Below are positions 1 to 64,000 of a stretch of 64,000 bases of DNA, piece by piece; the first letter of the stretch is position 1; every line of letters begins with the position of its first letter. The notes beneath the pieces were generated by a model. That model was not told the DNA's origin. It saw nothing but the letters and a program-made list of their open reading frames with translations, and did no database searches. The stretch is from Thermodesulfobacteriota bacterium. GTDB lineage: Bacteria; Desulfobacterota; Desulfobulbia; Desulfobulbales; SURF-16. Position numbers and translations under genes: made by a program. The stretch lies in contig JBDLIE010000002.1 in the NCBI GenBank assembly GCA_039715015.1, positions 69,422 through 133,421 on the forward strand, read 5' to 3'.

Positions 1-1
1 C

Positions 2-415
2 ACCCATTTCCCAGATGTCCTCAGTCCTGATTTCAATGGTGACCTTGAGCAACGTTTAATTCAGCTTGAAAAGGTCTGCTGTGACTTTGAAAAAGTTATT
101 CTCATCGGCTCAAGTTTTGGTGGGCTCATGGCCACATGTTTTGCCATTCTCCACCCATCGCGTGTGGTAAAGCTTATTCTTCTTGCCCCGGCATTAAATT
201 TCGAAGATTATCATCCCCCTGCAACCATGATTGCTTCCCCTACCCTTCTTGTTATGGGCGCACAAGATAGTGTCTGCCCGCCTGAGATAGTCGTGCCATT
301 AGCAGATGCAACGTTTAGCAACCTGAAGACCCAGATCTTTGCTGATGATCATCTTTTAAGAAAGGTATTTCCTGAGATGGACTGGCACAAACTGCTTGGC
401 GGCGCGGGGAACTGA
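2..415 (+). CDS. alpha/beta hydrolase (YqiA/YcfP-like), 5'-truncated by the window edge
   Basis: The frame is open from nt 2 and reads ...KVILIGSSFGGLMATCF..., a GxSxG nucleophile elbow. Later GAQDSVC and DDH give candidate catalytic Asp and His. The ORF track start at 128 is internal. Confidence 0.8.
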   Translation, partial: THFPDVLSPDFNGDLEQRLIQLEKVCCDFEKVILIGSSFGGLMATCFAILHPSRVVKLILLAPALNFEDYHPPATMIASPTLLVMGAQDSVCPPEIVVPLADATFSNLKTQIFADDHLLRKVFPEMDWHKLLGGAGN

Positions 416-433
416 AAGTAGCGAGGGAAACTC

Positions 434-1735
434 TTACTCTGATTCGCCATAGCGATACTTGATATCCTGCAGAATAAAATTCTCCAGGGTGTTATCAAAG
501 GAACCTTTCAAACAATCCACTTTTTCCATATTGCCGTCTCTGACCAAAGCCAGATAACGGCACCCCCCAAAACAAAGGGGCAGATATTGGCATGAGCGGC
601 ATTTATTCTCATATTGCCAGTTATCGGTATGATACATAGAAATTTCTTTAACACCATTCCAGATATCACCTATCTCATAGTCGGGACGGCCAATAAGAAC
701 CGGACATTTACACAATGTGCCATCATAATTAATGGTCAAACTGTCATGACGCAGCACCTTGCACGGATTAGGCTTTTCCTCAGGGTAATAGTAGCCGGCT
801 GCAAGTATTTTCTCTCTTAGCATTGACTGTGCCTGGACAAGCCACGTCTCTGTTAAAGTCTCACACCCTTGGCGATAGCTGCTCTCGGCAACATCATCCG
901 TCTGCTGCATAACCGATGCAAAACGCACCTGATGAAGATGGTCCGGGCCAAGGTCTTTCTCTGCCAGGATATCCAGTAACTCGGGAAATCGGTTATAGAT
1001 GTGTTCAGTGAAATTCCCACCAAGGGATAGGGTGATCAGATCAGCACAGGATCGAAGATTTTCCAGAATAACAGCAAAGCTTGGTTTCCCAGAGATATAG
1101 GGGCGAGAATTATTGTGAAGATCAGGTGGGCCGTCCAGGGTTATCTTGGCTCCCACAAGTCCGTATGGGATAAGGCTTTTTACTGTTTCAGAGGTCAACA
1201 GTGAGCCATTAGTGATAAGGGAAAATTCAAACTCTCTCTCTCTCTGGGCCGTCATTTCCTGAAAGCCCTGACAAAGTTGCCGTATCAACGGCACATAGAG
1301 AAGGGGTTCACCGCCATAAAAGGTGATACTGAGCTTATCCCTGTCTTCAAACTGGCCCTCAACATACTTCAGCAGTTGAGCAGCAGTGTCAGCAGACATT
1401 GAAGACTTATCAGCTTTCAAACTCCCCTCATAGCAATAGGAACAGGCAAAATTACAAGCCATCCCTAGAATGATATCGAGATATAGACCTGAGCATCTTT
1501 TATTTATCTGATCAACAAAGGAGAAAACCTCTTGCTGTTCCGCCTCCAGGTCGTCCACAACAAAACCAAGCTCCGCAAGTTGTGGAACTATTTCGCCATC
1601 AAAACTACCTGATTTGAGGGCAACGAAATCAGCATCTTCCACAACAACAAGAGCTCCATTTTTGGTGGAATATAAAACAGTGAGACCTGATGAAGTATCC
1701 AATGGGAAATTTTTCAGGTAATGGGAAAGATGCAT
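434..1735 (-). CDS. radical SAM/SPASM peptide maturase (geopeptide-maturase-like)
   Basis: Has CxxxCxxC (CNFACSYC), FYGGEPLL, ITNG and TLDG motifs. C-terminal SPASM cysteines: CKV...CKCP...CRSCQYLPLCFGGC...C. The ~70-aa N-terminal extension resembles a RiPP recognition element. It lies directly downstream of a short peptide gene. Confidence 0.9.
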   Translation of the reverse strand: MHLSHYLKNFPLDTSSGLTVLYSTKNGALVVVEDADFVALKSGSFDGEIVPQLAELGFVVDDLEAEQQEVFSFVDQINKRCSGLYLDIILGMACNFACSYCYEGSLKADKSSMSADTAAQLLKYVEGQFEDRDKLSITFYGGEPLLYVPLIRQLCQGFQEMTAQREREFEFSLITNGSLLTSETVKSLIPYGLVGAKITLDGPPDLHNNSRPYISGKPSFAVILENLRSCADLITLSLGGNFTEHIYNRFPELLDILAEKDLGPDHLHQVRFASVMQQTDDVAESSYRQGCETLTETWLVQAQSMLREKILAAGYYYPEEKPNPCKVLRHDSLTINYDGTLCKCPVLIGRPDYEIGDIWNGVKEISMYHTDNWQYENKCRSCQYLPLCFGGCRYLALVRDGNMEKVDCLKGSFDNTLENFILQDIKYRYGESE

Positions 1736-1775
1736 AAAGCGAAGAAGGTATCAGTAAAAACATGGTCATCAAACA

Positions 1776-1807
1776 AAACGAGGAGACCTTAAAAGGTCTC
1801 CTCGTTT
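1776..1807 (-). terminator. perfect 15-bp stem-loop between precursor peptide and maturase (terminator/attenuator or mRNA-stabilising hairpin)
   Basis: AAACGAGGAGACCTT-AA-AAGGTCTCCTCGTTT, with a T-rich tail on the minus strand. Confidence 0.8.
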
Positions 1808-1835
1808 CACATAAACTTTTCTAGGATTTCCTGGA

Positions 1836-1931
1836 TCAACCGCTTGGAGCACCGGGAGGGCAGAAAGCTTTAGATTTTGCAATAACCTCTGCCGTTGTTC
1901 CTTGATTTAAAACTATGACCTTCTTTTTCAT
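1836..1931 (-). CDS. putative RiPP precursor peptide, 31 aa (MKKKVIVLNQGTTAEVIAKSKAFCPPGAPSG)
   Basis: Translated by hand from the reverse complement: ATG at 1931, GGAGG RBS 8 nt upstream, TGA at 1836-1838. It is co-oriented with and immediately upstream of the rSAM/SPASM gene and is followed by a strong hairpin. It is below the ORF track size cut-off. Confidence 0.85.
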   Translation of the reverse strand: MKKKVIVLNQGTTAEVIAKSKAFCPPGAPSG

Positions 1932-2016
1932 TCTATCAACCTCCGCGCTAAATTACCTAATCAATGAGTGGATCATTTTCAAATAAACCTATCACACCGT
2001 TACCTAAAAAACAAAT

Positions 2017-3990
2017 TTAAAAATTTAACTTTAAACCCACCTCAGCATGTCTAGGAGAATTCTCAAAACGTTCTTGTACGTACTGGCTTGAATTAAATAG
2101 ATTTCGTACTACACCAAAAAGGGCTGCCCGGAATTTTTCTGTACTAAAAATTTCTTTATTCAAGCTGATATCCCAGAGAAAATTGTTCGTTTCCAGTGGT
2201 TCAGGAAGCTCGGTGAGAAGTTCGCCCCACTTCACATAATGTCCGGAAATCTCTGCCGTGAGAATGTCAGGATGATCATAAATGAAAATAATATTTGCCG
2301 TACTTGAATGATCAGCTTGATCCTCTGGCCAGTCAGTATAAGTATAGGTAAAATTAGCCTGGAGGGAAAGGTGATAAAAAGCCTCAGTGCGCACTTCAAA
2401 TTCAAATCCCTGACGTTGGCTACGATCACCATTCATCTTCCAAATGCTGTAATCAGGGGCAGTTACCCAGGTATTCTCGACGTCATGATGAAACAAGGTT
2501 GTTTTGACGTGAAGATAGGGAATGTCCTTACTCTCTAAACCAATTTGGTAGGTCCAATTTTTTTCTGCGTCCAAATCAGGATTAACCACGGTAGGGCTGT
2601 ATAAGGCATCACCCTCAAGATACCAGACCGGTGGTTTGCGAAAGCCTCGGGAAACGGACGCCCTCAGCAAACTAGCATCACTAAGCTGGTATGTAACACC
2701 GAGTGAAGGGCTTATTAACTCATCGGAGACTGTGGAAATATGATCAAGGCGAACGCCTGGAGTAATTGTCCAATCATCAAATACAAAGGTTCCGTTTAGA
2801 TAGTAGCCTGACACATCCTCAGCGAGGAGATCCATTTCGTAATAATCACCCATGGGGGCAAGGTGTGGATAAAAGAAATCCCAGATGCTGCTATCTCTAT
2901 ACTTCCAAGTCATCTGAACCTCATTACGTTGATAGTCAATACCGGCTACCAAGGCATGTTTTCCCAAAAGATAGTCGAATCGAAGAGCACCACCTGTACT
3001 CTCTTGATCATTAAAAAAATCCTCAATTAGAGTGATGGGTCGATGGGTGGTTTTTTGAAAAGCCCTATAGTCATTATCAAAACGAAAGATCTCAGCATGA
3101 AAATTAAGTCCTTCGGCAATGAGGGCGTCAAAACGAGCACTCATAAATGTATTTTTATCATGAAGTTCCTGGCTATAACCCATGGGCGGGTTAACTGAGT
3201 AAGCCGTAAGCCACTTAACGTGCAAAAATTCCGGTTGTGAATAAAACCCTGAAACATCAAGGGTCATATCGGAGGCGAAGTCAAAATGAAACTTGCCGTA
3301 ACCAGTTGTATTCTTGAAAAATCTATCCTCAAGGAGGCCGTCAGACTCCTGGTTTCCAGCATAGACATAATAACTTAGAGAAGAAACCTTTCCGGCCACT
3401 TCGGCAGTGATATCGTGGGTGTCTTTTTCTCCAAAGGAGGTCACCAAGTCAACCTGCGGAGTTTTTGACTTCCCTGGATCCTTAGTAATAATATTAATAA
3501 CTCCACCCAAAGCTGATCCCCAAGTGGATGAGGCAGCGCCCTTAATCACTTCAATTCTTTTGATAATCCGGACGGGAACCATATTTACCCAGGCGACTTC
3601 TACAGAACTCTTATTCACCCTTACTCCGTCAAGAAGAACCGTCACATGTTCCCAGTCAGATCCCTGAATATAGATATAAGATGCTGTGTTGAAATCAAGC
3701 CCTCCGTAATCCACATAGACCCCGGCCACCCGGTTAAGAACATCGTCAACATTATGGGCGTTCATCCGCTCGATTTCTTCTGCGGTAATGATGGTGACAT
3801 TCTCTGCCACCTGATTGATAGGTTTCCTGATGCGAGTGGCAGCTTCAACAACTTGCGACTCGTCAAAATAAAGATCGAGAAACTCGTCATCACCAGCCAT
3901 CTCCGCTGCTTCCCCGGCAAGGACGGAATTTGGCACAATGAATAAACACGGTACTATTAAGATGAGCCCCAAAAACAAAAACTTGTGCAT
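2017..3990 (-). CDS. TonB-dependent outer-membrane receptor
   Basis: Signal peptide, plug-domain motifs (VTIITAEEIER, VLLDG, RIEVIKGAASSTWG...LGGVINIITK), NPDLDAE and a C-terminal Phe. ATG at 3990 has a GGGGG RBS and is preferred over TTG at 4005. Confidence 0.92.
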   Translation of the reverse strand: MHKFLFLGLILIVPCLFIVPNSVLAGEAAEMAGDDEFLDLYFDESQVVEAATRIRKPINQVAENVTIITAEEIERMNAHNVDDVLNRVAGVYVDYGGLDFNTASYIYIQGSDWEHVTVLLDGVRVNKSSVEVAWVNMVPVRIIKRIEVIKGAASSTWGSALGGVINIITKDPGKSKTPQVDLVTSFGEKDTHDITAEVAGKVSSLSYYVYAGNQESDGLLEDRFFKNTTGYGKFHFDFASDMTLDVSGFYSQPEFLHVKWLTAYSVNPPMGYSQELHDKNTFMSARFDALIAEGLNFHAEIFRFDNDYRAFQKTTHRPITLIEDFFNDQESTGGALRFDYLLGKHALVAGIDYQRNEVQMTWKYRDSSIWDFFYPHLAPMGDYYEMDLLAEDVSGYYLNGTFVFDDWTITPGVRLDHISTVSDELISPSLGVTYQLSDASLLRASVSRGFRKPPVWYLEGDALYSPTVVNPDLDAEKNWTYQIGLESKDIPYLHVKTTLFHHDVENTWVTAPDYSIWKMNGDRSQRQGFEFEVRTEAFYHLSLQANFTYTYTDWPEDQADHSSTANIIFIYDHPDILTAEISGHYVKWGELLTELPEPLETNNFLWDISLNKEIFSTEKFRAALFGVVRNLFNSSQYVQERFENSPRHAEVGLKLNF

Positions 3991-4404
3991 TACATCCCCC
4001 GACAATGCTTTAAAAAAAAATAGCCGCTCTCCTAAAAAAGGAAATTATGGCTCAAAAAACATTTAATTTTTTTAAAAATGTTGCCCTGCAAAAAGGACTT
4101 CCGAAAAACTTTTTCCAAAATATTATATAAAACTTTAGAATCTTTTACCAATTCATTATTGAAACATCTAGTTTTGGACAATCACTCTCTTTTGCAGTTA
4201 GGACACATATTTCATCTCTCAGATTTAAATGAATGAAAGCAACCATTCTTCCTGACAACAAATTGCAATTATTAATGTAAATATTCTTTGAATATACTAA
4301 GGTTAAAAGTATTGGTTTTCCTCTGATTATCAGGAAATCCTCTGAAAAGATTAATTTTTCGTATATTTTTTTGCGGCATCTCTTTTTTAAAACAAGCAAA
4401 CTAC

Positions 4405-5313
4405 ATGCTTAAACACTTCGTCCTGTCTATTTTCCTTATATTCTCGACGGCCTCCTATTCCTATGGCTTCGAGGTGGTTGCTGTGAAGTCCAGCACAGCC
4501 GAACCCTATAGCCTCGCTTTTGAATCCTTCAGCCGCACTTTCACCAGTGCCGTACCTACCCGTGGGCCTAAATCGATAACACAGAACGCGATAATTACCC
4601 GCACCATTAATCAGGATGACACCCCTGACAGACTTGTGCGTCAAATCCGCAAAGAGAATCCTGACCTTCTAATTGCCTTTGGTTCAAAAGCATTACGATT
4701 TACTGCTTCCATCAAAGACATCCCTATTATTTACCTGCTGGTTCCGTCCCCAGACAAAATCATTAGAGATAGGAGCAATGTCACAGGTGTTCTTCTTCAA
4801 CCTGTGGCTGGCCTCGAATTTCGGGCCCTTCGCAAGATAGCCCCCGCTTTAAAAAGAATCGGCGTAGTCTACAACCCTGCCAAAAGCAAGGATCTCGTCA
4901 GGGAGACGATCAGCAACAATAAAGATCTCCATTACATGCTGCGTCCGGTTCAACAGCCTCAAGAGGTGGCCAAACAACTTGACACTCTAGCCTCGGAGGT
5001 CGATCTGGTTTGGATGCCACCCGACAGTACTGTTCTCACGCCTCACACTGAGCAGAGTTTTTACCTTTTTTCTCTGCAAAACGAGGTTCCTCTCCTTGCT
5101 TTTTCAGAGAAATATCTCAAAAAAGGGGCCAGTTTTGCTGTAAGTCTCGACCTCTCCAGCATGGGAGATATGGCGGCAGACCTTGCCCTGCTCATAAAAA
5201 ATGGCGCCAAGGCCGTCAACATCCCACCCATCCGGCCCCAACAGGTAAAACTTAAACAAAACAGCATTATCCTCAACAAGCTTGGTTTCCATATCCAGGA
5301 GGTCGGCCAATGA
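4405..5313 (+). CDS. periplasmic ABC-type substrate-binding-like protein (orphan, no permease or ATPase nearby)
   Basis: Signal peptide and ABC_sub_bind-like motifs (NVTGV, KRIGVVYNP, WMPPDSTV, GA..AVSLD...MG..AA). Overlaps the kinase start (ATGA). Confidence 0.8.
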   Translation: MLKHFVLSIFLIFSTASYSYGFEVVAVKSSTAEPYSLAFESFSRTFTSAVPTRGPKSITQNAIITRTINQDDTPDRLVRQIRKENPDLLIAFGSKALRFTASIKDIPIIYLLVPSPDKIIRDRSNVTGVLLQPVAGLEFRALRKIAPALKRIGVVYNPAKSKDLVRETISNNKDLHYMLRPVQQPQEVAKQLDTLASEVDLVWMPPDSTVLTPHTEQSFYLFSLQNEVPLLAFSEKYLKKGASFAVSLDLSSMGDMAADLALLIKNGAKAVNIPPIRPQQVKLKQNSIILNKLGFHIQEVGQ

Positions 5314-7073
5314 TCTTTGCAAAATTTATCAAACAGGTTCAGGCAAGCTATTCAGCCAAACTCATTTTGATTTTTATTGCCTCTATATGCCTGATGGGTA
5401 CCATTCTTAACTTCACCTTTATCCGTATGCAGCAAGACTCCTACGCGACATACACACGCAACAGTGGTCTTTCCATGTCTCGACTGCTGGCCAAGTCTGT
5501 CCAGATCGACGTTTTCACCGAAAACAAAGAACAGTTAGCCATCCCTATGGACGCCCTTTTAAGCCAGGAAAATATTCTTAAGGTTGAAATATTTACCGAC
5601 AAAGGTGAGTTGCTGGTTTCTCGAGCTTCAAGTGAGAGCTGTGAGATTCCTGACTTAAAAAAAACACTGGGCGATTTGCCGCAAAGCAAATCGTCCTTTA
5701 ATGAGTGGCCCAATTGTTTTTCCTTCATATGGCCTGTTCTGACACTCCCTCAATATAAAAGCGAAGACTCCCTCTACTTTGATGAAGCCAGCGAACTCAC
5801 TCCTGTGGACAATCATCCCCTGGGATACGTTTCCATCATCATGTCGAAACGTCAGTATCAGCAGGACATTCAGCAAATTTTTCTTAAAACCGGCCTCACT
5901 ATTCTTTTCATTTTAGTACTCTTGGTCACCGGCATTCTTCTGCTTTTCAGAAAAATGACTCTGCCGTTAAAGAATCTGATAGGGAAGATACAAAGAGAAC
6001 GAAACATTGGCGAGGTACATGATGACATTGGCCTTCTTGACACCACAGTTACCAGCCTAGTTGACGAACTTGACCGTTCTTTTCAAACCATTAACGATCT
6101 AACCACAGGCCTGGAGGACAAGGTAACAGAACGCACCAAACAGCTTGCCATGGCCAATACTGAATTGACCAACCGTCAGGAGTATCTTGAAGAGTCAAAC
6201 CTAAAACTTGAAAAGGCGATGAAGGAGCTTAAGGAAACAGAAGGCCAACTGATCCAGTCTGAAAAAATGGCGGCATTAGGTCAAGTTGTGGCAGGCGTTG
6301 CCCATGAGATCAACAACAATATCAACTTTATATCCGGGGCACTACCATCGCTGACCCGCGCCCTAAGTGACATTCAAAAACTGACAAAAAAATTTGACGA
6401 GGCCTTTGTCCAGGCGTCCGGGGATGATGCTGAAAAAAAACAGCAGGAAGCAATCGCCCTAAAAAAAGAGCTTGAAGAGGATAATCTCTTCAACTCTCTG
6501 GATCAACTCATGGCAAACATTCGTGAAGGCGTCAACCGGACAACGAGCATCGTTTCTGAACTGCGTACTTTTTCTCGCTCTGACGAGCAGGGCTTCAAAA
6601 AGGTCGATCTCCACGATTCCATTAATTCAACCATCACCTTTCTGAACAAGAAATATCTTACAGATGTTGATATCCACAAAGATTATGGCACTATTCCGCC
6701 GGTAAGTTGCCGACCGGGCCGGATAAATCAGGTTTTTCTCAACATTATGAATAACGCCATACAGGCCATGGGGAAAAAGGGAGGCATCCTGACAATTAGC
6801 ACTTTTCTTAATGGCGACGACGTACATATCCGTTTTACCGACACAGGGGCCGGAATAAACCAAGATACCCTTCCTAAAATTTTCGACCCCTTTTTTACGA
6901 ATAAAGACACAGGTGAAGGATCAGGCATTGGCCTTGCTGTGAGTTACAAAATTATCCAAGAGCACCAAGGCCGGATCGACGTGCAGAGTAAAGAGGATAA
7001 AGGCAGCACCTTTGAAATCGTTCTACCGATGGAACACGTCGATGAGACGATCTCTGAGTCTAAGAACAGTTAA
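5310..7073 (+). CDS. membrane-bound sensor histidine kinase
   Basis: Two TM segments flank a periplasmic domain. H-box QSEKMAALGQVVAGVAHEINN, N box NAIQA, DTGAGI, FDPFFT, GSGIGL. Confidence 0.95.
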   Translation: MIFAKFIKQVQASYSAKLILIFIASICLMGTILNFTFIRMQQDSYATYTRNSGLSMSRLLAKSVQIDVFTENKEQLAIPMDALLSQENILKVEIFTDKGELLVSRASSESCEIPDLKKTLGDLPQSKSSFNEWPNCFSFIWPVLTLPQYKSEDSLYFDEASELTPVDNHPLGYVSIIMSKRQYQQDIQQIFLKTGLTILFILVLLVTGILLLFRKMTLPLKNLIGKIQRERNIGEVHDDIGLLDTTVTSLVDELDRSFQTINDLTTGLEDKVTERTKQLAMANTELTNRQEYLEESNLKLEKAMKELKETEGQLIQSEKMAALGQVVAGVAHEINNNINFISGALPSLTRALSDIQKLTKKFDEAFVQASGDDAEKKQQEAIALKKELEEDNLFNSLDQLMANIREGVNRTTSIVSELRTFSRSDEQGFKKVDLHDSINSTITFLNKKYLTDVDIHKDYGTIPPVSCRPGRINQVFLNIMNNAIQAMGKKGGILTISTFLNGDDVHIRFTDTGAGINQDTLPKIFDPFFTNKDTGEGSGIGLAVSYKIIQEHQGRIDVQSKEDKGSTFEIVLPMEHVDETISESKNS

Positions 7074-7138
7074 AAAATATTTTTTTACTTTAATGAGAGG
7101 TGAAGCACACCTCATTAAACATGTTGCGGGGTAAACTT

Positions 7139-8974
7139 ATGGATAAGCTGAAACTCCTTTATGTAGATGATGAAGAGGTGAATCTTTCCAATTTCAAAAT
7201 GGCCATGAAACGCCATTTTTCGATTATCACAGCACTATCTGCCAAAGAGGCGCTCGACAGCTTTGCCGAACATGACGACATTGCTCTTGTGGTTGCCGAC
7301 CAGAGAATGCCCGGAAAGACCGGTACCGAGCTCCTGGGAGAAATTCGTGAGCTCAATTCTGATACGGTTCGCATTATGCTCACAGCCTATAGCGATCCTG
7401 CAGATATCATGGAGGCCATTAACACCGGTGAGGTATACCATTATCTAACAAAACCATGGAAGGAAGAGATCCTTCTCGACATCCTCAGCAAGGGCTCTGA
7501 AAAATATCGCCTGACCAAGGAAAACAAATCATTAGTTGAGCAACTGACTGTAAAGAATGAAGAACTTAAGCAAGAGTTGCAAACCAGTCGTCTCTTAAAA
7601 GACTCTCTTGTCAGACGTGATCTCATCCTGGCAGCTGTAAATGAGACGTCGCAAAAAATCATCAGCAGCTCCTATTGGCGCAAATTCACAGAACCTCTTA
7701 TTGGGCGCCTAGGGCTTGTTATGGCGGTTTCCCGCGTTCACATATACAGCTTCCAAAAAGATTCTTTTGAGAAGCTTACTGCCAATCAGGAATTTGAATG
7801 GAGCTCTGAGACAGCAGGCGCAGATAATGTTCCGCCTGTGCCCGAAATTTTCTCCTTCCCTGATGCTCAATTGGATCGCTGGCTCTCTCTACTCCAAAAA
7901 GGCGAATCTGTGGTGGACAACACTACGGACCTTCCCTCGCCTGAGACCTCCTTGCTCAATTCTCTAGGAATTATTTCAATAGTCTGCACGCCCATTATGG
8001 TGGAGGACTCTTGCTGGGGCTTTCTCAGTCTTGAAGACTGCAGCACAGAACGGACCTGGCCGGAGCTTGAGGTTGCAGCTATAAAAAGCGCTGCAAGCCT
8101 CATTGGCGAAGCGGTTCACCGGCAAGAAATGAACATCGAACTTTCCGCCAAACAGGACCAGCTGGCCCATGCTGGAAGACTCACCGCCATTGGCGAAATG
8201 GCAAAGGGTATGGCCCATGAAATCAACCTTCCAATGAGCCTAATCAGTCTTGGGGCAGACGAGCTGCATCAATATCTAACCAAGAACATACCAGAATCCC
8301 CCTATATAAAAACAACCAAAGACATAAGCGGCCAGGTTTCAAAGGTGATGCGCATAATCGAACATATGCGTGTATTCTCAACACTGTCCAAAGAAAACAT
8401 CACTGACATCAACCTTTTCTGGACAGTGAACAGCGCTCTCACCTTTTTCCGTGAGCAGTTCAGGGTTTCTCTCATCAAACTACACGAGGAAACCACTGAG
8501 GCTGTATCGTATATCTCAACTGACAACCAGAAGGTTGAGCAGATACTGGTCAACCTTCTGGCCAATGCCCGTTATGCGGTGATAAAAAAATCTGAAGAAA
8601 TTAAAAATTTCCCCATGGAGGTATGGGTCAGACTCTATCAACAAGAACTCACTGATGACATTCTAGAAAAAATTTCTGCTCAAGACAGAAAGGACGATCT
8701 CACAGCCGTTCTTGTTTTAGAAGTGGAAGATAATGGTATCGGTATGTCTGAAGAAACCATAAAACATTGCACAGAACCTTTTTTCTCCTCTAAAACTGTG
8801 GGTGAAGGTACTGGCCTGGGCCTCTCTGTCTCCAATTCCTTAATCAAGGAGCTCGGATTTCATCTTGAGATAGAATCTGCCTTGGGTGAGGGTTCTCTTT
8901 TCCGGCTCACAATCCCAGCCTACGAAGAATACCCAATGCTTCTCGACAACAACCAGGTTCAGTTTAAGGGATAA
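7139..8974 (+). CDS. cytoplasmic hybrid REC-GAF-histidine kinase
   Basis: N-terminal receiver (YVDDE...ADQRMP...MLT...TKPW), GAF-like middle (SIVCTPI...WGFLSLEDC...RTW), H-box AHEIN, and HATPase (DNGIG, GTGLGL). Confidence 0.92.
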   Translation: MDKLKLLYVDDEEVNLSNFKMAMKRHFSIITALSAKEALDSFAEHDDIALVVADQRMPGKTGTELLGEIRELNSDTVRIMLTAYSDPADIMEAINTGEVYHYLTKPWKEEILLDILSKGSEKYRLTKENKSLVEQLTVKNEELKQELQTSRLLKDSLVRRDLILAAVNETSQKIISSSYWRKFTEPLIGRLGLVMAVSRVHIYSFQKDSFEKLTANQEFEWSSETAGADNVPPVPEIFSFPDAQLDRWLSLLQKGESVVDNTTDLPSPETSLLNSLGIISIVCTPIMVEDSCWGFLSLEDCSTERTWPELEVAAIKSAASLIGEAVHRQEMNIELSAKQDQLAHAGRLTAIGEMAKGMAHEINLPMSLISLGADELHQYLTKNIPESPYIKTTKDISGQVSKVMRIIEHMRVFSTLSKENITDINLFWTVNSALTFFREQFRVSLIKLHEETTEAVSYISTDNQKVEQILVNLLANARYAVIKKSEEIKNFPMEVWVRLYQQELTDDILEKISAQDRKDDLTAVLVLEVEDNGIGMSEETIKHCTEPFFSSKTVGEGTGLGLSVSNSLIKELGFHLEIESALGEGSLFRLTIPAYEEYPMLLDNNQVQFKG

Positions 8975-9083
8975 AGCTTGGAAAAAATAGCCGGCAAGAG
9001 AAAAAAAACCTCGCGCTCTCTAACAAACTCTATTAGCATCTTATCATAGGTGCACACTACTCAACTGTAAGGAGCCGCCGCCC

Positions 9084-9467
9084 TTGATTTCAGCAAGAAA
9101 CAATAAAGTCTTGATTGTTGATGACCAGCCACTTAACAGGCTTTTTCTTGCCGACCTTCTCAAGATGCATGAGATCAATCCCACCGAAGCCACCAATGGC
9201 AACGAGGCTGTCCAGCAGTGGCTTAAAAATGATTATGCAGTCATTCTGATGGATATCAAAATGCCAGACCTAAATGGCATTGATGCCACACGGATCATCC
9301 GACAGAAAGAAATGGAACAGGGTTTAGCCAAAACACCGATTATAGCTGTTACCGCTTACGGGACCAAAGAAACCCAGAATGATTGCCGGAATGCCGGCAT
9401 GGATGGCTATATCCCCAAGCCGGTTAATGTATCAGATCTCCTCGAAATGATAGAAAACCTTCATTGA
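9084..9467 (+). CDS. single-domain (CheY-like) response regulator
   Basis: VLIVDD...MDIKMP...IIAVTA...PKP, with no output domain. TTG start follows a AAGGAG RBS. Confidence 0.9.
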   Translation: MISARNNKVLIVDDQPLNRLFLADLLKMHEINPTEATNGNEAVQQWLKNDYAVILMDIKMPDLNGIDATRIIRQKEMEQGLAKTPIIAVTAYGTKETQNDCRNAGMDGYIPKPVNVSDLLEMIENLH

Positions 9468-9603
9468 TTTCTTTCTTCATTTCTTCTTTCCCCCTCCTTT
9501 TTTTGACTCAGCCCATCGTTTCTTGAGCTCTCTCTACATTGAGCCCCAAACAAACAAGGCGCGATTTTTCACAAATTACCACCTAGGCCGGAAGTTAATA
9601 ATT

Positions 9604-10566
9604 TCAGTCGTTAGCTGGAAAATTTTCCGTCACTATACGCACCATATTGCTGCGAGGAAATTCCTTTTTCAAAAGAGACTTCAAGTTCTTTTTAAGTTTC
9701 CCAACCCCAACCTCAAACTCATCCACCGAGAAACCCTTTTCCTTGATTAAAACCCGTTGCTGATCAAGCTTGACCAAGGTCAGAGAGCGGTCACGTTTAT
9801 AGGTCAACAAAACAAGTGATCCTCCCTCATTAAGTTGAGACATTTTCTGGATTACAACAGGCACCACATTAGCAATATCCACCATTATTTCTTCACTCAC
9901 ACTGGTTAATGAATCACGCTCCAAAAGCGCTTGTTCTTCCATCTCAAAATCTGCTGCCATGCTCATTTGCTTTGAAGCTGCATCTTTACGTTTTCTTGGA
10001 GCTACAGACCTTACCTCTGGAGAAGCGGGCATTTCATTTTTCTTTGCCTCTTGCTGAAAGACAAGTGCCGGGGCCGGCATTGGCTCTTCTTCAGTCACCA
10101 AACTTTTCCCTTGCTGCGGCGCTTCAACGATTGCATCTTCACTAGACATAGGCAACTGTGGGGTGTCCTCGGTAATTATAGGAGAAGTTGCCTTATGCTC
10201 CACCGGAGGTGGCGGCGCAAGATTGATGTAGAGGAGAATACTAGCTGCCGCTGCAAGCAACGAACCTGCAGTGGCAAAACTAAGTGCTCGCTTTGCAAGC
10301 CATGGGCCTTTAATGACCTTTCCTGAACCAGCAAAATTTTCCATACTTAAAAGACGCCACTCATCATAGCAGGATTGACATTCTGCCAAATGGGCAAGAC
10401 AATGCTGTCTCTCCACCTCTGAGAGAGAGCCATCAACCAGCAATGCCATCTTGTCAGAAGTCAGACAGTTACCACTTTTAACGTCCTTGCTGGCTGCAAG
10501 CGCCGTCAGGGCTGTGGCCTTATTTGATTCTGTAAAAAGGTTGTCTTGCTTACTCACCAATCCCAC
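9604..10566 (-). CDS. putative zinc-finger (ZAS/zf-HC2) transmembrane anti-sigma factor
   Basis: HxxxCxxC (HLAECQSC), one TM helix, then a Pro/Glu-rich extracytoplasmic region. Located directly downstream of a sigma-like gene. Confidence 0.7.
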   Translation of the reverse strand: MGLVSKQDNLFTESNKATALTALAASKDVKSGNCLTSDKMALLVDGSLSEVERQHCLAHLAECQSCYDEWRLLSMENFAGSGKVIKGPWLAKRALSFATAGSLLAAAASILLYINLAPPPPVEHKATSPIITEDTPQLPMSSEDAIVEAPQQGKSLVTEEEPMPAPALVFQQEAKKNEMPASPEVRSVAPRKRKDAASKQMSMAADFEMEEQALLERDSLTSVSEEIMVDIANVVPVVIQKMSQLNEGGSLVLLTYKRDRSLTLVKLDQQRVLIKEKGFSVDEFEVGVGKLKKNLKSLLKKEFPRSNMVRIVTENFPAND

Positions 10567-10620
10567 CTATATTTTTCAATAATCCCATACTGCCATAGAC
10601 GGACATATCAAACATCTTTG

Positions 10621-11478
10621 TCAACATTCTTGGTTTAATAACAACAGTAGTTCTTCCGCCAGCCCTGCATCAGTAAATGTTTTTTTGAGTCGTAATAAGA
10701 GGCGGCGCATCTTACCGTGGGCCTGATGAACTGTCAGTTTAAGGAGCTTGGCGGCCTGGGAAACAGAAAGCTCATCTTGAAAACAGAGCTTCAACAGCAA
10801 CCTCTCCTCAGCGCTCATAGATATCGAAATATCCATTACTCCGCGAAAAGAGTCATTCATGGAAGGGGTAACAGGTTGGTCCTGGAGAAGGTTTTGGAAG
10901 ATGATGGCAAAAAGAATACCCCGCTCCTTTTTTTCCAAGTCTGCCACTTGGCTTTCCTGACCCGGAGAAGGTTCACAGTCCATATCGCCATCGCTGGTAA
11001 GATCTTCCTTACCGCTATATTTCCCGCAGTCGGTTATTTCAGACAGGATACGCGAGGCTGCCTCTTCAGCATCAAAATGGACGTCGGGACCACACGTTTC
11101 CAGGCGGTTTAAAGCATCGGGCAAGGATTGGCGCTCTAGACACAAGAAACGATAGAGAACAAGCCACCAGCCTCCAAGCTTTGTGAGCCAAGAGGGAGGT
11201 CGCAATCGCCCAAATCGACTCCGACTGAAATCCTCAAAGAGGCGGCAGGTCACCGAACCGAGATAGCTCGAAAATCGGGCCCGGCCGGAAAACCCGGCAA
11301 GACGTTTACCATCGCCATCCTGCAATTTCTCCAGGGCATAGACCACAGCCTCCTCAGCCAGGCCAGGATCGTTAAAACGCCTGGCTGCCAAGCGATCAAG
11401 CAAGGCGAGATGGTCATGGATTTTCTCTACAAGTTTTTTCGACACAGACACATATCCAAGCCACAGGGCAACCTTCAT
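10621..11478 (-). CDS. ECF-type sigma-70 factor
   Basis: Region 2-like segment (AEEAVVYALEKL...FSGRARFSSYL...RLFED) and region 4-like HTH (SAEERLLLKLCFQDELSVSQAAKLL). Start position uncertain. Confidence 0.7.
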   Translation of the reverse strand: MKVALWLGYVSVSKKLVEKIHDHLALLDRLAARRFNDPGLAEEAVVYALEKLQDGDGKRLAGFSGRARFSSYLGSVTCRLFEDFSRSRFGRLRPPSWLTKLGGWWLVLYRFLCLERQSLPDALNRLETCGPDVHFDAEEAASRILSEITDCGKYSGKEDLTSDGDMDCEPSPGQESQVADLEKKERGILFAIIFQNLLQDQPVTPSMNDSFRGVMDISISMSAEERLLLKLCFQDELSVSQAAKLLKLTVHQAHGKMRRLLLRLKKTFTDAGLAEELLLLLNQEC

Positions 11479-11624
11479 TCACAAACCAGAAACTCTCAAA
11501 ACTTTACTCATTTGCTCGCAAAAACTCCAAGGCTGTTTTTTTCACGACAAAAGAGAATCAGCTGTCCGTCCCCTAAGACAGATGATGTGGAAACTGACGT
11601 TAATTTCAACAAAAGGAGATTCAA

Positions 11625-13325
11625 ATGAAAACAAGAAAATATCTGGCCATTCTCTTTCTTCCTCTTGCCTTGGCAGCCTGCCAGTCCGAAAAAACCGCCC
11701 GGCAAGACCTTGTCCAACCCGAGGAGGAAAGAGTAATGCTTGCCCCTGTCCGCACCCCTCATCCCCAGATCCCCGCCCCTGTAGAAATGAAAAAAAACAA
11801 AGAACACCTGCTCAGTGCGGATATGGCAATGCCTGCCTCCACCATGGCTGCACCAGGAAAGACCGCGCATTACGAGATGGGCCGCCAAAAGGCACGGCAC
11901 GAATGGAACAGAGAATCCTACAGCTATAATGAGGAACAAGGTTTTCAGAACGTCCACAACGATCCGCTCTCCACCTTTTCCATCGATGTTGACACAGCAG
12001 CCTACAGTAATATCAGGCGTTTCATTAATCAGGGAAGTATGCCGCCTGTGGGGGCCGTCCGCATCGAAGAGATGCTTAATTATTTCAGCTACAACTACCC
12101 CCAGCCTAGCAAAGGGCCTTTTTCGGTAACCACAGAGGTAGGTCCCTGTCTTTGGGAAACAGATCATAAATTGGTTCGTATCGGCCTTAAGGGCAAGGAT
12201 ATTGAAAAGGGCAATCTGCCCCCTTCAAATCTGGTCTTTCTTATAGATGTCTCAGGCTCCATGCAGGCCGCCAACAAACTGCCTCTGCTCAAAAAATCCA
12301 TGCAGATGCTGGTGAACCAGCTCGGCGAAAAAGATCGGGTGGCAATTGTTGTCTATGCAGGTTGTGACCGGGTGGTGTTGCCACCCACGAGTGGCAATGA
12401 CAAAAAAACCATCATAAAGGCCATTGATAATCTTACGGCAGGGGGATCCACCAATGGTGCTAGTGGTATTATTACCGCCTATAATCTTGCCGAGCGTGTT
12501 TTAATGCCATCCGGCAATAACCGCATCATCCTTGCTTCGGACGGCGACTTTAATGTTGGCGTTACCAGCCGTGGCGAACTTCAAAAGCTTGTGGAGAAAA
12601 AGAGCAAATCAGGGATTTACCTCACCGTCCTAGGATTCGGCATGGGGAACTACCATGATGACACCATGGAGATTCTTGCCGACAAGGGCAATGGCAACTA
12701 TGCCTATATCGATAATCTGATGGAAGCCAAAAAGGTCCTTGTTAAAGAGATGACCGGCACCATGTTCGCCATTGCCAAGGATGTTAAAATCCAGGTGGAG
12801 TTTAACCCGGCTCAGGTGGCGGCATATCGTCTGGTTGGCTACGAAAATAGAATGCTTGCTGATGAAGATTTCAATAACGACAAGAAAGATGCCGGCGAGA
12901 TCGGCGCCGGCCATACCGTGACTGCGCTCTATGAGTTGATCATGGCCGGAGGCAAAGACCTCCCGGCCATCGACCCCTTGAAATACCAACGACCAAGCAG
13001 TGCAAAAATTGCCGCCGCCAATGATTATGGCGATGAACTTCTCACCGTGAAGATACGTTACAAAAAACCAAATAAAAAGACCAGTAACCTGATGAGTGTT
13101 GTGGTCAAGAAAAGTTCAGAGCGTCTGGCTGACACCTCCGGCGACTTCCATTTTGCCTCAGCCGTGGCAGGGTTTGGCATGGTGCTTACTGATTCGGCCC
13201 ATAAGAAGAAGCTGTCCTACGAAACTATCATTGCCTCAGCCCAACATGGTCGAGGCAGAGATATGAACGGCTACCGGGCAGAGTTCGTCCGCCTTGTGGA
13301 AAACAGTGAACTGCTGAACCAATAG
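11625..13325 (+). CDS. VWA-domain lipoprotein, YfbK family
   Basis: Lipobox LAAC, PLSTFSIDVDTAAY, VRIEEMLNYF, MIDAS motif DVSGSM, SDGDFNVG, YRLVGYENR...DAGEIG. Confidence 0.9.
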   Translation: MKTRKYLAILFLPLALAACQSEKTARQDLVQPEEERVMLAPVRTPHPQIPAPVEMKKNKEHLLSADMAMPASTMAAPGKTAHYEMGRQKARHEWNRESYSYNEEQGFQNVHNDPLSTFSIDVDTAAYSNIRRFINQGSMPPVGAVRIEEMLNYFSYNYPQPSKGPFSVTTEVGPCLWETDHKLVRIGLKGKDIEKGNLPPSNLVFLIDVSGSMQAANKLPLLKKSMQMLVNQLGEKDRVAIVVYAGCDRVVLPPTSGNDKKTIIKAIDNLTAGGSTNGASGIITAYNLAERVLMPSGNNRIILASDGDFNVGVTSRGELQKLVEKKSKSGIYLTVLGFGMGNYHDDTMEILADKGNGNYAYIDNLMEAKKVLVKEMTGTMFAIAKDVKIQVEFNPAQVAAYRLVGYENRMLADEDFNNDKKDAGEIGAGHTVTALYELIMAGGKDLPAIDPLKYQRPSSAKIAAANDYGDELLTVKIRYKKPNKKTSNLMSVVVKKSSERLADTSGDFHFASAVAGFGMVLTDSAHKKKLSYETIIASAQHGRGRDMNGYRAEFVRLVENSELLNQ

Positions 13326-13362
13326 AACTCTCGGGGACAGAATTTAATTCTGTCCCCTTCTC

Positions 13363-13560
13363 CTAATTCTCCACGGTCTCGCCACGCTCCCGCTGATATT
13401 TGTCAAACCTTTCCCGCTCGTCACAATTATCATCCAAACGATCATCGCAACGCTGAACCTTGATGCTCTGCAGGGTCTCAAACGCCGCCCGTTTCGCCTC
13501 TTCCTTAGTACACGAGCAGCAACATAACGCAAGGAACACACAGCACAGAAGAAATCGCAT
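13363..13560 (-). CDS. small putative lipoprotein
   Basis: Hydrophobic N-terminus ending in a Cys-rich lipobox-like CCSC, with a GAGG RBS. The mature part is short and charged with two Cys. Confidence 0.55.
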   Translation of the reverse strand: MRFLLCCVFLALCCCSCTKEEAKRAAFETLQSIKVQRCDDRLDDNCDERERFDKYQRERGETVEN

Positions 13561-13665
13561 ACCACGCTACCTCATTGTTTTTTTCTCTTGGCATCCTTTT
13601 TCGCCCCAGTATCAAAAGTCTCATTCAATTCAGCCCCATAGCTGCTGATATGGTATGTTTACAAT

Positions 13666-14439
13666 ATGAAAGTGCTTCTTACCAACGATGACGGGCCAAA
13701 CTCTCCCCTCTTGGCATGTGCCTTAGAGACGCTTACAGAACTGAAGGGAATCGATACTCTCAAAACAGCAATCCCTGATTCTGAGCAAAGCTGGAAAAGT
13801 CACGCCATGAGCGGTCATGGCTCCATCAATCCCCGTGAAACTAAAATCGGTGCTGCCCATGTCACCCTGGTGGACGGAACCCCTGCCGATTGCGTGGACT
13901 GGGCCATGCACAATCTCTTTTCCAACGATGAGTGGCCTGATCTTGTCATCTCGGGAGTGAATTGTGGCAAGAATACCGGCTTAGGATTTGTTTTAAGCTC
14001 TGCGACGATTGGCGCCTGTCTTCACGCAAATGTAGCAGATCCTCCACGCCCAGGATTAGCCTTATCACAAGACTTTCAAGACCTTGCTTACGGTGCTGCT
14101 GTTAAGGCAGGAGAAGTATCGTCGCAAAAACTAGATGCATTACAGAGGCAGGTTGCCAAACACATAAAAAAAATCTGGGCATATCTCAGCGCTGACGGAA
14201 AATCCCTGCAGCGCCCTGTAACCTGGAACGTTAATCTCCCCGAGATATCTGCCGCCGATTTACAGATAGTTGAAACACCAATCGGCGATAGTCGCCTGGA
14301 GCAATGTTTTCGTGAAAAAGGCGGACGGTACGAGCACTCCCTGGCACGATACAACGAAGACCCCAACCCCCTCTCAGATGGGGCTGTTCTCGCGCAAGGC
14401 CATATCACCCTTAGTCAGATCGACATAAGGCGATTATGA
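13666..14439 (+). CDS. surE: SurE-family 5'/3'-nucleotidase (divergent)
   Basis: LLTNDDG, GTPADCV, PDLVISGVNCGKN, NVNLP. Confidence 0.8.
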   Translation: MKVLLTNDDGPNSPLLACALETLTELKGIDTLKTAIPDSEQSWKSHAMSGHGSINPRETKIGAAHVTLVDGTPADCVDWAMHNLFSNDEWPDLVISGVNCGKNTGLGFVLSSATIGACLHANVADPPRPGLALSQDFQDLAYGAAVKAGEVSSQKLDALQRQVAKHIKKIWAYLSADGKSLQRPVTWNVNLPEISAADLQIVETPIGDSRLEQCFREKGGRYEHSLARYNEDPNPLSDGAVLAQGHITLSQIDIRRL

Positions 14440-14482
14440 CCATGGGGTGAAGACACCGCGGCCAGAATCTGACCCCTATCCC

Positions 14483-14683
14483 CTACTCCTGATTTTCTCC
14501 AGAGTCCTTATATTTTTCCTCTGCCAATTTCTGAACATCCTTCGCCTTATCAAGGGACTGCTGGATATAATCCGTGGCCTTGTCGGCCTTTTTCTCGTTG
14601 AACTTATCAATTTTCTCCTGTTGATTATCGCTACAGGCGGCAAGGCCCAAAACCAGAAAAAAACAAAGGCTAATGATCTTCAT
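14483..14683 (-). CDS. small lipoprotein
   Basis: Lipobox LAAC, AAGGAG RBS, helical charged mature region. Confidence 0.7.
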   Translation of the reverse strand: MKIISLCFFLVLGLAACSDNQQEKIDKFNEKKADKATDYIQQSLDKAKDVQKLAEEKYKDSGENQE

Positions 14684-14812
14684 GTCGACTCCTTTCTATA
14701 AATGTCGTTAAAACTCATGCGCTTGAAGATGAGTTTAAGAAACCTGTAAACAAAATGTATAGCCATTACCAAGGGATCCTCAAGCAACTTCCTTAATTGA
14801 CCTGATTGACAT

Positions 14813-14855
14813 AAAAAGGGGCTGTTCAGATAATTTCCACTATGTCAACAGCCCC
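14813..14855 (-). terminator. rho-independent terminator of ilvC
   Basis: GGGGCTGTT...AACAGCCCC inverted repeat with an A-tract on the left, which is the U-tail on the minus strand. Confidence 0.65.
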
Positions 14856-14905
14856 AATTAGGCCAGCATATAAACAACGTTGTGCTGTAATTCTTTGCCA
14901 AACTA

Positions 14906-16378
14906 CTAAATAATAGGTTTCATAGCACTCATATAAGAGCGAAGCTCTTCGCCGACAGCCTCAACACCGGTATAACGAATTGCCTCGTTGGCACGGATGA
15001 GCTCAACATTGTCCACACCGTTGTCCTTAACGGTGAGGCCTTTGCCGATCACGTCGGTGTCGATCTTCTTCATGAAGTCCTGCAAAAGGGGCAGGCAGGC
15101 ATGGTTGAAGAGGTAGCAGCCGTATTCAGCGGTATCGGAGATAACAACATTCATCTCATAAAGCTTCTTACGGGCGATGGTGTTGGCAATCAGTGGTACC
15201 TCGTGCAAAGACTCATAATAGGCAGACTCTTCTTTGATGCCGGCGGAAACCATAGTGTCAAAGGCAAGCTCGACACCAGCCTTGACCATGGCAACCATGA
15301 GGATGGCGTTGTCAAAATATTCCTGCTCAGTGATATCCATATCACCGGACACTGACTTCTCAAAAGCAGTCTCACCGGTCTCAGCGCGCCAGCCAAGAAG
15401 ATTCTTATCGTCGTTTGCCCAGTCTTCCATCATGGTGCTGGAGAAGTGGCCGCTCATGATGTCGTCCATGTGTTTATGGAAGAGAGGCTCCATGATCTCC
15501 TTTAACTCCTCAGCCAGATTGAAAGCTTTGATCTTGGCAGGGTTGGAAAGACGATCCATCATATTGGTGATACCGCCGTGCTTAAGGGCCTCGGTAATGG
15601 TCTCCCAACCGTACTGAATGAGCTTAGAGGCGTAGCCCGCGTCAATGCCCTTTTCCTTCATCTTGTCGTAGCAAAGAAGCGAGCCGGTCTGTAGCATACC
15701 GCAGAGGATGGTCTGCTCGCCCATGAGATCAGATTTAACCTCGGCCACGAAGGAGGATTGCAGACAACCAGCCCGGTCGCCGCCGGTGCCAGCAGCATAG
15801 GCCTTGGCCAGATCCCAGCCTTTGCCTTTGGGATCATTCTCACGATGCACAGCAATAAGGGTGGGAACGCCAAAGCCGCGCTTGTACTCCTCGCGCACCT
15901 CAGTGCCAGGGGACTTAGGGGCCACCATGATAACGGTGAGATCTTCGCGGATCTGCATACCCTCTTCAACGATGTTAAAACCGTGGGAGTAAGAAAGGCA
16001 GGCATCCTGCTTCATCAACGGCATAACAGCGGCAACAACGTTGCTGTGCTGCTTGTCCGGGGTGAGGTTGATAACAACATCGGCGCTGGGGATCAGCTCC
16101 TCATAGGGACCGACGGTGAAACCGTTTTCAGAGGCGTTTTTCCAGCTTTGACGTTTCTCGTCAATGGCTGCCTGACGCAGGGTGTAGGATACGTCAAGAC
16201 CACTGTCACGCAGATTCAAGCCCTGGTGAAGGCCCTGGGCACCGCAACCAACGATAACGATTTTCTTGCCTTTCAGCGCTTCAACGCCGTTGAACTCGGA
16301 AGAATCCATAAAGCGGCACTGACCAAGCTCCTCAAGCTGCAGCCGAAGCGGCAGGGTATTAAAATAATTCTGTCCCAT
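14906..16378 (-). CDS. ilvC: ketol-acid reductoisomerase, long (class II) form
   Basis: [12 protein letters not shown] start with [26 protein letters not shown], and a duplicated C-terminal domain. 490 aa. Confidence 0.97.
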
Positions 16379-16518
16379 TGTCTTTCTCCTAATCGTAGTT
16401 TTTACAGGTATCCTGCCCATAAACGAACTTTTTGGGCAGAACACCTTTATGTCTTTGGAATACCGACCACAGTAAACTTTTTTATCATTGCGTCAAGTGA
16501 ATTATATGGCATACTGTT

Positions 16519-16533
16519 TTGCGAAAAATGCAA
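16519..16533. promoter_or_regulatory. LysR-type (IlvY) operator dyad
   Basis: TTGC-GAAAAAT-GCAA, containing T-N11-A, in the divergent ilvC/ilvY intergenic region. Confidence 0.7.
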
Positions 16534-16569
16534 CACAAACTTGCCCACTGAAATCACAATTTAAAGATA

Positions 16570-17454
16570 ATGAATATCAGAGAAATACAACTTTTTCAGC
16601 ATTTAAGCGACACACTCCACTTTGGCCGCACAAGCAGGGCCTGCAACATAACGCCCTCAGCCCTTACCCGCACTGTCCAACGCCTTGAAGCAGAGGTGGG
16701 CGAGCAGCTTTTTATCCGCGATAACCGCAGTGTTTCATTGACCCCGGCAGGAGAACTTTTCAAAAAATACGCTGAGGAAACATCAGCAAAATGGCAAGAC
16801 TTACAGAACCAACTGGCTGGTGACAATCTGCTCGGCGGAGAGATTTCCCTCTACTGTTCAGTAACAGCCGCCTACGGCATTTTGCCGAGCATTCTCGGAA
16901 TATTCCGAAAGGCATACCCTTCTGTGCATATCAATCTCCAAACAGGTGATGCTGCCCAAGCCTTAACAAAACTACTTAATGGTGAGGTGGATGTGACTAT
17001 TGCCGCTCTGCCCAAAAAACAGCCCAAAGGAATTTCATGTCAACGGATAATTGACACACCCTTAGTCTTCATTGCTCCCTCAAATTTTCCAGAGACTGTT
17101 GTCATGAAAGGCGAAGATATTGATTGGTCCGAGACTCCTATCATTATGGCTGAACAAGGCCTAAGCCGTGATCGCATTGAGCGCTGGTTTGTTGAAAAGA
17201 AAATCCAACCTAATATCTACGCCCAGGTGGCAGGTAACGAGGCCATCATCGCCATGGTCAGCCTAGGTTGTGGCGTGGGCGTGGTTCCCCAACTCGTCAT
17301 TGAAAAGAGCCCTATGCAGGATCAAATACTGATACTTGATGTAACACCCCTATTAACTCCCTTTACCATAGGTATCTGCACAGCAAAAAAGAACATGGCC
17401 CACCCTAAAATTCAGGCTTTTTGGGAGATTGTTGAAAAGGAAACAGGGAGATAG
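16570..17454 (+). CDS. ilvY: LysR-family activator IlvY
   Basis: LysR HTH (LHFGRTSRAC), FIRDNRSV, YCSVTA, IYAQVAGNEAI; divergent from ilvC. Confidence 0.93.
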   Translation: MNIREIQLFQHLSDTLHFGRTSRACNITPSALTRTVQRLEAEVGEQLFIRDNRSVSLTPAGELFKKYAEETSAKWQDLQNQLAGDNLLGGEISLYCSVTAAYGILPSILGIFRKAYPSVHINLQTGDAAQALTKLLNGEVDVTIAALPKKQPKGISCQRIIDTPLVFIAPSNFPETVVMKGEDIDWSETPIIMAEQGLSRDRIERWFVEKKIQPNIYAQVAGNEAIIAMVSLGCGVGVVPQLVIEKSPMQDQILILDVTPLLTPFTIGICTAKKNMAHPKIQAFWEIVEKETGR

Positions 17455-17487
17455 TCGGAGAAAAGCTCAGAAGCTAAGCCATGGTTC

Positions 17488-17820
17488 TTATTGTCGCCAG
17501 CTAAGCGCCCCCAAATATTTCACCAGCACCATTGCCAGTCTGCAGGAGGTTATACCAAACGAGGCTTCGTCGTGGAGCTGTTCAAGAATTTCCTCCTTGA
17601 AATCATAAAGATCCTCTGGCCCTAAATGTAATTCATTAAGGCTCTGGCTGTGGATTTCAGCCCATTCATCAATGACCCATTCTCCCTCAATGATGCGATC
17701 CATCTTACCGATGGAGTAGCCGTAGAGAGTGGCTACGTAATCGGCCGCTTGAATAACAGATAAGGGCTTAACTGGCAGGTTTTTTTGTAGTTTTGCCGGG
17801 GAGGCGTGATAAGGATGCAA
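17488..17820 (-). pseudogene. possible HDOD-domain C-terminal remnant or hypothetical protein
   Basis: YHASP...LSVIQAADYVA resembles the HH.P...AD.LA end of HDOD proteins (compare YHHSP...CLADTLA in 25911..26807). No good start or RBS. It abuts the tRNA terminator. Confidence 0.35.
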
Positions 17821-17837
17821 AACCGCCGCTAAAAAGA

Positions 17838-17868
17838 AAACCCCGAAAGCCTTGAGCTATCGGGGTTT
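17838..17868 (-). terminator. terminator downstream of tRNA-Leu
   Basis: AAACCCCGA...TCGGGGTTT hairpin followed by TTCTTTTT on the minus strand. Confidence 0.75.
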
Positions 17869-17902
17869 ACCTGACATTCTCGGACGAGAATGGGTTTAGC
17901 AA

Positions 17903-17990
17903 TGGTGCCTGGAGCGAGAATCGAACTCGCACGGGCGCAAGGCCCACGAGATTTTAAGTCTCGGGTGTCTACCAATTCCACCATCCAGGC
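17903..17990 (-). tRNA. tRNA-Leu (TAA)
   Basis: GCCTGGATGGTGGAATTGGTAGACACCCGAGAC-TTAAAA-TCTCG...GTTCGATT...TCCAGGC-ACCA. Acceptor stem, anticodon TAA, long variable arm, T-loop and encoded CCA are all present. Confidence 0.97.
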
Positions 17991-18133
17991 AACAGGTGGT
18001 TTTTAGCATATTGCTGTTTTCATATCAAGAAACAAAACCCCACCCGAGTCGTCAACCACTTCTTCTTTCTTTCAAACTGTTGTCTGGCCCCTTGGCCATC
18101 AGCCTCCCCCTCCGGCAAACCGCGTTCATACTC

Positions 18134-19963
18134 CTAGCGGATTTTAATGGCCGCCGTCTTTTCACTGATGCCACGTTTAAGAACCTCGCGGTTATAGGCA
18201 GCGATGACGTCGCGCCTTTTGAGCATCCCAACCACCCACATCTCCTCTTTTGATTCCACCACCGGAATCTCTTCAATACCTTTGACTACGAACTGGGTCA
18301 TGGCATCGTACAGATTATCACTTGGGGTAAGGGTCACAAGTTTGCGGGCGCAGATATGACCAACGGTGGCACTGAGTCGAAGCTCTTCATCGTGCAGAAT
18401 TGCCTTCACATCCTGGAGAGAGATGATGCCCACCATCCGTCCGGCTTTGGCTCCGGTCTCGGCCAGTACCGGGAAGTAGAAGCTGTCATCGGCCATGGAG
18501 AATATCTTTAGAAGCTGGTTAACATTGGCACGTTCACTGACAAAATCAACATCCTCACTCATGGCAATTCCCACCGGCAGCGACTTCATGATCGCGGCCT
18601 CGCGGCCCTCGTGGATATCAATGCCCTCGCGGCTAAAATCAACCGTATCAATGGAGTCGTGATAAAGGTGTTTGGCAACAACCGTGCCGATGATACTGGC
18701 CAGCATAACCGGAATAATAATCTGATAGTTGCCGGTCATCTCAAAGAGAAGAAAGATGGCGGTAAGGGGGGAATGAGTAGTGGCACCGAGGAAGGCACCA
18801 ATACCAACCGCGGCATAGGCTCCAGGCCCAGCGACGAGATCAGGAAAGAGAAGATGACAGATGCCGCCAAAGGCGCCGCCGATCATTGCGCCGACAAAAA
18901 GGGCTGGCGCGAAAACACCGCCAGCTCCGCCTGTACCCAGAGTAATGGCTGTGGCGCCGATCTTCATAAATACCAGGGCGACCATCACCCAGAGAACCCC
19001 GTCACCATGGAGGACCTTTTCAATGTAAAAATAGCCGTCGCCCATGATCTGAGGAAAGAAAATGCCAAAGGTGCCAACAATGGCAGCACCAATGATCGGT
19101 TTTACAAAGGGGTTTATGTTGATTTCCTGACAACGGTCCCGCACCTTGTAGAAAATCTGGATATGAATTACGGCAATAATGCCGACGATAATTCCCATCA
19201 TTACATAGAGAGGAATCTCCATCAGGGGATTAACGATCTGATAATCAGGGATAGGAAAGGCTGGGGTCTCACCATAGGTGGCACGGGCAATAACCGTGGC
19301 AATGGCCGAGGAAATAACCAGGGCCGAGAAGGAAGACATCTCGTAGGTGCCGAGCAGGACGATTTCCGAGGCAAAGAAAACACCTGCCATGGGCGCATTA
19401 AACATGGCGCCAATGCCACCGGCACAGCCGGCAGCAATATAGACCTTCATACGGTCGCCGGAAACCCGGAAGAACTGGCCGACCTGGGAGCCAACAGCGC
19501 CGCCAACCTGGGCAATTGGTCCCTCAACCCCGGCTGAACCGCCGGTACCAATGGTAAGAGAGGTAGAAAAGGTCTTAAGCAGAATGGTACGGAACTTAAT
19601 ACGCCCGCCTTGCAGGTTCACCTTGCGCAAAAACTTGGTAAAGCCATAGCCGTTTACCTCGCCGGGGTAAAAATAGGCCAGCGGGATGAGCAACACCATG
19701 CCGATAATGGGAATAAGGGGCAGAAGAAGAACAGCAAAGCCAAAACCTTTAAAGAGAAAGACATCGCCGGAATGAAAGGCCTTAATACCTTCCTCACCAA
19801 AAATCTTTGTCAAACCTCCATCAAAAATTACATGGCGGACAAACTCCTCGGTCGAACGAAAGAGAATATTGGCAAAGCCGGCAGCGAGGCCTATAAAAGA
19901 GGCTATCACCACCATCAGGGTGCCCTCGCCGGGCACATATTTCTGAAGTTTGAACAAATTCAT
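18134..19963 (-). CDS. CLC-family chloride channel/H+ antiporter with C-terminal CBS pair
   Basis: GGSAGVEGP, FNAPMAG..F..E and GGVFAP motifs, with a CBS repeat tail. ATG at 19963 overlaps the upstream TGA. Confidence 0.93.
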   Translation of the reverse strand: MNLFKLQKYVPGEGTLMVVIASFIGLAAGFANILFRSTEEFVRHVIFDGGLTKIFGEEGIKAFHSGDVFLFKGFGFAVLLLPLIPIIGMVLLIPLAYFYPGEVNGYGFTKFLRKVNLQGGRIKFRTILLKTFSTSLTIGTGGSAGVEGPIAQVGGAVGSQVGQFFRVSGDRMKVYIAAGCAGGIGAMFNAPMAGVFFASEIVLLGTYEMSSFSALVISSAIATVIARATYGETPAFPIPDYQIVNPLMEIPLYVMMGIIVGIIAVIHIQIFYKVRDRCQEININPFVKPIIGAAIVGTFGIFFPQIMGDGYFYIEKVLHGDGVLWVMVALVFMKIGATAITLGTGGAGGVFAPALFVGAMIGGAFGGICHLLFPDLVAGPGAYAAVGIGAFLGATTHSPLTAIFLLFEMTGNYQIIIPVMLASIIGTVVAKHLYHDSIDTVDFSREGIDIHEGREAAIMKSLPVGIAMSEDVDFVSERANVNQLLKIFSMADDSFYFPVLAETGAKAGRMVGIISLQDVKAILHDEELRLSATVGHICARKLVTLTPSDNLYDAMTQFVVKGIEEIPVVESKEEMWVVGMLKRRDVIAAYNREVLKRGISEKTAAIKIR

Positions 19964-21111
19964 ATAATCTTTGGGATCTGGCATCCGATCAGGCTGGCTT
20001 CACGAAGGAAATAGTCATCCGTCATGCCGGCAATAAAATCCACGGCAATGGTTGCAGGTGGCGTATCGTGCATATAGCCTTTATCCATAAATTTCATCAG
20101 CCGGGTGTAGACAACCGATCCATGGTCTTCTCTGTTGATCTCATCAACGTACTTATTAAACAATGAGGTAAAACAATCCTTCATCTTTGTTGTATCGGGC
20201 TTAATGGCCTTATTCAAATAAATAAATTTGTAATTAAATGCCTTTAGCTCTTGAAGGGCCTCAGAGACCTGCTCGGAAAAACCAATCTCGCCTTGGCATC
20301 CATTGCCGATGAGGTCAGCAACCAGGCGGTGAACAATGGTACCGTTTGTCCGCCCCAGCACCTTTTGACAATGTTCAGGAATGTCATGACGGCTAATCAG
20401 TTTAAGCTCAATGGCATCTTCAATATCTCTGCCGATATAACTTAAGGTATCAGCAAGCCGAACCAGGCAGCCTTCAATGGTCATGGGCCGTAATTTGGCA
20501 GCTTTGTCGTTGCTTTTTGTTGTTATTTTTCGGTCGAACTCCGCAAAGGACACCTCTCCCTTGGGACTTATCTTACGGTTATGAACCTCGCCGTCATGGC
20601 AAAGGATACCGTCTAAGACTTGGACCGTCAGGTTACAGCCACGGCCATGGTTCTCAAGATGTTCAAGAAAGCGAATGGACTGAAGATTATGCTGGAAAGA
20701 GACAAGGCCAAAATCACGGCTTAGGTCGTCTAGAATTGCCTCACCATCATGGCCAAAAGGTGGATGACCGATATCATGGCCCAGGGCAATGGCTTCGGCA
20801 AGATCCTCATTAAGGGCAAAGACACGGGCCAGGGTTCTGGCAATTTTGGAGACAAGCTGAACATGAAGAACCCGGTGGGTGATATGATCATTTTCCACGA
20901 GGTAAAAGACCTGGGTCTTATCTATATAACGGGTATAAGCCCGGGAGTGGAGAACCCTGTCTGTATCAACCGCAAAGGAGGTGCGGTGTCCCTCTCTGCT
21001 TTCGGAATGGCGGCGGATACCTGTGCTGCTCAGGGTGGCATGGGAAGAAAAAAATCTTTCCTCTCTCTCCTCAAGACCCTTTTTGATAGCAACAAGCTGC
21101 TCTTCGACCAT
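19960..21111 (-). CDS. dGTP triphosphohydrolase-like HD protein
   Basis: DRVLHSRAY, KTQVF, HDIGHPPFGH.GE, DFIAGMTD. Confidence 0.9.
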   Translation of the reverse strand: MVEEQLVAIKKGLEEREERFFSSHATLSSTGIRRHSESREGHRTSFAVDTDRVLHSRAYTRYIDKTQVFYLVENDHITHRVLHVQLVSKIARTLARVFALNEDLAEAIALGHDIGHPPFGHDGEAILDDLSRDFGLVSFQHNLQSIRFLEHLENHGRGCNLTVQVLDGILCHDGEVHNRKISPKGEVSFAEFDRKITTKSNDKAAKLRPMTIEGCLVRLADTLSYIGRDIEDAIELKLISRHDIPEHCQKVLGRTNGTIVHRLVADLIGNGCQGEIGFSEQVSEALQELKAFNYKFIYLNKAIKPDTTKMKDCFTSLFNKYVDEINREDHGSVVYTRLMKFMDKGYMHDTPPATIAVDFIAGMTDDYFLREASLIGCQIPKII

Positions 21112-21403
21112 AATCCCCACCCACACATATTACAAAAAAGTACTTGTACCATAAGGCACTTTGGAGAAAAAGGCTTTTATGCAAGAGGCCAAAGGGCTAG
21201 CAACCACGCAGAAACCCGAAAGTTTTTTACTGACGGACAGATCAATTTTATTGTACTATTTTTTTTCCAGGCATTTTTTGGGAAAGGAAGCTTTCTTCGC
21301 TTTTTTTGTTTATTATAATCAGTATTTTAAAGCATATTTAGCTACCCGTTTTCTATTTCTTGCCACGGGTCGGCAATTGATATTCCTAACACGGAGAGAC
21401 ATT

Positions 21404-22684
21404 ATGGCATCAAGCACCGATTTTGACAAAGCCTTAGCCGTTGGCCGGCCACCCAATATCAACAAACTCTTCCCCAACTCCCGGGCTCTCATTGTCAGTG
21501 GTAAATATATCGATCTTGCCTTGCAGGCTAAGGGCAAGGCCATGACCATTGCCGCTAATGGCCGTAATAATTTTATTATTCGCGGTGCCTTGATGGCCGC
21601 GCAAAGGGCCAATGCCGCTATCATCATTGAGATTGCCCGCTCAGAAGGTGGTGCGAAGGCTTACTGCCCGACCAATTACTGGAATATTGCCCGTCAGGTT
21701 GATCAGGCCATGAATGAACTTGCCATTACTGTACCCGTGGCTATACATGCTGATCATTACGGCATTAAGAGCGAGGCAGATATCCCCTTTGCCAAACAGG
21801 AGATCCCTTCACTTTTTGATGCAGGCATCACCTCCATTGCCATTGACGCCTCCCACATGATGGATGACAAGAACCTGCTTGCCAACTTGGAGCTTAACCA
21901 GTTCATCCCTGACTGGGCCGGGCTTGAAACAGAGATTGGCGAGATCAAAGGCTCAGAAGGACTCTCCGCAGCACCGGAGGCAATTTTCCTCATTGCCGGA
22001 CTCAATGCCCATAATATTTTCCCCAACTGGATCGCCCTCAACAATGGCACCACCCACGGTATTGAAGCAAGTGGCCAAGGCATCCAGGTAGAGCTGACTG
22101 CTGAAATCCATGAAGCACTTACCTCTTACCATGTCAACGGCGCCCAACATGGCACCTCGGGCAATAGCTCCGAGCGCCTTCGAGAGATTGCTGAAAAAAC
22201 CCACACAACAAAGGCAAACGTGGCAACTGCCCTGCAGATGCTTTCTTGGGGACTGGAGGTTAATGATTACGGCAATGCCATCTTGAATGACGATGGTAGC
22301 TTTAAAAAGGTGAAGGGTGAAGGGGTTGGCGAGGAGATGTGGCAAGAGATGGTCGACTATGCTACAGCCCAGGGTTGGAGCGGTGGTGGTTTTAAAAACC
22401 TTAATCTTGTTTTTGAAAACAGGTTCATGGGACAACCAGCAGATATCCGGGAGCGCATGTGTAAACGGGTGGAAGATTTTGTCTACAACCTTCTCGCCAA
22501 CGTCTTTAATGCCCAAGACAGCGCTGATTTCTGCGTAGATGCCATTATCAAGGCAGGATCTTATGATCCTGGACCAAAGGCAAAGAAGATTGAAGATGCC
22601 TCAGACTGGTCTCAAGACAAGATCATTACCAAGGCTGCTCTGCTTGATAGCGATAAAGGACCTGAGGGAGATTTCGACGATTAA
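21404..22684 (+). CDS. fba: class II fructose-bisphosphate aldolase
   Basis: HADH, DASH, ETEIGEI, GTTHG, QHGTSG, KANVAT motifs. ATG at 21404 follows a GGAGAG RBS; the ORF track start at 21161 is probably too early. Confidence 0.88.
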   Translation: MASSTDFDKALAVGRPPNINKLFPNSRALIVSGKYIDLALQAKGKAMTIAANGRNNFIIRGALMAAQRANAAIIIEIARSEGGAKAYCPTNYWNIARQVDQAMNELAITVPVAIHADHYGIKSEADIPFAKQEIPSLFDAGITSIAIDASHMMDDKNLLANLELNQFIPDWAGLETEIGEIKGSEGLSAAPEAIFLIAGLNAHNIFPNWIALNNGTTHGIEASGQGIQVELTAEIHEALTSYHVNGAQHGTSGNSSERLREIAEKTHTTKANVATALQMLSWGLEVNDYGNAILNDDGSFKKVKGEGVGEEMWQEMVDYATAQGWSGGGFKNLNLVFENRFMGQPADIRERMCKRVEDFVYNLLANVFNAQDSADFCVDAIIKAGSYDPGPKAKKIEDASDWSQDKIITKAALLDSDKGPEGDFDD

Positions 22685-22794
22685 TCAGGTGAGGAGTAGA
22701 ATTCGAATAATCATTTTAGGCACTATGCCCTCACCCTAACTCTCCGGCGTCTCCCTTAGCTCACTTACCTCCCCAAGGAGAGAGAACTCTAAAT

Positions 22795-22842
22795 AATAAA
22801 AAAAAGGCCCGATGTTTAACAACATCGGGCCTTTTTTTTATT
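22795..22842. terminator. bidirectional terminator between fba and tatA
   Basis: A-tract-GGCCCGATGTT-TAAC-AACATCGGGCC-T-tract. Confidence 0.9.
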
Positions 22843-22861
22843 TATGTAACAAAGGACAAAG

Positions 22862-23113
22862 TTAAACTTTCAATACATTGGTAATATTCTTGGCCTTGTC
22901 CACCTTATCCTTAAGGGCACTGACCTCTTTCATGCCAGGCACTGCATCTTCAACCAGTTTAGCCTTGGCATCATCCACGTCAGACACAGATTTCTTAAAT
23001 GATTTTAATCCCTTGCCAAGACCTTCGCCAATCTCGGGCAATTTCTTGCCGCCGAAAACCAAAAAGGCAATGGCCATGATAACTATGAGTTCTGGGGTAC
23101 CCAGTCCAAACAT
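22862..23113 (-). CDS. tatA: twin-arginine translocase TatA/E-family subunit (copy 2)
   Basis: MFGLGTPEL...FGGKKLPEIG.GLGKG..SFK. Confidence 0.9.
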   Translation of the reverse strand: MFGLGTPELIVIMAIAFLVFGGKKLPEIGEGLGKGLKSFKKSVSDVDDAKAKLVEDAVPGMKEVSALKDKVDKAKNITNVLKV

Positions 23114-23142
23114 CTTATTTCTCCTTTGAGGGACAGATTCCT

Positions 23143-23328
23143 TTAGGCGTCTGGAGTATCGTCCTTGTCATCATCGATCTTCTTAGGATCTTCATCCTTG
23201 GTGGCATTCTTGAAGTTCTTAATGCCCTTTCCTATACCGCTGCCAATCTCAGGCAATTTTCCAGCTCCAAAAATAATCACGATAATGACGAGGATTACAA
23301 TTAGTTCCGGCATTCCGAGTCCAAACAT
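23143..23328 (-). CDS. tatA: twin-arginine translocase TatA/E-family subunit (copy 1)
   Basis: MFGLGMPEL...[21 protein letters not shown]. Confidence 0.93.
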
Positions 23329-23483
23329 CTTTCAGCCTCTCTCTATTTTTTTATCTGCTCTCAACAACAAGCAATGTGATACGAAATCATTGATGAGCAA
23401 AAACTGCTCACCTGCAATCAAACCAAAAATACCGCACCCCTTGCCGGAGCGCAAAGTATTTTTTGCAGCAGCCCCGCCCTAAC

Positions 23484-24806
23484 TTAACAGGTACGCCCAG
23501 TGAGGGTGTGAGCAAGTTCACGGCAATGGGCCAGGACCTTCTCTTCGTCCAAAGTTTGAAGCCGTCGGTTTTCCATCACAACCGTACCATTAATAACAGT
23601 GTGAACAACGTCCCCTCCCCTGGCGCCATAAACAAGATGAGACGCCACATTATACATGGGGGTCAAATGAGGCTGGTCAAGATCAAGGACTATCATATCC
23701 GCCCTCTTGCCAACCTCCAGGGAACCGATCAACTGTTCTGCATTCAGCACACGGGCACCGCCCCTGGTGGCCATGTCTAGGACATCAGGGGCAGGTAAAG
23801 CCGTAGGATCTAAGGCGTGGACCTTCTGGAGCTTGGCAGCGCTATCCATTTCAGCGAACATATCAACATCATTATTTGAAGCGGCACCATCCGTGCCTAA
23901 TCCGACATCCAAAAGAGCAGAGCGCATCGCGGCAACCGGAGCAACCCCGGAGGCAAGTTTCATGTTACTCTCCGGGCAATGGGCAATTTTCGCCCCCCTT
24001 TCTGCCAATAAGGCGATCTCTTCAGGACTTACCTCAACACAGTGAGCGGCAAGCACCGAGCTATCCAAAAGACCAAGCCCCTCAAGATGCTGAACGGGAG
24101 ACTTGCCGAACTGGTCAACAGCACCCTGCACCTCACTCTTTGTCTCAGAAAGATGGATCACATATCTGCTGCCATGCTCCACCGCCTTTTCCTTCAAGCG
24201 CACCAGGAGATCAGGGGAACAGGTATAAACGGCATGAGGATCAACAGTGACGGTGATAAGGGGATGATTTTCGTACTGGGCAAACATTTCATCAACGTAG
24301 ATAAATCCCTGCTCAAGCTCGCCATAATTAGGGGAAGGGAAATCATAAAGAACCTCACCTAGCCAGCCCCGGAGACCGCTTTGCTCTGCAGCCCGGGCCA
24401 CATCCTTGGCAAAGAGGTACATGTCGCAAAAACTGGTTGTGCCGCTCTTGATCATTTCCATGGCTGAGAGCAAGGCCCCCTGATAGACCAGCTCACCGGT
24501 GAGCTTGGACTCCACCGGAAAAATATGATCCTGGAGCCAGGTCATAAGGGGCAGGTCATCTGCCAGGCCCCGGAGCAAAGACATGGAGGCATGGGTATGG
24601 ACATTGACAAGACCGGGCATGACCAGGCCGCGGCCAACCTCAAGAATTCGGGCACTCCTATACTTTGCGGCAAGATCATCTTTGCTGCCCACTTCACAAA
24701 TGGAATTGCCGGCCACGGCCACGGCGCCGTTATCAATAATGGTCTGTTCATCGTCCATGGTCAGCACTGTACCGCAGACCAGGAGCGAGACTTCTGGATG
24801 GCTCAT
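23484..24806 (-). CDS. mtaD: amidohydrolase, 5'-methylthioadenosine/SAH deaminase-like
   Basis: PGLVNVHTH, HLSET, AHCPESNMKLASG, GTDGAASNN; translationally coupled to PNP. Confidence 0.8.
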   Translation of the reverse strand: MSHPEVSLLVCGTVLTMDDEQTIIDNGAVAVAGNSICEVGSKDDLAAKYRSARILEVGRGLVMPGLVNVHTHASMSLLRGLADDLPLMTWLQDHIFPVESKLTGELVYQGALLSAMEMIKSGTTSFCDMYLFAKDVARAAEQSGLRGWLGEVLYDFPSPNYGELEQGFIYVDEMFAQYENHPLITVTVDPHAVYTCSPDLLVRLKEKAVEHGSRYVIHLSETKSEVQGAVDQFGKSPVQHLEGLGLLDSSVLAAHCVEVSPEEIALLAERGAKIAHCPESNMKLASGVAPVAAMRSALLDVGLGTDGAASNNDVDMFAEMDSAAKLQKVHALDPTALPAPDVLDMATRGGARVLNAEQLIGSLEVGKRADMIVLDLDQPHLTPMYNVASHLVYGARGGDVVHTVINGTVVMENRRLQTLDEEKVLAHCRELAHTLTGRTC

Positions 24807-25642
24807 TTTATTCTCCCTACAACTTCTTCCATCAGTCTGACAAAATCACCCTCAGCCTTTTTGGCCTCGGCCAGGATATCATCAATTAAAATCGGCTGAA
24901 AATTATCAGGGTCATTAACATTGGCCACCATGGCAATGCCTAGAACCCGCAGGCCTGCATGGACGGCGACGATGACCTCGGGAACCGTTGACATTCCCAC
25001 CGCCTTGGCTCCACAGTTTTTCAGGTGTCTGGTTTCAGCAGGGGTTTCCAAGCTAGGGCCGGGTATGGCGACATAAGTACCTCTGGCCAGCCGTTTAATA
25101 TTAAGATCTTTGGCACAGCTAAGGGCAATCTCCTGGAGACCCAGATCATAGGCTTGGGAGAGGTCGGGGAAACGCGGCCCCCACTCTTCAATATTGGCAC
25201 CGCGAAGGGGATTGTCCGGAATAAAATTAAGATGATCCTCAATCAACATGAGGGTGCCGGGCTTATAGGAAGGCTCCAGGCCTCCGGCCGCGTTTGAGAC
25301 CAGAAGAAAACGGGCACCTAATAGTGAAAGCACGCGCAGCGGAAAGGTGATCTGCCGGGTGGAGTAACCCTCGTAATAATGAAATCTTCCCTGGAGCACA
25401 GCCACCTGTTTCCCAGCCAGTTCACCAAATATAAGCCTGCCGGCATGACTTGTAACAGTGGAACGTGGAAAATGAGGAATCTCCTCATAATCCAGGCCCA
25501 CTGCATTTTCTATGGAGTTGGCAAGGGCCCCAAGACCAGTGCCAAGGATAATGATAATATCAGGAGCGCCGGACAGTTTCTCTTCAAGAAAACGGACGGT
25601 CTCGTTCACCTGTTCACGGTATAAACGTGAGCCAGCAGCCAT
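24803..25642 (-). CDS. purine-nucleoside phosphorylase (trimeric type)
   Basis: ILGTGLG, HAGRL, QGRFHYYEG, SNAAGG, GPSLETPAE, VGMSTVPE. Confidence 0.92.
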   Translation of the reverse strand: MAAGSRLYREQVNETVRFLEEKLSGAPDIIIILGTGLGALANSIENAVGLDYEEIPHFPRSTVTSHAGRLIFGELAGKQVAVLQGRFHYYEGYSTRQITFPLRVLSLLGARFLLVSNAAGGLEPSYKPGTLMLIEDHLNFIPDNPLRGANIEEWGPRFPDLSQAYDLGLQEIALSCAKDLNIKRLARGTYVAIPGPSLETPAETRHLKNCGAKAVGMSTVPEVIVAVHAGLRVLGIAMVANVNDPDNFQPILIDDILAEAKKAEGDFVRLMEEVVGRIK

Positions 25643-25910
25643 TTTTTCACCATTTTTCAAGATTTTATTGGTAGGATAGGGCTTTGCGGCCCATCGCCAT
25701 ACCGCGTGACTTGTGCCGAACTGACAATACCCTCAGGCTGGCCCATGCGGACAACAAGAAATTTCAACCTATCCACAACAAACTTAATTGACAAAGATTT
25801 TTTGTCATTGTCTAGCTTTTTTGATCTGTAAAATAAGGGGGTTAAGTTGCCGGGCAGTCACCCCAAGGAAGTAGAACACTCCCATAGAACAAAAGATGAA
25901 ACCTTGCCCC

Positions 25911-26807
25911 TTAGCCGCTTAACAAAGAGATAAGATCATCAGCCTGTTCAAAGGCTTTCTGGGCATCTTTATAGAGATCCTTAATGGTTGCCACAGAGAG
26001 GGGCAACCCATAGTTTGCAAAAAGTTCAGACAGTGGTGGGTCCAGGAAGGGCAGGCAGAGAGAAGCTCCCTCCTCGCCTTCCAGGCCAACAACCTCAAGA
26101 AGAGCTAGGGTGTCTGCTAAGCACACCACAAGGGGATAGGTTTGGTGCGCTGGAGCGGATCCCGGACTGTGATGGTAGCCCACTGCCATTTGCAGGGCAT
26201 CAGGGAAAAGCCAACTTTTCACCAAGAGTCGGCCAAGATCTTCGTGGTTAAGACCTAGGAAGGCAATTTCTTTTTTAGTGTCATCAAGCTTTTCGCTCTC
26301 ACCATAGATTTTCACGAGAGATTCGCCTGAAAAGGCAAGAAATATAACCATTTTGCCGATATCATGAATCAGGCCTGCCACAAAAAGGCCGCTATCAGCA
26401 CGGCCCACCTTCTCAGCAATTGTTTTTGCAGCAAGTGCTGTATAAAAGGAGTGTGTCCAAAGTGAATTTACCTTGCCCCCTTTTTCTCTGAAATCTGAAA
26501 AGGTATTAAACATGGCTTTTGCCAGCACCAGGTTACGCACCTCTTCCATACCAAGCACAGCCAAGGCATGGGGTATGGAAGAGACCTCCCGGCTGAGACC
26601 AAAAAAAGGCGAGTTAGCCAGTTTAATAATAGAAGCGGAAAGACCAACCTCAGCCTCCACGATACGAGCAAGCTTATCAAGGCTACTTTCTGGATCAGCA
26701 GTCACCTGCAGAATTCGATTAACCACGGCAGGAAGCGGTGGGAATTCATTAACCTGGCCGATGAGCTGAATTGCTATTTTCTTTTTAGAAGAATCGTCCA
26801 TTTTCAT
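25911..26807 (-). CDS. HDOD-domain protein
   Basis: PPLP.V, LANSPFFG, LWTHS, AGLIHDIGK, HE.LG..L...W.FP, YHH.P. Confidence 0.9.
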   Translation of the reverse strand: MKMDDSSKKKIAIQLIGQVNEFPPLPAVVNRILQVTADPESSLDKLARIVEAEVGLSASIIKLANSPFFGLSREVSSIPHALAVLGMEEVRNLVLAKAMFNTFSDFREKGGKVNSLWTHSFYTALAAKTIAEKVGRADSGLFVAGLIHDIGKMVIFLAFSGESLVKIYGESEKLDDTKKEIAFLGLNHEDLGRLLVKSWLFPDALQMAVGYHHSPGSAPAHQTYPLVVCLADTLALLEVVGLEGEEGASLCLPFLDPPLSELFANYGLPLSVATIKDLYKDAQKAFEQADDLISLLSG

Positions 26808-28462
26808 GATGGAGCCTCGCCATCTTCCTCATTGTAACTTTCAAACGTATTGCTCTTATCACGAATAACTTCAAGCATGATCTTCACCAAGAAGGGGTCA
26901 AACTGCTTTCCTGACTGCACCTCAATCTCGTCCATAATTTCTTCCAAGTCCATTGGGTCACGGGCATAGTTGGGATTACTCATGGCAATAAAGGCATCCA
27001 CCAGGGAAAACAAACGGGCCCCCATGGGTATCTCGTAACCATCCAGGCCTTCTGGATAACCGCTGCCATCGTAATGTTCATGATGAAAGCGAAGTATTGC
27101 CCTCTCGTCAGCAAAAAAGTCAAAGAGTTCAGTGAGCTCTTTCAACATCAAAGGCTGGTCGCGAATGGCCTTTAGTTCTGCCTTATCAAGGGAACCTTCT
27201 TTATCGAGGGTGGCATCAGAAATAAAGAGACGCAAGAGATCGTGGAGCTTAAAGGAGCGATGAAAGGATTGAATGACATTATTGGGCAGATTAAGACGCT
27301 TACCTATGGCATTGACCATCCTGGCCGCCAACCTGTTACGTCGGCGTAAGGCGATGTGGTTTTTGGTCTGGCTGTGGACCATGGCCTCAAAGGAGGCAAG
27401 GGCTGAGGCTCTGGTTTTATCCAAAGTGTTACGCAGTCTTTCTCGAATACACAGCAGATCGTATTCTTCTCCGCCTTCGCAAGGCATATAGGGAGCCCTA
27501 ATCCCGGGCTCATAACAATTAACCCTGTTACGCCCTTGGGCCTTGGCCTGGTATAAGGCATGGTCTGCCTGTTCAATAAGATCAGCAGGATGCTTCATCC
27601 GAAAATCAAAAATGCTCAGCCCCACACTTACGGTAATCTGCAGGGTTATCTTCTTATGGGTAAAAACCGTTGAGGCTATGAGTTCACGAATTTTCTCAGC
27701 GATATTTAAGGCCCCGGCCTCAGAGGTGTCAGGCAGGGCGAGGACAAATTCTTCGCCGCCGTAGCGGGCCCAGATATCAGTCTGCCGTGTTTCAGACTGC
27801 ACCAAGCCGGCAAATTTCTTCAGGACAATATCGCCAACCTGGTGGCCATAGGAGTCGTTAACCTCCTTGAAAAAATCAATATCAAACATGAGCAGAGAAA
27901 AGGGGTGCTCGTGTCGTTTGGCTAAATAAAATTGATGGGCAAAGAGTTCTTGAAAATGAATGTGGTTATAGAGGCCGGTGAGACCATCACGGACAGCCTG
28001 CTGCTGCAGAAGCGTGTTTTGGTCACGAATAACATCATTTGCTTCCTGCAACTCGAGCTGGCGTTGATAAAGATCAAGATGGACTTTGAGTTTGGCCCTG
28101 AGGATTTCCGGCCTAATGGGCCGAAAAAGAAAGTCTACGCAACCGGCTTCATATCCTTTAAAAAAAAGTGCTTCATTCCTGCTGATATCTGCCAGAAGAA
28201 TAATGGGGATAAATTTTGTTTCAGCAGCATCCCGCAATTGATTGACGACCTGAAAATCATCGGAATCAGCAAATTCAATATCCATGAGGATCAAAGCGAC
28301 CTTATTGTCCAGCACAGCAGCAGAGACCATTTCAGGCTCTGCTACACGATGAACCGTTGCCGGGATCTTAGACAACTCGGCAACAATGTCCTGATAATTT
28401 GTCGAGCTGAATTCCGCCAAAAGAATATCGACGACGGGCTGTGATTCTGGAGAGATTGCCAT
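26804..28462 (-). CDS. REC-like / GGDEF diguanylate cyclase / degenerate HD-GYP protein
   Basis: DGLTGLYN, DIDFFKEVND, I-site RQTD, RYGGEEF. The C-terminal part has HHEHYDGSGYP but HDLLR in place of HDIGK. Confidence 0.88.
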   Translation of the reverse strand: MAISPESQPVVDILLAEFSSTNYQDIVAELSKIPATVHRVAEPEMVSAAVLDNKVALILMDIEFADSDDFQVVNQLRDAAETKFIPIILLADISRNEALFFKGYEAGCVDFLFRPIRPEILRAKLKVHLDLYQRQLELQEANDVIRDQNTLLQQQAVRDGLTGLYNHIHFQELFAHQFYLAKRHEHPFSLLMFDIDFFKEVNDSYGHQVGDIVLKKFAGLVQSETRQTDIWARYGGEEFVLALPDTSEAGALNIAEKIRELIASTVFTHKKITLQITVSVGLSIFDFRMKHPADLIEQADHALYQAKAQGRNRVNCYEPGIRAPYMPCEGGEEYDLLCIRERLRNTLDKTRASALASFEAMVHSQTKNHIALRRRNRLAARMVNAIGKRLNLPNNVIQSFHRSFKLHDLLRLFISDATLDKEGSLDKAELKAIRDQPLMLKELTELFDFFADERAILRFHHEHYDGSGYPEGLDGYEIPMGARLFSLVDAFIAMSNPNYARDPMDLEEIMDEIEVQSGKQFDPFLVKIMLEVIRDKSNTFESYNEEDGEAPS

Positions 28463-28626
28463 AAAAATCGTGGTCAGAAAATATACACTTTGATTACATA
28501 ATTATCTAACATTATGAACAAATGGGTCGAAGGAAGTCAATAAGACTTATATTTTAACCTGCCATTTCTCATTATAGCGCGTTATAATGAATAAATTTTT
28601 CGGTTAACTTAACAAGGGGGATGCAT

Positions 28627-29754
28627 ATGGGGGTCGACAACAAGGTGCTGCTTGAAAATCTCGAATGGTTTGACGAATCAGGCCAGGAAATGGTCAAACG
28701 TCTACCCAGCAAGGGTTCAGGCGAAATTAAGTTCGGCGCCCAACTCATTGTCCGCGAAAGCCAGGCAGCTATTCTTTTTTATAAAGGTAAGGCGTGTGAT
28801 GCCTTTGGCGCAGGTCGCCATACTCTCATGACCGGCAATATACCTATTGTCACCAAACTCCTTTCCGCCCCCTGGGGCATGAAAAGCCCCTTGCGAACTG
28901 AGGTGTATTTTGCAAACTTAAAGACATTTACCAATCTCAAATGGGGGACCCGTGATCCTGTTGCTTTTAAGGACAGCGACCTGGGTCTTATCAGAATCAG
29001 GGCCCATGGCGTCTTTAATATCCGCATCATCCAGCCTGTTCTCTTTATCAACACCCTTGTCGGTACCATGGGCAGACTCACCTCTGCCGAAATTAGCGAT
29101 TATCTAAAGAGGGTTATTATTTCCCGCTTCAACGATTATCTAGGGAAAAAGCTGGACACCATCTTCAACCTGCCCGGCAAATATGAAGAACTTTCCGAAG
29201 GCCTCCAGACCAAATTAGCAGAAGACTTCAGCCATTTCGGTCTGGACTTGAGTCAACTCTACATAACCTCCATCACGCCACCTCCAGAGGTCCAAAAATC
29301 CATTGACGACCAGAGCCGCATAAGTGTCATCAAAGATATGGATAAGCTTGTCCACCTTAAGGCTGCTGCAGCCATGGAAAAGGCCGCAGAAAATCCAAGT
29401 GGTAATGCTGCGGCGGGCATGGGCATGGGCATGGGCTATATGATGCCGGCCATGTTTGCCGGATCATTGACCGGTAAGGGCGGAAATGGCAGCCAACCCC
29501 AAGAAGAAATCAACTGCCCTGACTGTCATGGCCAGATTCCGTCATCGTCGCGTTTTTGCCCGCTCTGCGGTCACCAGCTTCTGGTACTGCGCCAATGTGC
29601 ACATTGTAGTAAAAACCTGATGCCCACTGCCAAATTCTGTTCGAGATGTGGTCATCCTGCTGATGAAAAACCGAAGGAACAGGTGTGCCCAACCTGCAAA
29701 AACAAAAATCTACCGGGGGCTCTTTTTTGTAATAATTGTGGGGAGAAACTGTAG
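28627..29754 (+). CDS. SPFH (band 7-like, YdjI-type) protein with C-terminal zinc ribbons
   Basis: QLIVRESQ.A, KWGT..P, GMGMGMG linker, six CxxC pairs. Confidence 0.85.
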   Translation: MGVDNKVLLENLEWFDESGQEMVKRLPSKGSGEIKFGAQLIVRESQAAILFYKGKACDAFGAGRHTLMTGNIPIVTKLLSAPWGMKSPLRTEVYFANLKTFTNLKWGTRDPVAFKDSDLGLIRIRAHGVFNIRIIQPVLFINTLVGTMGRLTSAEISDYLKRVIISRFNDYLGKKLDTIFNLPGKYEELSEGLQTKLAEDFSHFGLDLSQLYITSITPPPEVQKSIDDQSRISVIKDMDKLVHLKAAAAMEKAAENPSGNAAAGMGMGMGYMMPAMFAGSLTGKGGNGSQPQEEINCPDCHGQIPSSSRFCPLCGHQLLVLRQCAHCSKNLMPTAKFCSRCGHPADEKPKEQVCPTCKNKNLPGALFCNNCGEKL

Positions 29755-29766
29755 GAAACAGAATTT

Positions 29767-30990
29767 ATGGATCTTACAGTCCTTCAACAATGCCAGCAAT
29801 GTGGCGGCGAGGTGGAACTTACGGAAACAGATCGGGTGCTGACCTGCCCTTTTTGTGGTGTGCGTAATGTTTTGGCCCGTGGTATGGCACGGTTTGTTCT
29901 GCCCCATATCCAGCGCTCCGGTGAACTGGTCCATGTTCCCTATCTGCGCTGCAAAGGCTCTGTTTTTTCTTGCCATCGAACCGGGGTAAGCCACCGCGTC
30001 GTTGATACCACTGTTGCTGCGGTGCCGATTAATGTCCTGCCACCCACCTTGGGATACCGTCCCCAGGCCATGAAGCTGCACTATGCCTCTGACAATCTTG
30101 AAACCACCTATCTAAAAAACAAGATATCCCTTGAACAAGCCATAGACATGGCCGGCGCATTCCATCAGGCAGCAGCAAACAGTGGTCCTTCCCTGCACCA
30201 GGAATGGATCGGTGAAACAATTAGCCTCATCTACCTGCCGCTTATCGTTGATAACGATACGGTTTTTGATGGCGTCACCGGTGACCCTCTAGCCAAGTTG
30301 CCGGACAGCCGCAATGTCTTCAAATCCATTTCCCAACCGTCACTGGATTGGCAGATTAAACTTCTCCCCACCATGTGCCCCAACTGTGGCTGGGACCTGA
30401 GCTGCGAGCAGGAAAGCGTCGTCCTTTTCTGTCCTAATTGCGACACCGCCTGGCAGGAGTCAGGCGGTAAACTAACAGGCGTTCCATTTGAGACAGTTCC
30501 GGCAAAGGGAGAGGATGCCATCCATCTCCCCTTTTGGCGTCTGGAAGTAGACTTTGACGGCATTGCCATTCATTCCCTGGCTGATTTTCTCAGGGTTACT
30601 AATATTCCCAGGGCTATCAAACCTGAATGGGAAGATGTGGAGATGGCCTTCTTCTGCCCGGCCTTTAAGATAAGACCAAAGATATTCCTGCGTATCGCAA
30701 GCCAGCTCACCGCAGCCCAACTACCGACTGAAGGTGAGACAAAGACGCCTGCTGATTTTGCTCCTGTTTCTCTGGAAGGTTCGGAGGCCGAAGAGAGCAT
30801 CAAGCTCATCTTAGCCTCAGCCACCATCGCCAAAAAAAATGTTCTCCCCAAACTCCCTGAGATTTCGGTGAGTATTCGCCGCAACCAGCTTCTCTTCTTG
30901 CCCTTTTTCGACAATGGCTACGAATTCTGCCAAGAAGAAATGAAGGTGGTGATCAACAAACAAATACTGCAACTTGGTAAAAAATTATAG
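29767..30990 (+). CDS. hypothetical zinc-ribbon protein
   Basis: CQQC/CPFC at the N-terminus and CPNC/CPNC internally; in an operon with the SPFH gene. Confidence 0.7.
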   Translation: MDLTVLQQCQQCGGEVELTETDRVLTCPFCGVRNVLARGMARFVLPHIQRSGELVHVPYLRCKGSVFSCHRTGVSHRVVDTTVAAVPINVLPPTLGYRPQAMKLHYASDNLETTYLKNKISLEQAIDMAGAFHQAAANSGPSLHQEWIGETISLIYLPLIVDNDTVFDGVTGDPLAKLPDSRNVFKSISQPSLDWQIKLLPTMCPNCGWDLSCEQESVVLFCPNCDTAWQESGGKLTGVPFETVPAKGEDAIHLPFWRLEVDFDGIAIHSLADFLRVTNIPRAIKPEWEDVEMAFFCPAFKIRPKIFLRIASQLTAAQLPTEGETKTPADFAPVSLEGSEAEESIKLILASATIAKKNVLPKLPEISVSIRRNQLLFLPFFDNGYEFCQEEMKVVINKQILQLGKKL

Positions 30991-31064
30991 ATAATAGAAG
31001 CAGTTGGATATCCCAAAGGGAGATCCCTAGGGGCCAACCCTCTCACCTTGACATAGAAGAACTC

Positions 31065-31610
31065 ATGGCAACCAGCATAGAACAGAAAAAAATTTTTCGA
31101 ATCCTGGAATTCAACAAGGGACAGGTTATTTTCAAAGAGGGACAGACCGCAGCACATGCCTTCCTGATTCGTGCCGGCAAGGTTGCACTTTATCAAGATG
31201 TGGATGGCCACAGAGTTTTTGTCGCCTTTATGGTTCCCGGCCAGATCTTGGGAGAAATGGCGATTATAACCGGTGAGCCCCGCTCTGCCACAGCTGAAGC
31301 GGCAGAGTACTCAGAACTCTTGGTCATGGACCAGAAAACATTACAAAATGCCCTTAATGGCATTCTTCCTATCATCAAGGCCCTTCTCAACCAGCTGATC
31401 ACCCGCATCAAAAGAACAGACAAAAAAAATCCCCCCCGAGCCGGGGCCGTGACAAAAAACCAGCGCCGCATTGATGAATTGGAAAGGACTATTAGGACGA
31501 TTCATGGCGAGGCCAGAGACTGGCTGCTGGCCCACCCGGAAATGGACCCCAACTCCAGGCAATGCCTGGATATGATAAGCCGCACCTGCGAAAAAACTCT
31601 CCAGCCATAA
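31065..31610 (+). CDS. cyclic-nucleotide-binding domain protein
   Basis: IFKEG...GEMAI...PRSATA phosphate-binding cassette; no obvious HTH. Confidence 0.85.
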   Translation: MATSIEQKKIFRILEFNKGQVIFKEGQTAAHAFLIRAGKVALYQDVDGHRVFVAFMVPGQILGEMAIITGEPRSATAEAAEYSELLVMDQKTLQNALNGILPIIKALLNQLITRIKRTDKKNPPRAGAVTKNQRRIDELERTIRTIHGEARDWLLAHPEMDPNSRQCLDMISRTCEKTLQP

Positions 31611-31615
31611 ACAAC

Positions 31616-31649
31616 AAAAGGGGCGCAACCGTAAAAGTTACGCCCCTTT
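31616..31649. terminator. bidirectional terminator
   Basis: AAAAGGGGGCG...CGCCCCTTT inverted repeat between convergent genes. Confidence 0.75.
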
Positions 31650-31694
31650 CTTATTAAATCGACTTCGACTTGTTAACTTTTTTCTCTTGCTGGA

Positions 31695-33071
31695 CTAGAG
31701 CCCATTCTCCTCCACAAAGGCCTTGACCTGGTCGGCCTCGGCATCAAGAATCTGGCAGCGGCTCTCCCTGTCCTCAAGACCAGTGACGCTGGGAGGCAGA
31801 TCAGGTTCTTTACCGATGGCCTGCTGTACAGCCTCGCCGAATTTGGCAGGATGGGCCGTTGAAAGACAGACCATGGGCACCTCATCAGCAACAAAATGCA
31901 GTCCGGCCCTCACTCCCACCGCTGTGTGGGGATCTAAGACATAACCATTCTTCTTGTAGAAATCCGCAATGGTCTCAATGGTTTGGGGCTGGTTGACGGT
32001 CTCGGTGAGAAAATTCTCCCTGGTTTTCTGTTGAGCAGCAGCATCAAAATCAAGACGTCCACTGGCGGCAAAACTCTCCATGGCCTCTCTGGTCCGTTTG
32101 CTGTCCTCATCATATAGATAATAGAGGAAGCGCTCAAAGTTGCTGGCCACCTGGATATCCATGGACGGGCTGGTGGTCTGCACCACCTTCCCTAGGGAAT
32201 ATTCGCCTTGAGCCACAAAACGGCTGAGCAGATCATTCTCGTTGGTGGCCAGAACCAGATGACGGATATGTTCCGGCAACATCCGGCGAGCAATAAAACC
32301 GGCAAAGATGTCACCAAAATTGCCGGTGGGCACGGAAAAATCCACCTTCCCCTTAAACCGAAGGGCGGCATAGATATAATAAACCACCTGGGCAACGATA
32401 CGGGCCCAGTTAATGGAATTAATCGCTCCTAGACCATGTTTGTCCTTAAAATCAAGGTCATTAAAAATACTCTTGACAATGGCCTGACCATCATCAAAGG
32501 TGCCGCGGATGGCAATATTAAAAACATTGGCGTCCACCACCGTGGTCATCTGTAATTCCTGAATACGGCTCACCCGTTTATGGGGATGGATGATAAAGAT
32601 ATTTATCCGCTCCTTCCCCCGTACGCCATAGATGGCAGCACTGCCCGTATCACCGCTGGTGGCGCCGAGAATATTCATACGCTGGTCGCTCTCTTCAAGC
32701 AGATATTCAAAAACATTGCCCAAAAACTGCAGGGCAACATCCTTAAAAGCCAGAGTGGGGCCATGGAAAAGCTCCATGATATGGACCTTACCCTGCTTCA
32801 CCACAGGGGTCACATCAGGGTGGGTGAAGGTGGCATAGGAACGCCGGACAATATCCTTAAGATCTGCCTGGGGAATATCCGGAGCAAAGAGGCTGATCAC
32901 CTCATAGGAGAGATCAGCAAACTTAAGTCCCTGCCATTTTTTTACGGTCTCCTTTGAGATAACAGGGATGGTGTCAGGCAGTAGGAGACCGCCATCACGG
33001 GCAAGGCCCATCATAACCGCCTCTTTAAAACCAATGGGCTCTATGCCGCCCCGCGTACTGATATATTTCAT
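31695..33071 (-). CDS. thrC: threonine synthase
   Basis: MKYISTRG, ELFHGPTLAFKD, ATSGDTG, NSINWAR, PTGNFG, TAHPAKF. Confidence 0.97.
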   Translation of the reverse strand: MKYISTRGGIEPIGFKEAVMMGLARDGGLLLPDTIPVISKETVKKWQGLKFADLSYEVISLFAPDIPQADLKDIVRRSYATFTHPDVTPVVKQGKVHIMELFHGPTLAFKDVALQFLGNVFEYLLEESDQRMNILGATSGDTGSAAIYGVRGKERINIFIIHPHKRVSRIQELQMTTVVDANVFNIAIRGTFDDGQAIVKSIFNDLDFKDKHGLGAINSINWARIVAQVVYYIYAALRFKGKVDFSVPTGNFGDIFAGFIARRMLPEHIRHLVLATNENDLLSRFVAQGEYSLGKVVQTTSPSMDIQVASNFERFLYYLYDEDSKRTREAMESFAASGRLDFDAAAQQKTRENFLTETVNQPQTIETIADFYKKNGYVLDPHTAVGVRAGLHFVADEVPMVCLSTAHPAKFGEAVQQAIGKEPDLPPSVTGLEDRESRCQILDAEADQVKAFVEENGL

Positions 33072-33123
33072 TGTCTCTTTCTATTTATAAATGATGAAAT
33101 CAAAAAAAAATCTAAACTCGACA

Positions 33124-34668
33124 TTAAAACAGACTCTCGCCTTCCATTTCAGCTGGAACATTTAAATCAAGAAGCCTGAGAATAGTCGGGGCAATATCCT
33201 TTAAGGCGCCTCCGTTATGGAGTTCTTTTCCTCTCAGGACATCATTGACAAGGATAAAAGGTACCGGGTTCAAGGTATGGGCTGTATAAGGCTCCTTGGC
33301 TTTGGGGTCATACATCTTATCGGAATTGCCATGATCCGCGGTGATAAGTACTGAGCCGGAGAGTTCCTGCACCTTGTTAACCAGCTTACCAAGGCAGCTA
33401 TCCACGGTCTCACAGGCAGCGATGGCAGCCTGCTGAATACCGGTATGGCCAACCATGTCGGCATTGGCAAAGTTGAGGATAATCAGGTCAAAAAAACCGC
33501 TGTCAAGCTTGGCCAGTAAGGCGTCGGTAACCTCCACGGCGCTCATGGCCGGTTTTTCATCATAGGTGGCCACCTCACGCGGCGAATCGATCAGCAGCCT
33601 CTCTTCGCCGGGATAGGGCTCTTCCCGGCCACCGTTAAAAAAGAAGGTGACATGGGCATACTTCTCAGTTTCGGCAATGCGTAACTGCTTGAGACCGGCA
33701 GTACTCACCTCCTCGCCAAGGATATGATCAAGCTCCAAGGGCGGGAAGAGGATGGGCAGATCAAAGACCTTGTCATATTGGGTCATCATCACGTACTCGC
33801 TTAAGCGAGGCCGGTTGCCCACATCAAAACCGTCGAAATCAGGGAGGGTGAAGGCCCGGGTCAACTCCCGGGCCCGGTCAGCACGGAAATTAAAAAAGAT
33901 CACTGCATCGTCATCATTTACAGTGGCAATAGGTCGCCCATTTTTCTGAAGAACAATGGGCTTAATGAACTCATCGGTTTCCTGACGCTGGTAAGCGGCC
34001 TTAATCGCCTCCACAGGCTCTTCCGGGCCGCCAACACCTTGACCAGAGACCAAGGCGTCCCAGGCCAGCTTTACCCGTCCCCAGCGGTTATCACGATCCA
34101 TGGCATAATAGCGACCAGTGATGGTGGCGACCTTGCCGCGACCTATCTTGGCAAGACCATCAACCAGATCAGTCAGATAGCCAGCGCCACTGCTTGGCGG
34201 CGTGTCACGGCCATCCATGAAGGCGTGGATAAAAATCTGCTCGACGCCCCTTTCCGCTGCTGCGGCAACAAGGGCGAGGAGATGCTTGAGGTGGCTGTGT
34301 ACGCCGCCGTCTGAAACCAGACCGAGAAAATGGAGGGCTGATTTTTTAGTGTGAACCTTATCCAAGGCTTTAATCAATATCCCGTTGGTGGCCAAAGCAC
34401 CCTCTGCCACCGCCTTATTGATGCGTGTAAAATCCTGGTACACTACGCGGCCAGCACCGATATTGAGATGACCGACCTCAGAGTTGCCCATCTGTCCTTC
34501 AGGCAGGCCCACAGCGCCGTTATGGGCAAGAAGGGTGGTGGCAGGATACTCGGCCTGCCACTTGTCCATATTGGGAGTGTTGGCCATGTGGATCGCATTG
34601 GTGTCAGTTTTTTCACCCACGCCCCAGCCATCAAGAATAGCCAGCAAAACTGGTTTTTTTGCCGTCAT
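33124..34668 (-). CDS. gpmI: 2,3-bisphosphoglycerate-independent phosphoglycerate mutase
   Basis: ILDGWG, GQMGNSEVGH, DGRDT, GRYYAMDRD, AETEKYAHVT, DMVGHTG. Confidence 0.97.
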   Translation of the reverse strand: MTAKKPVLLAILDGWGVGEKTDTNAIHMANTPNMDKWQAEYPATTLLAHNGAVGLPEGQMGNSEVGHLNIGAGRVVYQDFTRINKAVAEGALATNGILIKALDKVHTKKSALHFLGLVSDGGVHSHLKHLLALVAAAAERGVEQIFIHAFMDGRDTPPSSGAGYLTDLVDGLAKIGRGKVATITGRYYAMDRDNRWGRVKLAWDALVSGQGVGGPEEPVEAIKAAYQRQETDEFIKPIVLQKNGRPIATVNDDDAVIFFNFRADRARELTRAFTLPDFDGFDVGNRPRLSEYVMMTQYDKVFDLPILFPPLELDHILGEEVSTAGLKQLRIAETEKYAHVTFFFNGGREEPYPGEERLLIDSPREVATYDEKPAMSAVEVTDALLAKLDSGFFDLIILNFANADMVGHTGIQQAAIAACETVDSCLGKLVNKVQELSGSVLITADHGNSDKMYDPKAKEPYTAHTLNPVPFILVNDVLRGKELHNGGALKDIAPTILRLLDLNVPAEMEGESLF

Positions 34669-34670
34669 AC

Positions 34671-35042
34671 CTACTCCACATCCACCCGGGGGGCGTCATG
34701 CCATAGCCCCTCTAGGTCATAAAATTCACGGGACTCGTGGTAGAAAATATGAACCACCACATCGCCATAGTCGAGCAGCACCCAGTGTCCTTCACTGAAA
34801 CCTTCGATCTTCTTCTGGCTCATCCTTTTTTTGCTCATGTACTGACCGATGGTATCGGCCAGGCCCTGGACATGTCTGGTGGACCGGCCACTCATAATGA
34901 CAAAATAATCAGCAAATGAGGAAATACCACGGACATCTAGAACAACAAGGTCCTCAGCTTTTTTTTCCAGGGCAGCCTGACTGAGCAACTGAGCAATATC
35001 AAGGCTTGATTTGTCAGATAGTGATTTATGGATTTTTTTCAT
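34671..35042 (-). CDS. rsfS: ribosome silencing factor
   Basis: KKAEDLVVLD, DYFVI.SG.S.RHV, WVLLDYGDVVVHIF...R.FYDLE.LW. Confidence 0.95.
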   Translation of the reverse strand: MKKIHKSLSDKSSLDIAQLLSQAALEKKAEDLVVLDVRGISSFADYFVIMSGRSTRHVQGLADTIGQYMSKKRMSQKKIEGFSEGHWVLLDYGDVVVHIFYHESREFYDLEGLWHDAPRVDVE

Positions 35043-35650
35043 TTCTTACGCACTATTCCAAAATGTTCAGCCAGAAAGCTGGTTAATTCCCAATGCCAGA
35101 TATCGGGCTGGTCAAGATAACAGGGATGAGGGGCGCCCTGGACAAGCACCAGACTTGCCTCTGGGATTTGATCGGCAAGGATATGGCCATTTGCCAGCGG
35201 AGAGATAGCATCCTCGCTGCCCCACACAACAAGTGTTGGGACTTTAATTCCTGAGAGCTGTTCCTTTCTCTCTTCCACTCCCACGGCACCAACAAGCACC
35301 AAGCCGCCGACAAATTCGGGATGGGCCAGGACAAAATCGAGGGCAACCTTGCCCCCCATGGAAGGGCCGACAATAATCGGTTTATCAAGCTTCTGGTTAA
35401 TAACAACCTGCTTAAGCACCTTCACCGGATCAATGTCATTGGCAGGGGATTTCCCAAAACCAGGAAGATCAAGGGCCACAGCCTCGTATCCCTCGCCGCC
35501 GAGCATGTCCAGGGTCCCTAGTTCGCGCCAGGTATCGGCATTGAACTTCATGCCATGGAGAAAAAGGAGTGTTCGTCCACCAGTTCCGGCGGCCTTTAAA
35601 AGATGAATTTCACAATCACCTACAGATATGTTTTGATCAACAAGTGCCAT
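35039..35650 (-). CDS. alpha/beta hydrolase (ABHD14-like)
   Basis: LHGMKF, DLPGFG, GPSMGG, WGSED, HPCYLD; start taken as MALVDQ at 35650. Confidence 0.85.
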   Translation of the reverse strand: MALVDQNISVGDCEIHLLKAAGTGGRTLLFLHGMKFNADTWRELGTLDMLGGEGYEAVALDLPGFGKSPANDIDPVKVLKQVVINQKLDKPIIVGPSMGGKVALDFVLAHPEFVGGLVLVGAVGVEERKEQLSGIKVPTLVVWGSEDAISPLANGHILADQIPEASLVLVQGAPHPCYLDQPDIWHWELTSFLAEHFGIVRKK

Positions 35651-35983
35651 ATTCGTCTCGCTTGATTCTATGGGAAAAATCGACAAATTATCTACTATTA
35701 AACAAAACAATCTACTTAGTAGATTTTTCCGCCCCCGTCCACAGGAAAGAAAAGCTTCTTCACGCCCAGCCAGTAAAGGGCAAATCTACCCTTACGGGCA
35801 CCGCCCTTTTTCAACGTTTGACATCCCTGCCCGGTAGGGTATAATCTCGCGACATTTTTAGACAATTAATAATGGTTTCCTCATGCCATTAAACAACAGC
35901 TTCGGGCATCTCTTCAACCAGCCGGATTTATAGGCGCCGAACATTTTACCCTTGGGCGCCAGCCATCCTCCATGGAGTATTAA

Positions 35984-38527
35984 ATGAACAAAAGTCTTAA
36001 GTGGAAATTCATCCTTCTTTTCTTTCTCATTGCCTATTCCGCAGTAACCTTGCTCCCCTCTGTTTATTCCGGTGTACCAGGCTGGTGGAAAAACTATCTG
36101 GCCCCGGAAGGATTGAGCAAAGGCCTTGATCTTCAGGGCGGTATCCATGTTGTTCTTAAGGTCAACCTTGACAAGGCCATCGAAAACACCCTGACCTTTG
36201 CCACCAATGATCTGAAAACCCAGCTCAAAGAAAAGAAGATCACTGTGGTCAAGATGGACTCAGGTGATCCCCACAAAGTACTTTTCACCCTGCCCAACAA
36301 AAGCTCCCTGCCTGAAATTGAGGAAATGGTGAAAGAGGACTTTGTCGACCTGGCAATGGAAGTCCAAGAAAGTGGCGATTTTCCCCGAATCTTCCTCAAT
36401 CTTGCCGATGAACGGGTAAAATTCATCAACAATAATGCCGTCAACCAGTCCCTGGAGATTATCCGTAATCGTATTGACCAGTTTGGTGTCACCGAACCTG
36501 TCATCATTCGCCAGGGAAAGGATGAGGTGATTGTTCAGCTTCCTGGCGTTAAAGACCCGGCTCGGGCCAAAGACCTCATCGGCAAAACTGCCCAGCTCGA
36601 ATTCAAGCTGGTTGACGGCCCCGGCACCATCACCCTGCCTGCTCTTATTGATCAAGCCATCAATTCCGGCAAATGGCAGCAAGAACAAGATCCTACCATT
36701 CTCAATGAAGCCCTCAAGCATCAACTGCCTGATGAAACCGAGATCTATTTTGAAAAGGACGTTGACCCTGAAACCGGCATAGAAAGGTCCATCCCCCTAC
36801 TCTTAAAAACCCCAGTCCTGATGACCGGTGAAATGGTCAAGGACGCCCAGGTGCGGATTGGCGGCAATTTCAACGAACCTTATGTCAGCCTTGACCTCAC
36901 CGGACGTGGCGCCCGGGTATTCGGTGATATAACCGGTAAGCATATCAATGAACGACTGGCCATTGTCCTTGATGGCGTGGTGCGTTCCGCCCCTAACATC
37001 CAGTCTAAAATTTTGGGCGGCAGTGCCATGATTACCGGCTCCTTCACCTACGAGGATGCCAACGATCTGGCCATTGTCCTCCGGGTCGGTGCCCTGCCAG
37101 CCCCAGTTAAGATTGTCCAGGAGTTGACCGTGGGTGCCTCCCTTGGCCAAGATTCTATCAACAAGGGTTTGGCCTCGGGTCTTCTAGGCACGTTCCTGGT
37201 GATCCTTTTTATGGTTTTCTACTATCGTCTCTCCGGGGTCATTGCCAATTTTGCTCTGATCCTCAATGTTCTTTTTGTCTTTACCGGTCTTGCCGCCCTG
37301 CAGGCCACTCTGACTCTGCCAGGTATCGCCGGTATTATTCTTTCCATTGGTATGGCCGTTGATTCCAACGTCCTTATCTTTGAGAGGATGCGTGAGGAGT
37401 TTTCCCTGGGCAAATCGACACGAGCAGGAGTCGAAGGTGGTTACGACAAAGCCCTGTGGACCATTGTCGACTCCCAGGTCACCACCCTGATTACGGCCAT
37501 GGCCCTCTTTCTCTTTGGGACCGGCCCCATCAAAGGTTTTGCCGTCACCCTTTCCCTGGGCGTTACCTTTAACCTTTTCACCACCCTCTTTGCCACCCGC
37601 CTTGTTTACGATTTTCTCTATGAGAAAAACCTGCTGAAGCCCATCTCTTTTTTCGTGGTTTTCAAAAGGCCAAACATGGACTATATGGCCCTTCGCAAAT
37701 ACACCTTCATAGCCTCCGGCGTCCTTGTCATTCTTGGCCTCATCTCCGGCGGCCAAATCATGCGCGGCAAGGGCAACCTCGGCGTTGATTTCGCCGGTGG
37801 CGCCATGCTGCAGTATAAGGCGGACAAGCCCTTTACCCTTGGCGAGGTACGCCAGGTCCTTGCTGATTACGACCTGCAGCCCGTGGAAGACGGCAACCGT
37901 CTGATCGTAAAAATCAAGAAATCCTCCGAAGAGGTGGGTTCTGATGCCGTTACGGTGAGCAAACTTTTTGCCGACAATCTCGCCGATTATAACTTTACCC
38001 TGGAGAGCCAGTCGGAGATCGGTTCATCAGTAAGTGAGATGTTGCGCAACAAGGCGCTGCAGGCCATCCTCATCTCCTTAGCCGGTGTTATCTTCTACTT
38101 GGCCCTGCGTTTTGATCTGCGTTTTGGTGTTGCTGCTGCCATTGCAACCTTCCATGATGTTATTGTGGTGCTTGGCATCTGCTATCTTCTTAACATTGAA
38201 ATAACCCTGCTCATCGTCACTGCCCTGTTGACTCTGGCTGGTTACTCCCTTAATGACTCGGTGGTTGTCTTTGACCGAATCCGCGAGAATATGCGTAAAG
38301 ACGTCAAGATGGATTTTGCCCAGGTTATCAACCTTTCCATCAACGATGTCCTCAGCCGTACCTTTGTTACCTCGCTGACCTCCGCCATGGTGCTTGTCGC
38401 CCTTTTCTTTCTCGGCGGCACGGTTATCCATGACTTCTCCTTTGCTCTGCTTGCCGGTATTATTGTTGGTACCTACTCGTCAATCTTTGTGGCCAGCCCG
38501 GTTCTCTATATCTGGCGGAAGAGTTAA
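35984..38527 (+). CDS. secDF: protein translocase SecDF fusion
   Basis: GLDLQGG, RIDQFGV.EP, GMAVDSNVLIFER (SecD) plus GVDFAGG, GYSLNDSVVVFDRIRE (SecF). Confidence 0.96.
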   Translation: MNKSLKWKFILLFFLIAYSAVTLLPSVYSGVPGWWKNYLAPEGLSKGLDLQGGIHVVLKVNLDKAIENTLTFATNDLKTQLKEKKITVVKMDSGDPHKVLFTLPNKSSLPEIEEMVKEDFVDLAMEVQESGDFPRIFLNLADERVKFINNNAVNQSLEIIRNRIDQFGVTEPVIIRQGKDEVIVQLPGVKDPARAKDLIGKTAQLEFKLVDGPGTITLPALIDQAINSGKWQQEQDPTILNEALKHQLPDETEIYFEKDVDPETGIERSIPLLLKTPVLMTGEMVKDAQVRIGGNFNEPYVSLDLTGRGARVFGDITGKHINERLAIVLDGVVRSAPNIQSKILGGSAMITGSFTYEDANDLAIVLRVGALPAPVKIVQELTVGASLGQDSINKGLASGLLGTFLVILFMVFYYRLSGVIANFALILNVLFVFTGLAALQATLTLPGIAGIILSIGMAVDSNVLIFERMREEFSLGKSTRAGVEGGYDKALWTIVDSQVTTLITAMALFLFGTGPIKGFAVTLSLGVTFNLFTTLFATRLVYDFLYEKNLLKPISFFVVFKRPNMDYMALRKYTFIASGVLVILGLISGGQIMRGKGNLGVDFAGGAMLQYKADKPFTLGEVRQVLADYDLQPVEDGNRLIVKIKKSSEEVGSDAVTVSKLFADNLADYNFTLESQSEIGSSVSEMLRNKALQAILISLAGVIFYLALRFDLRFGVAAAIATFHDVIVVLGICYLLNIEITLLIVTALLTLAGYSLNDSVVVFDRIRENMRKDVKMDFAQVINLSINDVLSRTFVTSLTSAMVLVALFFLGGTVIHDFSFALLAGIIVGTYSSIFVASPVLYIWRKS

Positions 38528-39234
38528 TGTCCGCACCGCAGCTTCCAGAAAATATCAAGGAGATAAAAGAGCAGGAAGTCTTTCACTTCAACTGCCATCC
38601 CGGGGTCAAATGCTTTACCGATTGCTGTCGCCAGCTCGAGTTAGCTCTGACCCCATACGATGTGCTCCGCTTACGGCGTCATCTCGGCATCACCAGTAAA
38701 GAATTCATTGACCAATACGCCCTCGTTGAATGGCAGGAGGGAGACATCTTCCCCGCGGTTTATCTGGGAATGGTCGATGACGGCCATGTCAGCTGCCCCT
38801 TTGTATCTAAAAAGGGCTGCGCTGTTTATGACGGCCGGCCAGGGGCCTGCCGCACCTACCCCTTGGGACGGGCAGCCTTCCAACAGCCAGATGGCAGCCT
38901 GGGTTCTTTCCATGTTGTGCTTAAGGAAGATCATTGCCTCGGTTTTTCCGAGGCCGACGAGCAGAGTATTGCCCGTTGGACTGAGGGGCAAGGATTGCAG
39001 CTCTATAACCAGATGAATGATGCCATGATCACCATTCTCCATAATCCGGAGATAGCAAAAGGCTTTGTGCCCAATCCAGAACAGCGTGATCTCTTCATAA
39101 ACACCCTTTATGATATCGATTCTTTCCGGGCCTCAGGCAAGGTTGAGAATTGCCAGCAACTTGATGATGAAAATCTCCTTTTAGCTGCCATCAACTGGCT
39201 CCGCATCCAACTTTTTGGGTTTTTCAAATTTTAA
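38527..39234 (+). CDS. YkgJ-family (CxxCxxCC) cysteine cluster protein
   Basis: C..G..CF..CC, CPF...GC.VY..RP.ACR.YP. Confidence 0.85.
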   Translation: MSAPQLPENIKEIKEQEVFHFNCHPGVKCFTDCCRQLELALTPYDVLRLRRHLGITSKEFIDQYALVEWQEGDIFPAVYLGMVDDGHVSCPFVSKKGCAVYDGRPGACRTYPLGRAAFQQPDGSLGSFHVVLKEDHCLGFSEADEQSIARWTEGQGLQLYNQMNDAMITILHNPEIAKGFVPNPEQRDLFINTLYDIDSFRASGKVENCQQLDDENLLLAAINWLRIQLFGFFKF

Positions 39235-39251
39235 GGCGCCTTGAGAAGAAC

Positions 39252-39959
39252 ATGCTTACTCCGACAGCAAACATTTCCATTGCAGAAACGGAAACCGATC
39301 AGCAAACCCAAGCCCTTCTCCCCCCTGAAATCGCCCATAAACTGCAGCGTATCGCCAAAGAGTATTGTGACGAGGAAGGCGGTTGCCATGGCCCGGACCA
39401 CAGTCTTCGGGTAGAGGAGACAGCCCTGTTTATCGGGGCAAGAATGGGGGGCCGTCAGGATATCCTCCAGGCCTCGGCCATTCTCCACGATATAGGCCGC
39501 CGTTTTGAAACATCTAGCCAGGGGGCGATCTGCCATGCTGAGAAAGGTGCGGAAATGTCCCATGACATTCTCACGAATTGTGGCCTGGTGGCGCATGACA
39601 TTTCAGCAATATGCCATGCTATCCGCAGCCACAGGTTTCGCGGCACCAACATCCCGGAAACTCTTGAGGCACAAATCATTTTTGATGCCGACAAATTAGA
39701 TTCCATCGGTGCTATTGGTATTGGCCGCGCCTTTCTCTTTGCCGGCCAGATAGGTTCTCGCCTTCATAATGGCAGTCGCGACATAAGCGGCACCAAATCG
39801 TACAGCACTGAAGACACAGCCTATCGTGAATTTAAGGTCAAGATGTGCAAGGTCAAAGATCGGATGCTTACCCCTGTGGGCAAACAGCTTGCTATTGAAC
39901 GCCACGACTTTATGAAAATTTTCTTCAGACGTTTGGAGAGGGAAATTTTTGGTAGCTAA
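39252..39959 (+). CDS. HD-domain phosphohydrolase
   Basis: H...H..RV, LHDIGR, HA, DADKLD.IGA.GI.R. Confidence 0.85.
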   Translation: MLTPTANISIAETETDQQTQALLPPEIAHKLQRIAKEYCDEEGGCHGPDHSLRVEETALFIGARMGGRQDILQASAILHDIGRRFETSSQGAICHAEKGAEMSHDILTNCGLVAHDISAICHAIRSHRFRGTNIPETLEAQIIFDADKLDSIGAIGIGRAFLFAGQIGSRLHNGSRDISGTKSYSTEDTAYREFKVKMCKVKDRMLTPVGKQLAIERHDFMKIFFRRLEREIFGS

Positions 39960-40111
39960 GGGGAGAGAAAGAAGATCTGCAAATGTATTTTTTCTCTTTT
40001 TATGGTAGACATGATCGACGAGTCCATTAACAACGGCATTGCACGATACAACCATTTTCAATCCCGAATCATCCAAAAACTGGCAACGTACAGAGTTGCG
40101 GAGAAGATATA

Positions 40112-40936
40112 ATGGCAAATAAGGTTAAGGCCATCGTCATTACCGGCTATGGCACCAACTGTGAAAATGAAATGGCCCAGGCCTGCCGTCTCGGCGGTGC
40201 CGATCAGGTTGACATTGTCCATGTCAGCGAACTCCTCCATGGCGAGTATTGTCTGGACGATTACCATTTCCTCAATCTGCCAGGCGGTTTTCTTGATGGT
40301 GATGATCTTGGCGCCGGCCAGGCAGGGGCCCATCGCTTCCGGTACGCGTCCATTAGCGGCAGTGATGAAAAACTTCAAGACCAGCTCTTACGTTTTATCA
40401 AAGACGGCAAGTTGATTCTCGGTGTCTGCAACGGTTTCCAATTGATGGTCAAGATGGGACTATTGCCAGGTTTCGACAGCTGCTATACTGAACGCCAGGT
40501 CAGCCTGACCTATAACGATTCCAGCCGTTTTGAAGACCGCTGGGTAAACCTTGCAGTGGATAGCGATTGCCCCTGCGTGTTCACCAAAGGTCTCACCAAT
40601 CTCTACTATCCCATACGGCACGGCGAGGGCAAATTCGTCAGCAAGGACGAGGCCACCATGACACGAGTTTTAGACAATAAACTTGTTGCCCTTCGTTACA
40701 CTGACCCGCAAACCCTTGAACCCACCACCGACTACCCTTACAACCCCAACGGGTCCCCTCAAGGAATTGCCGGCATCTGCGACCCAAGCGGCAGGTTGTT
40801 TGGTCTCATGCCTCATCCTGAGGCATTTCTGCATCGGGTTAATCATCCCCGCTGGACCAGGGAAGAGATGCCGGACGAAGGTCAGGGTGTTGCCCTCTTC
40901 CGGAACGCTGTTGATTTCATCCGAAAAAACCTGTAG
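40112..40936 (+). CDS. purQ: phosphoribosylformylglycinamidine synthase glutaminase subunit
   Basis: GTNCE, PGGF..GD, GVCNGFQ, HGEG, MPHPE. Confidence 0.93.
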   Translation: MANKVKAIVITGYGTNCENEMAQACRLGGADQVDIVHVSELLHGEYCLDDYHFLNLPGGFLDGDDLGAGQAGAHRFRYASISGSDEKLQDQLLRFIKDGKLILGVCNGFQLMVKMGLLPGFDSCYTERQVSLTYNDSSRFEDRWVNLAVDSDCPCVFTKGLTNLYYPIRHGEGKFVSKDEATMTRVLDNKLVALRYTDPQTLEPTTDYPYNPNGSPQGIAGICDPSGRLFGLMPHPEAFLHRVNHPRWTREEMPDEGQGVALFRNAVDFIRKNL

Positions 40937-40969
40937 CCCTCTCTCTATAAGGCAAAGGTGGTGCCGGAT

Positions 40970-41701
40970 ATGACCATGGCCGACAGTGACATTAACTCCG
41001 AGACCAAGGAGCCTGCCCAGAAAATTATTGCCACCATCTTTGCCCTGCGCAAGACCCTGTTAGCACTTGGCACCGCTCTCTTTATTGGCACAGCTGGTTT
41101 CTATCTTATCTCTCCGCAGATTTTTTCCTTCCTCCAGGACCACCTGGAACAGCAATTGGCTTTTTTTACCGTGGCAGAACCTTTTCTGGCCCACGTTAAG
41201 CTCGCCTTGGTTGCCACCATCATCACCCTGATGCCGGCCTTCATCTTTTGCCTGTGGCGGGCCCTTGCCATCCCTTTTCGACTATCAATAACAAGTCAGG
41301 TCGCCTTTATCGTTACCACCTGTCTGCTCTTTTACGCCGGTAGCCTCTTTTGCTATTTCGTCACCCTTCCCTTTGGCATTACCTTTCTTCTTGGTTTTGA
41401 GTCAGACCAGCTCCAGTCTGTGATTTCCGTGGGACGTTTTGTTACCTTTGTCACCGTCTTCGTCATGGCCTTCGGCCTTATTTTCGAACTGCCCATCTTC
41501 ATGGTGTTTTCCGGCAAGGTGGGGCTCATTCCCCGCAGCAAATTCGCCGAGAACAGACGCTACGCCCTGCTGGCCATTGCCATTGTTGCCGCCTTATTGA
41601 CCCCAACCCCTGACGTGGTCAACATGTTACTGATGGGAGGACCTCTCTATATGCTTTACGAGGCAGGAATCCTCATCCTCCGCATGCTTCGTATCGAGTA
41701 G
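40970..41701 (+). CDS. tatC: twin-arginine translocase subunit TatC
   Basis: EPF...KLA, FELP, RRYA, LTPTPD; about six TM segments. Confidence 0.92.
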   Translation: MTMADSDINSETKEPAQKIIATIFALRKTLLALGTALFIGTAGFYLISPQIFSFLQDHLEQQLAFFTVAEPFLAHVKLALVATIITLMPAFIFCLWRALAIPFRLSITSQVAFIVTTCLLFYAGSLFCYFVTLPFGITFLLGFESDQLQSVISVGRFVTFVTVFVMAFGLIFELPIFMVFSGKVGLIPRSKFAENRRYALLAIAIVAALLTPTPDVVNMLLMGGPLYMLYEAGILILRMLRIE

Positions 41702-41708
41702 AAAATCT

Positions 41709-42134
41709 CTAGAACTCATAGAGTGCGAAACCATGCCTTTCAAGAAGTGCGGCTGTTACACCCTGGTTTCCGTTTACAGAACAAGATGGGCTTCTGGCCT
41801 TCAAACACACTCCGCAGATCTTTTGCTGGCGGGCAATGGCTAATACCTGGTTGGCCCCGGCAACAAACTGAGGGCTGACATCCGTACCGACTTTGGTTAT
41901 CACCTGAGCCGTACCGTTAAGAACGGCTCGACCATCACCACCTATAATATCTGCCGGGGGCCTTGGTGTTGCCAGGCCACCCAGTTGTTCTGGGCAGACC
42001 GGCAACCAGATTTTGCCCTGCAGAAACTGAAGACAGTTATCATTTGTCTTAGTCTTGCCATCATAACGAGTAGCAAGACCAATTAAACAGCTTGAAACCA
42101 GGAAAATAGCGCTTTTTTTCTCATTATTTGCCAT
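41709..42134 (-). CDS. DUF523-family protein (2-thiouracil desulfurase-like)
   Basis: VSSCL.G...RYDG, VCPEQLGGL.TPR, KARSPSC. Confidence 0.85.
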   Translation of the reverse strand: MANNEKKSAIFLVSSCLIGLATRYDGKTKTNDNCLQFLQGKIWLPVCPEQLGGLATPRPPADIIGGDGRAVLNGTAQVITKVGTDVSPQFVAGANQVLAIARQQKICGVCLKARSPSCSVNGNQGVTAALLERHGFALYEF

Positions 42135-42468
42135 AAAAACTATTTTCTCCTATCGGAACACTACTTTATCCTTTGCATTTAGAAAAAAATCGTGTAGCAG
42201 TTATAAAATGGTTTGAAATTTTTTGTATGAATCTCTTGAGGTTACCCCCTCTTTTAATTTGTACGTTCAAAAATTTTAAAACCCATGCTGCAAAAAACTT
42301 TTTTACTGAGCACTGTCCATATTAAAAAAATCTTTGTTTTTTATATGGTTAGCACGGAAATCAGCAGAAAAAAAGCGGCATGACCAACGGCAGTTGGGGG
42401 CATATATGTTTTTTGGGATATCTGGCTTACGCACACCAGACTATTAAGAACAAAAAATTTACAGAGAA

Positions 42469-42777
42469 ATGACCATGCCCGCAACAAGCCTTCAACAACT
42501 GTCTTATCCTGAGAAGAAAAAAATTCTTCTCATTTCTCTCTTTTTCATCACCGCACTTGGCCTCTGGCTCCTCTTTTCCCCTAAAGGTGGCCTCAAGTTC
42601 TACTCTGTCCAGAAAGAACTCATAGAAATTGAGCAGGCAAATGCCCAGCTCTATGCCGAAAATAAGACCTTGCGCCAAGAGATAGATAAATTGAAAACTG
42701 ACTCAGTCTATCTGGAAAAAGTTGCCAGAGAAAACGGCCTTTTAAAACGTGACGAAATGGTCTTTGTCTTCAAGTAA
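42469..42777 (+). CDS. FtsB/DivIC septum formation initiator
   Basis: TM helix, coiled coil, LEKVARENGL.K.DE.VF. Confidence 0.85.
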   Translation: MTMPATSLQQLSYPEKKKILLISLFFITALGLWLLFSPKGGLKFYSVQKELIEIEQANAQLYAENKTLRQEIDKLKTDSVYLEKVARENGLLKRDEMVFVFK

Positions 42778-42805
42778 ACTTACTTGGCCATGTGCTAGCT
42801 AGACC

Positions 42806-43393
42806 TTATTTTTGGCCAGCTCTTCTCATGTCGTCAAGAATCCAATCAACTGCTTCCTTAAGATTTTTGGCCACAAAAGCGGGCTGTACCTCCTGATGCG
42901 GTCCTATATATTTATAGTCTCCTTTCCCGTAGCCGGTTAGAACCAGCACGGGGATTGATCGACATTTTACCGCTGCTTTCAAATCAGACCAGCGGTCACC
43001 CACCACATAGGACCTCTCAAGGTCTATATCCAACTCTTGGGCAGCTTGATCAAACAGACCTGTTTTTGGCTTTCTGCAGGCACATGCTACACGATACTGT
43101 TCCTCCTTGGCCTCAGGATGATGGGGACAGATATAAATACCATCAACATGGGATCCCTCAGCGGCCAAAGCACCTTCCATCTTTTCATGGACCGTATCAA
43201 GAAGTTCAGCGGGAAAATAACCACGGGCAAGACCAGACTGATTTGTAACAACCACGACTGGGACACCGGCCTCATTAAGTGCCCTGATGGCAGGCGCTGC
43301 TTCAGGAAGCATCTGAAATCGGTCAATATGATTTATATACCCCATCTGTTCATTAATAGTTCCATCTCTGTCTAAAAACACCGCTGGTCGCAT
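42806..43393 (-). CDS. gmhB: HAD phosphatase, D-glycero-D-manno-heptose-1,7-bisphosphate 7-phosphatase-like
   Basis: FLDRDGT, TNQSG, CPHHP, CRKP, GDR.SD. Confidence 0.88.
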   Translation of the reverse strand: MRPAVFLDRDGTINEQMGYINHIDRFQMLPEAAPAIRALNEAGVPVVVVTNQSGLARGYFPAELLDTVHEKMEGALAAEGSHVDGIYICPHHPEAKEEQYRVACACRKPKTGLFDQAAQELDIDLERSYVVGDRWSDLKAAVKCRSIPVLVLTGYGKGDYKYIGPHQEVQPAFVAKNLKEAVDWILDDMRRAGQK

Positions 43394-43657
43394 GGCGCCA
43401 CTCTCCCTATAAAATTATAAACACTTAAAGTTTCGATAAAATTTAACGCGAACATCTTACAACTGCTCTTTTTTTTTGCATTATCATTCTCATCACTCAT
43501 CATAAATTTGCTCCCATGTAACAAGATGAGGAGTAATTCATGCTTTATTCTTGCCATTAAAGGCATCTACTTATTATAGATATAAATAACAATCTTAATC
43601 CACAAAGATAACAAAGAGATAGTGTAACTATTATTGCATGATACCGGGGGCAGCCAG

Positions 43658-45304
43658 ATGGAACAAAAGACCACTAAACAGTTTTATTGCAAACAAGTAA
43701 GAACCTCTCTTTTTATAACCTCCTTTTTAACAACAAGTTTCCTCACCTTTACTAGCCCTCAATTAGCTTCAGGAGCCTGTCTTGAGGGAGATTGTGACGA
43801 CGGTTTCGGAATTGCTGAAAGCCGCAGCGGCATTCGCTACGAAGGCAACTGGGCCGGCGCCCGTAAAGATGGACAAGGAACCCAGACTTATCCCAATGGC
43901 GATAAGTATGTGGGAGAATGGGCGAACGGCAAGCGTCACGGCAAGGGGGTAATGTACTATGCCAATGGCGAACAGTTTGAAGGTATTTTCGTAGATGGCC
44001 GCCAAAATGAAGGTTCTACCTCTGTTACAAAAACAGCAAAAACTACCAAAAAGCCAGGACCTACCAAGAAAGTTGAACCGCCTAAAAAGGCTGCTGTGGC
44101 TAAAAAAGCGAGTTCAAAAAAACAAAAAATTTATGATCTGAAAAATGGAGTCAAATATACCGGGGCAGTGAAAAATGGCATGCCCCATGGCCAAGGTACC
44201 ATTACGTATCCAGATGGCTCTAAATATACAGGCCAATTCAAAGATGGTAAACGCCAAGGCCAAGGCACCTATATTCTTGCCAACGGTATGTCGCACACAG
44301 GATCTTTCAAAAATGGCTTAGCCAATGGTCAGGGAAAACGCACTTACCCTAAAATTGGTACGTATACCGGCAAGTGGCTAAACGGCAAAAAGAATGGCCA
44401 GGGCAATTTCGCTTTTACAGATGGTAGCAAATACACTGGAAACTGGCTTAATGGTGATTACCAGGGACAGGGAGCTCGAATCTTTCCCGGTGGCAGCAAA
44501 TATGTCGGTGAATTTAAGGCTGGTGAAATGACAGGACAGGGCACCTATACAGATAAAAATGGTGCAACATTTATCGGTAAATTGACAAATGGCACAGCCA
44601 AGAGTTCAGGAAATATTACATTCAAAAATGGCGCACGGTATGCAGGATCCCTTCAAAAAGGCGCTTTTGGTGGCCAAGGCAGTTACTCCTTTAAAAACAG
44701 AGATAAATATGTTGGCCAGTTCAGTCTTGGCAAGCTAAATGGTAAAGGCACCTACAATCATGCGGATGGCCGTATTCATAATGGGAAATGGGCTAATAAC
44801 GTTATGCAGGGAAATGGCGCATATACTCTCAGGAATGGCTCCCGCTATTCAGGCCCCTTTGCAGCCAACAAGGCACACGGAAAAGGTGTGTTCAGCTACC
44901 AGAACGGTGACCGCTACAGTGGTGAGTTCAAAAATGGCCTCAGAGAAGGAGCCGGCTCTTATCGTTTTAGTAATGGCGATATCTTCACAGGCATCTGGGT
45001 TGGCAATAACCGGAACGGCAAAGGTAAATATATTTTCAACAATGGTGTGACCTGTATTGGCACATGGAAGAAAGACAAATTAACCGGCACGGCCACCTTT
45101 CAATACCCTAATGGCGACATGTACCAGGGAGGCATGCAGCAGGGCCTTCGCCAGGGTCCTGGCGTCTATCTTTTTCAAAATGGTGACAAGTACAAAGGGT
45201 TCTGGGCCATGGGCCTTATGGATGGCAAAGGGACCTACACCCCCAAAAACAGCAAGCCATATAACGCTGTTTGGGCGAAAGGCAAACTCTCCAAACGTTT
45301 ATAA
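43658..45304 (+). CDS. secreted MORN-repeat protein
   Basis: Signal-like N-terminus, CLEGDC.DG cap, and about 20 repeats of Y.G.(W/F).NG...G.G interrupted by a Lys/Thr-rich linker. Confidence 0.9.
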   Translation: MEQKTTKQFYCKQVRTSLFITSFLTTSFLTFTSPQLASGACLEGDCDDGFGIAESRSGIRYEGNWAGARKDGQGTQTYPNGDKYVGEWANGKRHGKGVMYYANGEQFEGIFVDGRQNEGSTSVTKTAKTTKKPGPTKKVEPPKKAAVAKKASSKKQKIYDLKNGVKYTGAVKNGMPHGQGTITYPDGSKYTGQFKDGKRQGQGTYILANGMSHTGSFKNGLANGQGKRTYPKIGTYTGKWLNGKKNGQGNFAFTDGSKYTGNWLNGDYQGQGARIFPGGSKYVGEFKAGEMTGQGTYTDKNGATFIGKLTNGTAKSSGNITFKNGARYAGSLQKGAFGGQGSYSFKNRDKYVGQFSLGKLNGKGTYNHADGRIHNGKWANNVMQGNGAYTLRNGSRYSGPFAANKAHGKGVFSYQNGDRYSGEFKNGLREGAGSYRFSNGDIFTGIWVGNNRNGKGKYIFNNGVTCIGTWKKDKLTGTATFQYPNGDMYQGGMQQGLRQGPGVYLFQNGDKYKGFWAMGLMDGKGTYTPKNSKPYNAVWAKGKLSKRL

Positions 45305-45328
45305 AGCTATCTACTTCTCCTTCCAAAG

Positions 45329-45384
45329 TCTAAAACCCAAAAAAGCTCAGGCCGTAAACGGCCTGAGCTTTTTTGGGTTTTAGA
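45329..45384. terminator. perfect 27-bp inverted repeat, bidirectional terminator
   Basis: TCTAAAACCCAAAAAAGCTCAGGCCGT-AA-ACGGCCTGAGCTTTTTTGGGTTTTAGA between convergent genes. Confidence 0.9.
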
Positions 45385-45405
45385 AAAAGTTTTGCGAAGA
45401 GATAA

Positions 45406-47469
45406 TCAGAAAGACAGATCCAACTTTTCTCCGTCAACAAGAAGTTCAGTAAACTTATCGGTGTCCACAGCCGGACTAAAAAGCCAACCCTGGAGCTGAT
45501 CACACCCCAGGTCCCTTAAAAAGGTACATTGCTCCATCTCCTCCACACCTTCGGCAACGACCTTTAAGCCAAGACTTTTGCCCATATAGATAATAGCGGT
45601 GGCGATAGCAACATTTTCCTCGTCGGCAGGGATATTATCAACGAAGGATTTATCAATTTTCAGGGTGTGGATGGGAAACTGCTTGAGATAATGAAGGGAG
45701 GAGTACCCTGTTCCGAAATCATCTATGGAGAGTTTAACGCCCATCTCATTAATTTCACGAAGAATCGTAAGGGCATTCTCCTCATTTTCCATCACAACAC
45801 CCTCGGTGATTTCCAGTTCAAGCGCCTCGGGTGACAGGCCTGTTTCAATCAAGGTATCCCTAATTAATGCAACGAGATTTTCCTCCTGGAACTGACGTGG
45901 CGAAAGGTTAACTGCCACAGGGACATGGTAGCCCTGATCCCACCACTCTTTGGTTTGCCTGGCAGCAGTTTTCAGAGCCCACTCACCAAGAAAAACGATA
46001 AGGCCTGTTTTTTCAGCAAGGGGTATAAAATCAGCTGGAGACACCATGCCGCCCTCGGGCAACATCCAGCGGATGAGGGCCTCCATACCAATTATCTCAC
46101 CGTTATGCATATCAACCTTTGGTTGGTAGAATACGGCAAATTCCTCTTTTTCCAGGGCCCGGCGCAAATTACTTTCCAGGGCGAGCAGACTGGCAATACG
46201 CTCGTCCATTTCCCGGTGGAAGACCTGGTAGGTATTACCACCCCTCGCTTTGGCTTGGGCCATGGCGATATCGCCATTCTTCATCAAGGTCTCCGGATCA
46301 AGACCATCCTCAGGATAAAAAGTAATACCGATACTTGAAGAAATAAAAAGCTCATGCCCTTTATAAAGAATGGGCAATGTCAGGCTGAGATTAATCTGTT
46401 CAGCAATCTTAACAGCCCATTCTTCACTGACGAGACCTTCTATAATTACACCAAACTCATCACTGCCTAAACGGGCAAGGATGGCTTCCCCCAGACAACC
46501 CTCCAACCGTGAACGAACCTCCTTCAAGAGATGATCACCGACAAGATGCCCAAGGCTATCATTGATTTGCTTAAAATGATCGAGATCGAGCACAAGAAGA
46601 GCCATCTTTTCATCATGGCGACGAGCGTCTTCCAGGGCATCAAGGAGACGGAACTGAAAAAAGGTTCGATTGGGCAGGCCGGTTAAGCCATCATGGTTGG
46701 CCTGATATTTAAGCTCATCCTTATGGCGCTTGATTTCCGACATATCATGGAATACAGCGACATAGCTTATTACCTCGCCCCATAAATTACGGACTGCGGA
46801 AAGGGCTAATTTCTGAGGAAACTTTTCTCCATTTTTCCGTCTATTCCAGATCTCGCCAGACCAGTGGTCCCTATTCTCTAAAAAGGAATGAATGCCTTGA
46901 ACGGTATCTCCCCTGTCATCGGTCTGCAGAATATCAATGGATTTTCCAACCAGCTCATCTTCGCCATATCCGGTGATAGTACAGGCCATAGGGTTTACCA
47001 TGGTGATTACCATGGCCGGGTCAGCAATAACAATCCCCTCAAGGCTTGTGTGGAATATGTTTTCGACAAAACTCAACTGATTGAGCTCGTTAAGCTTTGA
47101 TTTCACCCGAGCCTTTACTTCCAGGGCATGAAAAGGCTTTGGTATATAGTCACAACCGCCCAGTTGAAAGCCGCGGGCAACATTTTCGGTGTCGGACAGG
47201 GCTGTGATAAAAATGACTGGAATGGAACGGGTCTGAAAATCTTCTTTAAGAATGCGGCAAACCTCAAAACCATCCATCTCCGGCATCATGATATCAAGCA
47301 AGATGAGGTCAGGCTTATTTTTCTGGACAAACTCAAGGGCTTTAACACCGTTAGTGGCGATACCTAGGCGGTAATCTTCGCGCAGTACATCTGCCAAAAG
47401 ATCAATATTCATCATGGTGTCATCAACAATGAGCACCAACGGTTTTTGTATTTTTTTAGTTTTTGACAT
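45406..47469 (-). CDS. REC-PAS-GGDEF(degenerate)-EAL c-di-GMP phosphodiesterase
   Basis: Receiver (IVDD, DIMMP, KP), PAS, GSDEF in place of GGDEF, intact EAL (EALIRW, DDFGTGYSS, AEGVE). Confidence 0.92.
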   Translation of the reverse strand: MSKTKKIQKPLVLIVDDTMMNIDLLADVLREDYRLGIATNGVKALEFVQKNKPDLILLDIMMPEMDGFEVCRILKEDFQTRSIPVIFITALSDTENVARGFQLGGCDYIPKPFHALEVKARVKSKLNELNQLSFVENIFHTSLEGIVIADPAMVITMVNPMACTITGYGEDELVGKSIDILQTDDRGDTVQGIHSFLENRDHWSGEIWNRRKNGEKFPQKLALSAVRNLWGEVISYVAVFHDMSEIKRHKDELKYQANHDGLTGLPNRTFFQFRLLDALEDARRHDEKMALLVLDLDHFKQINDSLGHLVGDHLLKEVRSRLEGCLGEAILARLGSDEFGVIIEGLVSEEWAVKIAEQINLSLTLPILYKGHELFISSSIGITFYPEDGLDPETLMKNGDIAMAQAKARGGNTYQVFHREMDERIASLLALESNLRRALEKEEFAVFYQPKVDMHNGEIIGMEALIRWMLPEGGMVSPADFIPLAEKTGLIVFLGEWALKTAARQTKEWWDQGYHVPVAVNLSPRQFQEENLVALIRDTLIETGLSPEALELEITEGVVMENEENALTILREINEMGVKLSIDDFGTGYSSLHYLKQFPIHTLKIDKSFVDNIPADEENVAIATAIIYMGKSLGLKVVAEGVEEMEQCTFLRDLGCDQLQGWLFSPAVDTDKFTELLVDGEKLDLSF

Positions 47470-47537
47470 GTAACGAAATAAACAAAAAAATTACCGGAGC
47501 TTTCGGCAAAATGCATCAAGACTGTGAGCGGGGGACA

Positions 47538-50147
47538 TCATCTATCTTGCCATTTCAAAGGGAGTTCAAGCTCTTTAGCTATTTCATGGACCAAGGTTAA
47601 AGCATCCTCATATGAATACATACGAATCATTTTACTCAAACTTACTATTCTTTTTCCTGAGATATTGCCCTCTAAACCTTCAAGGCAGATGTTAATGTTA
47701 TCATACATGGATTGATCCAGAGAGTCTGCCAGATCTTGTAATTGTTTCAAGAGTTTTTCAGAATCCTTCACAAGGAGATCATCTCCATCATTGTTTACTT
47801 CTCCATCATTATCTTCGATTTGCCGGGCAAAGCTTAATACCTCTTTTAGGCAACTCAACAATTTTGCAGCCAATTTGAGGGGAGGCATCTCACCTTTCTT
47901 ACAAACCTTGTCTGCCTCTGTAGCAAAATGAGACAAAATTTCAGCACCAATGGTGGCACTGCTTCCCTTCAGAGAATGGACCATTTTCTGAATCTTAGCG
48001 ATATCATTGGCAGTGGAAAACTGCTCATAATCAGCATTGAAATTCACATAATCATTGCAAAAAGTCTTTAGTACCCGGTGGTAAACATCCTCTTTAACTC
48101 CGAGCTGACGGACAGCCCTTTCAACGTCAACCACACAACCTTCAGGATGCAGGAAAGTCTCAGGTGCAAGGGGTTCAGTATCCTTTGCGCCATTGTACGC
48201 CACTTGAGTAAGAGCTTTCTGCTCCAGAACAGTTTCCAGCTCTCGCAGCAACCTTTTCTTATGTACTGGCTTGCTTACATAGCCGTCAGCACCGGCCTTA
48301 AGACATTTATCCTTGTCTTCGGCTAACGCATGAGCTGTCATGGCGATAATAGGGATATTTTTGCAGGTACTTTTTTTTCGGATAATTTTCATGGCTTCAT
48401 AACCATCCATAACCGGCATCTGCATATCCATAAAAATAACATCGTAGATATCATTACAGGTCTTGCCAACAGCCTCTTCGCCATTAGCGGCGCTGTCAAC
48501 TGTCATTCCCATACCGGTCAACATAGCTTCGGCAACTCCAAGATTTGTTTCGTTATCCTCAACAATAAGAACATGCATTCCGCTTATATCTATGTTTTTC
48601 TTAGGCAACAATTTCGTTGAAGCTATACTTTCACCCTCTGTTTCCCTCCAGCCAAGACGAACGGTGACAACAAAGGTAGCTCCCTTGCCAAGCTCACTTT
48701 CAACATCAATAGTGCCATCCATCATCCTCGCCAATTGCCGGGAAATAGCCAAGCCAAGCCCAGCACCACCGAATTGCCGGGTTGAAGAACTGTCTTCCTG
48801 ATGAAATGAACTGAATATACGCTCCATCCCCTCAGTGGAAAGACCAACCCCTGTATCCCTGACCGTTATTTCCAGAGATGCCTTTTTTTCATCCATGTCC
48901 AGGCAGGAGACATAAAGGGAAACAATTCCCTCGTGGGTAAATTTGAGTCCATTATCCACGAGGTTATAAAGAATCTGCCGAAAACGTCCCCGGTCACCAA
49001 TGAGCAGGCTTGGCACATCCGGGGCTATATCAATAATGAGATCAATATTCTCATCGTGGGCCTTGACCGAGAAAAAATTATTCAGTTCGGTAAACAGATC
49101 CGGCAATGAAAAGGGATTGTGATCTAATACCAGAGTGCCTGCTTCCAAGCGTGAAAAATCAAGGATATCGTTTACAATGATGAGAAGATCATGGGAGGAA
49201 CTCTGAATGATTTTCAGGTAATTACTCACCTTAGGAGCCAGTTCTTCATCCATTGCCAAGTCACAGGCAGCAACGATACCGTTCATGGGAGTCCGTATTT
49301 CGTGACTCATATTGGCAAGGAAATCACTCTTAACTGTGGCGGCACGATCAGCCCTTTTCTTCTCCGCCAATAGACGGGCATTTATCTCCTGCAATGCTGC
49401 TGTTCTGGTTTCAACCCTTGATTCAAGTTCTTCATTAAGCCGCGTCATCTCCTCTTCACGACCAGTGATTTCATCAAGCATGCTGTTGATGGTGTCAGAG
49501 AGAAGGCCCATCTCATCGGATGAATATTTTCTGGCTCTTGCCTTGAACCCCTTTTGGTCACAAATAAAACGTGCCGTTTCCACCAGGCTGACTATGGGCT
49601 TTTTAAACTGGTCATGGAGTAAAAATGCCAGGGCATAGGAAACCGCTCCAGAGACAATGGTAACAAAAAATAAAATTATTAGGATAGAAACAAAATCGGA
49701 CTTGGCATCAGTAAGGTCCTCGGCAAGCAGAAAAAAGCCCTCAATCTTACCGCCATGCTCAAGTTTCTGGATGGCTGTGCAAATATTATCTATAAAACTT
49801 ACTTCTGGCAGGTCATGGATTGTTGAGGGCAGCGAAGGGATCTCTCCATCACGCTGATAACCCGCAAAAAAATTACCTTGAGCATTATAGAGGGCCGCAC
49901 TCCTAATCTCTCCCCTTTGTTCGAGAATACGTAATTCATTGACAGCTTCTTCTTTATCGCCAGCCATAAGCGAGTTCAAACTTTGCGGACCAATCAGCTC
50001 AACAAGCCCCATGAGTTCCAATTCTTTCTTTTTTTTGTATTGATGAAGCTCGTAAAAAGAAAATGACAGACCGGCAATGACAAGGGATGTCAAGGAGGTG
50101 ATCATGAGAACCATGACAAACCGATCTTTAATGGAAACAAGTCTCAT
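47538..50147 (-). CDS. hybrid sensor kinase (periplasmic sensor-HAMP-HisKA-HATPase-REC-Hpt)
   Basis: [35 protein letters not shown], Hpt HSLKGSS. Confidence 0.95.
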
Positions 50148-50247
50148 CTAATAAATGGTTAAACGTTAAGGATCTCACCTGCTCATGGCTCAACTCGCAG
50201 GTTTCTTAAAAAGGGTGTTTGTCGGCGCTAAAGAGGCCCAAATATCT

Positions 50248-51591
50248 TTACTTAATATATCCCCAGGCCTTCAGTCGTTGGCGGGCGTGGCTGGCAGCAT
50301 CGCCTTGCGGCATAGTCTGCAAAAAACGATGATATTCCTTGGCGGCACTTTCTTTTTCCCCCATGCCATCCAAGGAAATGCCTTTTAGGAACACTATCTG
50401 TTCATTGCCGGGCATCATCAGGTCAAATGCAGAAAAATCCTCATAAGCGCCGCTAAAATTCTGGCTCGAAAGTTTTGTAACACCGCTTATCTGGACGGCC
50501 TGAGCCTCACCTGGGTAGACCTCGCGTGCCTTTTCTGCAAAACGCCGGGCCTCCCTGTATTTTTTCATGGCCATCTTGCACTTGGCCATCATAAGTAAGG
50601 CGGCATAATCACGAGGGACCTTCTTTAATGCCGATGCAAATAATTTTTCAGCCTGGCCAAACTTCTTCCCTGCCATACTACTGGCCCCATCCTGCATATC
50701 CATCAGGGCAGGCTTCATTCTTCGCAAAGAGGCGGTGTTGTCCATATATCGTTCACGCCCCATTTTCTTCTTTGTATGGCTACCATATACACTCCCCGCT
50801 CTTTTGCGTGCTGCATCGTGACGTTCTTGGCTCATGGGATGAGTGGAAAACATCAGTTCAAGGGCATTTGGCTTATGCTTGGATTTTTTCACCAATACCC
50901 CCATGAGGCCTTCCATGCCACGAGGATTATAACCGACGCCCACCATGTATTTCATGCCAAGCTCATCTGCTTCCCTTTCATCGTCTCGGCTATAGCTGGC
51001 CAAAAGCACAACTGCACCTAAACCGCCAACTTGATTCAGATAGGGGGCATAATTGGCATATTCGCCACTGCGTAAATAGCTGCTACTTCCTGCCAATGCC
51101 AACTGAATAAATGTTCCCTTTGTCATGCGCTCCGCAGTATGTCTTGCATTGACATGACCAATCTCGTGGCCAAGGAGGGCGGCCAACTCTGCTTCATTCT
51201 CAAGTTCAACAAGAATCCCCCTTGTGACGGCAATGGAACCGCCTGGAAAGGCATAGGCGTTGACATAGGGAGCATTGACGGCCCGAAAGCTATAAGGCAT
51301 TTGGGGGCGATGGGAATGCGCCGCAACCGCCATGCCAATCATATTTACATAGCGATTTAAAGCCACATCCTGGGAGGGGCCATAGTCCATGGAAAACTGC
51401 TGAGGAGATTGCTTCTTGTCCAGGGTGATTTCATCTGCCTCACTCATAAGGACAAGTTGTTTTTTGCCGGTAACGGGATCCACCGCACAGGCCGGCAGAA
51501 ATAGGGCTGTTGAGGAAAGAGATAGAAGCCACATAAAATCCCGCCGGCTTAAAGACCGGCGGGAAAGGCGTTGAGCAAATTTTTTTTCCAT
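50248..51591 (-). CDS. M48-family metalloprotease with TPR-like tail, Tat lipoprotein signal
   Basis: SRRDF twin-arginine motif, lipobox LPAC, NAYAFPGG, HEIGH, E.EAD, STHP. Confidence 0.9.
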   Translation of the reverse strand: MEKKFAQRLSRRSLSRRDFMWLLSLSSTALFLPACAVDPVTGKKQLVLMSEADEITLDKKQSPQQFSMDYGPSQDVALNRYVNMIGMAVAAHSHRPQMPYSFRAVNAPYVNAYAFPGGSIAVTRGILVELENEAELAALLGHEIGHVNARHTAERMTKGTFIQLALAGSSSYLRSGEYANYAPYLNQVGGLGAVVLLASYSRDDEREADELGMKYMVGVGYNPRGMEGLMGVLVKKSKHKPNALELMFSTHPMSQERHDAARKRAGSVYGSHTKKKMGRERYMDNTASLRRMKPALMDMQDGASSMAGKKFGQAEKLFASALKKVPRDYAALLMMAKCKMAMKKYREARRFAEKAREVYPGEAQAVQISGVTKLSSQNFSGAYEDFSAFDLMMPGNEQIVFLKGISLDGMGEKESAAKEYHRFLQTMPQGDAASHARQRLKAWGYIK

Positions 51592-51954
51592 GCACCCCCC
51601 TTTTAGACAAAAAACGCCCATTGCTGAAAATATATTTTCCTAAAAAAACAGACACCACCTCAGAAATCCTAACACCGCTTCTTTATTAATTATTATACGT
51701 TTTTTTGTTCTTCTTCCAGAAGAATGATTTTCTACCTGTTGATCTGTTAAATAAATTGCCAGAAATATCTAAAAAACCCACATAGAGCTTCAGCAACGTA
51801 AAAAAAATAATGAACTCCTTAACCCCATTGTTAAGAATGGAGTAATATAGATCGGTGATTATCGTCCAAACCACAACAAAGTATGGAAAAGCTCCGCTTT
51901 ATTCTGTATGGTTTACATTGACAACTTATTGAAACAACTTCGTATCCTAAATCT

Positions 51955-52887
51955 ATGTCTGCCATTCTTATTTTTAAAAACCAACCATCTCAGCCCCCCT
52001 GGTCCCTGACCGGGAAGAGAACGTACCGCATTGGCAGGCACCCGGAGAATGATTTTGTTTTGCAGGAATCATGGATTTCGCGCAAACACGCTATGATTCA
52101 GCAAGAGTCAAATGACGACTACCACATTATTGACTTAGGTAGTGCCAATGGCACCTTTGTCAATGGAACTCGTATAGTCACGCCAACCCATCTGCACACT
52201 GGCGACATTGTCTCCCTTGGTAAGACTGAATTTGTCTACAACCAGCAATCCTCCCCCAAACTTCGTGATACGTCCCTCCAGAACTTAGGCGACGAAACCA
52301 TAGCCTTTGTCAATAAGCAGCAGGTAACAATTCTCGTCTGCGACATCCACCGTTACACTGAACTTTCGGAGATCATGGGTAATGAACAGATCTCAAACCT
52401 TCTTCTCGGTTGGAATAAAAAGGTCACCCAGATCATTCGCCACTATAAAGGCCAGGTTGATAAATTTATCGGCGATGCCGTTTTGGCCTTTTGGCTGCAA
52501 AGCGATGAAAACCATCTCGAAAAGGTCTTGTCGGCAGCTCTTTCCATCAACAAAGCAACTGCTCTTCTTGGTGAAAAACTAAAATTCCCATGGCCTTTAA
52601 CAACCGGTGCTGCCATTAATAGTGGAACAATAATGCTTGGCAATCTTGGCGCCGATGGCTCCAGGGATTTCACCATGGTTGGCGATGCTGTCAATGTCGC
52701 TTTTCGCCTGGAAAGCGAGACTAAAGCCAACTCGAAAGAGATAATCCTAGGTCCTCAGACCTATGGCCAACTCCAATCGAATAAAAATATTTTTTCAAAG
52801 GAAACCTTTACTTTAAAAGGGAAAAACAACAAGGTGCAAGGATACACAACCACCTTTAAGAAACTCGCTACCGCCATAAAGATTTAA
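51955..52887 (+). CDS. FHA domain + class III adenylate/guanylate cyclase
   Basis: FHA (IGR, SRKHA, DLGSANGT) and cyclase (CDI..YT, KFIGDA, DFT.VGDAVN.AFRLE). Confidence 0.92.
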   Translation: MSAILIFKNQPSQPPWSLTGKRTYRIGRHPENDFVLQESWISRKHAMIQQESNDDYHIIDLGSANGTFVNGTRIVTPTHLHTGDIVSLGKTEFVYNQQSSPKLRDTSLQNLGDETIAFVNKQQVTILVCDIHRYTELSEIMGNEQISNLLLGWNKKVTQIIRHYKGQVDKFIGDAVLAFWLQSDENHLEKVLSAALSINKATALLGEKLKFPWPLTTGAAINSGTIMLGNLGADGSRDFTMVGDAVNVAFRLESETKANSKEIILGPQTYGQLQSNKNIFSKETFTLKGKNNKVQGYTTTFKKLATAIKI

Positions 52888-52931
52888 TCTCTCGAAAAAA
52901 AAGCAAAAAGTACAGATTACAGGACGACGTT

Positions 52932-53630
52932 ATGAGTAGATGGGCCATCATGCTGCAGGACAAAATCATTAAGGAATTTGATATTCAGGAAGGTGAACGC
53001 CTTATCATAGGCCGTGGTGATGATGCCGGAGTTAGAATCGACAACACCGCCATATCAAGGCACCATGCCGCCCTGGAGATACAAAACGGCAAACCCTTTC
53101 TGCAGGACCTATGCAGCCTCAACGGTTCGCTGGTAAATGGTAACAAAATTGACTTCATCCAGCTTAATGAGGGAGATGAAGTGATGCTGGGCAAATTTTC
53201 TCTCATTCGTGGTGAGGATTCTGAAGGCAAGCAACGGGCGACAGCTTCTTCTATGCCGATGGATCTTGATGATGCCACAATTTTTGCCCCAGGAAGGCCG
53301 AAGGCAAAAAAAGAAGAGAAACCGGCCCAGGCAAACAGCTTTCAACTTTCTGTTGTCGGCGGAACAGCTACGCCACGCACCCTTTCCTTAATTGACAGGA
53401 CCAGCATCAAAATTGGCAAGGCGTATAATAGTGAGATAACCACACCCGGTTTCTTCATTGCTGACAACCAATGTTTTATCAGTATGCGGGAAGCCGGCTA
53501 CTATATTATCCCTCAAAGCGGCTTTATTAAGACACGAGTTAATGGCAAAAAACTGAACCACGAAAAAAAACTGCACCCCGGTGATATTATTTCCATCCGC
53601 GGCCATCAGATTCGCTTTGAACAGGTTTAG
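52932..53630 (+). CDS. tandem FHA-domain protein
   Basis: First FHA is canonical (IGR, SRHHA, SLNG). The second FHA-like domain is degenerate (IGK, no SxxH). Confidence 0.85.
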   Translation: MSRWAIMLQDKIIKEFDIQEGERLIIGRGDDAGVRIDNTAISRHHAALEIQNGKPFLQDLCSLNGSLVNGNKIDFIQLNEGDEVMLGKFSLIRGEDSEGKQRATASSMPMDLDDATIFAPGRPKAKKEEKPAQANSFQLSVVGGTATPRTLSLIDRTSIKIGKAYNSEITTPGFFIADNQCFISMREAGYYIIPQSGFIKTRVNGKKLNHEKKLHPGDIISIRGHQIRFEQV

Positions 53631-53668
53631 CCAGTAAAGAGACACACTGAAGCTAGCAAGGTACCGAC

Positions 53669-54421
53669 TTGATCACTTTTCTTCGCACCCTACTATCCTA
53701 TAAAAAAATTAAACTCCACAGTTTCGGCCAAACTGATATAGGAAAAGTTCGTCAACAAAACGAAGACAGCTTTGCCCTTCGACCTGACCAGAATCTCTAC
53801 CTGGTTGCCGATGGAATGGGTGGGCATAAGGGTGGTGAAATTGCCAGCCGCCTGGCCATTGAAGAAGTTATTGAGGCAATTCCCTTGCCTGAACTCAGAA
53901 AAAGCCGTTTCTCACCAGAGGCCTGTCGCCATCTTCTCATGGAAGCCTTTCGCAGGGCAAACAACAGTGTCTTGTCCTATGGAGATCACCATCCAGAGTT
54001 AGCAGGCTTAGGGTGCACCTTAGTCGGTTGCCTGATTATCGGCAACCAGGCCCATCTCTGTCATGTCGGGGACGTGCGCGCCTATCTCATTAACAATGAT
54101 GAAATGAGCCAGATCACCTCAGATCATTCTTTAGCGGCCATGAGCGAGGACAAAGAAGAAGCACATCCGAAAAATATCATCACCCGCTGCATTGGCGTCA
54201 GCATGACGAACAGTCCGGAGTACCATCTGCGAGAGTTGCAGTCCGGTGATCAGATCCTCTTATGTTCTGATGGCCTGTGGAACATGGTTGATGACAAAGA
54301 CATTTCCCTCATTGTCCAAACGGCGCAGACACCAGAGATTGCCTGCGATAAATTGATAAGCAAAGCCAATGAGGCCGGGGGCCGGGATAACATCACGGCC
54401 GCTATTCTCAAAATCGAATAA
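53669..54421 (+). CDS. PP2C-type (Stp1/PrpC) Ser/Thr phosphatase
   Basis: G.VR..NED, VADGMGGH, HVGD.R, CSDGL, GGRDNIT. Confidence 0.95.
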   Translation: MITFLRTLLSYKKIKLHSFGQTDIGKVRQQNEDSFALRPDQNLYLVADGMGGHKGGEIASRLAIEEVIEAIPLPELRKSRFSPEACRHLLMEAFRRANNSVLSYGDHHPELAGLGCTLVGCLIIGNQAHLCHVGDVRAYLINNDEMSQITSDHSLAAMSEDKEEAHPKNIITRCIGVSMTNSPEYHLRELQSGDQILLCSDGLWNMVDDKDISLIVQTAQTPEIACDKLISKANEAGGRDNITAAILKIE

Positions 54422-54439
54422 TTTCATCTTGCTTTGCAC

Positions 54440-54483
54440 CATAAAAAAAGGATGGAAGAGAATTCTTCCATCCTTTTTTTATG
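54440..54483. terminator. bidirectional terminator
   Basis: CATAAAAAAAGGATGGAAGA-GAAT-TCTTCCATCCTTTTTTTATG, perfect 20-bp arms. Confidence 0.9.
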
Positions 54484-54514
54484 CCTTATGGCAGGCATTA
54501 TTTCCTAAGGTCTA

Positions 54515-56788
54515 TTAGCCGCATTCGGAATAACCACAGGAGTGACAAACACAGCAACCACCCTCATGTTCAATAACCCCTCCACATTCAGGGCAGGCGC
54601 CAAACATCTGGTGACCGGCATTGCCCTCTTTGCAGGCAGCATGACCATTGCTTTCCATATGCTGCTGGATAGCCTTGGCAATGGCATCCGCACAGGAAAC
54701 AACTTTATTCTTTCCAAGTCCATGAGGTTTGTGGCAACTAATACCGATAAGTTGCTTTAAGATAGGCTCAGGGGCCATGCCTGAACGCCAGGACAATGAG
54801 ACCAGACGGCCAATGGCCTCACACTGACTGGCGGCACAACCACCTGCCTTACCCACCATATTGAAAAGCTCAAATTGAAGGCCCTCATCATCCTCATTAA
54901 TGGTGACATACATGGGTCCGCAACCAGTCTCCATCTGATAGGTGCTACCGGTCAAGCGGCGAGGCCGGTCCCGCTTAATCCGCTGTTGCTCTGAAGTGGC
55001 GGTTTTGGCCTTATCAACGCTCTGATTCTCTGTCTTGCCGGTGGAAAGAACCTGATTGTCACGACAGCCATCACGGTAAATAGTGACCCCTTTACAACCC
55101 TGATTATAGGAGCGCATATAGGCGTCATGCACATCATCTTCAGTGGCGTTATTGGGGAAATTAATGGTCTTACTTACCGCATTATTGGTATGGAGCTGAA
55201 AGGCAGCCTGGATATCAATATGGTTCTTTGGGCTGATATCATGGGCCGTTTCAAAAACCCTGCGATAGTTTGCAGGGATCTCAGCAATGCCTTGAACCGT
55301 GCCATGCTCAGCAATTTTTTTCATAAGGCTGGTGGAGTAGAAGCCATTTTCCTTGGCAGCCTTCTCAAAAACCGGATTCACCTCATAAAATTCATCACCA
55401 TCCATTACTCTGCGCACATAGGAGACAGCAAACAGCGGCTCAACACCACTTGAGCAATTAGCCAGAATAGAGATGGTACCAGTGGGAGCAATGGTGGTCC
55501 TGGTGGCGTTTCGCACGGGGGTATCAGGGTCCTGGTCATAATAAACTGACTTAGCGAAATTAGGGAAAGCCCCCCGGATTTGAGCCAGCTTAACAGAGGC
55601 CTCATAGGCAGTATCATCAATAAATTTCATGACCTTCTCAGACACTTCAATGGCTTCTTTCGAGGAGTAAGGGATGTCCATCTCAATCAGCATATCGGCA
55701 AAACCCATTACACCGAGACCCACCTTGCGGTTACCCTTGGTTTTTTCAGCAATTTCCGGCAAAGGGTAACGGTTCAAATCCACAACATTATCAAGAAAAT
55801 GGACCGCCTTTTCAACGATATCACCGAGTTTGTCGAAGTTTATCTCGCCATTTCTGACCATATTGGCCAAATTTACGGAACCAAGATTACAAGACTCATG
55901 GGGAAGCAGAGGCTGCTCGCCGCAGGGGTTGGTGCTTTCAATGGCACCCAAGGCTGGCGTGGGGTTACCATCATTCATCCGATCGATAAAGACAATACCG
56001 GGTTCCCCGGAAAACCAGGCCTGCTTAACAATCTGCTTGAAGACTTTTTGGGCGTTTTTCCTGCCCACCACAGAATTGTCCCGGGGGTTAACAATCTCAT
56101 AATCGTCATCATTCTCCACAGCCTCCATAAAGGCATTGGTTACAGCTACAGAAATATTGAAATTATTAAGTTTATTAAGATCAGCCTTCACCTTAATGAA
56201 GTCCATGATGTCAGGGTGGTCCACCCGCAACATGGCCATATTTGCGCCCCTTCTGGTTCCGCCCTGCTTGATGGTTTCTGTAGCAACATCAAAGACGGAC
56301 ATAAAAGAAATAGGCCCGGAAGAGACCCCCTTGGTGGAGTGAACTATATCGTGATGGGGACGAACCCGTGAAAAGGAAAAACCTGTTCCGCCGCCACTCT
56401 TATGGATGAGGGCTGTCTGCTTAACGGCCTCGAAGATCGACTCCATGGAATCTTCCACGGGTAGTACAAAACAAGCGGAGAGTTGGCCAAGTTCGCGGCC
56501 GGCATTCATCAAGGTGGGAGAGTTAGGCATAAAATCAAACTGGGCCATCATAGTATAAAAATCCATGGCCAAACCATCAATGTCCGCCTTTTTATCGTAG
56601 GATGCATCAGCCGTAGCAATGGTGCTTGCCACCCGCCATAACATATCCTCAGGTTTTTCCAGAACAGTTCCTTCCTTATCCTTCATCAGATAACGTCGTT
56701 CTAAAACACTTACGGCATTATCAGCAAAAGCAGGGACAGGTGCTCCCGCAGGGAGGGAACTGGCTGTGGCAGACATTTTCTTAGTCAT
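54515..56788 (-). CDS. nrdJ: class II (adenosylcobalamin-dependent) ribonucleotide reductase with C-terminal TSCPD-like and zinc-ribbon region
   Basis: PNSPTLMNAG, QLSACF, TNPCGEQPL, APTGTIS, KGVTIYRDG, SCADA, and CPEC...CHSC tail. ATG at 56788 follows a AAGGAG RBS. Confidence 0.93.
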   Translation of the reverse strand: MTKKMSATASSLPAGAPVPAFADNAVSVLERRYLMKDKEGTVLEKPEDMLWRVASTIATADASYDKKADIDGLAMDFYTMMAQFDFMPNSPTLMNAGRELGQLSACFVLPVEDSMESIFEAVKQTALIHKSGGGTGFSFSRVRPHHDIVHSTKGVSSGPISFMSVFDVATETIKQGGTRRGANMAMLRVDHPDIMDFIKVKADLNKLNNFNISVAVTNAFMEAVENDDDYEIVNPRDNSVVGRKNAQKVFKQIVKQAWFSGEPGIVFIDRMNDGNPTPALGAIESTNPCGEQPLLPHESCNLGSVNLANMVRNGEINFDKLGDIVEKAVHFLDNVVDLNRYPLPEIAEKTKGNRKVGLGVMGFADMLIEMDIPYSSKEAIEVSEKVMKFIDDTAYEASVKLAQIRGAFPNFAKSVYYDQDPDTPVRNATRTTIAPTGTISILANCSSGVEPLFAVSYVRRVMDGDEFYEVNPVFEKAAKENGFYSTSLMKKIAEHGTVQGIAEIPANYRRVFETAHDISPKNHIDIQAAFQLHTNNAVSKTINFPNNATEDDVHDAYMRSYNQGCKGVTIYRDGCRDNQVLSTGKTENQSVDKAKTATSEQQRIKRDRPRRLTGSTYQMETGCGPMYVTINEDDEGLQFELFNMVGKAGGCAASQCEAIGRLVSLSWRSGMAPEPILKQLIGISCHKPHGLGKNKVVSCADAIAKAIQQHMESNGHAACKEGNAGHQMFGACPECGGVIEHEGGCCVCHSCGYSECG

Positions 56789-57043
56789 TGGCATCTCCTT
56801 ATCAACTTTCCTTGTTGGCATAATACTTTGTCCACACGAGAAAGATCTGTCCTACCACAAAGCCCCCAGGGCAGGACCAACTCGCAAAAAGACATAGAAC
56901 GAAAAGACTCTTTAAAAAAAATTTCCTCAAGCGGAATGAAGGGACAGACAACACAGTCCACAAATTACAGAACTTCTAAAACAGATACTACTCATTAACC
57001 CCTAAAAAGGTGGCAGGGGCGCAAGTGCGCCAACCGCGAAAAC

Positions 57044-57091
57044 ATACCAAATGTGGTAGTGATAGAACTAGAAAAGCACAATATATATGCC
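57044..57091. promoter_or_regulatory. tandem NrdR boxes upstream of nrdJ
   Basis: ATACCAAATGTGGTAG (57044-57059) and GCACAATATATATGCC (57076-57091) match acaCwAtATaTwGtgt; their starts are 32 bp apart. Confidence 0.75.
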
Positions 57092-57290
57092 TTGTAAAGA
57101 AAAAATATGCTTTTAAATATGCCGCATTTTAAAGTGGTTTAAAATCAACGAGATAAATATAAAAGCAGAGAAAATTGGCTAAATATGCGTTAGAAATTTA
57201 GAAAATAATTAAACTTTAACCCAGGGAAAAGGTTAGGGAGACAGGGCATGAAATTGCTAGGAGCAAGGTGAATGAAATACGCTAACAGAA

Positions 57291-57947
57291 TCAAGGAGTT
57301 GGCAAGACATAGCCCTTCTGGATAGCGTACTTTATAAGATCAGCAGTATTATTGATGTTGAGTTTCTTCAGCAGATTGGCACGATGATGTTCAACAGTTC
57401 GCGTTGAAATAGAAAGGAGTTCAGCAATATCTCGACTGGTGCGGCCCTCTGCCACCAACTTCAAGACCTGTCTCTCGCGCGGCGTTAAAGAATCAGAGGG
57501 GACCCCCTTCTTCTCCTGACAGGCACGGATCTCATCTCGGGACAACTCATCGGCAAGAACCGGAGAGATAAAGAGATCACCTTTGAGGGCATGGTTGATA
57601 GCGGTCAACAACTCGGTATCGGAATCTTCCTTGAGAATATAGCCGTCCGCTCCGGCAGAGAGAGCATGACAGAGGTATTGCTTACTCTTATGCATGGTGA
57701 GCATGATGATTTTAACATCCGGGCAAATCTTCTTGGCCTCACCGATGGCCTCAATGCCACGCAGATTAGGCATGGATATATCAAGAAGGATAATATCAGG
57801 GGTAATTTTCTTAATAAAATTAAGAAGTTCTAGGCCATCACCGACCTGACCGATCACGGCGAGGGATGGTTCTGCTTCTATAATTTTTTTGATTCCATGC
57901 CGAATTAAAGCATGATCATCCGCCAGAACAACACGACAGACCCCCAT
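57291..57947 (-). CDS. NarL/LuxR-family response regulator
   Basis: LADDH, DISMP, LuxR HTH LTPRERQVL...STRTVEHHR. Confidence 0.95.
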   Translation of the reverse strand: MGVCRVVLADDHALIRHGIKKIIEAEPSLAVIGQVGDGLELLNFIKKITPDIILLDISMPNLRGIEAIGEAKKICPDVKIIMLTMHKSKQYLCHALSAGADGYILKEDSDTELLTAINHALKGDLFISPVLADELSRDEIRACQEKKGVPSDSLTPRERQVLKLVAEGRTSRDIAELLSISTRTVEHHRANLLKKLNINNTADLIKYAIQKGYVLPTP

Positions 57948-57978
57948 AACTCACCTCTTTTTCCTACACTGATAGTGA

Positions 57979-59907
57979 TCAAACAGGAATGGTAATGTGA
58001 ACAGCTGTGCCATGACCGGGCTCACTCTCTATATCAAAACTGCCTCGTAAAATACGGACCCGTTCTGCCATGGCAGTCAACCCCATACCTTTTTCCGGGC
58101 TGATAGACGTAAAAACTTCCTCAACATTAAAACCTTTTCCATTATCTTTAACAACGAGAAAGATACGATTTTGATGTTTTTCGATCTGAAAAACAAAGGA
58201 GGTGGCCTCTGCATGCTTGCTCATATTATTGAGTGATTCCTGAACAATACGATAAATCATCCGTTGCGAATTCTGACCGAAATAATGGTTAATCTCCACA
58301 AGGTCAATATCAGCCTCCATGCCGGAGAGCTTGGCAAAATTACTCACCAAATGTTCAAGGGCGGCATCTATACCAAGATCATCAAGTAAAACAGGCGACA
58401 AATCACGAGAAAGACGGCGGACATTCTCAATAATGAGATTAATGGACGAACGGAGTTCCTCACATTCCTCCTGCAAAACTTCCAGCGGCTCATCGCCAAG
58501 ACCTCTGACAACGGCCCGCAGTTGAAGTTTCAAGGCTGCAAGGGACTGGCCCAGTTCATCATGGAGCTCGACTGAGATGCGCTGCCGTTCATTTTCCTGA
58601 ACAGTGAGCAAGTTATTGGAAAGTTGATGAAGAACATCCTCTGATTCAAGCAACGCTGCTTCCACCTTTTTACGTTCTTCAATTTCATTTTGAAGGGTCC
58701 TATTGGTGGACGAAAGCTCAAGGGTACGCTGGTGCACAACTTCTTCCAAGGTGTTTCGGTGCTCCTCTAGGGCTGACTCGGCCTTCTTTGAACGATAGAT
58801 AAGTACGGACAAAACAATAACCATGGCTTCAAGTGCCAAAGCTATCACCAGGGCTGTCCAGCCAAATTTTTTATACTGCCACAATACGGACTGAGGTTCT
58901 TCTGTAACCGTACTGTCATCGGGCAAAGAACCATAGGAGATGTCAAACCAACGCATCTCATTATAGTCAAAGGCGTAATAATTATCCGTTGTCACACTCT
59001 TGGTTTCGCCGGGCTGCAAATCACCCCAAACCACCTGCATGGCAAGCTTAGCGGCCATCTTACCCTGGGCCACACCACTTACCATTCGTCCCCCCAAAGG
59101 GCCGCTACCCAGGTAAAAATCCCACATACTTAAAATAGGGACCTTGCACCGGCTGGCAATGAGCCACGAGGAACGCTTGTTGGTAAAAACCCCTCCTGCC
59201 TCGTCTCGAGTAAAATTCCCCAAAAGCACCAAGGTGTTGCCGCTCAGTGCTTTCACCATATTGACCAGTTCATCCATGGATGAAGGGCTGAGGAATTCAA
59301 AATTTAGAGATGGGAAGTTCGTCACCTCTCGCCGCAAGAGGGGGTCAAGAAGAGTTCCATCAACGCTGCGATCGTTTATCACAACGATTCTCTCCGTATC
59401 CGGGTACAGCGCAAGACCTGCGGTCAAGGTGGCATGGACATCAACATTTTCTACCACTCCGGCAAAGCCATCCAAGCCATACTTCTCAACCGGCAGACTG
59501 CCGATCTTGCCGCAAAAGAGAGTTGCTGCTCCAGGGAAGATCTCCCCATGGAAACGAGCCAGGAAATCAATGGCGATATCATCAACAGCAATAATTACAT
59601 CAAACTGCAGAAAGCGGTATTTTTGGGTCAGCTGTTCGCGCAGAAGCTGGAAGTTGTCAGAATTATCAAGACGCTGGGCATCCATGTACTCCATATGCAG
59701 TTCAAGATTCTGCTGATCTTTGGCAAGAAGGACCTTGTACAGACCGTCATTAACATCCTCAACCCAACCAAGGCCGCTGTGGTAGGAATGAAGCACAAAG
59801 ATATTCCTCTGCTGCGGGCCTTGTTGGCCCAGGGCAGGAGAACAAAACAACACCAGGAAAAAGAGGATAGAGATTACAAAGGAAGTCCGCGCCATGACTG
59901 AACCCAT
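57979..59907 (-). CDS. HisKA_3 sensor kinase with fused periplasmic binding-protein-like domain
   Basis: Signal peptide, VLHSYH...W periplasmic domain, TM, ERQRISVELHDELGQ, YRIVQE.LNN..KH, DNGKGF. Confidence 0.9.
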   Translation of the reverse strand: MGSVMARTSFVISILFFLVLFCSPALGQQGPQQRNIFVLHSYHSGLGWVEDVNDGLYKVLLAKDQQNLELHMEYMDAQRLDNSDNFQLLREQLTQKYRFLQFDVIIAVDDIAIDFLARFHGEIFPGAATLFCGKIGSLPVEKYGLDGFAGVVENVDVHATLTAGLALYPDTERIVVINDRSVDGTLLDPLLRREVTNFPSLNFEFLSPSSMDELVNMVKALSGNTLVLLGNFTRDEAGGVFTNKRSSWLIASRCKVPILSMWDFYLGSGPLGGRMVSGVAQGKMAAKLAMQVVWGDLQPGETKSVTTDNYYAFDYNEMRWFDISYGSLPDDSTVTEEPQSVLWQYKKFGWTALVIALALEAMVIVLSVLIYRSKKAESALEEHRNTLEEVVHQRTLELSSTNRTLQNEIEERKKVEAALLESEDVLHQLSNNLLTVQENERQRISVELHDELGQSLAALKLQLRAVVRGLGDEPLEVLQEECEELRSSINLIIENVRRLSRDLSPVLLDDLGIDAALEHLVSNFAKLSGMEADIDLVEINHYFGQNSQRMIYRIVQESLNNMSKHAEATSFVFQIEKHQNRIFLVVKDNGKGFNVEEVFTSISPEKGMGLTAMAERVRILRGSFDIESEPGHGTAVHITIPV

Positions 59908-59916
59908 AACAACCTG

Positions 59917-61503
59917 CTAAGTATGTTCCCGGGTCTTATAAAAAAGGATGTCGGGCCACTGCTCTTCGACAAAACCGATATGCCACTGGCCAGGAGCAAG
60001 ATAGGTAAGATGCCCCTCGGCATCATGGGCCAGACTGCCTTGGTTTCTGGCCTCAAACTCCTGCAGACGTTTCTTATCCTCGCAGTCCACCCACCTAGCC
60101 GCTGCATACTCCACCGGTTCGTAGATGGCATCCACCCAATACTCATCCTTGAGCCGGGCCATGGTCACATCAAACTGAAGAATGCCCACGGCCCCAAGAA
60201 TATAATCACCGCCGATAAAGGGCCGGAAGACCTGTACGGCTCCCTCCTCGGCAAGTTGAATCAACCCCTTCTGGAGTTGCTTGGTCTTCAGTGGATTTTT
60301 TAAAATCACCCGTCGAAAATGCTCCGGGGCAAAATTAGGGATACCGGTGAACTTCAGATTTTCCTTCTGGGTGAAGGTGTCGCCGATTTTGATGGTGCCA
60401 TGGTTATGGAGACCGATAATATCACCGGCAAAGGCCTCTTCAATATTGGCCCGATCTTGGGCCATGAAAATAGTGGCATTGGCCAGGGTAATCGATTTGC
60501 CGGCCCGGTGATGAATGACCTTCATACCTCGCTTGAACTTACCGGAACAGATACGCATAAACGCGATACGGTCACGATGGGCAGGGTTCATATTGGCCTG
60601 GATTTTAAAGACAAATCCAGAGAAGGTGTCCTCCTGGGAGGAAACTTCCCGGCTGGCAGCTTGGCGTACACCAGGGGCCGGAGCCAGCTCAACAAAGGCG
60701 TCAAGCATCTCCTTAACGCCGAAATTATTAATGGCACTGCCGAAAAAAACCGGGGTCTGGCTCCCCTGGAGATAATGTTCAAGCTCGAAAGGGTTGGCAG
60801 CTCCTTCAAGGAGTTCGATATCATCACGAAGCTCCTGGGCCTCGGTGCTGCCAATCAGTTCTTCAAGGCGGGGATCAGCCAGATTCTCAATAACAACACC
60901 CTCCTCTCCTCTGGTTTCCTGGCCCGGGCTAAAGAGATGCAGCTTCTTCTCATAAAGATTATAGACGCCCTTAAAACGTTTACCCATACCAATGGGCCAG
61001 GACAATGGCGTACACTCCACCTGGAGCTTGTCCTCAATCTCGCTCATGATATCGAGAGGGTCCATACCTTCTCGGTCGAGCTTGTTTATAAAGGTAATAA
61101 TAGGGGTATTACGGAGGCGACAGACCTCCATCAGTTTCTCGGTCTGGGGCTCGACACCCTTGGCGAAATCAATGACCATGAGGGCAGAATCCACCGCTGT
61201 TAAAACACGGTAGGTATCTTCAGAAAAATCCTGATGGCCAGGGGTATCAAGAAGATTAATCTCGAAATCCCGATAGTTGAACTTCATCACCGAGCTGGTC
61301 ACCGAGATACCACGTTCCTGCTCAATGGACATCCAGTCACTGGTGGCATGACGATCAGCCTTGCGGGACTTGACGGCCCCTGCCATCTGGATAGCGCCAC
61401 CAAAGAGAAGAAGCTTCTCTGTCAGGGTGGTTTTACCGGCATCAGGATGGCTGATGATCCCGAATGTCCGTCTTTTCTCAACTTCTTTTGTATATAAACT
61501 CAT
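59917..61503 (-). CDS. prfC: peptide chain release factor 3
   Basis: [34 protein letters not shown]. Confidence 0.97.
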
Positions 61504-61781
61504 GATTAGTCAACAGCTAATAGATAAAATAAAAACACCCCTAGCAAGGAGCGTCAGATAGAATCAAATCAGTCTTGCAACAGGCTGATTCAAGGTGGGA
61601 GACTATAGCCAACAAGGGACGTACTGTCCATCCAGAAAAGATCAAAAAGGAACAATTTACCAGCATTTGCCATCTTTTGCTTTCTTTAAATCGTGGCTGC
61701 TTTCTCCCTTGCTTTGCGGATTGAAATACGAAACAATACCAAGACAATCAACAGCAAAACTATTACGAGCAAGGAGAGAAG

Positions 61782-62252
61782 ATGGCTGAGCGCCCTGCAT
61801 CAGAACTGGCCTTTACCATGGCCCACCTCATGCTGCCCAAGGACGGCAACCCCATGGGATTTGTCCATGGCGGTGTCGTTGCCAAGCATATTGACGAGGC
61901 AGCAGCAGTGGTGGCCAGTCGCCATGCCCGCTGTACGGTGGTCACCCGCAGCTTTGACAATCTGGAATTTCATAACCATGTGGCCATCGGCAACCTGCTG
62001 CTTCTCAAGGCCAGTCTCAATATGGTGGGCAAGACATCCATGGAGATCGGCGTCCGGGTGGAGGAGGAAGAATTAACCAGCGGCCGGATAAACCACATCG
62101 CCTCTGCCTACCTTACTTTTGTGGCCATTGACGGCAAAGGGCGGCCATGCCCGGTACCAAAGGCCGTTTTCACAAGCGAGGAAGAACAGCGGCGCAACAA
62201 AGAGGCATCTTGCCGGCGACAAAAAAAGTTGGCAAAAGAGTCCTGCAGTTGA
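61782..62252 (+). CDS. hotdog-fold acyl-CoA thioesterase
   Basis: N.MG.VHGG...DE.A, G.TSME.GV, AYLTFVA.D..G.P..VP; AAGGAG RBS. Confidence 0.9.
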   Translation: MAERPASELAFTMAHLMLPKDGNPMGFVHGGVVAKHIDEAAAVVASRHARCTVVTRSFDNLEFHNHVAIGNLLLLKASLNMVGKTSMEIGVRVEEEELTSGRINHIASAYLTFVAIDGKGRPCPVPKAVFTSEEEQRRNKEASCRRQKKLAKESCS

Positions 62253-62282
62253 CCTTGTCATTGCCCTGGTCTATGGTGGGCC

Positions 62283-63413
62283 ATGCCTGAAACATCTCAC
62301 CAGAAGTCACCTTACGACCCGGCCCAGCATATCCGTCAAATCTTTATCGAAGAAAGCTGCGCCGACCTGCCTTATGTCCACGAAATCTGTGCGCGGGCCA
62401 AAATTCCTAGCCAGATAATTGCCGACCGCAGCGATCCTCCGGTCTCATACAGTTCCTTCCCCCAAAACCTGCAGACCGGCAAACAGCACCTCGTGCTCTG
62501 CAAAAACCGAGGCAGCTTCTTTAAACCCTGCCCAGGCACCAAGGAGTATCGTTGCTGTGACTACCATGTCCTTAATATCGGCATGGGCTGCCCCATGGAT
62601 TGCGTTTACTGCATCCTCCAGGCCTACCTCAACAACCCCTGGCTCACCTTTTTTGTCAATACCGACGAGCTCTTTGCCGAGCTGGACCTGGCCTTTGAAC
62701 GTACCAGCCAGTTTTGGCGGATCGGCACCGGTGAATTCACCGATTCCCTGGCCATTGATCATCTCACCGGCCTGAGCCCTCGGCTTATTGACTATATGCG
62801 CGACAAGAAAAAGGGGGTGCTGGAGCTCAAGACAAAATCCGTGGCAATCAACCACCTTGCCGACCTTGACCATAATGGCCGGACGGTTATTGCCTGGTCG
62901 TTAAATGCCCCAGCAATCATGGCCAAGGAGGAGATCAGGACAGCCAGCCTGGACGAACGCCTGGCAGCGGCCCGGCGGGTAGCAGACATGGGCTATAAGC
63001 TTGCCTTTCATTTTGACCCGATCATCTACCATGATGGCTGGCAGCAAGGCTATAGCGCCACGATCAAAAAACTCTTTGCAAGCGTGCCCCCGGAAAAAAT
63101 TGCCTGGATCAGTCTCGGGGCGCTCCGCTTTCTGCCGCAGCTCAAGGCCATCGCCCTCACCCGCTTCCCCGGTTCCACCTTCTTTCACGAAGAATTCATC
63201 ATGGGCCTTGACAACAAGTACCGTTACTTCAGGGCATTGCGGGTGGAAATGTACAAACATCTCTTAAATGAAATGCGGGCCTTGGCAAGCCCCCATACCT
63301 GTCTCTATTTTTGCATGGAAAGCGATGAGATCTGGCAGGAGTGTGGCTTTACAACCGGCAAGAGCCAAAGCCTGCCCGATGACCTTGACCTGGCCTTTGA
63401 ACAAAGTGTTTAG
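62283..63413 (+). CDS. spore photoproduct lyase (SplB)-like radical SAM protein
   Basis: GCPMDCVYC.LQ.Y, GEFTDSL, ELKTKS, FHFDPI, YFCME. Confidence 0.85.
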   Translation: MPETSHQKSPYDPAQHIRQIFIEESCADLPYVHEICARAKIPSQIIADRSDPPVSYSSFPQNLQTGKQHLVLCKNRGSFFKPCPGTKEYRCCDYHVLNIGMGCPMDCVYCILQAYLNNPWLTFFVNTDELFAELDLAFERTSQFWRIGTGEFTDSLAIDHLTGLSPRLIDYMRDKKKGVLELKTKSVAINHLADLDHNGRTVIAWSLNAPAIMAKEEIRTASLDERLAAARRVADMGYKLAFHFDPIIYHDGWQQGYSATIKKLFASVPPEKIAWISLGALRFLPQLKAIALTRFPGSTFFHEEFIMGLDNKYRYFRALRVEMYKHLLNEMRALASPHTCLYFCMESDEIWQECGFTTGKSQSLPDDLDLAFEQSV

Positions 63414-63641
63414 CCTCAGACATCAGCCTTATCCCCCGGCAACCAAAAATTTTTTTGCCTCTTGCCCGGCCATTACCAAGCCACACAATGCAGCCCTCTT
63501 TTATTGCTGAGCGCAACGTTTTTTGGTTGGCTATCCCCTGAGCTTTTTGTATTCTATCAAACGTTGCGTATCGGATCGGCATACCCTCTGAAAGGTATGT
63601 CATTTTTAGTTTATGATTTTTGTAATAGGGAGAGAACATTC

Positions 63642-64000
63642 ATGATCAATAAAGCTATCATCATTGGCAACCTTGGCGGCGACCCAGAGGTCCGTTATAC
63701 CCAAAACGGTTCTGCCGTTGCCAATTTTAACGTAGCCACCACTGAACGCTGGAAAGATCAATCCGGCAACCAGCAGGAGCAAACGGAGTGGCACCGCGTT
63801 GTCGCTTTTGCCCGCCTTGGCGAAATCTGCGGGGAGTATCTCTCCAAAGGCTCCAAGGTCTATATCGAGGGTCGTATCCAGACCAGGCAATGGGAAGACC
63901 GGGATGGCAATAAACGCTATACCACCGAGATCGTTGCCCGGGAAATGAAGATGCTCGACAGCCGCTCCAGCCAGGGAGGCGGTGGCGGTGGCGGTGGCGG
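63642..64000 (+). CDS. ssb: single-stranded DNA-binding protein, 3'-truncated by the window edge
   Basis: Translated by hand: [20 protein letters not shown]...EQTEWHRVV...[19 protein letters not shown]..., then a Gly-rich tail. Absent from the ORF track because it has no stop codon in the window. Confidence 0.97.

What the first reader, a model, noticed from the sequence alone, without database searches (positions are those of the whole stretch)
434..9467. Candidate RiPP peptide-signalling circuit: precursor + rSAM/SPASM maturase + TonB receptor, facing a binding-protein/kinase cascade
Seen: the minus-strand arm runs TonB receptor -> 31-aa peptide -> hairpin -> rSAM/SPASM maturase. The plus-strand arm starts from the same ~400-bp AT-rich intergenic region and runs orphan periplasmic binding protein (ATGA-coupled) -> membrane HK -> REC-GAF-HK -> lone receiver. 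Known: SPASM enzymes with an N-terminal RRE-like extension cross-link small precursor peptides. From memory, the pair resembles the uncharacterised Geobacter-type 'geopeptide' families (TIGR04229 precursor, TIGR04280 maturase); I did not run a search. Inference: the modified peptide is released, re-imported across the outer membrane by the TonB receptor, bound by the periplasmic protein and sensed by the kinase. That would be a modified-peptide quorum-sensing-like loop in a Gram-negative anaerobe, rather than a bacteriocin or cofactor pathway. No immunity gene or peptide-dependent enzyme is visible.
Basis: partly seen in the sequence, partly recalled or inferred. Interest (0 to 1): 0.9.

Follow-up and report, generated by a model that had tools for sequence, protein, structure and literature searches.

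The report
One-cysteine geopeptide making-and-sensing gene module
This stretch encodes a tiny peptide, the radical-SAM enzyme that modifies it, an outer-membrane import gate, a periplasmic binding protein and a sensor-kinase chain; the set is kept together in many anaerobic bacteria, so the cell probably takes up and senses its own peptide, though nobody has tested this.

Summary
The maturase passes NCBIfam TIGR04280 (469.5 bits, cut-off 400). The 31-aa precursor fails TIGR04229 but matches a family profile I built.

In 52 loci with such a maturase, profiles find a TonB receptor in 52, a PF04392 binding protein in 43 and a histidine kinase in 42, in three gene orders. No exporter, protease or immunity gene recurs.

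In 51 of 52 loci the precursor has a Cys-Cys motif. The window and its four same-genus relatives form a one-Cys subclade, C-x-P-G-x-P.

A complex model supports docking of the binding protein on the kinase's periplasmic domain: score 0.74, best control 0.01. Binding-protein divergence tracks peptide-core divergence best.

My best reading is a self-made modified peptide that is re-imported and sensed. That the peptide is the ligand is inferred, not shown. Receptor sets without a maturase also exist.

This scan reported the same module before on other DNA. My searches found no paper on it.

The parts
434..1735 (-). Geopeptide-type radical SAM/SPASM maturase (433 aa) with an N-terminal RRE-like domain
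   Evidence: TIGR04280: 469.5 bits against a cut-off of 400, covering 1-428 of 428 positions. Cysteines C94, C98 and C101, and seven C-terminal cysteines (C325, C344, C379, C382, C388, C392, C408), are invariant in 34 sequences. The AlphaFold model has pLDDT 93.1, with three strands then helices in residues 7-80. The best Foldseek matches are CteB 5why/5wgg over 436-460 columns.
1775..1808 (-). Terminator/attenuator-like hairpin between the precursor and maturase genes
   Evidence: A 15-bp perfect stem with a 4-nt loop, then UUGUUUGAU. The spacer folds at -29.1 kcal/mol, z -3.5, and 0 of 200 shuffles fold as well. A hairpin of -15 kcal/mol or stronger lies within 90 nt after the precursor stop in 33 of 52 loci, against 4 of 52 single shuffles.
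1836..1931 (-). 31-aa precursor peptide: leader motif VIVLNQG, one-Cys core AFCPPGAPSG
   Evidence: GGAGG ribosome-binding site. No TIGR04229 hit. It hits my family HMM at E 2.3e-5, 25.2 bits. The ORF is kept, with the C-x-P-G-x-P core, in 4 same-genus genomes; one of these is cut by its contig start.
2017..4005 (-). TonB-dependent outer-membrane receptor (about 657-662 aa, BtuB-sized), without an N-terminal signalling domain
   Evidence: Pfam Plug 77.3 bits and TonB_dep_Rec_b-barrel 111.9 bits. No NCBIfam equivalog is reached; the best is TIGR01779 at 133 bits against 599.7. A receptor lies next to the maturase in 52 of 52 loci. TonB and ExbD are present elsewhere in the genome.
4006..4404 (.). 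AT-rich divergent intergenic region (presumed promoters of both arms)
   Evidence: GC 0.28-0.35. A sigma-70-like TTGGTA-18-TATAAT lies at 4151-4122(-). There is no sigma-54 consensus at 2 mismatches or fewer and no Rfam family. Promoter function is not shown.
4405..5313 (+). Transporter-less periplasmic binding protein (PF04392, type I fold) with a signal peptide
   Evidence: PF04392 at 77.2 bits. The model has pLDDT 93.3. The nearest structures are 3lft (L-Trp bound), 6hnj/6hni and 3lkv. It is single-copy in the genome. A binding protein is present in 43 of 52 loci.
5310..7073 (+). Membrane histidine kinase with a periplasmic sCache_4-type sensor domain (residues about 38-192), translationally coupled to the binding protein
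   Evidence: Pfam sCache_4, HisKA and HATPase_c. ATGA overlap. The complex model with the binding protein scores 0.74 against a best control of 0.01. The loop 152-157 (EDSLYF) is conserved as [ED]xL[YF]F[DE] in 22 of 26 related kinases.
7100..8974 (+). Cytoplasmic REC-GAF-histidine kinase (phosphorelay intermediate)
   Evidence: Pfam Response_reg, GAF and HATPase_c, with a weak HisKA match. It is 71-74% identical in same-genus loci. REC-containing proteins follow the kinase in about 20 loci.
9084..9467 (+). Single-domain response regulator (receiver only, no output domain)
   Evidence: Pfam Response_reg at 99.2 bits. It is kept in same-genus loci at 61-72% identity.

Best explanation
This is a complete copy of the database-named but unstudied 'geopeptide' module, from a one-cysteine subclade. 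Below, steps are marked as shown here or inferred.

Peptide arm:
1. The minus-strand arm is transcribed from the AT-rich spacer (inferred).
2. It yields the receptor and the 31-aa precursor. The hairpin lets only part of the transcripts reach the maturase gene (inferred).
3. The maturase grips the VIVLxxG leader with its RRE-like domain. It uses its radical SAM cluster and two SPASM clusters to cross-link the conserved Cys in the C-x-P-G-x-P core, most likely as a thioether. The enzyme class is shown. The chemistry is inferred from its nearest families: CteB, PapB, QhpD and SCIFF maturases.
4. The product leaves the cell by an unknown route.

Sensing arm:
5. The product is too large for porins, so the dedicated BtuB-sized TonB receptor brings it back across the outer membrane (inferred).
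6. In the periplasm the transporter-less PF04392 protein binds it. That protein sits on the sCache-type sensor domain of the kinase. The docking is supported by a model only.
7. The signal passes by phosphorelay through the REC-GAF-kinase to the lone receiver.

The output is unknown, because no DNA-binding domain lies in the locus.
For: Family:
- TIGR04280 scores 469.5 bits against 400.
- The radical SAM and SPASM cysteines are invariant.
- The model is CteB-like and includes the RRE.

Linkage:
- In 52 loci the profile tally is maturase 52, receptor 52, binding protein 43, kinase 42.
- Six of the nine loci without a binding protein are cut by a contig end.
- Three gene orders occur: divergent arms as here; maturase divergent from receptor-binding protein-kinase; and all genes on one strand.
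- No other gene cluster recurs in more than 8 of the 52 loci, apart from antisense shadows.

Precursor:
- An ORF with the hhVLxxG...C(C) pattern precedes the maturase at E < 1e-3 in 52 cases.
- The one-Cys core is kept in all 5 same-genus loci.
- Three of those keep the whole seven-gene layout.

Parallel sets:
- In four genomes with two sets, each peptide-maturase pair has its own receptor, binding protein and kinase.
- Between the two sets these are 22-54% identical.

Binding protein with kinase:
- The ATGA coupling.
- Complex score 0.74 (runs 0.63, 0.75, 0.74), best of 3 controls 0.01.
- The runs share at least 70% of their contacts, and the partner's pLDDT is at least 72.
- The mark was reached by 116 of 157 solved complexes and 2 of 215 mismatched pairs. 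These counts hold only roughly, because my own alignments were used.

Co-variation in 37 complete sets:
- Spearman correlation with peptide-core distance is 0.50 for the binding protein, 0.44 for the maturase, 0.43 for the receptor and 0.40 for the kinase.
- Partial correlation controlling for the maturase is 0.33 (p 0.002) for the binding protein, 0.17 (p 0.022) for the receptor and 0.05 (p 0.28) for the kinase.

Other:
- There is no riboswitch and no BtuB-level match.
- TonB and ExbD are present in the genome.
Against: - No exporter or leader peptidase is conserved in the 52 loci. Release and leader removal have no visible basis.
- Three loci (L014, L017, L092) have 3 kb or more of flank beyond the receptor and no binding protein. 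L074 has a binding protein but no kinase.
- Of 20 further binding-protein contexts, 10 have a receptor next to the binding protein and none has a TIGR04280-type maturase in the stretch held.
- Three of these are clear receptor-binding protein-kinase sets without a maturase: L113, L114 and L125. So the sensing trio is not tied to this peptide alone.
- The solved PF04392 proteins bind single aromatic amino acids, not peptides (PMC10443332 Table 1, passage read).
- The complex model fills the binding protein's inter-lobe cleft with a kinase loop. That argues either for a different sensing mode or for a model artefact.
- The window's locus has no transcription factor, so feedback on the peptide genes is undocumented.
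- The Mantel tests ignore shared ancestry. They used stop-to-stop frames and noisy kinase alignments.
- The family HMM was built from peptides that I picked with a pattern requiring CC. The 51-of-52 count therefore leans towards CC.
Confidence: 0.5

Rival explanations
1. The receptor, binding protein and kinase sense an outside ligand that is not the peptide, for example an aromatic compound or a foreign molecule. They only switch the peptide-maturase genes on. The peptide is then an output: an antimicrobial, a cofactor-like molecule or a periplasmic factor, not the signal.
For: - Receptor-binding protein-kinase sets exist without a maturase: L114 and L125. L113 has a peptide-like ORF only.
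- Tandem receptor-binding protein arrays occur in L116 and L120-L122.
- The solved PF04392 proteins bind L-Trp, L-Tyr and L-Phe.
- No exporter is conserved.
Against: - Each peptide-maturase pair has its own diverged receptor set in the four two-set genomes.
- The precursor gene lies inside the receptor operon in most loci.
- Binding-protein divergence tracks the peptide core even after controlling for the other proteins.
- No immunity gene or peptide-dependent enzyme recurs.
Confidence: 0.2
2. The modified peptide is a scavenger (metallophore-like) that is secreted, loads a metal or other cargo, and returns through the TonB receptor. The binding protein and kinase report the loaded form. This would be analogous to methanobactin uptake, or to siderophore-induced signalling.
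For: - A dedicated TonB receptor and a periplasmic binding protein sit next to a RiPP, as in methanobactin operons (recalled, not tested).
- Vicinal cysteines are present in 51 of 52 precursors.
Against: - The window's subclade keeps only one Cys.
- The nearest enzyme families consume the thiol in a thioether.
- No inner-membrane importer, exporter or metal-handling gene recurs.
- The binding protein belongs to the amino-acid-type family PF04392.
- No metal-regulator site was looked for.
Confidence: 0.13
3. The TonB-type barrel works outwards and exports the peptide across the outer membrane. The binding protein acts as a periplasmic chaperone, and the kinase monitors the flux.
For: - The precursor gene follows the receptor gene directly.
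- No other exporter is conserved.
- A TonB-dependent transporter needed for protein secretion has been reported in Myxococcus (recalled; I read no paper on it).
Against: - The precursor has no signal peptide, so how it would reach the periplasm is unexplained.
- The receptor has an ordinary Plug plus barrel, and its best matches are import receptors.
Confidence: 0.05
4. The one-Cys precursor marks a decaying system. The genes are adjacent by descent only, and the module no longer works in this genome.
For: - The window's precursor is the only one of 52 without CC.
- The maturase sits on a long, unplaced branch (quick tree).
Against: - All seven ORFs are intact.
- The one-Cys core C-x-P-G-x-P and the leader are kept in 5 of 5 same-genus loci, whose maturases are only 56-61% identical.
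- All seven genes are kept in the three loci with enough flank.
- The assembly shows no variant at the codon. This rests on contigs of the probable source run only.
Confidence: 0.04

Closest known systems
NCBIfam 'geopeptide' system: TIGR04229 (precursor) plus TIGR04280 (geopeptide radical SAM maturase, a hypothetical equivalog)
   Same: The maturase matches TIGR04280 full length above its cut-off. A small precursor lies directly upstream and shares the hhVLxxG leader and a C-terminal Cys core with the family.
   Different: The precursor fails TIGR04229 even at E 10. It has one Cys where 51 of 52 relatives have Cys-Cys. Relatives from the same order reach only sub-threshold scores: 3 of 10 tested hit at all, the best at 21.2 bits against 30. 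I found no paper on what the family does.
Thioether-forming radical SAM/SPASM RiPP maturases with an RRE: CteB (SCIFF; PDB 5wgg/5why), PapB, QhpD, CefB
   Same: The next-best NCBIfam hits are TIGR04463, CefB, PapB, Clo7bot, QhpD and SCIFF maturases. CteB is the best match in sequence and in fold. The layout is RRE-like N-terminus, CX3CX2C, then seven SPASM cysteines.
   Different: All those models score far below their cut-offs, for example PapB at 140 bits against 340. The substrate is a different peptide family. The cross-link itself was not determined here.
Binding-protein-dependent sensor kinases such as LuxP-LuxQ and TorT-TorS (recalled from general knowledge)
   Same: A periplasmic type I binding protein without a transporter is encoded with a membrane kinase, and is predicted to dock on that kinase's periplasmic domain. 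LuxP appears among the distant fold matches at ranks 37 and 44.
   Different: The binding-protein family (PF04392) and the sensor domain (sCache_4) are different. A TonB receptor and a RiPP pair are part of the conserved set. The model places a conserved kinase loop in the ligand cleft. I do not recall that mode for LuxPQ or TorTS, and I did not check it.
Methanobactin operons (RiPP with TonB receptor MbnT and periplasmic binding protein MbnE) and FecA-type TonB-dependent transducers (recalled)
   Same: A ribosomal peptide is encoded with its own TonB receptor and periplasmic binding protein, and uptake is coupled to signalling.
   Different: No MbnB/MbnC-type genes, exporter, inner-membrane importer or sigma/anti-sigma pair recur. 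The receptor shows only Plug and barrel, with no N-terminal signalling domain. Signalling would run through the binding protein and kinase.
Peptide pheromone quorum sensing of Gram-positive bacteria (recalled)
   Same: A small, ribosomally made and modified peptide is paired with a histidine kinase. The core is hypervariable behind a conserved leader, and one genome can hold parallel diverged sets.
   Different: The cell here has an outer membrane, so a TonB gate and a periplasmic co-receptor are interposed. No dedicated exporter or protease was found. Density dependence is untested.

Membership tests
TIGR04280 geopeptide radical SAM maturase | Full-length match above the curated cut-off (400 bits) | tested here: met
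   469.5 bits, E 1e-140, positions 1-428 of 428. The genome search gives 469.1 bits.
TIGR04280 geopeptide radical SAM maturase | Radical SAM CX3CX2C motif plus SPASM cysteines for two auxiliary clusters | tested here: met
   C94, C98 and C101, and C325, C344, C379, C382, C388, C392 and C408, are invariant in 34 sequences. Pfam Radical_SAM scores 58 bits. Pfam SPASM scores only 17.8 bits against 21.5.
TIGR04280 geopeptide radical SAM maturase | N-terminal peptide-recognition (RRE-like) domain | tested here: met
   In the model, strands at 7-11, 18-23 and 28-33 are followed by helices at 34-42, 50-55 and 63-80, at pLDDT above 80. Foldseek aligns 436-460 columns with CteB, which includes CteB's N-terminal domain. 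Peptide binding is not shown.
TIGR04229 geopeptide precursor | Match to the 22-position model above 30 bits | tested here: not met
   No hit at E <= 10 for the peptide or anywhere in the genome.
TIGR04229 geopeptide precursor | Adjacent Cys-Cys motif near the C-terminus (a feature seen in 51 of 52 relatives here; that it defines the family is my reading) | tested here: not met
   The window has Phe-Cys. The same-genus relatives have Asn-Cys or Gly-Cys.
Geopeptide precursor family as profiled here | Small ORF directly upstream of the maturase with the hhVLxxG leader and a Cys core 7-23 residues from the end | tested here: met
   E 2.3e-5 and 25.2 bits against my HMM; E 8.7e-7 in the smaller search. 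The HMM was built from CC-bearing peptides picked by a pattern.
Conserved geopeptide module (peptide, maturase, TonB receptor, PF04392 protein, kinase) | All five parts adjacent | tested here: met
   All five are present in the window. The tally in 52 loci is 52, 52, 43 and 42.
Ranthipeptide/sactipeptide class | Cys sulfur to carbon thioether made by the maturase | not testable with these tools
   Only homology to thioether-forming enzymes is available.
BtuB-type vitamin B12 receptor | Equivalog-level match and a cobalamin riboswitch upstream | tested here: not met
   TIGR01779 scores 133 bits against 599.7, and NF007926 scores 113.8 against 836. No riboswitch lies in 1-10000 at E <= 1.
FecA-type TonB-dependent transducer | N-terminal signalling extension with a sigma/anti-sigma pair | tested here: not met
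   Pfam finds only Plug, barrel and OMP_b-brl_3. No sigma/anti-sigma pair recurs.
Binding-protein-dependent two-component sensing (LuxPQ/TorTS type) | Transporter-less binding protein that physically engages the kinase's periplasmic domain | tested here: inconclusive
   No ABC permease or ATPase cluster recurs in the 52 loci. The complex model scores 0.74 against a best control of 0.01. That supports binding but does not show it.
ABC-transporter tryptophan-binding protein TrpX (NF041285) | Equivalog-level match and adjacent permease genes | tested here: not met
   51 bits against 390. No permease gene lies in the locus.

The most novel reading that the evidence does not exclude
Bacteria with two membranes run private peptide-pheromone channels. 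Each channel is built from a radical-SAM-modified peptide, its own TonB gate and a periplasmic co-receptor. The co-receptor stays latched to the kinase through a conserved aromatic loop (EDSLYF here) held in its ligand cleft. The incoming peptide core competes with or reshapes that latch and so switches the kinase. The one-Cys subclade would show that a single cross-linked Cys is enough for recognition.
Probability: 0.15. Interest if true: 0.9.

Novelty: new variant of a known kind. Interest (0 to 1): 0.72.

Why it matters
Peptide signals are the rule in Gram-positive bacteria. In bacteria with an outer membrane they are rare, partly because peptides of this size cannot cross that membrane unaided. 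A module that couples a modified peptide to its own TonB gate, a co-receptor and a kinase would give a general answer to that problem, and it would do so in environmentally important anaerobes (sulfur- and metal-cycling Desulfobulbales and Geobacter-type bacteria).

The system is directly testable. There are five genes, a 31-aa substrate, cultured relatives (for example the Hydrosulfovibrio isolate at L025), and a predicted protein interface with named residues.

The one-Cys subclade narrows which residue the enzyme must act on. Even if the peptide is not the ligand, the receptor-binding protein-kinase trio is a recurrent outer-membrane-gated sensing unit, and I found no description of it in the papers searched.

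Tried and rejected
- **Sigma-54 promoter.** The consensus TGGCAC-N5-TTGCW at 2 mismatches or fewer gives 50 matches in the window against 40 expected. None lies in the spacers 1735-2017 or 4005-4405.
- **Simple terminator scan.** It did not list the 1775-1808 hairpin. Direct folding did find it.
- **Rfam scan of 1-10000 at E <= 1.** It returned only three chance-level matches to eukaryote-type families.
- **Sequencing runs.** No RNA holder is listed. Only DNA contigs of the probable source run (X1) and a 7% holder (X2) were found. X1 reproduces the assembly with no other letters at the precursor, and X2 laid nothing. This gives no evidence on expression and no independent check of the Phe codon.
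- **PF04392 across the phylum.** It matches in 193 of 401 genomes. That is too broad to inform on the module, so I replaced it with a subfamily profile.
- **Strict terminator flag in my first hairpin script.** It marked 10 of 52 loci, because the stems absorbed the T-tracts. I replaced it with an energy comparison against shuffles.
- **Careful maximum-likelihood tree.** It did not finish in the time allowed. Only the quick tree is used.
- **Papers.** 'geopeptide' 0. TIGR04280/TIGR04229 0. A five-term combination 0. SPASM + Geobacter + precursor peptide + TonB 0. Ranthipeptide + TonB-dependent gave 8 papers, of which I saw only the listing, and none is on this module by title. PF04392/COG2984 gave 8, of which I read passages of one.
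- **Earlier notes.** The look-ups by place and by sequence returned nothing.

Full report
**Observation**

Minus strand:
- A Plug plus beta-barrel TonB-dependent receptor at 2017-4005. The likelier start is the ATG at 3990.
- A 31-aa ORF at 1836-1931 with a GGAGG ribosome-binding site.
- A perfect 15-bp hairpin at 1775-1808 followed by a U-rich tail. The spacer folds at -29.1 kcal/mol, z -3.5, and 0 of 200 shuffles fold as well.
- A 433-aa radical SAM protein at 434-1735.

Plus strand, starting after a 399-bp spacer of GC 0.28-0.35:
- A PF04392 binding protein at 4405-5313.
- A kinase with two membrane spans, sCache_4, HisKA and HATPase at 5310-7073. Its start overlaps the binding protein's stop as ATGA.
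- A REC-GAF-kinase at 7100-8974.
- A lone receiver at 9084-9467.

**Identity of the enzyme and the peptide**

The enzyme:
- It matches NCBIfam TIGR04280, 'geopeptide radical SAM maturase', over its whole length: 469.5 bits against a cut-off of 400.
- In an alignment of 34 family members, the CX3CX2C cysteines (C94, C98, C101) and seven C-terminal cysteines are invariant.
- An AlphaFold model (pLDDT 93.1) shows three strands followed by helices in residues 7-80. That is the layout of a peptide-recognition (RRE) domain.
- Foldseek ranks the thioether-forming CteB first, over 436-460 columns. anSME, SuiB, TigE and ChlB follow.

The peptide:
- It does not match the precursor model TIGR04229 at E <= 10, either alone or in a search of the whole genome.
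- Peptides from ten related loci fare little better. Three of ten hit at all, the best at 21.2 bits against a cut-off of 30.
- I therefore built my own profile from peptides found upstream of related maturases.
- The window's peptide hits that profile at E 2.3e-5. So it belongs to the family by leader and core position, but it is divergent.

**Conservation of the neighbourhood**

I collected 26 loci by similarity to the maturase. All are from Desulfobulbales-type MAGs and one isolate, at 38-46% identity. I added 25 more around TIGR04280 hits above the cut-off, taken from a sample of 401 genomes of the phylum in which 26 genomes have such a hit.

With profiles built here, the tally over these 51 loci plus the window is:

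| Part | Loci with it, of 52 |
|---|---|
| Maturase | 52 |
| TonB receptor | 52 |
| PF04392 binding protein | 43 |
| Histidine kinase | 42 |

Exceptions:
- Of the nine loci without a binding protein, six are cut by a contig end next to the receptor.
- The other three (L014, L017, L092) have 3 kb or more of flank and none.
- L074 has a binding protein followed by an aconitase gene instead of a kinase.

Three gene orders occur:
- Divergent arms as in the window.
- The maturase and peptide divergent from a receptor-binding protein-kinase operon. This is the Geobacter-type clade, whose kinases are of the HAMP type.
- All genes on one strand.

Clustering all ORFs of 90 aa or more finds no other family in more than 8 of the 52 loci, apart from antisense shadows of the four genes. 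So there is no conserved exporter, peptidase, immunity gene or peptide-dependent enzyme.

**The precursor family and the one-Cys subclade**

- Fifty-two ORFs beside maturases hit my profile at E < 1e-3. Of these, 51 carry Cys-Cys 7-23 residues from the C-terminus, and the window's carries Phe-Cys. The profile was trained on CC-bearing peptides, so this count leans towards CC.
- A search of 41 relatives' genomes found four same-genus maturases at 56-61% identity.
- Their precursors are also one-Cys, ending in ANCAPGSPK, ANCAPGTPK and ANCKPGTPAMD. The fourth is cut by its contig start and shows GCKPGAPS.
- The window ends in AFCPPGAPSG.
- The single Cys is therefore a lineage trait with a conserved C-x-P-G-x-P core, not an assembly error. 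It is the second Cys of the pair that is retained.
- In the three same-genus loci with enough flank, the whole seven-gene layout is kept:

| Protein | Identity to the window |
|---|---|
| Maturase | 58-61% |
| Receptor | 64-68% |
| Binding protein | 50-53% |
| Kinase | 59-61% |
| REC-GAF-kinase | 71-74% |
| Receiver | 61-72% |

- On a quick tree, the class of peptide tail follows the maturase clade. The window sits on a long branch without a supported sister (the careful search did not finish).
- A hairpin of -15 kcal/mol or stronger follows the precursor stop in 33 of 52 loci, against 4 of 52 single shuffles.

**The sensing arm**

The binding protein:
- It is single-copy in the genome.
- It has a type I periplasmic binding fold (pLDDT 93.3).
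- Its nearest solved relatives are 3lft (L-Trp bound), CD0873 (6hnj/6hni) and 3lkv.
- Solved members of PF04392 bind L-Trp, L-Tyr and L-Phe (PMC10443332, Table 1; passage read).

The complex model:
- I modelled residues 22-302 of the binding protein with the kinase's periplasmic residues 38-192.
- It scored 0.74 (runs 0.63, 0.75, 0.74) against 0.01 for the best of three controls.
- The runs share at least 70% of their contacts, and the partner's pLDDT is at least 72.
- The mark was reached by 116 of 157 solved complexes and 2 of 215 mismatched pairs. These counts hold only roughly, because my own alignments were used.
- The model supports binding. It does not show it.

The interface:
- It joins the loop ends that line the binding protein's inter-lobe cleft (residues 29-34, 93-95, 112-115, 131, 206-214, 233-236 and 248) to kinase residues 146-163.
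- The tightest contacts are at 152-157 (EDSLYF).
- That loop is kept as [ED]xL[YF]F[DE] in 22 of 26 related kinases.
- It is absent from the Geobacter-type HAMP kinases.
- I do not know whether this is a real latch or the predictor placing a flexible aromatic loop in an aromatic-binding pocket.

**Tests of the peptide-sensor link**

Genomes with two sets:
- In four such genomes, each peptide-maturase pair has its own receptor, binding protein and kinase.
- Between the sets the identities are 49-54% (maturase), 34-54% (receptor), 24-48% (binding protein) and 22-45% (kinase).
- That fits parallel private channels.

Co-variation in 37 complete sets:

| Protein | Spearman with peptide-core distance | Partial, controlling for the maturase |
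|---|---|---|
| Binding protein | 0.50 | 0.33 (Mantel p 0.002) |
| Maturase | 0.44 | - |
| Receptor | 0.43 | 0.17 (p 0.022) |
| Kinase | 0.40 | 0.05 (p 0.28) |

This is the pattern expected if the binding protein reads the core. But Mantel tests ignore shared ancestry, the frames were stop-to-stop, and the kinase alignment mixes architectures.

Against an exclusive link:
- A subfamily profile of the binding protein hits 52 of 401 genomes.
- Of 20 further contexts fetched, 10 have a receptor next to the binding protein. None shows a TIGR04280-type maturase in the stretch held. Several are cut by contig ends.
- L114 (sigma-54 activator, receptor, binding protein, kinase) and L125 (receptor, binding protein, hybrid kinase) are clear sets without a maturase.
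- L113 has a geopeptide-like ORF with Cys-Ile-Cys but no maturase nearby.

**Other checks**

- No riboswitch lies in 1-10000, and the BtuB models score far below their cut-offs.
- No sigma-54 consensus lies in the spacers.
- A sigma-70-like site lies at 4151-4122(-). It is a consensus match only.
- The genome has TonB and ExbD.
- The flanking genes are not part of the conserved set. They are an alpha/beta hydrolase at 2-415, a zf-HC2 protein at 9604-10566 and a vWA/YfbK protein at 11625-13325.

**Mechanism and rivals**

My best reading, at about 0.5, is a make, release, re-import and sense loop. The peptide is cross-linked at its Cys, gated back through the TonB receptor, and read by a binding protein docked on the kinase, which feeds a phosphorelay.

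What is shown: the enzyme family, the precursor family, and the conserved linkage. What is supported by a model only: the docking of the binding protein on the kinase. What is inferred: the chemistry, the release, the ligand identity and the output.

The rivals are:
- A foreign ligand, with the peptide as output only (0.2).
- A scavenger-type peptide (0.13).
- Outward transport through the barrel (0.05).
- A decaying system (0.04).

**Novelty**

- The maturase family has a database name. This scan has reported the same module on other genomes, with 8 of 17 notes shown. One of them reports a one-Cys version in Geobacter sulfurreducens, which I did not check.
- My literature searches found nothing on the family or the module.
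- New here are:
  - the one-Cys subclade with its conserved core;
  - the modelled interface between the binding protein and the kinase;
  - the co-variation ranking;
  - the explicit count of receptor sets without a maturase.
- I class the finding as a new variant of known kinds, namely RiPP maturation, TonB uptake and binding-protein-dependent kinases.

Noticed in passing
L081:5019-7100, L082:9920-12100 (also G211): In three genomes the maturase ORF runs on for about 270 further residues (open frames of 711-735 aa). Pfam finds nothing in the one extension scanned, that of L081.
   Followed up: partly
L016:6339-10904; L019:3471-7705: L016 carries two peptide-maturase pairs from different clades (tails of 8 and 14 residues) behind a single receptor-binding protein-kinase set. 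L019 has two receptors in tandem before one peptide.
   Followed up: partly
L113:10929-11045: A geopeptide-like ORF with Cys-Ile-Cys lies divergent from a receptor-binding protein-PAS kinase set, with no maturase within 6 kb. That genome holds two complete sets elsewhere.
   Followed up: partly
L116, L120, L121, L122: Tandem arrays of TonB receptor plus PF04392 binding-protein genes, up to three binding proteins in a row. My labelling found no kinase and no maturase there.
   Followed up: no
L128 about 2790-3087; L130 about 1100-1500: In two same-genus relatives the precursor and maturase genes are separated by about 300-400 nt, against 100 nt in the window. The extra stretch gives similar six-frame translations in both, so it may be a small inserted repeat.
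   Followed up: no
window 9604-10566(-), 10621-11478(-), 11625-13325(+): Downstream of the lone receiver lie a 320-aa protein with a zf-HC2 (anti-sigma-type) motif, a 285-aa ORF without a Pfam hit, and a vWA/YfbK protein. None recurs with the module.
   Followed up: partly
L114:4558-5934: A REC-sigma-54 activator-HTH regulator directly precedes a receptor-binding protein-kinase set that has no maturase. The window's locus has no such regulator and no sigma-54 consensus.
   Followed up: partly
L094:9795-9944; L098:2976-3158: Maturases below the TIGR04280 cut-off (312.8 and 296.4 bits) still have Cys-Cys precursors and a TonB receptor nearby. No binding protein lies in the stretch held.
   Followed up: no

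Follow-up and report, generated by a model that had tools for sequence, protein, structure and literature searches.

What does a reading frame of 31 codons encode when it sits between the gene of a TonB-dependent outer-membrane receptor and that of a radical SAM/SPASM enzyme, on the same strand as both, and what becomes of its single cysteine? This is the question raised by the locus described here, which belongs to a 64,000-nucleotide stretch of DNA analysed as a whole (hereafter the window). The peptide, MKKKVIVLNQGTTAEVIAKSKAFCPPGAPSG, contains one cysteine (Cys24), with Phe23 in front of it and prolines at positions 25, 26 and 29. The initial annotation had described an unannotated, geopeptide-type precursor with a GGAGG site and a single-Cys, three-Pro core, and these features of the sequence were confirmed (Table 1).

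Table 1. Features of the geopeptide-variant cassette and of the genes next to it, in window coordinates.
Feature	Position	Strand	Evidence or remark
One-Cys geopeptide-variant precursor gene, 31 codons	1836..1931	-	Encodes MKKKVIVLNQGTTAEVIAKSKAFCPPGAPSG; leader/core alignment, Cys-Cys HMM
Ribosome-binding site GGAGG	1940..1944	-	8 nt 5' of ATG; similar sites at relatives' precursors
Leader codons 5-11 (VIVLNQG), hydrophobic, conserved	1899..1919	-	Alignment
Cys24 codon, counterpart of second Cys in the family Cys-Cys pair	1860..1862	-	Sole invariant column in 22 aligned precursors
Phe23 codon, where the first Cys was lost	1863..1865	-	N, N, N, G, G in the other five one-Cys precursors
Radical SAM/SPASM maturase (TIGR04280) with N-terminal RRE-like domain	434..1735	-	Profile score, AlphaFold model
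Hairpin, 15-bp, then U residues, between peptide and maturase genes	1775..1808	-	z -3.9, 0/200 shuffles
TonB-dependent outer-membrane receptor	2017..4005 (longest frame; likely start ATG 3990)	-	Co-varies with peptide type
Periplasmic binding protein (PF04392), divergent, without adjacent ABC permease	4405..5313	+	Independent of peptide type
Membrane sensor histidine kinase	5310..7073	+	Independent of peptide type
Receiver-GAF-histidine kinase hybrid	7100..8974	+	Kept behind kinase within the genus
Single-domain response regulator	9084..9467	+	

The exact peptide is absent from a collection of 15 billion proteins, which fits its unannotated status. An HMM trained on 149 unique two-Cys precursors, with zero one-Cys sequences included, ranked the window ORF first among the 36,138 small ORFs of the genome (20.6 bits, E 5e-4), the runner-up reaching 13.2 bits. 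The initial annotation had staked its proposal on a conserved short ORF being found at homologous loci, and a short precursor, of the Cys-Cys type, does occupy the equivalent position in 26/26 homologous maturase loci from named genomes, with maturases 38-46% identical. The reading frame is preserved among relatives, with four synonymous and two non-synonymous changes over 28 codons between genomes G006 and G003. A ~70x contig spanning 300-2384 has identical letters, including the Phe-Cys codons, and possibly comes from the source sample, hence it is not independent; the metagenome runs containing the window DNA are marine and all belong to one study. The Phe-Cys codons are no assembly slip. 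The ORF is confirmed as a real precursor gene and, judging from its sequence, is almost certainly translated.

The adjacent maturase matches TIGR04280, the geopeptide radical SAM maturase model, over its full length with 469.5 bits (curated cut-off 400), and it is the only gene above this cut-off in the host genome, which is 99.99% complete. Its closest named homolog, at 61% identity, carries the source label Desulfurivibrionaceae (Desulfobulbales). The peptide model TIGR04229 (cut-off 30 bits) gave no match to the window peptide at E up to 10; as 0/17 Cys-Cys controls passed the cut-off of the same model and 4/17 gave weak matches, the model is narrow and its miss of the window peptide says little. 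By these profile scores the maturase is classed as a TIGR04280 member and the peptide as a variant homolog below the TIGR04229 cut-off. The Cys-Cys pair, a typical geopeptide feature according to our own locus set in place of a published definition, is absent from the window core, which has one Cys. The family is already named in NCBIfam. It is a common family in the phylum, with the maturase present in 72/87 and 72/124 genomes of two other families, yet a literature search with limited coverage of subscription journals found no relevant paper on geopeptide chemistry or role. Of 61 relatives examined, 36 have the maturase.

How unusual the single cysteine is was assessed with 188 non-redundant maturases, leaving out rows shorter than 380 aa or below 32% identity. 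Their loci comprise 162 Cys-Cys precursors, 14 one-Cys precursors and two with other spacings (178 classified), together with 10 where no precursor was found, so that the initial annotation was right in giving Cys-Cys as the usual geopeptide core (162/178). The five closest maturases with DNA context (G006, G004, G003, G001 and G025; 49-61% identical) all have one-Cys precursors, ending in NCAPGSPK, NCKPGTPAMD, NCAPGTPK, GCKPGAPS and GCPSKMPTNA, respectively; the contig of GCKPGAPS begins inside the ORF, its leader is unseen and its one-Cys state was set by hand. When 22 precursors are aligned, Phe23 takes the place of the first Cys of the pair and Cys24 that of the second, and Pro29 is invariant in the five full-length one-Cys sequences of the clade. 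The stretch V-I-V-L-x-x-G, earlier proposed as leader, proved to be a conserved part of it, and we infer that VIVLNQG is the RRE-binding strand. The six one-Cys maturases form one clade within the Cys-Cys diversity (SH-aLRT 99). The FC core is indeed a one-Cys variant of a Cys-Cys family, as had been suggested, although not a lone one, since it belongs to this clade of six in which Phe is not conserved (F, N, N, N, G and G precede the Cys).

The 188-maturase tree requires three changes, with the remaining eight one-Cys forms in two groups of family f78, and a single grouping of all 14 was rejected (AU p 0.0006, 40 of 188 rows). Well-supported branches force at least two origins of the one-Cys forms. 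Loss of the first Cys has thus been tolerated repeatedly, which shows that the Cys-Cys pair is not required, and a reaction joining the two adjacent cysteines to each other would then not be universal in the family. The f78 one-Cys groups (L216, L219, L225, L218, L245, L247, L252 and L254) have hydrophobic, aromatic-rich tails, unlike the Pro/Gly tails found here, and the other core spacings are Cys-Lys-Cys and Cys-Trp-Trp-Cys-Thr-Cys (L173 and L260).

The AlphaFold model of the maturase (pLDDT 88.7) has an N-terminal domain of three strands and three helices, and its best match by both sequence and fold is CteB, aligned over residues 4-426; anSME equals CteB in Z score, but its alignment starts only at residue 82. 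The window locus presents the combination typical of sacti- and ranthipeptides, in which a radical SAM/SPASM enzyme that bears an RRE goes with a core containing Cys. Besides C94, C98 and C101, the enzyme contains eight conserved C-terminal cysteines (291, 325, 344, 379, 382, 388, 392 and 408), and the seven canonical ones plus C291, which sits next to a loop modelled with low confidence, are present in 173/176 enzymes. In CteB, according to PMC8326336, an open iron site of the auxiliary cluster serves the donor Cys. C291 may fill this site, a possibility that keeps alive an anSME-like oxidation of the Cys itself. The six catalytic-proximity positions, taken as defined in PMC10288494 and mapped through the CteB alignment, are Y102, Y140, I174, T199, P345 and V346; this profile (Y,Y,I,T,P,V) is not that of CteB-type ranthisynthases (F,F,T,S,H,Q), from which it differs among others by Pro/Val in place of His363/Gln364 of CteB, and the StsB profile (Y,T,I,S,K,L) matches it only partially. 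The same profile, with its difference from CteB at the His/Gln pair, is typical across the whole geopeptide family, and for this reason the one-Cys clade probably performs the family's reaction.

The one-Cys clade has maturase residues of its own (D87, Q303, A313 and K326, each 0/162 in Cys-Cys enzymes) and has lost the acidic residue at 328 present in 158/162 Cys-Cys maturases. R313 and D/E328, lost together, may be a structural pair, and all these changes occur in a single clade, which makes them indistinguishable from shared ancestry. No correspondence with the one-Cys state is seen for the extra Cys342. In the next NCBIfam family, TIGR04463, a characterised thioether-forming member modifies motifs such as CAGM and CPLV (PMC13692751). 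Among the geopeptide tails 45/175 are without Asp, Glu, Thr or Asn, and no acceptor is conserved family-wide. From the sequence comparisons Cys24 is very probably the modified residue, and a thioether seems rather more probable than other Cys chemistry. Such a link would most likely connect Cys24 with a residue three to five positions downstream, with Gly27, Ala28 or Pro29, the last of them invariant in the clade, as the most likely acceptors. The single-Cys thioether offered as an option in the initial annotation remains the best, putative, reading, with CteB as best match of the enzyme. A substrate of 31 residues with one Cys and a tail of seven residues offers the easiest starting point for working out the chemistry.

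The surroundings of the cassette, with receptor, binding protein and kinase, match those of other geopeptide loci. A TonB receptor is present in 36/36 loci with wide flanks, and binding protein plus kinase in 28/36, several of the misses being short contigs. Hairpins were found in 132/176 of the homologous peptide-maturase gaps, vs 14/528 shuffles, and the one at the window locus is likely a partial terminator or mRNA stabiliser yielding excess peptide message. No exporter or peptidase is conserved across the homologous loci, an MFS transporter seen at 8/160 of them has no match in the window genome, and the precursor is devoid of a signal sequence. A Fur-like box lies upstream of 1/39 receptor genes vs 0.8 expected.

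Several further observations concern this neighbourhood. The G+C content of the cassette and sensor genes (window 434-7073) is 43-48%, mildly below the 50.2% of the genome. A small alpha/beta hydrolase gene (window 2-415, plus strand) converges on the maturase gene in six loci within the genus, which include both peptide types; it is a candidate processing enzyme, not conserved beyond the genus. At window 9604-13325 an ECF-like sigma factor and a zf-HC2 anti-sigma gene, on the minus strand, diverge from a VWA/YfbK lipoprotein gene, and this group also adjoins the cassette in G004. An element of ~170 bp lies between hairpin and maturase in G006 and G003 (L065:9385-9634, L067:7884-8223), and similar copies (68-90%) at many places in the window genome suggest a small mobile or REP-like family. 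In G059 (L076:6701-7900) a toxin-antitoxin-like pair, judged by eye to be PIN-like with a small partner, splits precursor and maturase, which are ~1 kb apart. Two maturase frames contain one internal TGA each (L052 in G030, L232 in G929), by way of a broken gene, recoding or a sequencing error.

What changes together with the peptide type is seen in the genomes G005 (Cys-Cys) and G006 (one Cys), in which the DNA flanks on both sides of the cassette are 92-95% identical. The binding proteins are 91%, the kinases 93% (89-91% in the sensor part) and the hybrid kinases 94% identical, whereas the receptors share only 53% and the maturases 46% and the peptides are of different type. Within the receptor gene identity drops in the 5' part, and it is regained at the maturase 3' end, so most of the receptor was replaced and the signal-peptide end is common to both. 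Receptor barrel, peptide and maturase were exchanged as one block, with the binding protein and kinase constant. This is one clean exchange, being the only qualifying pair (kinase at least 70%, maturase below 58%) from different single-cassette genomes in a screen of 23 complete cassettes. The same association is seen in three tandem-cassette genomes, where receptors follow maturase type (80-92% within vs 40-43% between) and binding proteins do not (74-87%). Partial correlations, descriptive since the pairs are not independent, amount to 0.86 for maturase and receptor given the kinase and to 0.07 for maturase and kinase given the receptor.

Receptors also occur away from a complete cassette. 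Genome G002 (99% complete) has a Cys-Cys cassette and, in tandem with the receptor beside it (L071:5397-9716), an intact extra receptor gene without peptide or maturase, 63-75% identical to four one-Cys-type receptors of the same genus; no second precursor was found in this genome, and the extra receptor looks, from its sequence, like an eavesdropping one. In G007 (92% complete; L267:1498-3091) a Cys-Cys peptide and a receptor are present and a maturase was found neither adjacent nor elsewhere in the genome; repeats lie downstream. Elsewhere, two nearby geopeptide cassettes with different peptides are found in L073, L074, L075, L008, L257 and L258, and two precursor copies before one maturase in L003 and L257. 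On these sequence comparisons specificity appears to track the outer-membrane receptor, unlike in classic pherotypes. The proposal of a distinct pherotype in the initial annotation was thus sound in that peptide type is inherited and exchanged en bloc, yet this type follows TonB receptor and maturase and not the binding protein or kinase. The swap evidence points to a design for a two-membrane bacterium in which the gate in the outer membrane, and not the kinase, sets peptide specificity, and together with the receptor-only genomes (G002 and G007) the swap pair opens the question of function to cross-feeding tests.

Our overall reading is that of a translated precursor with an RRE-held leader and a thioether at Cys24, followed by type-specific import and generic sensing, and we give it a probability of roughly 0.45. 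The leader would likely be gripped by the RRE-like domain of the adjacent radical SAM enzyme, which would likely join Cys24 through one thioether to a nearby downstream residue. Cleavage and export, presumed steps, would come next, and the product is quite probably re-imported by the type-matched TonB receptor, acting as specificity filter, and likely sensed by the shared binding protein and kinase. Since these two do not differ between peptide types, what they would read is some feature that every type has, be it the cross-linked Cys unit, a fragment of the product or a cargo. The cassette suggests a private signal or scavenging molecule, and we lean slightly to signalling over a nutrient role.

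The main rival, rather unlikely, is that Cys24 is itself oxidised, with hydrogen taken from C-beta as by anSME, and that the thioaldehyde-derived group so formed gives a metal-binding or cofactor-like peptide; the locus would then be a methanobactin- or siderotype-like one in an anaerobe, with type-specific and cheater receptors and a kinase reporting the arrival of cargo. It would agree with a core in which the Cys alone is conserved and acceptors vary freely, with eight C-terminal cysteines that could fully ligate both auxiliary clusters, with the tie between anSME and CteB in fold and with the receptor-only states just described. For pyoverdine it is known that the diversity of receptors matches that of the products and that additional receptors exist (PMC11444679); in methanobactin operons a TonB transporter goes with a Cys-rich precursor, and precursors with a single Cys or a Cys doublet are among them (PMC3621798). 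The families nearest by sequence are nevertheless thioether formers, the RRE-like domain is common to CteB and lies outside the anSME alignments, Fur-like boxes are at the expected count, no ABC permease or exporter is linked, and one Cys would be a poor chelator. Quite improbable, to our judgement, is a peptide that stays in the cytoplasm as cofactor precursor, regulator or substrate-like partner of the enzyme, the receptor co-varying through the shared operon and the binding protein and kinase having an unrelated ligand. This would explain why signal sequence, exporter and peptidase are all absent and why binding protein and kinase do not follow peptide type, and it is hard to reconcile with the receptor adjacent in every wide-flank locus, with tandem cassettes each retaining their own divergent receptor, with the intact foreign-type receptor kept in G002 and with the exchange in G005/G006, which replaced most of the receptor even if the signal-peptide end is still shared.

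Two readings turn on the Phe. A Phe-based C-C link, cyclophane-like, had been listed among the options in the initial annotation and is very improbable, given that five of the six clade precursors have Asn or Gly at the site and no aromatic at all, that their maturases share all six catalytic-proximity residues with the window enzyme, and that 110/175 family cores are without an aromatic residue between six positions before the Cys and the end. That FC arose in a two-Cys peptide by an assembly error, or by a recent mutation from TGC to TTC with loss of function, could be argued from the single base between these codons and the prevalence of Cys-Cys precursors; with a whole clade without the first Cys (codons AAC, AAT, GGC or GGT elsewhere), intact maturase and receptor frames and no variant in the 70x contig, it is already largely refuted. 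Finally, a broader and unlikely proposal takes geopeptides as an anaerobe's private peptide currency with specificity coded at the outer membrane, in which swappable blocks feed a generic binding protein and kinase and non-producers eavesdrop; the one-Cys clade, its SPASM surface rewired by the gain of K326 and D87 and the loss of R313 and of the acidic residue at 328, would be its minimal form, and the enzyme, making no thioether, may oxidise the Cys to an oxygen-independent counterpart of the methanobactin metal-binding unit.

Compared with known systems, the window shares with the geopeptide system (TIGR04280/TIGR04229) the leader pattern, the Cys position and a short precursor directly upstream of the maturase, and differs from it by having one Cys, by the TIGR04229 miss and by the clade-specific changes in the maturase. 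With CteB, PapB and CrpC (TIGR04463) it has in common the layout of RRE-like, radical SAM and SPASM domains, a Cys near the core start and a short tail, whereas here the donor Cys is single, Asp/Glu/Thr/Asn are not conserved as acceptors, the enzyme has an eighth conserved Cys and the locus is linked to an importer in the outer membrane and to a sensor. Methanobactin operons (MbnA, MbnB/C, MbnT and MbnM) likewise have a small Cys precursor with a basic leader and an adjoining TonB-dependent transporter, but MbnB and MbnC are not among the window neighbours, where a radical SAM enzyme stands instead, there is no MATE exporter, a two-component kinase replaces the FecIRA-type regulation and the host lineage is an anaerobe group (the family name coming from the homolog's label). 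In the pyoverdine siderotypes (FpvA), according to PMC11444679, product type and TonB receptor diversify jointly and extra receptors are carried, as here. The product of the window is ribosomal and not NRPS-made, and no Fur-like box signal was found. Cyclophane-type aromatic cross-linked RiPPs need a conserved core aromatic, which is lacking in the window clade and in the family. In the agr and comQXP pherotype loci peptide and processing enzyme are swapped as a block and the sensor kinase changes with the peptide. Block exchange among close relatives is alike in both, but here the kinase and binding protein stay and the outer-membrane receptor changes, without the co-variation of the kinase. 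By this comparison the system would work like a receptor-coded type system and not like an agr-type pherotype.
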